A DNA stretch of 20,000 nucleotides from an uncultured virus (IMG/VR IMGVR_UViG_3300025151_004056). Its lineage: Duplodnaviria; Heunggongvirae; Uroviricota; Caudoviricetes. Location of the stretch: the IMG/VR virus record IMGVR_UViG_3300025151_004056. The stretch is one strand, 5' to 3'. Positions 1 through 20,000 of the stretch are shown one piece after another (position 1 is the first letter of the stretch; each line of letters begins with the position of its first letter). The position numbers and the translations under genes are program-made. Under the pieces are notes generated by a model. It saw nothing but the letters and a program-made list of their open reading frames with translations. It was not told where the DNA came from and made no database searches.

Positions 1-962
1 ATTTCGTTAATGATATTACTATTAAGTTTGTTTAAGATAGGTAAAACACTTTCAATTCTTGGGTCGATTGATTCTTGTGAAAACATTTCTGCAATGCTTG
101 TATGATCAGCATCGTCTTCCATAAGAGCAGGAGTCCATGACTCAAAATAGTGGTTGTATCCTCTATGGCTTTGCATCTTTTGCAGTGTTTCTTTTATTGA
201 TCTATGATGTTTGACACCTTCTGCTATGAGTTGGGCGACAGATTCATTAAATTCTCCTCTGCGTGTAGCACGAATAAATCCAGCCATCTTAGTATATTCT
301 TCTACTAACTGAGTAATGTGCTTGCCTCTTTCATCATATGGAGTTCCACCTTCTGCTACGTGTCTACCATATACACGTGCAATGCCTGGCATTCTAGTTG
401 GGACTGCAAAACGTTCGCCTTCAGTATTTTCAACAAAAATCTTGTGTACGTTTCTCCAACGTTGCTCTCCTTCACCGATTTGTCTGTCATGTTGAATTAC
501 AACTTTTACGTTAGGTATGTTATCGTTATATGATGTCATCTTATTAACAGCATGATAACCTTCTGTCATCTTTTCTTTCATTTTATAATAATCCCTCTGA
601 CGCATATCGTCACCTAAACGATCACTGTCATGTAAGCCAAAGTTTAGTTGTTTAGATAATGCCCATTGCTTTAAATGTTTTAGTAATCCAGACCAAGAAT
701 CATCATAATCCATGCCTTTTGTTTGTCCTGGAGGACTGCCTGCTTGATTATCATCATAGTATAGGTTTAATGATGATGTTTTATCAATAGTTGCCCATGC
801 TTTACCGTAGTTTTCACCGTCTTTAATAAATTGAAACTCAAAAACATCTGCTGTTTCTGGATTAGTTCTTTCGTTTTTTGAGTCTTTAGGCGATGGTTTG
901 TATCCACGAGTTTTTAAGATATCGTAGAGTCGTTTATTGAAGGATTCCTGATCAATTGCCAT
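1..962 (-). CDS. Conserved large-phage hypothetical protein, possibly virion-associated; runs off the window edge
   Basis: Not in the ORF track because it has no stop in the window. Manual translation from ATG 962 is open to base 1: MAIDQESFNKRLYDILKTRGY...RWRNVHKIFVENTEGERFAVPTRMPGIARVYGRHVAEGGTPYDERGKHI... It is preceded by TAAATA-5nt-ATG and lies directly downstream of terL. Confidence 0.85.
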   Translation of the reverse strand, partial: MAIDQESFNKRLYDILKTRGYKPSPKDSKNERTNPETADVFEFQFIKDGENYGKAWATIDKTSSLNLYYDDNQAGSPPGQTKGMDYDDSWSGLLKHLKQWALSKQLNFGLHDSDRLGDDMRQRDYYKMKEKMTEGYHAVNKMTSYNDNIPNVKVVIQHDRQIGEGEQRWRNVHKIFVENTEGERFAVPTRMPGIARVYGRHVAEGGTPYDERGKHITQLVEEYTKMAGFIRATRRGEFNESVAQLIAEGVKHHRSIKETLQKMQSHRGYNHYFESWTPALMEDDADHTSIAEMFSQESIDPRIESVLPILNKLNSNIINE

Positions 963-967
963 ACTAT

Positions 968-973
968 TATTTA
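968..973 (-). promoter_or_regulatory. T4-like late promoter core (TAAATA), 5 nt upstream of ATG 962
   Basis: Minus strand reads GATAAATAATAGT-ATG. Resembles the T4 gp55 late promoter TATAAATA; the same spacing recurs at other genes. Confidence 0.6.
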
Positions 974-979
974 TCTCTT

Positions 980-2542
980 TTAGTTAATCACAGCAAAGAA
1001 CGGCAATGGAGCAACCATCTCATCATGGTCTCGCATATGTTCAGTTAAGTCACTGTGAAAGTCTGTAATGTCTTGTAGAATGCGTACTACTAGCAATGTA
1101 GCCATAACTAAGTCATCGTTATCTCCGATCTTTGCTTGATAACTACCACCAGATGCAACGAATGTTTTTAACTCACTAATTAATGCTTTGCTTCTTACAT
1201 TCATTTTCTTGCTTTCCATCAGTGTTTTAAACTTAGCACATGCGGCTAGTTTTACTTTCTGTGTTGTGTTGTATCCTCTACGTTTTTTACCTTTTTCACT
1301 TAAGAAAATACCTTGAATATTTGCTTCACCGTATTCTGCTAGTGAGATTAATGCGGCTTCTCCGATAGAATTGTTTTCTAGTGAGTAGTATATGTTGTTT
1401 GGTTCGCCTGTTTCTTCTGCTATGTATTGTGTAATTTGTCCTAATAACTTAATTTGTCTAGGAATATCTGTTTTGTTGTCTTTCCATTCACCAACTTGTG
1501 TAGTAGTGTTTGCTTCAAAAATTTGTATTGCGGCTGGATCTCCGCCTGTACCCAATGATGGATCTAGTCCTACACAGTATACCATACCTTTCTTGGGCTT
1601 TTGAAACCATCTGACTTGACCCATTCTATCTGTAGGTTCTACTGATTCTAACATGATTAACGTATTAGGATTGATTAATGTTTCATCTGCAATTAAGAAT
1701 TCACAACCGATTTCACGTGCAAATCTGTCGTCTCCTAACTGTGCTTTGATTTCTTCTGCCCACTTCTCATCACGTCCGGGTTGCTCATGCCAATATGATC
1801 TAAAAGGTTTAAATCCATTAACACCTAGTTCTGTTTCTTCTCCGTTAGCATCTGTATTTTTATTTGCTTGTTTCCAAATGAGAGCAAACTGATCTTCATC
1901 AGAGTTCGGAGTAGATGTGATGATTGCTTTACCACCTGTTGCTAGTGTTGGTGTGATAGAAGTCCAAAACTGTTCGGCAATTGTAGGTCTTACGAATGCA
2001 AACTCATCCAGATACAAGAGTGTGATCGACATACCACGACCCGTATTCTCTGTAGTCGTTGCTGACACAATACGAGAGCCATTCTCAAAGTCTAACGATC
2101 CTTTGTTGTATGTAACAACACCTGCTTTGATATGTGTAGGGCAGTTTTCATATGCATATCTGATACGTTGCATAATCTCTTGTGAACCTGTGTACTTATG
2201 TGCGGCAATTAGAATAGTAGCATCAGGTACAAACATAGCATACCAAAGCAAATAGCCTGCGGCTGATGTAGACTTACCTGACTGTCTAGGCATAAGAGCA
2301 ATTGAATATCTATAATTATGATAAGTGTCGATTAAACGTTCTTGGTATTCATAAGGATGATATTGAATTGAACCTTGCGTTGGATGCTGAATATAAAAGA
2401 AGTTATCCATAAAGTATAGATAACCAGTTTCAGGATCACAACATTTTACAAAGTCATCAATCTCTGTTTGATTTTTAAATGCTGTTTTCTTATAAGCAGG
2501 TTTGACTAATTCGCCCGTTCCGCTTGTATTAAAGTTGCTCAT
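980..2542 (-). CDS. terL: Terminase large subunit (T4 gp17-like)
   Basis: Walker A PRQSGKST, Walker B LLYLDEFAF, coupling motif TSTPN, and RNase H-like nuclease motifs GLDPSLGTGGD and NDDLVMA. Confidence 0.96.
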   Translation of the reverse strand: MSNFNTSGTGELVKPAYKKTAFKNQTEIDDFVKCCDPETGYLYFMDNFFYIQHPTQGSIQYHPYEYQERLIDTYHNYRYSIALMPRQSGKSTSAAGYLLWYAMFVPDATILIAAHKYTGSQEIMQRIRYAYENCPTHIKAGVVTYNKGSLDFENGSRIVSATTTENTGRGMSITLLYLDEFAFVRPTIAEQFWTSITPTLATGGKAIITSTPNSDEDQFALIWKQANKNTDANGEETELGVNGFKPFRSYWHEQPGRDEKWAEEIKAQLGDDRFAREIGCEFLIADETLINPNTLIMLESVEPTDRMGQVRWFQKPKKGMVYCVGLDPSLGTGGDPAAIQIFEANTTTQVGEWKDNKTDIPRQIKLLGQITQYIAEETGEPNNIYYSLENNSIGEAALISLAEYGEANIQGIFLSEKGKKRRGYNTTQKVKLAACAKFKTLMESKKMNVRSKALISELKTFVASGGSYQAKIGDNDDLVMATLLVVRILQDITDFHSDLTEHMRDHDEMVAPLPFFAVIN

Positions 2543-2547
2543 ACTAC

Positions 2548-2553
2548 TATTTA
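2548..2553 (-). promoter_or_regulatory. T4-like late promoter core (TAAATA), 5 nt upstream of the terL ATG
   Basis: Minus strand reads CTAAATAGTAGT-ATG, with no Shine-Dalgarno sequence between them. Confidence 0.6.
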
Positions 2554-2560
2554 GTAGTGT

Positions 2561-2773
2561 TTAGTGGGCTTTTTTATAATCTTGGTAATCTAAGAAGAAT
2601 CCTGTAGCAACTAATATGTTCATTCCTAACGATGCAATGATCATATGTATGTCTTGGTATACATCCATTTTAAGACTAAGATGCAAATGTCCTACTGCCC
2701 AAAATGGAATAGCCAATTGCTGACTAATCCATGACAGAGTATATCTTACAAAAGTAAACTTACTTGATATCAA
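2561..2773 (-). CDS. Small hydrophobic (putative membrane) protein
   Basis: 70-aa ORF filling the gap on the coding strand, with two hydrophobic segments. The TTG start overlaps the upstream gene and is uncertain. Confidence 0.5.
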   Translation of the reverse strand: MISSKFTFVRYTLSWISQQLAIPFWAVGHLHLSLKMDVYQDIHMIIASLGMNILVATGFFLDYQDYKKAH

Positions 2774-3467
2774 GACCTTTTGCCTTAGTTGCTATAATAC
2801 AGTAGTAATGTTCTCTCATTGCGATAGGTTCACCTTCTGGGTCTTCAGGGTTTTGATGATTCAAATCAAACTCTAAGTTGTTGAACTGATCAATTTGAAA
2901 TCCAGTACGTTGTAAGAGTGCGGCTAATTGTGTAGCACCAAAGATACTGTAATGATTTAAGTTAAATTCATGTTTACGATCATTATCAGGAGCAGGTACT
3001 TCAATATAAATCTTTGAACCTTGCTTTAGAATACGATTGTATTCCATTAAACTAAAGATCGGATAAGGTGAATGTTCTAATGCGTGTCGTAAGAAAATAA
3101 AATCTACACTTTCATCATGGTAACCATCTTTTTGTGGTAAGAATGACAAATCATATCCTTTAGTCTTGTGACCTTTTTCTTCACACAGTTTAATATCTCC
3201 AGGAGACAATGTGATACCTAATACGTCTTCAAACCCTCTTTCTTTCATTTCATCTAAGAAATATCCTGGGCCGCATCCTAAATCTAAGATTTTAGAATCT
3301 TTAGGTAGTGCTAGTGGATCAACATATGTTTCAACTACTTGTTTTGTTAGGTCTTTATGAAATGGGCTGTCCCCTTCATCGTAAATGTGAGCAGTATATA
3401 GCCACTCGTTGTAAAATTTTAACTTGACTAAATCAAGTGTGTTATTAATATCATATGGGATTTCCAT
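2760..3467 (-). CDS. Class I SAM-dependent methyltransferase
   Basis: Motif I ILDLGCGPG, plus DFIFLRHALEH and RILKQGSKIYIEVP typical of Methyltransf_11/23-type proteins. Shine-Dalgarno AAGGAG upstream. Confidence 0.88.
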   Translation of the reverse strand: MEIPYDINNTLDLVKLKFYNEWLYTAHIYDEGDSPFHKDLTKQVVETYVDPLALPKDSKILDLGCGPGYFLDEMKERGFEDVLGITLSPGDIKLCEEKGHKTKGYDLSFLPQKDGYHDESVDFIFLRHALEHSPYPIFSLMEYNRILKQGSKIYIEVPAPDNDRKHEFNLNHYSIFGATQLAALLQRTGFQIDQFNNLEFDLNHQNPEDPEGEPIAMREHYYCIIATKAKGLDIK

Positions 3468-3507
3468 TCATTGCTCCTTCGTGCAGATATAAGAAATAGT
3501 ATGATAA

Positions 3508-3513
3508 TATTTA
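3508..3513 (-). promoter_or_regulatory. Putative late promoter core (TAAATA) upstream of the methyltransferase
   Basis: Minus strand CTAAATA in the short intergenic region, about 40 nt before the start codon. Confidence 0.45.
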
Positions 3514-3541
3514 GTGACAGAAACTGTCTAAGAATTATTTT

Positions 3542-4096
3542 TTATGTCCAAGGTCTGCTAGATGCTAATGGAACTGTTGAAGTGGGGGTTGCTGTATTTC
3601 CAACATACTTAGCAGGAAGTAAATTAAGATCAGCAGTGTTTAATGCATTGTAACCGGGTAAACTAACATTACCACTAGCACCGCCCTTTCTATTTAATTG
3701 TGCTATATTTGCTACTCTTAATTCTTGTCTGAATTGTAAATCTGTAGCAGGAGCACTTGCAGTAGATGCTGGTGTAGTAAGAAATATATCTGTTGCTGGA
3801 ATAGTTGTTTGTGTTGCATTATCAAATGTCTCACTAACAATAGCGCCTGAGGCGAAAGGATCAGTGCCTGTAGCGCCTACAAAGTTCATTGAAGCAAGTG
3901 TAGCAGTTGGAGTATCGTTATCATTAATACTTGTATCTCTGACTAATGCTAAGTTATAATAGTTGCCTGCGGCTATGCCATCAGATGCTACGATTGATGC
4001 TAATACATCTGCGACAGTAGTTGTCGCATCATCAGCATAATTAAAGATTGTTATTAATCCTGTTAATCCTTTAACTGGTACGTTGACGGCTGCCAT
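3542..4096 (-). CDS. Putative virion protein with an N-terminal ubiquitin-like (beta-grasp) domain
   Basis: Ala/Thr-rich and translationally coupled to the late-block genes. Residues 4-73 align by eye to ubiquitin 1-62 (VKxLTG; TVxDVxAxI; DGI; TLxxxN). Ends in a conserved-looking LPxxYxGN...RPW segment. Confidence 0.6.
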   Translation of the reverse strand: MAAVNVPVKGLTGLITIFNYADDATTTVADVLASIVASDGIAAGNYYNLALVRDTSINDNDTPTATLASMNFVGATGTDPFASGAIVSETFDNATQTTIPATDIFLTTPASTASAPATDLQFRQELRVANIAQLNRKGGASGNVSLPGYNALNTADLNLLPAKYVGNTATPTSTVPLASSRPWT

Positions 4097-4479
4097 TATC
4101 TTTCATACCCTTTGAAACCTTCTACTGGACTTTGTTTATTGATTGAAGGTAGTTCTGAAGATTTTAAATCACCATCATTTAAATCTTCCCATTCAGAGCC
4201 TACTGCTCTATATGCTGACTTTAACATGTTTGCTTCTACTTCAGTATATGGTACAGCCATGTTGCTTGTGCCGATCCAACTCTCTGAATCTAAATCAATC
4301 TTTTCATGGTCTGATTCACCGTTTGCTTGTGCAAGAGCCATCATTACACGATTTAATTCATAGATTCTATCTCTACCTTCTTCGTCTTGGAACTTATGCA
4401 TTCCTCTTGAACCGTAACGTTGTCGTTTAGTTAGTTTGCCAGGTGCATTGTCTTCGTTTAAGAATTCTCTTGCTCTCAT
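4096..4479 (-). CDS. Hypothetical protein, possibly a head-internal protein
   Basis: 127 aa, coupled to both neighbours by 1-nt stop/start overlaps. N-terminus MRAREFLNE resembles the T4 capsid-targeting sequence. Confidence 0.7.
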   Translation of the reverse strand: MRAREFLNEDNAPGKLTKRQRYGSRGMHKFQDEEGRDRIYELNRVMMALAQANGESDHEKIDLDSESWIGTSNMAVPYTEVEANMLKSAYRAVGSEWEDLNDGDLKSSELPSINKQSPVEGFKGYER

Positions 4480-5045
4480 TATGGTGTTTCTTCAGTTGTA
4501 ATTGTTTCGTCTACTTCAGTTGCAAGTTCAGAATCTACATAACCATCAAGTGCGATCGGCAATCCTGCTGGTGCTTCTCCTTGGAACATAACTGAAGAAT
4601 TAATAAAATGAAATAGTGTTTGTGAACCAGTAACGTTTGCAGTATCAGGATCAATTAAGATTCTAACATTGCCAGAGTTGACATCCATGTCATAACCGTC
4701 TCCAGGTATTAACACATTTCCCCATTGTGTAGATGAGTATGCTGAAAACTTGATGTTTGCTGAATTAGCACTTAGTTGAGCATCAAGTCTCACATCTTGT
4801 TGGTCTATTGTACCTGGATCATTAGACTTAATGAAAAATGAACCCAATGTAAATGCATTTGCTGGGTACTCCCAAATAACTTGTTGTGCTGTATTGCCTG
4901 TTGTATATGTGTTAGATGATATAACAGCAGTAGAATATAGGTTTGCAAAGTTGTTATTGATCTTATCAAAGGCAACTCTTAACGGATCACCAGAACCGTC
5001 GTTTGGTAATGCACCAATGTTAATAATTTCGTAATTTACTGCCAT
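4479..5045 (-). CDS. Virion structural protein with a T4 gp9/gp10 baseplate-type N-terminal motif
   Basis: N-terminal INIGALPNDGSGDPLRVAFDKINNNFANLY matches the INIGxxxxDGxGDxLRxxxxKINxNF pattern of T4-like gp9/gp10 proteins. Confidence 0.8.
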   Translation of the reverse strand: MAVNYEIINIGALPNDGSGDPLRVAFDKINNNFANLYSTAVISSNTYTTGNTAQQVIWEYPANAFTLGSFFIKSNDPGTIDQQDVRLDAQLSANSANIKFSAYSSTQWGNVLIPGDGYDMDVNSGNVRILIDPDTANVTGSQTLFHFINSSVMFQGEAPAGLPIALDGYVDSELATEVDETITTEETP

Positions 5046-5068
5046 ATTTTTATCCCAGTCTTATATTG

Positions 5069-5074
5069 TATTTA
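5069..5074 (-). promoter_or_regulatory. Putative late promoter core (TAAATA) upstream of the gp9/10-like gene
   Basis: Minus strand CATAAATA, 23 nt before ATG 5045, in a short intergenic gap. Confidence 0.55.
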
Positions 5075-5096
5075 TGCGATTGGGCATGTAACAATG

Positions 5097-5519
5097 TTAT
5101 TGTTTTGGTGGAGTAGCCTTCATATTCTCTCTGGCTAATCCGTTCATTTTTTCAAAACTACGCATACCACCTAGACCTAACATAGACAATGTAAGTGTCA
5201 TCAAACCTTCTGTTTGTATGACTGGTAGGGTAACATCTGCTCCACTTACTACAACTGCCCAGTTAGCAACTGGTGCTAGAACATAAGACCATGCTAGTCC
5301 AAATGCACATATCCACATGATTGCTGGCCTCGCGCCTGCTACAAAAATGCTTGGATGTTTTGCTTGTTCTAAGTTAATTTGATTTTGTTGTAGATTTGCA
5401 TTATGTAACACCATCTTAAGTTCGTGTTCCATTTCTGCTTTCTTGTCTTTGTCAACAATAAATTTGTCTAATATTGGGCTTGCGGCTCCGATAACTGATT
5501 CAATAATTCCTAATCCCAT
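5097..5519 (-). CDS. 3TM holin family protein (GTA-holin/DUF3154-like)
   Basis: Motifs FVAGARPAIMW and MLGLGGMRSFEK, an N-terminal amphipathic helix and hydrophobic spans. Strong Shine-Dalgarno GAGGAGG. Confidence 0.82.
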   Translation of the reverse strand: MGLGIIESVIGAASPILDKFIVDKDKKAEMEHELKMVLHNANLQQNQINLEQAKHPSIFVAGARPAIMWICAFGLAWSYVLAPVANWAVVVSGADVTLPVIQTEGLMTLTLSMLGLGGMRSFEKMNGLARENMKATPPKQ

Positions 5520-5545
5520 TAGAAACCTCCTCTATAATATACTAC

Positions 5546-5551
5546 TATTTA
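5546..5551 (-). promoter_or_regulatory. Putative late promoter core (TAAATA) upstream of the holin
   Basis: Minus strand GATAAATAGTAGTAT shares TAAATAGTAGTAT with the terL promoter. Confidence 0.55.
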
Positions 5552-6865
5552 TCATCGCCACTTATAAATGGAGTCTTGTACATGTTTGCGATTATGGTCT
5601 AGTATAGGTCTCATGTCTTTATAGATGTCTCTTAATTCAGTAATTGTCTTACTTTCGATGTATTTTATAACTTCAAATATCTTATACAAACGTTCTTCAT
5701 GGTTAGTACAGTCATCATATGACTCGTCCCAAAAGTCACTGAAAGTCTTATAGCCTTGTTCATGTAGATACTTTAATGTACCTGGGGGCGCCATAAGAAT
5801 AAAAGGTTTTCGATACCACATTGGTTGATGTACTTTTTCACTGTAGTTTGGAGTAGGTTGTGCAAACCTAGATTCAGTAACAACATCACAAAATATATCT
5901 TTATAATATTTTTCTATAGGGGTAATTTGATCTTCAGAAGGGTCAAAGTGATCATCAACTGTAGTGTTAACTGGATAAGGAGTCTTTTCTATGTCTAGTA
6001 ATTCTTCAAAATTTACATCTACGTTTAAAGGTCCCTCATTATCTATTGTATCCAAACCTTCATATAAACGTGTCTTATATTTCTTAGGACACTTTCTGAT
6101 ATCGAACCAAGGTAAAGTCTGTAGTATCGATATATTAGTTTTAAAAACAAAACTAACAGTTGCATCACTATTGGCAAGAAATGCGGCTATAAGATTTCTA
6201 TGTGGCGTCCATCTCCAATTTAAATTAATAAACTTTTTTGTAAAGTTTTTAGAGGCTATACCCAAGATGTCCTCATTCTCATATGAATCATCATGGACAT
6301 TAACTAACACAGCATTTTTAATAAAAGTGTCTTCGCATGTTACTGTCATCCATTTCTTATAATAAGGAAATATGTTTTCTGAGTTATAGTCGCATGTTTT
6401 TACTTTAACATTTGTAAGGTTATTTCTAGTAATGTAATCACGTATGCAATCTAATTCATCACTACGCATATAGTCTGGATTTTCTTTGCCAGTAAATTCT
6501 GAATAAAATACCAATGTATGCCCCATTCCTGTTTTTAGAGTATTATAGATACACATAGGTTCGTTTAGATAGAATGTTACACCTGTTTCATTTAACTGTT
6601 CTACAATCTCTGGGGTATGATTTATGCTTTCTAATTCTGACATACGACCATTGTACATATATACATATGTTGGCTTGTAATCATTATAGTTTACACTAGG
6701 TAAGATACGTTCTTTTAATTGTTCGTCTTGTGATGCAGGTCTTTCTGCTAAGTCAGGAAAATAAAACCAGTGTAGTTTATCCCAAATCCATAAATCATCT
6801 TTGCCGTCTGTTGAAATATCGACACCTTCCCTTCCCTCTAAGATTTCTTGCGATAAATGTTTCAT
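5552..6865 (-). CDS. Glycosyltransferase-like protein (C-terminus resembles the GT10/GT-B nucleotide-binding region); start revised to ATG 6865 (MKHLSQ...)
   Basis: C-terminal DVVTES...YSEKVHQP...KPFIL...G.LKYL...GYKTF...WDESYD resembles the ExxxxxxYxTEK motif of GT10-like enzymes. The track start at 6928 overlaps the DegT gene; ATG 6865 is in frame and follows TAAATA-4nt. Confidence 0.6.
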   Translation of the reverse strand: MKHLSQEILEGREGVDISTDGKDDLWIWDKLHWFYFPDLAERPASQDEQLKERILPSVNYNDYKPTYVYMYNGRMSELESINHTPEIVEQLNETGVTFYLNEPMCIYNTLKTGMGHTLVFYSEFTGKENPDYMRSDELDCIRDYITRNNLTNVKVKTCDYNSENIFPYYKKWMTVTCEDTFIKNAVLVNVHDDSYENEDILGIASKNFTKKFINLNWRWTPHRNLIAAFLANSDATVSFVFKTNISILQTLPWFDIRKCPKKYKTRLYEGLDTIDNEGPLNVDVNFEELLDIEKTPYPVNTTVDDHFDPSEDQITPIEKYYKDIFCDVVTESRFAQPTPNYSEKVHQPMWYRKPFILMAPPGTLKYLHEQGYKTFSDFWDESYDDCTNHEERLYKIFEVIKYIESKTITELRDIYKDMRPILDHNRKHVQDSIYKWR

Positions 6866-6869
6866 ACAG

Positions 6870-6875
6870 TATTTA
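6870..6875 (-). promoter_or_regulatory. T4-like late promoter core (TAAATA), 4 nt upstream of ATG 6865
   Basis: Minus strand reads TAA-TAAATACTGT-ATG directly after the DegT stop codon. Confidence 0.55.
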
Positions 6876-7985
6876 TTAGGGCTCGTAGAAGACGCAAATT
6901 TCGTCTGCAACTTTCTCAACCTCTGCATCAGTTAACTCAGGATACATAGGCAAACTTAATAGTGATCGTGTAAGCAGTGTACTAGTAGACATAAGATCAG
7001 GCTTCTCTAAATTTTCTGCAATTGGAAGTTCACTCAATGCTGTCTTATAATGTATTTTTGTTTCTACTTCTTTATGATTCAACCAGGCTTCTAATTGCTG
7101 ACGTTCGGCGCCTGCATTAACTACAAACTTTGAATCAGCATGAGTTTCAAACCCTTCACTTAAACATTTTAATGGTTGGATATGTTTAAATCTGTCTATA
7201 TAGTATTCTCTAATTTGCTTTCTACGTGCTTGCCATTCATCTATATACTTTGTTCTTACCATTAAATGAGAACAATCTAGTTCACTCATTTTAGAGTTTG
7301 TACCAGAATAAAAATGATATGGCTTTCCGTTATCTTTCCATTGACTAGCAAATTCATATAATGCTTGATTGTTTGTAACGATGGCTCCGCCGTTTCCTGA
7401 AGCATTTAAATTTTTAGTAGGATCAAAACTAATTGCCATTGCAGTTCCTATGTTACCGTCTGCGATCAACCAATGTTGTGCTCCGTCTACAATTGCAATG
7501 TTGTTGTTTAATACTGCTACACCATTATCACTTTCAACTGCTACTGTAGGGGCGCCGAATAAACCAACATGACATTCAATCTTTTGTAATTCATCTTCTG
7601 GTTGTGGAAGAATAATACCATTTCTATCAGTGTCTACAAGTTCTACGTTTAATCCAGCACTTAAGAATGCGTTCATTGTTGCAGGATATGTCAGATTAGG
7701 AACTCTGATTGTTCTGTAAACGTCTTTATCATATTCCCATGATGTGTAAGGATCTTGGTCTGGAGACGTATCTCTTTCATAACGTGCAATTATCTCTAAT
7801 GCTTGTGTTCCACTATGACACAGTATGACATAATGTGCCTTTGTTTTTATAGATAACCAATCTGCAAATTTCTTTGAATACTCACCGTCATTAAGACTGC
7901 CACTAGAAAGAACTGAATCGGTTGCATCAAGCAATTCATCTTTAATATTTTTATATTGTCTATCTAATCCAAAATACTTAACCAT
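6876..7985 (-). CDS. DegT/DnrJ/EryC1/StrS family PLP-dependent sugar aminotransferase
   Basis: SGTQAL, VDGAQ, SFDPTKNL (PLP lysine), GNGGAIVT and C-terminal LSLPMYPEL. Confidence 0.93.
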   Translation of the reverse strand: MVKYFGLDRQYKNIKDELLDATDSVLSSGSLNDGEYSKKFADWLSIKTKAHYVILCHSGTQALEIIARYERDTSPDQDPYTSWEYDKDVYRTIRVPNLTYPATMNAFLSAGLNVELVDTDRNGIILPQPEDELQKIECHVGLFGAPTVAVESDNGVAVLNNNIAIVDGAQHWLIADGNIGTAMAISFDPTKNLNASGNGGAIVTNNQALYEFASQWKDNGKPYHFYSGTNSKMSELDCSHLMVRTKYIDEWQARRKQIREYYIDRFKHIQPLKCLSEGFETHADSKFVVNAGAERQQLEAWLNHKEVETKIHYKTALSELPIAENLEKPDLMSTSTLLTRSLLSLPMYPELTDAEVEKVADEICVFYEP

Positions 7986-9195
7986 GTTCTTTTAGCATTG
8001 TATGTAATTCTTCATTACAATCAACTAATGCTTGTCCTCTGTGTTCGTCTAACAAATTATTAAACTTAATATATTCTTGTAACATGTTTATGTCTTTGCT
8101 TTCTTCTTGGCACTTATCTTTTAATGCATTTATTGTATCTTTAAAAATCTGTGATTGCCATTTACAATCATTTAACATCCACATAAATATTTTTGCAAAG
8201 GCTTTTTGTTTAAAGTCTTTAGGTAGATAATCGATATTCAAGTGTTGCGGGTCTTGTAACAATATCGGTCTTATATCAATTAAAGGTTTGTTTTCTTTAA
8301 TGTTGATGTCTTCAAAGTATTTAAACAGATCAACTATCTTGTTTAAATTTCCTATTTGAATAACTGGCGTCGCCCAAAGTTTAACGTTTTGCATTGTAAT
8401 TAGTTTTTGTATGCTTTCATCAATCTGACTGAACTTGCTAGGATATCTCAAATACTCTTGTACCCCTTCGTATCCGTCAATGCTTAATTGTAGTATGACT
8501 GATTTAAAGTTGGGCAAATACTGATAGAATTTTGGATTGGTGTTTGTAAGATTTGTATTAATAATTAATGTAATATCTTTACTTTTGTCTAACTCTATTA
8601 ACTCCTGTAATATTTCAAAGTTCTTTTCGATGACAGTAGGTTCTCCACCTGTCATATAAATTGTATCGATATTATCTATTTGACTTTTAATGTTTGAATC
8701 AAACGTATCTGTTTCCCACCAGTAATTACTTTCTACATCAAACTGCGGATAAAATCTAGTGTATTCTGTATTATTAATTTCTAAGATTTCTTTTTCTATC
8801 TGACTACTATTTGTAGGATTGCAACTTCTACATTTTAGATTACATAGATTACCAAAACGCAAATCAAAAAATTTAATTTTAAGATCACTTTTAGTTGTAG
8901 TTGGAATAATGTCTTTGTATTGTTCGTTGTTGATTAGTCTGCGACTTTGACGACCATACTTTTCATTGTGATAACATACATCGCATCCAGAGATATACTC
9001 TCCGTCTAACATCTTTTGTCTTAAATTAACAAAGTCTTTGCTGTTGTAGATATCATCTATATTATCATAGCCTAAGTTAAACTTAGTACCATCATCTTTT
9101 GTAATATAGTCATGTGAAATACAACAAGGCTTGATTGCACCGTCGGGGTCAACTGTAATGTTTACCCAAGGCAAAACACAAAACGACTCCGTCAT
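7978..9195 (-). CDS. Radical SAM enzyme with an N-terminal SPASM/twitch-type Cys cluster
   Basis: CxxxCxxC motif (CNLKCRSC), GGEP, INTN and LSIDG, plus N-terminal FCVLPW...PCC...GCDVC. Confidence 0.92.
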   Translation of the reverse strand: MTESFCVLPWVNITVDPDGAIKPCCISHDYITKDDGTKFNLGYDNIDDIYNSKDFVNLRQKMLDGEYISGCDVCYHNEKYGRQSRRLINNEQYKDIIPTTTKSDLKIKFFDLRFGNLCNLKCRSCNPTNSSQIEKEILEINNTEYTRFYPQFDVESNYWWETDTFDSNIKSQIDNIDTIYMTGGEPTVIEKNFEILQELIELDKSKDITLIINTNLTNTNPKFYQYLPNFKSVILQLSIDGYEGVQEYLRYPSKFSQIDESIQKLITMQNVKLWATPVIQIGNLNKIVDLFKYFEDINIKENKPLIDIRPILLQDPQHLNIDYLPKDFKQKAFAKIFMWMLNDCKWQSQIFKDTINALKDKCQEESKDINMLQEYIKFNNLLDEHRGQALVDCNEELHTMLKEHG

Positions 9196-10298
9196 TTTTT
9201 CGGCTTTGCTTTTGCTCTAGGTTTTCTTGTTGCCTTTGGTTTTGCTTTTGGTTTTGCTTTTGGTTTAGGCTTTGGTTCTTCTTTTGGCTTAGGATTGTAT
9301 TGCTCCTGCCAGTATGCTGAATTCTGTAGCCAGTTAAAGTATATAACTAAGCCTTCATTTAAATTAGTTACAGGGTTATAATCAAAATCTTTTTGTGCTT
9401 TTTCGATACTTAAAGATCCTCTACTAGGAAAATCTTTGTCTTTTTGTTTGACTTCGATATTTCCTTTTCCTACAATCTGTTTAACCATTGTTGCGGCATC
9501 ATAAAGTGTTACACCTTTTGACTTAGTAAGATTGTATGTTTCATTCTTTGCTTTATCACTTGTAGTTGCTTGAACAATACCTGTAGCAACATCATTAACA
9601 AATGTAAAGTCTAGTTTCTCCATCTTACCATTGACAACAATCTTTTCGTCTGTAATTGCATTGTGAAAGAACTTAGAGATAACTCTGTCACAGACATCTA
9701 AGGGCCCGTAGACAGCACTAGGACGAATGATAGTATGATTTAAGCCGTATTGTCTTGTATAGTCTTGTACAAGCAATTCTCCAGCATACTTCATAATTGC
9801 GTATTGACCTTTCGGTGTCACGTCTTCCCATTCTTCTACTCCATCAGAAAAATCTCCGTACACCATTGATGAACTAATGTAACAAAAACGATCTACTCCT
9901 GTCTTTCTACTCAGTTCTAATAGATTTAACAATCCTTCACTCATTACTTTTGAGCCTGATGTAGGGTCTGAATTAACTACCTTTTGTCTTGGGAAACTTG
10001 CAAGATGAATTACAGCATCAAACTTTTCTTTTTCAAACAGAGTACTTAACTCAGGATTAGCAACATCAATTGTGTAGATGTTTAACTTTACTGATCCTGT
10101 CATTCTGCCTGCAATGCCATAAAATCTTTCTTTCATTACAGCATCTAATTCTTGTGCATCGATTAGACCGTAATCTGTTTTGGTATCTAAAATAGCAACA
10201 TCATGTCCTTCGTTAATAAGTTTAACTACGACATGGGCACCGATAAATCCTAATCCACCGGTAACACAAATGTTTAATTTTTTCTTTTCTGATGCCAT
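9192..10298 (-). CDS. NAD-dependent epimerase/dehydratase (extended SDR) with a Lys/Pro/Ala-rich C-terminal tail
   Basis: TGGLGFIG Rossmann motif, VIHLAS, SSSMVYG, catalytic YxxxK (YAIMK) and RPSAVYGP. Confidence 0.93.
   Translation of the reverse strand: MASEKKKLNICVTGGLGFIGAHVVVKLINEGHDVAILDTKTDYGLIDAQELDAVMKERFYGIAGRMTGSVKLNIYTIDVANPELSTLFEKEKFDAVIHLASFPRQKVVNSDPTSGSKVMSEGLLNLLELSRKTGVDRFCYISSSMVYGDFSDGVEEWEDVTPKGQYAIMKYAGELLVQDYTRQYGLNHTIIRPSAVYGPLDVCDRVISKFFHNAITDEKIVVNGKMEKLDFTFVNDVATGIVQATTSDKAKNETYNLTKSKGVTLYDAATMVKQIVGKGNIEVKQKDKDFPSRGSLSIEKAQKDFDYNPVTNLNEGLVIYFNWLQNSAYWQEQYNPKPKEEPKPKPKAKPKAKPKATRKPRAKAKPKK
9195..9293 (-). repeat. Low-complexity tandem repeat encoding PKPKEEPKPKPKAKPKAKPKATRKPRAKAKPKK
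   Basis: Degenerate 6/12-nt units (tttggttttgct-like on the plus strand) at the 3' end of the epimerase gene. Confidence 0.8.
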
Positions 10299-10301
10299 AA
10301 T

Positions 10302-10559
10302 TTACTCGTATTTTAGTTTCCAATATGTAACTTCTTTGTCTGTGAAGTATGCCTTTATCGTATATTTATGTCCCATATAACTCGGTGAATTACTTCTTAC
10401 CCACTTAGCAGTTGGGTTGCTATTCTCCATAACATACTTGCCGGCTTCTGTTTGTTGCCATTCATATATAGCAGGTGCTACCATCAGATCAGGATCTTCA
10501 ACATCACCCATATTAATCTGATGTACATCTACTTCAATTGCTTCCCATTCTTCCTTCAT
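10302..10559 (-). CDS. Small hypothetical phage protein
   Basis: 85-aa ORF on the coding strand, ending FTDKEVTYWKLKYE. Confidence 0.75.
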   Translation of the reverse strand: MKEEWEAIEVDVHQINMGDVEDPDLMVAPAIYEWQQTEAGKYVMENSNPTAKWVRSNSPSYMGHKYTIKAYFTDKEVTYWKLKYE

Positions 10560-10566
10560 ATCTATA

Positions 10567-10595
10567 AGTGTACGTTATACAGACTCATTTTGCAA
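10567..10595 (-). promoter_or_regulatory. Putative sigma70-type promoter; transcript probably leaderless
   Basis: TTGCAA-17nt-TACACT-7nt-ATG(10559), with no Shine-Dalgarno sequence. Confidence 0.5.
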
Positions 10596-10613
10596 ACTTA
10601 TTGGAAAGATTTC

Positions 10614-11315
10614 TCACAACCTATCATCATATTGACTAATGCTAGGAATACCCGGGGGAGGGGGTGTAGTACCTAACATGTCATGCATAGGGAATATATC
10701 AGAAATAACTTTTGCTACAGCATGAGCAATTTCAATATGCTCTTTTTGTGTACCATTAGCACCACGTAATTCAATATAGTGTACCCAACTGCGTAAGGTT
10801 CCATTTACATACATTCGACTTATAGTATTTCCTTCTGGTAGTACTGCTCTTGCTTGTTCTTTAGCAATTCCGTTGCTTATAGCCCATCTGTATGCGTCTA
10901 AGGATGCATCGATGACACTACGTTGCTTGTCTTCCCACATTGCTTGTAACTCTACATCATCAGTAACCACACTGTTCTGTCTATTCTTAGGGTCTTGCAG
11001 TCTTGCTTCACGTATTTCAAAGTCTAACTCGTCAGTAGGGTCAGCATAACGTTGACTGAACTCCTGAAAAGAAAATGATCTATGACGTAAAATCTGTCTA
11101 GCAATATCACGTGTAGTTTCAATCTCTAAACATGCTGATACCATTTCAAGTGGTGACCAGTGTTTGTGTTTCATCAAATACTTTACAAGTTTTTCACTTG
11201 TTTCTTTGTTGTTTTGATTATCTGGATTGCTTACTCTTGCACAGTATGCAACTAAATCTAATGCTGACTCATTAAAGTCCGGTGCTTGTGAATGACTAAT
11301 TAGTTTAACTTTCAA
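10614..11315 (-). CDS. thyX: FAD-dependent thymidylate synthase
   Basis: ThyX motif RHRSFSFQEFSQRY, plus HWSPLE and KEQARAVLP. TTG start with Shine-Dalgarno AAGGA. Confidence 0.96.
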   Translation of the reverse strand: MKVKLISHSQAPDFNESALDLVAYCARVSNPDNQNNKETSEKLVKYLMKHKHWSPLEMVSACLEIETTRDIARQILRHRSFSFQEFSQRYADPTDELDFEIREARLQDPKNRQNSVVTDDVELQAMWEDKQRSVIDASLDAYRWAISNGIAKEQARAVLPEGNTISRMYVNGTLRSWVHYIELRGANGTQKEHIEIAHAVAKVISDIFPMHDMLGTTPPPPGIPSISQYDDRL

Positions 11316-11339
11316 GTTTGATCCTTATTATAATAGAGT

Positions 11340-11359
11340 GAAGGGACCGAAGTCCCTTC
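11340..11359 (-). terminator. cUUCGg tetraloop hairpin (terminator or RNA-stabilising stem)
   Basis: Minus strand GAAGGGAC-TTCG-GTCCCTTC forms a perfect 8-bp stem. There is no clear U-tract, so termination is uncertain. Confidence 0.6.
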
Positions 11360-11376
11360 TATAGTTTACAGAGATT

Positions 11377-11679
11377 TTATAGACCACTTAGTAGTTTATC
11401 TGTTTCAGGTTGAACTGCATCTGCAATTCTTTCTATATTAAGAATAAAATCTATTGATAAGATTTCATCTTCATACTCCTCTAACAGTTTACCAACTATA
11501 ATTTCTACTGTTTCGGTGTCAAGTCCTTGTCTTAAGAACTTTTCAATGTTAATGGTTTTTTGCTTACGTCCTGTCATTCGTAAGACTAGTTTCTGCAAAA
11601 ATTCTACAGGTATTTTATGTTTTTCTACATCTTCTAGGAGTCGTTCCCAGTCCTGTATTGAACGAGATTTATCTCCCAT
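11377..11679 (-). CDS. Hypothetical phage protein
   Basis: 100-aa ORF with Shine-Dalgarno AGGAGG. Confidence 0.8.
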   Translation of the reverse strand: MGDKSRSIQDWERLLEDVEKHKIPVEFLQKLVLRMTGRKQKTINIEKFLRQGLDTETVEIIVGKLLEEYEDEILSIDFILNIERIADAVQPETDKLLSGL

Positions 11680-11693
11680 CGGAGACCTCCTTG

Positions 11694-12377
11694 TTATTTT
11701 GCGGCTGTTTTCTTACGTGTTGCTCTTTTTGCAGGTGTCTTCTTTGCTGGTTTCGGCATCATTGCTTTTGCTTCTTTCATCAACCTTTTAGACTCGGCAA
11801 TTAGACCCTTGGCTTCTGCTTCCATGCGTTCTGCTTGTGCCATAAAATCTCTTGCTAGAACATCGTCATTCATTGCCATGTTAGGGTCAACAACATTAGT
11901 CCCCATAGTAGGCTCAGGTCTTACTTGATCTCCAATTAGACCTTCTTGTCTACGTCTGACATCTGCTGGATCTTGTAATCCTGCTGATGCATCTGCTTCT
12001 GCAAGTTTGCGAGTTGCTTCTTCGCCTGCTTTCATTTCACCTAAGATTTTATTCAACTCATCTAAACGAATTGATTGATTAGGACCCGGTGTCATTACAA
12101 CATCTTCTGTTCTAATCTTCTTAAGCATTCCTTCTGAGTGTAATACTTGAAGGATACGATCACCTGACTTAGTGTATTGTCTGTTCAACGCATCAGCAAG
12201 TTCTTCACTATTCTGACCGATATCACTTTCAATAGTTTCCATCAATGGATCGTGGATATTTTGATTCAACAATTGTGTATATGCTACTAAACACATATGT
12301 TCTTCATTTGGTACTTCACGGAAAATCACTGCGACTTTACGATCACCGTGTTTTCCTACGTGTCTTAAAAAACTCAT
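11694..12377 (-). CDS. Hypothetical phage protein with a C-terminal coiled coil and basic histone H1-like tail
   Basis: 227 aa, Shine-Dalgarno AGGAG, TAAATA at 12417-12422 upstream. Ends PKPAKKTPAKRATRKKTAAK. Confidence 0.85.
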   Translation of the reverse strand: MSFLRHVGKHGDRKVAVIFREVPNEEHMCLVAYTQLLNQNIHDPLMETIESDIGQNSEELADALNRQYTKSGDRILQVLHSEGMLKKIRTEDVVMTPGPNQSIRLDELNKILGEMKAGEEATRKLAEADASAGLQDPADVRRRQEGLIGDQVRPEPTMGTNVVDPNMAMNDDVLARDFMAQAERMEAEAKGLIAESKRLMKEAKAMMPKPAKKTPAKRATRKKTAAK

Positions 12378-12457
12378 TATATAATTTCTCCTGTAAGATT
12401 TTTACATTAACAATAATATTTAATGCGAAATGAAGTGATGAAAATATTTTTAGAGGT

Positions 12458-12616
12458 TTAATTTGCCCGTTTTATCAACTTGGCATGTTTCTTGTTAAAC
12501 TTCTTTTGTTTTTTCTCTGGTAAAGGATGCAGTAAACACTTACCACATTTGGTTCCTATAAGATGGTATCTGTCTAGTTCACCTTCTCTTACGGCGTGAC
12601 AGATACATTTAAACAT
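12458..12616 (-). CDS. 52-aa Bfd-like [2Fe-2S]/metal-binding mini-protein (absent from the ORF track)
   Basis: Manual translation MFKCICHAVREGELDRYHLIGTKCGKCLLHPLPEKKQKKFNKKHAKLIKRAN, with CxC...GTxCGxC. The ATG immediately follows the upstream TAA. Confidence 0.65.
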   Translation of the reverse strand: MFKCICHAVREGELDRYHLIGTKCGKCLLHPLPEKKQKKFNKKHAKLIKRAN

Positions 12617-12874
12617 TTACGACCAAGTAAGTTCAAATTGAACTGCTTCTTTTGGATCTTCAAACGCAAATGTCTTTTGATAGTATGACATGAAATCATC
12701 GTTATCGAGGTTTACGTTACTGGCTATAGCAAATCGACCATGCATTCTTTCTAATACCCATTGCATGTTTTCTCTGGTAGCACGTGTTTTTACTATCGTA
12801 AAATGAGCAGGGATTTGATCAGTCAACATACGATTGTTGTACCAAGTATCTAAATTGATGTCTTCAAACTTCAT
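12617..12874 (-). CDS. Small hypothetical phage protein
   Basis: 85 aa, 4-nt overlap with the upstream gene, ending FEDPKEAVQFELTWS. Confidence 0.75.
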   Translation of the reverse strand: MKFEDINLDTWYNNRMLTDQIPAHFTIVKTRATRENMQWVLERMHGRFAIASNVNLDNDDFMSYYQKTFAFEDPKEAVQFELTWS

Positions 12875-13053
12875 ACGATGTGTTGCTCCCTAGATTTTTT
12901 AGCAGTATGTATTTTACCGCTTTTGGTTTTATACTCACCAGTGATACCCTTAGTACCACCACTATCATTTAATAATAAAGTAACGATAGCAATCAAACTT
13001 GACATTATTCCTGCGGTTAATAATATTAAAAACGTTTTTGTGCCACCGTCCAT
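12871..13053 (-). CDS. Small protein with one N-terminal transmembrane segment
   Basis: 60 aa; hydrophobic FLILLTAGIMSSLIAIVTLLL followed by a basic tail; coupled to both neighbours. Confidence 0.65.
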   Translation of the reverse strand: MDGGTKTFLILLTAGIMSSLIAIVTLLLNDSGGTKGITGEYKTKSGKIHTAKKSREQHIV

Positions 13054-13346
13054 TACTTTCTATCCTCACTTAAATTATAAACAATCTCTACTTGTTCTAA
13101 TAACTTACTTAGAGCAGGATTATTTTTAGAAACTTCTAGTATATTTCTATACATGTGCCATCTTTCAAAGAATTTCTTTTCTTCCAACATTTCTGGGTTT
13201 TCGTAAACCTTTTTTCTTTGTGACATTTCATGTACACCTAACGGTCTTGCATACACTGTGTTGCCTCCGTCTGGTGATTCATAAATGAACTTATCCTCTG
13301 GGCCTGCATTAGCAGGCCTGTGAGGTTCCAAATGATCTTTGCTCAT
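13053..13346 (-). CDS. Hypothetical phage protein (YESPDGGxTVY motif)
   Basis: 97 aa with a 4-nt overlap with the vWA gene. Confidence 0.75.
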   Translation of the reverse strand: MSKDHLEPHRPANAGPEDKFIYESPDGGNTVYARPLGVHEMSQRKKVYENPEMLEEKKFFERWHMYRNILEVSKNNPALSKLLEQVEIVYNLSEDRK

Positions 13347-14635
13347 GCGGCCTGTTTGTGTTTATGCTCATCATAGATTGCCCATGTGCCGAAAGGGGGA
13401 TTCGGCTCAGGGTCACCATGAATGATCCATGTAGTGTCGCAATAGTTTTCATCGCCCCAACTACCAAACGGGTAACCATCTGTGAATACGATTAGACGAT
13501 TGGGTACACGACCTTCACGTTTCAAATAGTTGAAGATACAATCAAAGTCAGTACCACCGCCACCATAGATTTCGTAGTCAGTGATTTCATCTAAGTTATC
13601 ACTGTCGAATGTCTGTGGATTGTAGACTTCTGTATCGAAACAATGTACATGAATTTTGTAGTTAGTAAACGTCTCCATGATACCTTGAATCTCTGAAAGG
13701 AAAAAGGTTCCTTGCTCAGAACCAATAGATCCTGACATATCTAAGAACACATCAACATCAATCATTTCACCTGGAGTCATACCTGGCATGATTGCATCCT
13801 GATGCCAACCCCTACGAGAAGGCTTAATAAATGAATAGTCGTTGTTCATTGTGCTAGTCAAATTAGACTGAATGATATCGTCCCAGGGCATGACAGGAGC
13901 AGTTAAGTCTTTAACTAGACGTTCAACACCCTTGGGTAATGAACCTGCTTCAGCGCCTTGTGCGGCGTTGATGATTGCTTCTTTCATCTCCTGCTTGAGA
14001 GCATCCTTTTCTTCTTTAGACATTTTGACTGGGCCGGGCTTGTCACCATCTTCGCCGTCGCCATCACCAGCACCTGCTGAGTCACCATCAATATGCTCAT
14101 CAAGTAATTGGTCAAGCAATTGCTCAATATCAATAACTTCTGCATTTTCATACAGAATGTCATAGACTTGCTCTGCTGACATACGGTCATACTTGTAGTC
14201 ATACAAGCAAGGAACAGTAGTGATGAACTCACCAATGTTGTGATTTTTCAAATCTGCGTTGACACAATAGTCATCAGCAATGTTCCATAGTTGAGGATCC
14301 CTAGTACCTCTACGATCCATATGATCATAAACTACGTGGAGTACCTCATGTGCTACAAGAAATTCTACTTCCTTCTTCTTTAGCATCATAATGAAACGTG
14401 CATTGTAGTAAAAATGCTTACCATCAGTTGCGGCAGTTGGACACCATTCATCAGCATTGATGAGTGTCAAACGTGTAGCAAGATTACCAAAAAATGAATG
14501 TCTGAGTAACAGAGCAATACGGGCAGTGATAAGACGATCACGGGCTTGTGCATCTACCTGAGGGTCTGTAGGACCTACTAGATGCGCCAGTTTGCTCTCT
14601 TTGTCGTTGTTAGTTGTTGTAGAATTCTTAGTCAT
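13343..14635 (-). CDS. DUF2201-type protein: N-terminal HExxH metallopeptidase-like domain plus C-terminal vWA domain
   Basis: TAATDG, AHEVLH, WNIADDYCVN; MIDAS DMSGSI, GGGGTDF and VFTDG. Adjacent to the AAA+ ATPase. Confidence 0.9.
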   Translation of the reverse strand: MTKNSTTTNNDKESKLAHLVGPTDPQVDAQARDRLITARIALLLRHSFFGNLATRLTLINADEWCPTAATDGKHFYYNARFIMMLKKKEVEFLVAHEVLHVVYDHMDRRGTRDPQLWNIADDYCVNADLKNHNIGEFITTVPCLYDYKYDRMSAEQVYDILYENAEVIDIEQLLDQLLDEHIDGDSAGAGDGDGEDGDKPGPVKMSKEEKDALKQEMKEAIINAAQGAEAGSLPKGVERLVKDLTAPVMPWDDIIQSNLTSTMNNDYSFIKPSRRGWHQDAIMPGMTPGEMIDVDVFLDMSGSIGSEQGTFFLSEIQGIMETFTNYKIHVHCFDTEVYNPQTFDSDNLDEITDYEIYGGGGTDFDCIFNYLKREGRVPNRLIVFTDGYPFGSWGDENYCDTTWIIHGDPEPNPPFGTWAIYDEHKHKQAA

Positions 14636-14667
14636 GTGTCAGTTCCGTTTCTCAAAAGTATTTAATA

Positions 14668-14696
14668 ATTATAGCACCTTTGGGGAGACATGTCAA
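14668..14696 (-). promoter_or_regulatory. Consensus sigma70 (early) promoter for the vWA gene
   Basis: TTGACA-TGTCTCCCCAAAGGTGC(17)-TATAAT. Confidence 0.85.
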
Positions 14697-14698
14697 GT

Positions 14699-14747
14699 AA
14701 AAAGTTTGGGAAAGTGTAAGGAATGTCTCGGACCTTACACTCTCCCA
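14699..14747 (-). terminator. Rho-independent terminator after the AAA+ gene
   Basis: TGGGAGAGTGTAAGG pairs with CCTTACACTTTCCCA (15-bp stem, one G-U), 11-nt loop, followed by AACTTTTT. Confidence 0.7.
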
Positions 14748-14758
14748 GGTCAGCAATT

Positions 14759-15856
14759 TTAGTTGCCAGCCTCAACAATGTAGTTACCATAACGTTTATG
14801 GAAGTCATCAAAGTTCTTCAATTGAGAAGGTTCGATTGGTAACTTGTAAGTTTTCAGTGCAACTTTTGCACCCATGACCACTAACTCTGTTTCAAAGTTA
14901 GCCATGATGTAGCCAAAGAAGTTGTCGCACATTTCGTGGAACTTCTTGTTATCGACCTTATCAGTCTCAAGGGCACTCTTAAGTTCATAGCACATTGAGA
15001 TAGTCAAAGAATACATTGCAGAGATTTCTTTGACATCTAAGTCCTTGACTTTACCTGACAAGATATCAGATGGGTTGGGCATTTTACTAGCAATCTTACG
15101 ATGTGCTACAAACTTAGTAGCAAGACCCTCACCAACAGTACCTGCGACTAGATTGTAAAGAGTCTCAGGATCCATATCGTCCTCTTGCAGTAACTGAGAT
15201 ACGAATGTCCATGTACGTGGGGTAGCAAATGCACGTGAAGAAGACTTAGCATCGAAATCATACAAGTCCTGCTTTGCAAATGACAAGTAACCAACTACGT
15301 CCTCATGCACTTGATTTTCAATAGCCCAGTTCTGCCAAGAAGCAAAGTCAGGACGCATTTCTAAGTGAATGAAACGATTAGCAAGGGGCATCGGCATACG
15401 ATATGTAACACCCTTGTCAGAGTCCCTGTTACCTGCGGCAACAATATGAACATTCTTGGGCAGAACATACTTACCAACACGTCCATTAAGAACAAGTTGA
15501 TAACCTGCAGCCTGCACTGCTGGTGGTGCTGAGTTCATTTCATCTAAGAAAAGAACAATACATGGATACTGAGAAGCAAGTTCTTCAGTTGGAAGTTCGA
15601 TTGGGGGAGCCCAATCCATAACTCCTAATTCTTTGTTGAAGAAAGGGATACCTCTGATATCAGTAGGCTCCATCTGCGCCATACGCAGATCAATCATATG
15701 ACCACCTAACTCGTTAGTGATCTCCTCGACAAGTTCAGACTTGCCAACTCCGGGAGGTCCCCACAAGAATGATGGACGATTTGCTTTCATAGCCGCTTTG
15801 ATCGCGGGCTTTGCTTGTTGACTTGTTACAGTCAGATTTTCAGTTAATTGAGACAT
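14759..15856 (-). CDS. MoxR-type AAA+ ATPase
   Basis: Walker A GPPGVGKS, Walker B VLFLDE, sensor I AAGN and arginine finger LANRF. Next to a vWA partner. Confidence 0.92.
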   Translation of the reverse strand: MSQLTENLTVTSQQAKPAIKAAMKANRPSFLWGPPGVGKSELVEEITNELGGHMIDLRMAQMEPTDIRGIPFFNKELGVMDWAPPIELPTEELASQYPCIVLFLDEMNSAPPAVQAAGYQLVLNGRVGKYVLPKNVHIVAAGNRDSDKGVTYRMPMPLANRFIHLEMRPDFASWQNWAIENQVHEDVVGYLSFAKQDLYDFDAKSSSRAFATPRTWTFVSQLLQEDDMDPETLYNLVAGTVGEGLATKFVAHRKIASKMPNPSDILSGKVKDLDVKEISAMYSLTISMCYELKSALETDKVDNKKFHEMCDNFFGYIMANFETELVVMGAKVALKTYKLPIEPSQLKNFDDFHKRYGNYIVEAGN

Positions 15857-15891
15857 TTTTTAACTCCGTTCTTTTATTGAATATACTGTAT

Positions 15892-15920
15892 ATTATGAAG
15901 CCTTTGGTCCGTAATGTCAA
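15892..15920 (-). promoter_or_regulatory. sigma70 (early) promoter for the AAA+ ATPase
   Basis: TTGACA-TTACGGACCAAAGGCTT(17)-CATAAT, with an A/T-rich upstream region. Confidence 0.8.
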
Positions 15921-15970
15921 GCCTTTTTGCAAAAATAATTGAAATTATTTTGCCTATAAGAATCAACAAC

Positions 15971-16243
15971 TTAGTCTCCCTCAGGTTCCATAAGGGTTAA
16001 CATTAAGATATATTTCTCTATCATATCGCAGTTTTCTTGTATTTTTGCTCTATAATCGTCAGCGGCCTGCCAATTGTTACGTTGTCTGCATCTGACTTCT
16101 ATAGTAGACAATTCATCTACCATGGGCACAATGTTGTTCCATAGTTTTCTCATATCATAATTAAATGATAGAGATCGAATTTGTTTCTGAAGTGAATCCA
16201 AATACTGTCTGGCTTCGATTGCGTTAGAGAATTTCTCATTCAT
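15971..16243 (-). CDS. Helical hypothetical protein; start revised to ATG 16243 (MNEKFS..., 90 aa)
   Basis: The track's TTG start at 16279 is the -35 box of a consensus promoter. ATG 16243 is in frame and lies 7 nt after the TATAAT. Confidence 0.7.
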   Translation of the reverse strand: MNEKFSNAIEARQYLDSLQKQIRSLSFNYDMRKLWNNIVPMVDELSTIEVRCRQRNNWQAADDYRAKIQENCDMIEKYILMLTLMEPEGD

Positions 16244-16250
16244 ACCCATA

Positions 16251-16279
16251 ATTATACGACCTTTGGGTATGAATGTCAA
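16251..16279 (-). promoter_or_regulatory. Consensus sigma70 (early) promoter
   Basis: TTGACA-TTCATACCCAAAGGTCG(17)-TATAAT. Confidence 0.85.
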
Positions 16280-16286
16280 CCTTTAT

Positions 16287-16871
16287 TTAAGGTTTATCGT
16301 ACCAACGTATATAGATCATTGTTACAGCATTGTTGTCGTTTTGATAGTACTGATGGCCTAGATTCATATTATGGGCAAACAATTTATTATTAGTCAAAGT
16401 TTCTCTTACGCCTCTCTTCCATATATCTGGCCATTCATCTGCGTATGATACTTGAAATTCTGAATTTACGTCAGCATCACTTAAAGTAAAAAATGTAATC
16501 CATTGTTTAGTAGGATCGTCAAAGTTCTCTATAGGATTGTAATCTTTATGCCAACGACCTGAGTCATGCATCGGGTCTATTTGATTGTCTATTAGTACTC
16601 TGTAATTATAAATGACTGGACGTTTTAAGTAAGGCTTTAATTGTAATTGAATTAAATCGATTAGTTCTCCCATAGAGTCAGGAAGCAATCGTTTGACTAT
16701 TGAATTGTCATCATATCGATTATAAAGAGTAGGGTTTGTTTTGTCTCTTAATAGATCGCCTTCTGGATTAATTAAATATCCAGGGTAGTCTACGAGTGGT
16801 TTGTCATCTGATACACGTTGTAAGAGATCAGCATTTAAAAATTGATCAGTAAAGAAATACTCGGTGTTCAA
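16287..16871 (-). CDS. Putative 2OG-Fe(II) oxygenase-like protein
   Basis: HxD motif in GRWHKD, a distal His (NLGHQ) and a beta-strand-rich C-terminal half. The assignment is tentative. Confidence 0.55.
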   Translation of the reverse strand: MNTEYFFTDQFLNADLLQRVSDDKPLVDYPGYLINPEGDLLRDKTNPTLYNRYDDNSIVKRLLPDSMGELIDLIQLQLKPYLKRPVIYNYRVLIDNQIDPMHDSGRWHKDYNPIENFDDPTKQWITFFTLSDADVNSEFQVSYADEWPDIWKRGVRETLTNNKLFAHNMNLGHQYYQNDNNAVTMIYIRWYDKP

Positions 16872-18289
16872 TAGATGCCTTTGCCAAACTGAGTTTTAGG
16901 ATTTTTAGTTTTCTTTTTGCCCGGTCTAACAAGTGGAGGACGACCATCACGTTGAATATTACCTAGTCCCATTGCTTTTGCTTGTTTCTTCATTGTATCT
17001 GGATGTACATCTACTGTCAGAGCATAAGAAAATCTTGGATCATTTCTTTGTGCTTCACTTGGAATGTAACCTGATGCTTCACCGATCATATCAGGTCTTC
17101 TAGCGGGTTGTGATAATTGTTTAATTTCGTAAGGACCTTCGATTCCTCTCTTTTTAAGAAAGTCAACAAGTTTTTCTAGTTTTGCTTTGCTTACATCTTT
17201 GACATTTGGTTTGCCGTTTACATACAAAGCATATTCTACTTGAGGTTCTTCCATCATCTTAGATATATCATTCATATCTACATCGTCTTTAGCACCTCTG
17301 TTTATTCTTTCAACTGCGGCTAAAAAACTAACCATCTTGTCATAATATTCTATATCTTTTGCAAGATTTTTTACTGCTATTTTGTATGCATCGGATTTAT
17401 CTTTGTTGTTTAATTGCATTTCAAACTTAATTGCCGCATCTAAATATTTTGCGACCTCTATGTTTTTCATGTTAAACTGTTTTGCTAACTGCTCTACGCC
17501 ATCTTCGCCTTCTGCAATATTGACTTTGCTATTATAAACACCAATAGATTCTTCAAACGTTCTGCGTAACAGTTCTTCTTCGATAGATAATTGCTCGCCT
17601 CTTAACTTGTTACGTAAATCAAATAGTGCTTGAAAGTATCCTTTGGATCTGATAGCCTTAAATGCTAAATTCTCAGGACCGAACTCTCCTTTCTTATCTA
17701 AGCCTGCTTGTCTGTATCGTTTAATAATAGATAGAACTTGATTGACTTGATCGATATTTTTTGATTTGAGTCCTTTAAGACACAATTCTTCTAATCTTTC
17801 AAACTTATGTTCTGCTGATATTTCATCTAAGTTTGCTCTTTGTTTGGTAGGGAAACGAGTAAACTTATCTTTCATTAGACTGTATTCGCCTAAACTAGTA
17901 TGTGCTTGTGCTGTGTCTTGTACGTATAACTCTACAGGAATACCTCTAACTGTAATGTCATATGTGTCGTTATATAAAGACTTTTTAGCATTGAACAATT
18001 CTTTGTAAACATCTGACTCAGGAAGTTCTGCAAAATCTACAAGTAGATGCAAATCAATATCCGAATGAGGTGTGTATGTAAATGCAACATTACTACCAGT
18101 AATGATTACATCTTCTACAGCAAGATCAGGAATACCCATGAATTCTATAAAGTCATCAGTGATGATTTCTAGTTGTTTTTTGATGTTTGGCTTCAATTTA
18201 TTGTTTTCATCAAACAGCAAAGGATTCAACTCATCATGGAAGTTGATCGCATCTTCGATTTTGAATTTCTCTAGTTCAGTTATGTTCAT
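16868..18289 (-). CDS. Multidomain protein with an N-terminal DNA polymerase beta-superfamily nucleotidyltransferase domain
   Basis: hGS...DxD signature (IITGSNVAFTYTPHSDIDLHL) and a third acidic strand (VELYVQD), followed by further C-terminal modules. Confidence 0.8.
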   Translation of the reverse strand: MNITELEKFKIEDAINFHDELNPLLFDENNKLKPNIKKQLEIITDDFIEFMGIPDLAVEDVIITGSNVAFTYTPHSDIDLHLLVDFAELPESDVYKELFNAKKSLYNDTYDITVRGIPVELYVQDTAQAHTSLGEYSLMKDKFTRFPTKQRANLDEISAEHKFERLEELCLKGLKSKNIDQVNQVLSIIKRYRQAGLDKKGEFGPENLAFKAIRSKGYFQALFDLRNKLRGEQLSIEEELLRRTFEESIGVYNSKVNIAEGEDGVEQLAKQFNMKNIEVAKYLDAAIKFEMQLNNKDKSDAYKIAVKNLAKDIEYYDKMVSFLAAVERINRGAKDDVDMNDISKMMEEPQVEYALYVNGKPNVKDVSKAKLEKLVDFLKKRGIEGPYEIKQLSQPARRPDMIGEASGYIPSEAQRNDPRFSYALTVDVHPDTMKKQAKAMGLGNIQRDGRPPLVRPGKKKTKNPKTQFGKGIY

Positions 18290-18294
18290 ATAAC

Positions 18295-18300
18295 TATTTA
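18295..18300 (-). promoter_or_regulatory. T4-like late promoter core (TAAATA), 5 nt upstream of ATG 18289
   Basis: Minus strand reads GATAAATAGTTAT-ATG. Confidence 0.6.
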
Positions 18301-18311
18301 TCGAAATAGGC

Positions 18312-18333
18312 GAGGGGCAAATAAATGCCCCTC
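18312..18333 (-). terminator. GC-rich hairpin closing the tmRNA transcript
   Basis: GAGGGGCA-TTTATT-TGCCCCTC is a perfect 8-bp stem with only a weak U-tail. Confidence 0.6.
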
Positions 18334-18371
18334 TAGGTGTTCGGTGACGAGGTACCTTAGACCTCGGGGGA

Positions 18372-18413
18372 CTAGGCCGCTAGGGCGTAGTCTTCCATTG
18401 TATAATCGTTGCC
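18372..18413 (-). other. tmRNA proteolysis tag reading frame, (A)GNDYTMEDYALAA*
   Basis: GGC AAC GAT TAT ACA ATG GAA GAC TAC GCC CTA GCG GCC TAG after an A/T-rich resume context (ATAATT). The stop is enclosed in a helix-5-like stem, GACTA-c-GCC/GGC-c-TAGTC. Confidence 0.88.
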
Positions 18414-18578
18414 AATTATAATTTTGCTTGATTTACGGTCATCGCCTACCGTGTTGTCTGTTCAGTTACTGAGTCACCCTGTCGAATCCCTTACACCCCC
18501 TCTGCTGTTTATTGGTGGAGGTGGCCGGAGTCGAACCGGCGTCCAAAGCGCCTTTTACTTCACTTCATACAACAATAA

Positions 18579-18947
18579 TTAATCAAGTAGTTCTTTAATA
18601 ACAAGAACTTTGATTACGGTATCTGCTACTTCGTCTATATCATCTTTCAGATATTTGACTTCAGTATGTACCTTATGTCTAGCATAACCTGTGTAGTAAG
18701 GAACTGCATTACTACCCATGTGTACCATAGTATTACCACGTCTTTGATGTGTATGCATACTATAGTGACGAGGATATTTTACAATCCTACCGTCAATGAT
18801 ACGAGTTGCACCCGTATATGCTGACTGTTTCTCACGCATGAGACGTTGGTCAGATTTTTCTGCTTCTACTGGACATGCAACCATAATTGCTAAAAACCCT
18901 ACAATTAATGTTGTGCCCAACTGTCTGCCTGTTATCTTCATACCCAT
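18579..18947 (-). CDS. Hypothetical protein with an N-terminal signal peptide or membrane anchor
   Basis: 122 aa; basic N-terminus plus hydrophobic LGTTLIVGFLAIMVAC; Shine-Dalgarno-like AAGGA; TATAAT/TAAATA upstream at 18966-18976. Confidence 0.7.
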   Translation of the reverse strand: MGMKITGRQLGTTLIVGFLAIMVACPVEAEKSDQRLMREKQSAYTGATRIIDGRIVKYPRHYSMHTHQRRGNTMVHMGSNAVPYYTGYARHKVHTEVKYLKDDIDEVADTVIKVLVIKELLD

Positions 18948-19023
18948 ATCCTTTTGCTGAGAATGTATTTATTATAACACAATTAGACTGTAGGCATATA
19001 CTTTTGGGTAAATCATTTTTAAC

Positions 19024-19029
19024 TAAATA
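19024..19029 (+). promoter_or_regulatory. T4-like late promoter core (TAAATA), 5 nt upstream of ATG 19035
   Basis: Plus strand reads CTAAATACATAC-ATG. Confidence 0.6.
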
Positions 19030-19034
19030 CATAC

Positions 19035-20000
19035 ATGCGTTATTATGAATTCATAGTCGAGTACCGAACCGATATCACTAAGAATCGTTTTCAGAACGGT
19101 ATCCTAGAAAAACTGCGGTTCGGTGAATATCTACGATTACAGCCATACTCAGATAAAAATTATATCTCAGATGGTCAACCAAGTGACTATCAAAAAATGG
19201 CATTTAATATCATGGGTCTTAAACATCAATACCCAAAACAACTATGGACACTATTAACACAAGAAATATATGACAAACATAAAGACGATATCGTTAACAT
19301 GATTATATCGTGTATGGAGCAAATTGATCCTACACAAAACAAACAATATGTTCCTTATCTCACGCAATGGTTTATTAATGCAGATGAAATAGGACGAGAT
19401 GCATTCCCTAATTGGGAAGATGCTACATCAACTCTTAAAGAATCATTAATAATGTATTACAAATTAAGAGAACGTATCCCAGAAAAATACAGAGACATTG
19501 GCCAATATAAAAGTGTTGGAGACTTTATGAATGGCGTACAAGCCCTTCGATCACAATATGGTAAACAAGAACAACTAGATAAAGGCGAAAGTGAAATAGT
19601 CTACAACAGCAAATATGCAACAATCTATTGGCCTAAAGATGAGCAAGGTTCTTGTTATTTAGGACAAGGAACACAGTGGTGTACAGCCTCAACTAGATCC
19701 GCTAACTATTTTGACTCATATAACAAAGACGGACCTTTAGTTATTGTTAACATGAAAGAAAAGATAAGAGTCAACGATGGTTGGATAATTGACGATGACG
19801 GCGGAGAACATGAAGACCCATATGGCGAAAAGTATGAGAACAAAATTCAGGCTCATATGGAAGTTGATCCTGATGACAAAGGCGAGTTGTTATGGCAATG
19901 GGATAGCATTGCAGACACACAAGATGAAGAAGTAGATTTTACAACTTTATATGATGATAATCCAAACTTTAAAGCAATGTGGGATAGTCCAGAATTTCAA
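19035..20000 (+). CDS. Large-phage hypothetical protein (GxGTxWCT motif), truncated at the window end
   Basis: Not in the ORF track. Open for 322 codons: MRYYEFIVEYRTDITK...IDPTQNKQYVPYL...SCYLGQGTQWCTASTRSANYFDSYNKDGPL... Confidence 0.85.
   Translation, partial: MRYYEFIVEYRTDITKNRFQNGILEKLRFGEYLRLQPYSDKNYISDGQPSDYQKMAFNIMGLKHQYPKQLWTLLTQEIYDKHKDDIVNMIISCMEQIDPTQNKQYVPYLTQWFINADEIGRDAFPNWEDATSTLKESLIMYYKLRERIPEKYRDIGQYKSVGDFMNGVQALRSQYGKQEQLDKGESEIVYNSKYATIYWPKDEQGSCYLGQGTQWCTASTRSANYFDSYNKDGPLVIVNMKEKIRVNDGWIIDDDGGEHEDPYGEKYENKIQAHMEVDPDDKGELLWQWDSIADTQDEEVDFTTLYDDNPNFKAMWDSPEFQ

Follow-up and report, generated by a model that had tools for sequence, protein, structure and literature searches.

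Does the segment between positions 18312 and 18575 of this viral DNA encode an intact tmRNA in two pieces, and if so, to which lineage does the gene belong and how may it serve a phage? The window, that is the whole stretch of 20,000 nt that was analysed, contains a single gene recognised by ARAGORN, which is a permuted tmRNA with the tag GNDYTMEDYALAA. Infernal aligned the locus to the full length of two Rfam models, RF04321 (tmRNA_permuted; 131.3 bits, E 6.1e-26, span 18372–18574, model positions 1–213 of 213) and RF01850 (beta_tmRNA; 119.5 bits, E 2.7e-36, span 18309–18617, model positions 1–331 of 331), with scores above the respective cut-offs of 47 and 84 bits, and RF01850 was retained as the best among the overlapping models of the clan. 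Both programs bear out the sequence-only reading of this DNA, which had proposed a permuted tmRNA, and the locus is confirmed as a genuine, intact permuted tmRNA gene. We consider it highly probable that 18312–18575 is an intact permuted tmRNA gene of the betaproteobacterial type, carried by a marine jumbo myovirus of about 330 kb and acting through host-processed ribosome rescue. Because the locus lies in a phage, this name denotes a structural type and not a betaproteobacterial gene.

The coordinates of all features are collected in Table 1. In the permuted order, the T-arm and the CCA end at 18513 precede the 5' G at 18500 and are separated from it by 12 nt, and every coordinate that had been claimed for this arrangement was correct, as was the compactness of the gene (about 264 nt, compared to the proposed 265 nt). 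The predicted acceptor stem is present with all seven pairs, including the G3.U70 pair, and a G.U pair occupies this position in 7/7 aligned sequences. G3.U70 is the determinant recognised by alanyl-tRNA synthetase. The segment ATAAACAGCAGA between the two pieces, which is presumably removed during maturation, is the same in the related viral loci L017, L042 and L063, and is 28 nt long in the relative L039. Among viral loci, the spacer measures between 4 and 33 nt; with 4 nt found in others, a length of 12 nt is not extreme.

Table 1. Positions of the tmRNA parts and of the neighbouring reading frames in the window
Feature	Position	Strand	Remarks
Whole permuted (two-piece) tmRNA gene	18312..18575	minus	About 264 nt; ARAGORN and Rfam
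Acceptor piece	18513..18575	minus	About 62 nt; from sequence, 5' end putative
Outer-helix 5' arm TGTTGT	18574-18569	minus	Pairs with ACAACA 18457-18452
Helix arm CGCTTTG	18550-18544	minus	Pairs with CAGGGTG 18481-18475
T-arm GCCGG/TTCGACT/CCGGC	18540-18524	minus	
Acceptor 3' strand CACCTCC	18523-18517	minus	
Discriminator A; encoded CCA	18516; 18515-18513	minus	
Intervening segment ATAAACAGCAGA	18512-18501	minus	12 nt; presumed removed
Acceptor 5' strand GGGGGTG	18500-18494	minus	7/7 pairs, G.U at position 3
Coding piece	18312..18500	minus	About 189 nt; 5' acceptor strand, D-loop analogue, helix arms, PK1, tag and hairpins
Helix arms CAGGGTG; ACAACA	18481-18475; 18457-18452	minus	
PK1 stem ACGGT/ACCGT	18452-18448 with 18439-18435	minus	Loop block AGGCGATGA invariant
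Tag frame	18413-18372	minus	Resume codon GGC (Gly), 13 codons, stop TAG, encodes GNDYTMEDYALAA; ARAGORN, Rfam alignment
3' hairpin CGAGGT/ACCTCG	18366-18361 with 18353-18348	minus	S1 of the family 3' pseudoknot; 81% of cells paired
Candidate second pseudoknot strand CTAAGGT/ACCTAG	18360-18354 with 18338-18333	minus	Flanks conserved single-stranded motif TCACCGAAC
Closing hairpin GAGGGGCA-TTTATT-TGCCCCTC	18333-18312	minus	8 bp; 4/7 counted pairs doubly changed
Upstream ORF	18579..18947	minus	122 aa; signal-peptide-like N-terminus; no family found
Downstream ORF	16868..18289	minus	473 aa; adjoins the tmRNA only in L042, L063 and L017

The proposed secondary structure was compared to the substitutions in an alignment of seven sequences with 48 pairs and 333 pair cells, for which partners slid by 1–3 columns and 500 shuffles served as controls. 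Standard pairs occupied 88.0% of the 333 cells compared to 44–51% after sliding, 13 of the 48 pairs had changed on both sides compared to 2–7 after sliding, and none of the 500 shuffles matched the observed values. The stems thus covary among the related sequences. Pairs of the acceptor piece were kept in 94–100% of cells, and the T-arm was paired throughout, with one compensatory change from CG to GC in three of the seven sequences. Both helices that had been proposed to join the pieces (CGCTTTG/CAGGGTG and TGTTGT/ACAACA) are present and covary, the outer helix being paired in 94.3% and the helix adjacent to the T-arm in 95.9% of cells, with four doubly changed pairs. The PK1-like stem (ACGGT/ACCGT) is likewise present, with 5/5 positions paired in 7/7 sequences and two pairs changed on both sides. 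Run without constraints on the alignment, RNAalifold recovered the acceptor stem and T-arm together with three helices that join the pieces, 18 of 66 pairs showing compensatory changes; beyond the outer helix and the helix adjacent to the T-arm, it added two short intermediate ones.

The loop block of PK1 is common to 28 bacterial loci and to 30 of the 74 permuted tmRNA loci that one narrow sequence pattern retrieved from viral contigs. Downstream of PK1, the tag frame proved intact as predicted, with the Rfam models aligning over the resume and tag region. Its resume codon GGC departs from the common GCN (Ala), and also from the relatives, where the tag is DNNYEMEDYALAA and the resume codon is GAC (Asp). 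The sequence MEDYALAA is invariant in five members of the clade despite synonymous changes in its codons (GAC/GAT, CTA/TTA). Of the second hairpin or pseudoknot that had been proposed for the 3' domain, only the first part held: the hairpin CGAGGT/ACCTCG is homologous to a GGGG/CCTYG stem found in 79 unique sequences. The second strand, CTAAGGT/ACCTAG, was paired in 61.5% of cells among near relatives. In a test for contiguous helices, 31 of 51 distinct family sequences formed at least 6 bp compared to 13.9% in controls, but the clade of the window reached only 3–4 contiguous pairs, which is the chance level. A duplex-energy test, which placed 13 of 69 sequences below the 5th percentile of controls, was noisy, as G-rich flanking sequence pairs indiscriminately. 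In the clade of the window, this second strand appears to have decayed; elsewhere it is a feature of the family. The closing hairpin was found where it had been predicted and likely represents the 3' end of the coding piece or a terminator; no U-run follows it, and a terminator scan of 17900–19300 did not call it.

Among the genes of the window are a terminase, a holin, a baseplate gene and ThyX. The terminase shares 42–49% identity with terminases from jumbo phages (287–490 kb), and close homologues of a neighbouring gene reside on contigs of 331–333 kb. We assign the window to an uncultured jumbo myovirus from marine waters, with a genome of roughly 330 kb. A near-identity search with the whole window returned no match among cultured phages. 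The nearest genome record searched (G001) lacks this region.

The upstream ORF is probably co-transcribed with the tmRNA. A scan of 17900–19300 detected no promoter-like site between the two; it returned four sites compared to a shuffle mean of 6.3, and the sole minus-strand match nearby falls inside the tmRNA. The T4 promoter consensus had no sites, and GATAAATA was rejected as a repeated promoter, as its three sites were reached in 51 of 200 shuffles. RNA libraries of two studies each contain one contig that extends from the upstream ORF through the acceptor piece and the spacer into the coding piece. RNA-library contigs from three studies cover the tmRNA; the form seen is joined and unprocessed, and carry-over of DNA is a possible source. 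These data consist of contigs from four runs and carry no ends, strand or level. In all four runs, RNA contigs are absent over 18272–18305 and those of the downstream gene end at 18208–18268, a gap that is uninformative by itself. The downstream ORF adjoins the tmRNA in the closest relatives only and hence does not belong to a conserved module. It possibly encodes a Pol-beta-type nucleotidyltransferase: the GS...DID columns are invariant, family matches were all sub-threshold and atlas matches remained below 0.9. Its AlphaFold model had a mean pLDDT of 52.6 with a core below 50, and PDB sequence and profile searches yielded a chance-level match to DpnI only.

In line with the sequence-only reading, no smpB was found among the ORFs of the window. 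Related or comparable viral records, 11 in all, gave no smpB either; complete or almost complete among them are Marzo, G412 (94%) and G414 (100%). Since the records of the phage itself span only 4–13% of its genome, smpB could lie in another part. We propose that the tmRNA is transcribed jointly with the upstream ORF and that host RNase P would cut between 18501 and 18500, so that one cut would both give the coding piece its 5' G and part the two pieces. Host 3' exonucleases would trim the 12-nt trailer to the encoded CCA at 18513, and the resulting pieces of about 62 and 189 nt would be held together by three helices. Charging by the host alanyl-tRNA synthetase would occur through G3.U70. Since no phage smpB was found, SmpB of the host is expected to deliver the RNA to ribosomes stalled on broken mRNAs, where translation would resume at GGC and add (A)GNDYTMEDYALAA. 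An ALAA end is the usual degradation signal of the ClpXP type. The likely benefit for the phage would be continued recycling of ribosomes during infection, when the mRNAs of both host and phage are cut; this is a conjecture and the least secure step of the scheme. That the RNA might counter ribonuclease defences or redirect tagged proteins, as had also been suggested, is speculation.

Alternatively, the RNA could act as a decoy or inhibitor that binds host SmpB or ribosomes and thereby dampens or redirects trans-translation of the host. Such a role was suggested for the RNA of mycobacteriophage DS6A, which has a tRNA-like domain only; a DS6A-like molecule is reported to inhibit tmRNA strongly (PMC4131195; PMC11915505), and a phage smpB that was not found, a resume codon that does not encode Ala and a reduced 3' pseudoknot would all be compatible with such a role. 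Unlike the DS6A RNA, however, the RNA encoded in the window has a full mRNA-like part, in which a frame of 13 codons, the stop codon and the ALAA end were kept through synonymous changes, and PK1 and the context of the resume codon fit the family models, so that we regard a decoy function as quite improbable. We assign the same low probability to a neutral passenger, acquired from a bacterium or another phage and decaying without any benefit. The loss of the second pseudoknot strand and the variable neighbourhood, with adjacent genes common only to L042, L063 and L017, could be read in this way, but the tmRNA is 78–96% identical across five clade members, with compensatory changes in the stems and synonymous changes in the tag. 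It is also conserved at least as well as the flanking proteins (in L063, 93.9% identity compared to 76% for the upstream ORF), and a close bacterial donor was not found among the sampled bacteria.

Two further explanations were considered. Published work describes ssrA as a common integration site and reports prophages that carry ssrA fragments (PMC9004378; PMC11915505), and the locus might accordingly be the remnant of an attachment site of a temperate element that integrates in a host ssrA and carries a piece of it. We rejected this very improbable origin because the complete gene is present instead of a 3' fragment, the 27 ORFs of the window include no detected integrase family, and no sampled bacterium had a matching ssrA; in addition, the terminase marks a jumbo myovirus. 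The metagenome origin of the window might further suggest an assembly chimera or host contamination, with the tmRNA being bacterial. This has almost no probability and was rejected as well, because other viral records, assembled independently, repeat the arrangement: the same tmRNA and flanks are present in the separate records L042, L063 and L017, in one of which the terminase likewise lies about 17 kb away, and the order from terminase to tmRNA recurs in an independent record of 57 kb (terminase 98% and tmRNA 95.7% identical). The stretch was found in 20 run rows from 14 studies (two of them possibly being the source of the window itself), which are labelled as marine, estuary, aquatic, seawater or salt marsh. 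The tmRNA fits tightly between phage ORFs of the same strand, the stop codon on one side being at 18579 and the start of the next ORF at 18289, which places it inside a phage genome and not where a prophage joins its host.

The permuted gene had been suggested to be either captured from a host with such a gene, and hence a clue to the host, or the result of an independent permutation. An independent permutation is unlikely, since RF01850 is matched over 331 of 331 positions, the 3' domain has the same layout and a 26-nt block of the PK1 loop is common with Alcaligenaceae; for these reasons, the gene is assigned to an existing permuted lineage. The host clue was not upheld either. In a tree of short sequences, midpoint-rooted and with viral and bacterial samples both drawn by sequence patterns, the tmRNA sits in an all-viral clade, with only viral sequences as closest relatives. 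A search of 401 Burkholderiales genomes gave no full-length match, and similarity to any bacterial copy was local, spanning only 30–96 nt. The same beta type was detected with Rfam in Stenotrophomonas phage Marzo (94.6 bits) and Xanthomonas phage JGB6 (94.7 bits), and the permuted tmRNAs tabulated in a survey include those from phages that infect Citrobacter, Pseudomonas and Cellulophaga, among others (PMC9004378). Four of 151 sampled Burkholderiales carry the permuted type, as their only ssrA, and a standard tmRNA above the cut-off was found in 0/5 bacteria with the permuted gene. In the same pattern-drawn, midpoint-rooted tree, the bacterial sequences form two clades nested among viral ones, and diversity is greater among the viral than among the sampled bacterial copies. 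It is conceivable, but in our estimate rather unlikely, that the beta-type two-piece tmRNA is mainly a phage-borne lineage that moves among unrelated large phages whatever the tmRNA form of the host, and that the bacterial carriers acquired it from phages.

The bacterial RF01850 type, represented for example by the sole ssrA in Advenella, Pelistega and Brackiella, agrees with the gene in the window in gene order, outer helix and PK1 stem. Its loop block is identical (GTAGGCGATGAC..T.AATCAAGCAA), and its 3' domain has the same layout, including the conserved single-stranded motif. In contrast to these bacteria, the gene in the window is phage-borne, has neither its own promoter nor a U-run terminator, has a decayed second pseudoknot strand, and encodes GNDYTMEDYALAA with a Gly resume codon instead of ANDESYALAA (25 of 26 bacterial calls) or ANDEKFALAA (one call). 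Among phages, the survey counts 53 two-piece forms in 133 unique tmRNAs, jumbo phages included, and its set comprises OM43 phage Melnitz, pelagimyophages, the Stenotrophomonas phages Mendera, Moby and Marzo, Xanthomonas phage XacN1 and phiCbK-like phages of Caulobacter (PMC9004378). Like the gene in the window, theirs are permuted; the phages are lytic, often large or jumbo and often aquatic, and have no smpB. The gene of Melnitz is described as alphaproteobacterial-like and linked to a glutamine riboswitch (PMC9004378), whereas Rfam detected no riboswitch in the window; that of Marzo lies inside a tRNA cluster, whereas ARAGORN detected no tRNA genes in the 20 kb. The one-piece tmRNAs of the mycobacteriophage Bxz1 group and of Bacillus phage G are also phage ssrA genes without smpB but have the standard order, and the DS6A RNA consists of a tRNA-like domain only and has no tag frame, in contrast to the permuted gene with a complete tag frame found here (PMC4131195). 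The translation gene sets of huge phages include tmRNA together with SmpB (PMC7162821), and the phage of the window is likewise of jumbo class with a tmRNA.

The high novelty that had been attributed to the locus does not stand, since two-piece tmRNAs of phages were already published and tabulated (PMC9004378), and novelty falls because the matching kind of phage gene is catalogued. The gene in the window is a good example of a known, common and published kind, and as one more phage tmRNA in this class, the single finding carries little weight. It does point to a gap in annotation: no full-length match was found in the collection of cultured phages searched, 17 records match over 65–67 nt only, and 13 of these 17 have no tmRNA annotation for the gene. 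The curated tmRNA database lists only 79 phage sequences (PMC11915505), compared to the 74 viral loci retrieved with one pattern. The tmRNA type of a phage is an unsafe predictor of its host. The gene represents a reduced variant of the beta type, in which the spacer has 12 nt, the resume codon specifies Gly or Asp and one strand of the pseudoknot is gone; this helps to define which parts of the tmRNA are dispensable.

The gene at 18312-18575 has the anatomy of a permuted two-piece tmRNA, and the coordinates assigned to its parts in the sequence-only reading were all correct when read on the minus strand (see table). ARAGORN called a permuted tmRNA with the tag GNDYTMEDYALAA as the sole gene across the whole window, and two Rfam models were matched over their full length: RF04321 (tmRNA_permuted) with 131.3 bits against a cut-off of 47 (E 6.1e-26) and RF01850 (beta_tmRNA, the betaproteobacterial type) with 119.5 bits against a cut-off of 84 (E 2.7e-36). 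These searches, which had been suggested as a check, confirmed a permuted tmRNA with an intact tag, and the RNA gene is well supported and appears functional. A 57-aa ORF lies antisense across the tmRNA (18409-18582, plus strand). It is almost certainly not a gene, and gene callers might pick it up, as in Xanthomonas phage JGB6, where an antisense 'hypothetical protein' CDS covers the tmRNA (locus L076, 1404-1568).

Parts of the permuted tmRNA gene in the window
Feature	Position	Strand	Basis
Outer-helix arm	18574-18569	-	sequence
Helix arm	18550-18544	-	sequence
T-arm	18540-18524	-	sequence
Acceptor 3' strand, discriminator A and CCA	18523-18513	-	sequence
Spacer, 12 nt	18512-18501	-	sequence
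Acceptor 5' strand GGGGGTG	18500-18494	-	sequence
Partner arms of both helices	18481-18475; 18457-18452	-	sequence
PK1 stem	18452-18448 with 18439-18435	-	sequence
Tag frame, 13 codons, GGC to TAG	18413-18372	-	sequence
6-bp hairpin	18366-18361 with 18353-18348	-	sequence
Closing hairpin, 8 bp	18333-18312	-	sequence

In an alignment of the window with six viral relatives (seven sequences, 70-96% identical), the acceptor stem, the T-arm and three joining helices emerged from an unconstrained RNAalifold run, in which 18 of 66 pairs had changed on both sides with pairing kept. The structure proposed from sequence (48 pairs in eight helices) gave standard pairs in 88.0% of cells versus 44-51% with partners slid by 1-3 columns, and both-sided changes in 13 pairs versus 2-7, while none of 500 shuffles matched the observed pairing values; the stems covary among the relatives. 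Pairing reached 94-100% in five helices (tRNA-like domain, joining helices and PK1), all seven sequences have the G.U at position 3 of the acceptor stem, and four pairs of the closing hairpin showed both-sided changes. One layout of the 3' domain is shared by 79 unique phage and bacterial sequences: a first stem is followed by a variable second-stem arm, the return of the first stem, a conserved single-stranded motif and the return of the second stem. At the second-stem position, 31 of 51 distinct sequences (61%) have a contiguous helix 6 bp or longer, versus 13.9% in cross-sequence controls. The window and its four closest relatives retain no more than 3-4 contiguous second-stem pairs, which equals the control mean, and the second pseudoknot strand was the weak element of the proposed structure (61.5% paired). 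Thus the 3' pseudoknot appears to be characteristic of the family and to have been reduced by decay to a plain hairpin in the clade of the window. The PK1 loop AGGCGA (18442-18447, minus strand) is fully complementary to TCGCCT (18308-18313, minus strand), which begins inside the last 2 nt of the 3' arm of the closing hairpin. RNAalifold paired four of these positions, which are kept in five of the seven sequences; it could be due to chance, an alternative fold or the effect of an adjoining conserved motif.

The tmRNA of the window belongs to a published and common kind. A two-piece tmRNA was described in the OM43 phage Melnitz, together with tmRNAs in 402 of 18,146 phage genomes that represent 133 unique structures, of which ARAGORN classes 53 as two-piece, 50 of them of marine or aquatic origin (Buchholz et al., 2022, PMC9004378). 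Permuted genes tabulated there include those of Mendera, Moby, YB07, Caulobacter phages of 308-322 kb, S-SSM7 (233 kb), the Citrobacter phages Mordin and Moogle, a Bordetella phage, a Cellulophaga phage and crAss-like phages, and XacN1 (385 kb) is also listed in Table S1 (PMC9004378). Huge phages were reported to carry tmRNAs and SmpB (Al-Shayeb et al., 2020, PMC7162821), and the 2025 tmRNA database contains 79 bacteriophage sequences and describes RF04321 as a merger of three older permuted models (PMC11915505).

A single junction pattern that allowed spacers of 3-33 nt detected 74 loci in viral contigs, 71 of which received a permuted tmRNA call from ARAGORN; there was no call in L043, L064 and the truncated L068. 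All 40 loci in the Rfam set (38 of the 74 plus L075 and L076 from cultured phages) matched RF04321, with 29 also passing beta_tmRNA, four alpha_tmRNA and seven the general model only; L043, missed by ARAGORN, scored 101 bits. Since viral spacers span 4-33 nt, with the CCA end and the 5' G only 4 nt apart in eight loci (L001, L008, L016, L024, L028, L043, L044 and L064), the 12-nt spacer of the window is not exceptional. The same 12-nt spacer occurs in three relatives, and in a fourth, L039 (78% identical, with a tag of the same family), the spacer measures 28 nt. Cultured phages gave 17 matching records, all limited to the 65-67 nt of the T-arm/acceptor part, which in Stenotrophomonas phage Marzo lies at the start of the annotated tmRNA. 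According to ARAGORN and Rfam, Marzo and JGB6 carry beta-type permuted genes. The tmRNA is not annotated as such in 13 of the 17 records, ten having no feature and two 'tRNA-OTHER'. At the viral locus L058, a tRNA with anticodon CUA (84-157; tRNA-Pyl according to ARAGORN) adjoins a permuted tmRNA with an unusually long tag of 28 residues; this tRNA may be an amber suppressor, which, if true, would hint at stop-codon recoding in that phage.

It had been considered that the gene arose by independent permutation or was captured from a host with a permuted gene, which would make it a host clue. Independent permutation is unlikely, because the gene has model-wide homology and lineage-specific blocks in common with the beta type. 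The PK1-loop block of the window, present in 30 of the 74 viral loci, also located 28 bacterial loci, which are labelled as Advenella (13), Pelistega (7), Brackiella (1), an Alcaligenaceae MAG, 'Proteobacteria' MAGs (4) and two MAG contigs of Crocinitomicaceae and Alteromonadales (L079 and L092). ARAGORN made a permuted call in 26 of these 28, and their tags are ANDESYALAA in 23, ANDEKFALAA in L086, ANSEYALAA in L079 and ANDSTYALAA in L092. Their similarity to the window is local only (30-96 nt). In 401 Burkholderiales genomes no full-length match to the tmRNA was found; 115 had short matches (30-46 nt) and one match of 149 nt reached 66%. Only 4 of 151 Burkholderiales had a beta_tmRNA above the cut-off (the unpublished genome G036 is counted in both tallies, and no conclusion rests on it), and E. 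coli, one of the controls, had none. No standard tmRNA passed the cut-off in five carriers of the permuted gene, which is therefore their only ssrA. As the sampled bacteria are without a near copy, there is no support for a recent capture of the gene from a host.

A quick maximum-likelihood tree, midpoint-rooted and with many long branches, was built from 86 unique permuted tmRNAs (56 viral, 28 bacterial, 2 from uncertain MAG contigs), both samples being pattern-selected. It placed the window in an all-viral clade with SH-aLRT values of 97, 98, 96, 99 and 95 at five successive nodes, and the bacterial rows in two clades nested among viral ones. The tree shows viral sequences as the nearest relatives of the window's gene, and the direction of transfer is not readable from such a pattern-sampled, midpoint-rooted tree. 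L079 and L092 grouped with viral sequences, L092 as sister to the viral L061 (support 97), and are probably phage contigs binned with bacteria. Nor does the beta type provide a host clue, because it is also found in phages of Stenotrophomonas, Xanthomonas and Citrobacter, hosts that presumably have a one-piece tmRNA. The boldest reading, an unlikely one, is that the 'betaproteobacterial' two-piece type is chiefly a phage-borne lineage.

The window is phage DNA with a G+C content of 30-42% throughout, and its genes also encode a large terminase, a virion protein, a baseplate-connector-like protein, a holin and ThyX (10614-11315). Cultured jumbo phages of 287-490 kb (Phosso, PA5oct, Atu_ph07, a Vibrio phage and the Rak2/GAP32 group) have terminases 42-49% identical to that of the window. 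Completeness ratings of 4-13% for related viral fragments of 16-57 kb, together with close homologues of the gene neighbouring the tmRNA on contigs of 331-333 kb, make a phage genome of about 330 kb likely. An assembly chimera was ruled out by an independent viral record of 57 kb, in which a 98% identical terminase lies about 17 kb from a 95.7% identical tmRNA, spaced as in the window. The stretch is present in 20 run rows from 14 studies, two rows possibly being its own source, with the organism labels marine, estuary, aquatic, seawater and salt marsh. A sugar-modification set (6876-10298 and 2760-3467, minus strand) comprises a DegT-type aminotransferase, a radical SAM/SPASM enzyme, an NAD-dependent epimerase/dehydratase and a separate SAM methyltransferase. 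A MoxR-type AAA ATPase adjoins a DUF2201 metallopeptidase-like/VWA-like protein (13343-14635 and 14759-15856, minus strand), which PHROGs labels 'HNH endonuclease' without Pfam support.

Directly downstream of the tmRNA, a 473-aa protein (16868-18289, minus strand) belongs to a large uncharacterised viral family (2294 matches at E<=1e-5 among 8000 scored). Its GS...DID columns (G65, S66, D77, D79) are invariant and presumably fit the Pol-beta nucleotidyltransferase signature; three nucleotidyltransferase-fold matches to residues 27-105 were all sub-threshold. Some relatives contain DUF5661 and an IF2_N domain, and the AlphaFold model is poor, the fold not being readable from it. The motif GATAAATA, extended to GATAAATARTWRTAT, occurs at 968-975, 5546-5553 and 18295-18302 (all minus strand), on the coding strand 6-27 nt ahead of the start codons of three genes: one for a virion protein, that for the holin and the one that follows the tmRNA. 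We take it to resemble the T4 late-promoter consensus, which itself has no site within the window; the number of GATAAATA sites is not above chance, and the site after the tmRNA is invariant in the viral relatives L042, L063, L017 and L039.

The tmRNA is tightly flanked by same-strand ORFs (upstream stop codon 18579, downstream start codon 18289), and a scan found no promoter-like site directly ahead of it. Six metatranscriptome runs contain part of the stretch, and four runs from three studies were examined, all as contigs in which processed ends are unreadable and DNA carry-over is possible. One contig each from two studies (18361-18935 and 18361-18942) extends from the upstream ORF across acceptor piece and spacer into the coding piece, most of which it covers; the third study yielded contigs 18488-18893 and 18327-18492. 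Within these limits, RNA libraries contain the joined form, and the contigs fit co-transcription with the upstream ORF.

Permuted transcripts are cut by tRNA-processing enzymes into two base-paired pieces (PMC11915505). What was observed is the anatomy of the gene, its conservation and its presence in RNA libraries; going by established tmRNA biology, RNase P would cut 5' of G18500, exonucleases would trim the 12-nt trailer to the encoded CCA and host AlaRS would charge the RNA via G3.U70. Host SmpB would then bring it to stalled ribosomes. As noted from sequence, the window has no smpB: none of its 27 ORFs matched SmpB or a related family. The Pfam SmpB model, which matched in 10 of 14 control genomes, had no match in 11 viral records (the nearest record G001, four of the window's clade, the complete Marzo genome and five large records from other phages with a tmRNA, among which two have completeness ratings of 94% and 100%), a search that covers part of the genome of the window's own phage, whose records are small fragments. 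With translation resuming at GGC, (A)GNDYTMEDYALAA would be added, and its ALAA end is presumably similar to the signal in the E. coli tag for degradation by ClpXP. Across five clade members, two synonymous changes leave the last eight tag residues invariant, a pattern that fits selection on the tag peptide. We conjecture that the phage benefits because ribosomes stay available during mRNA degradation.
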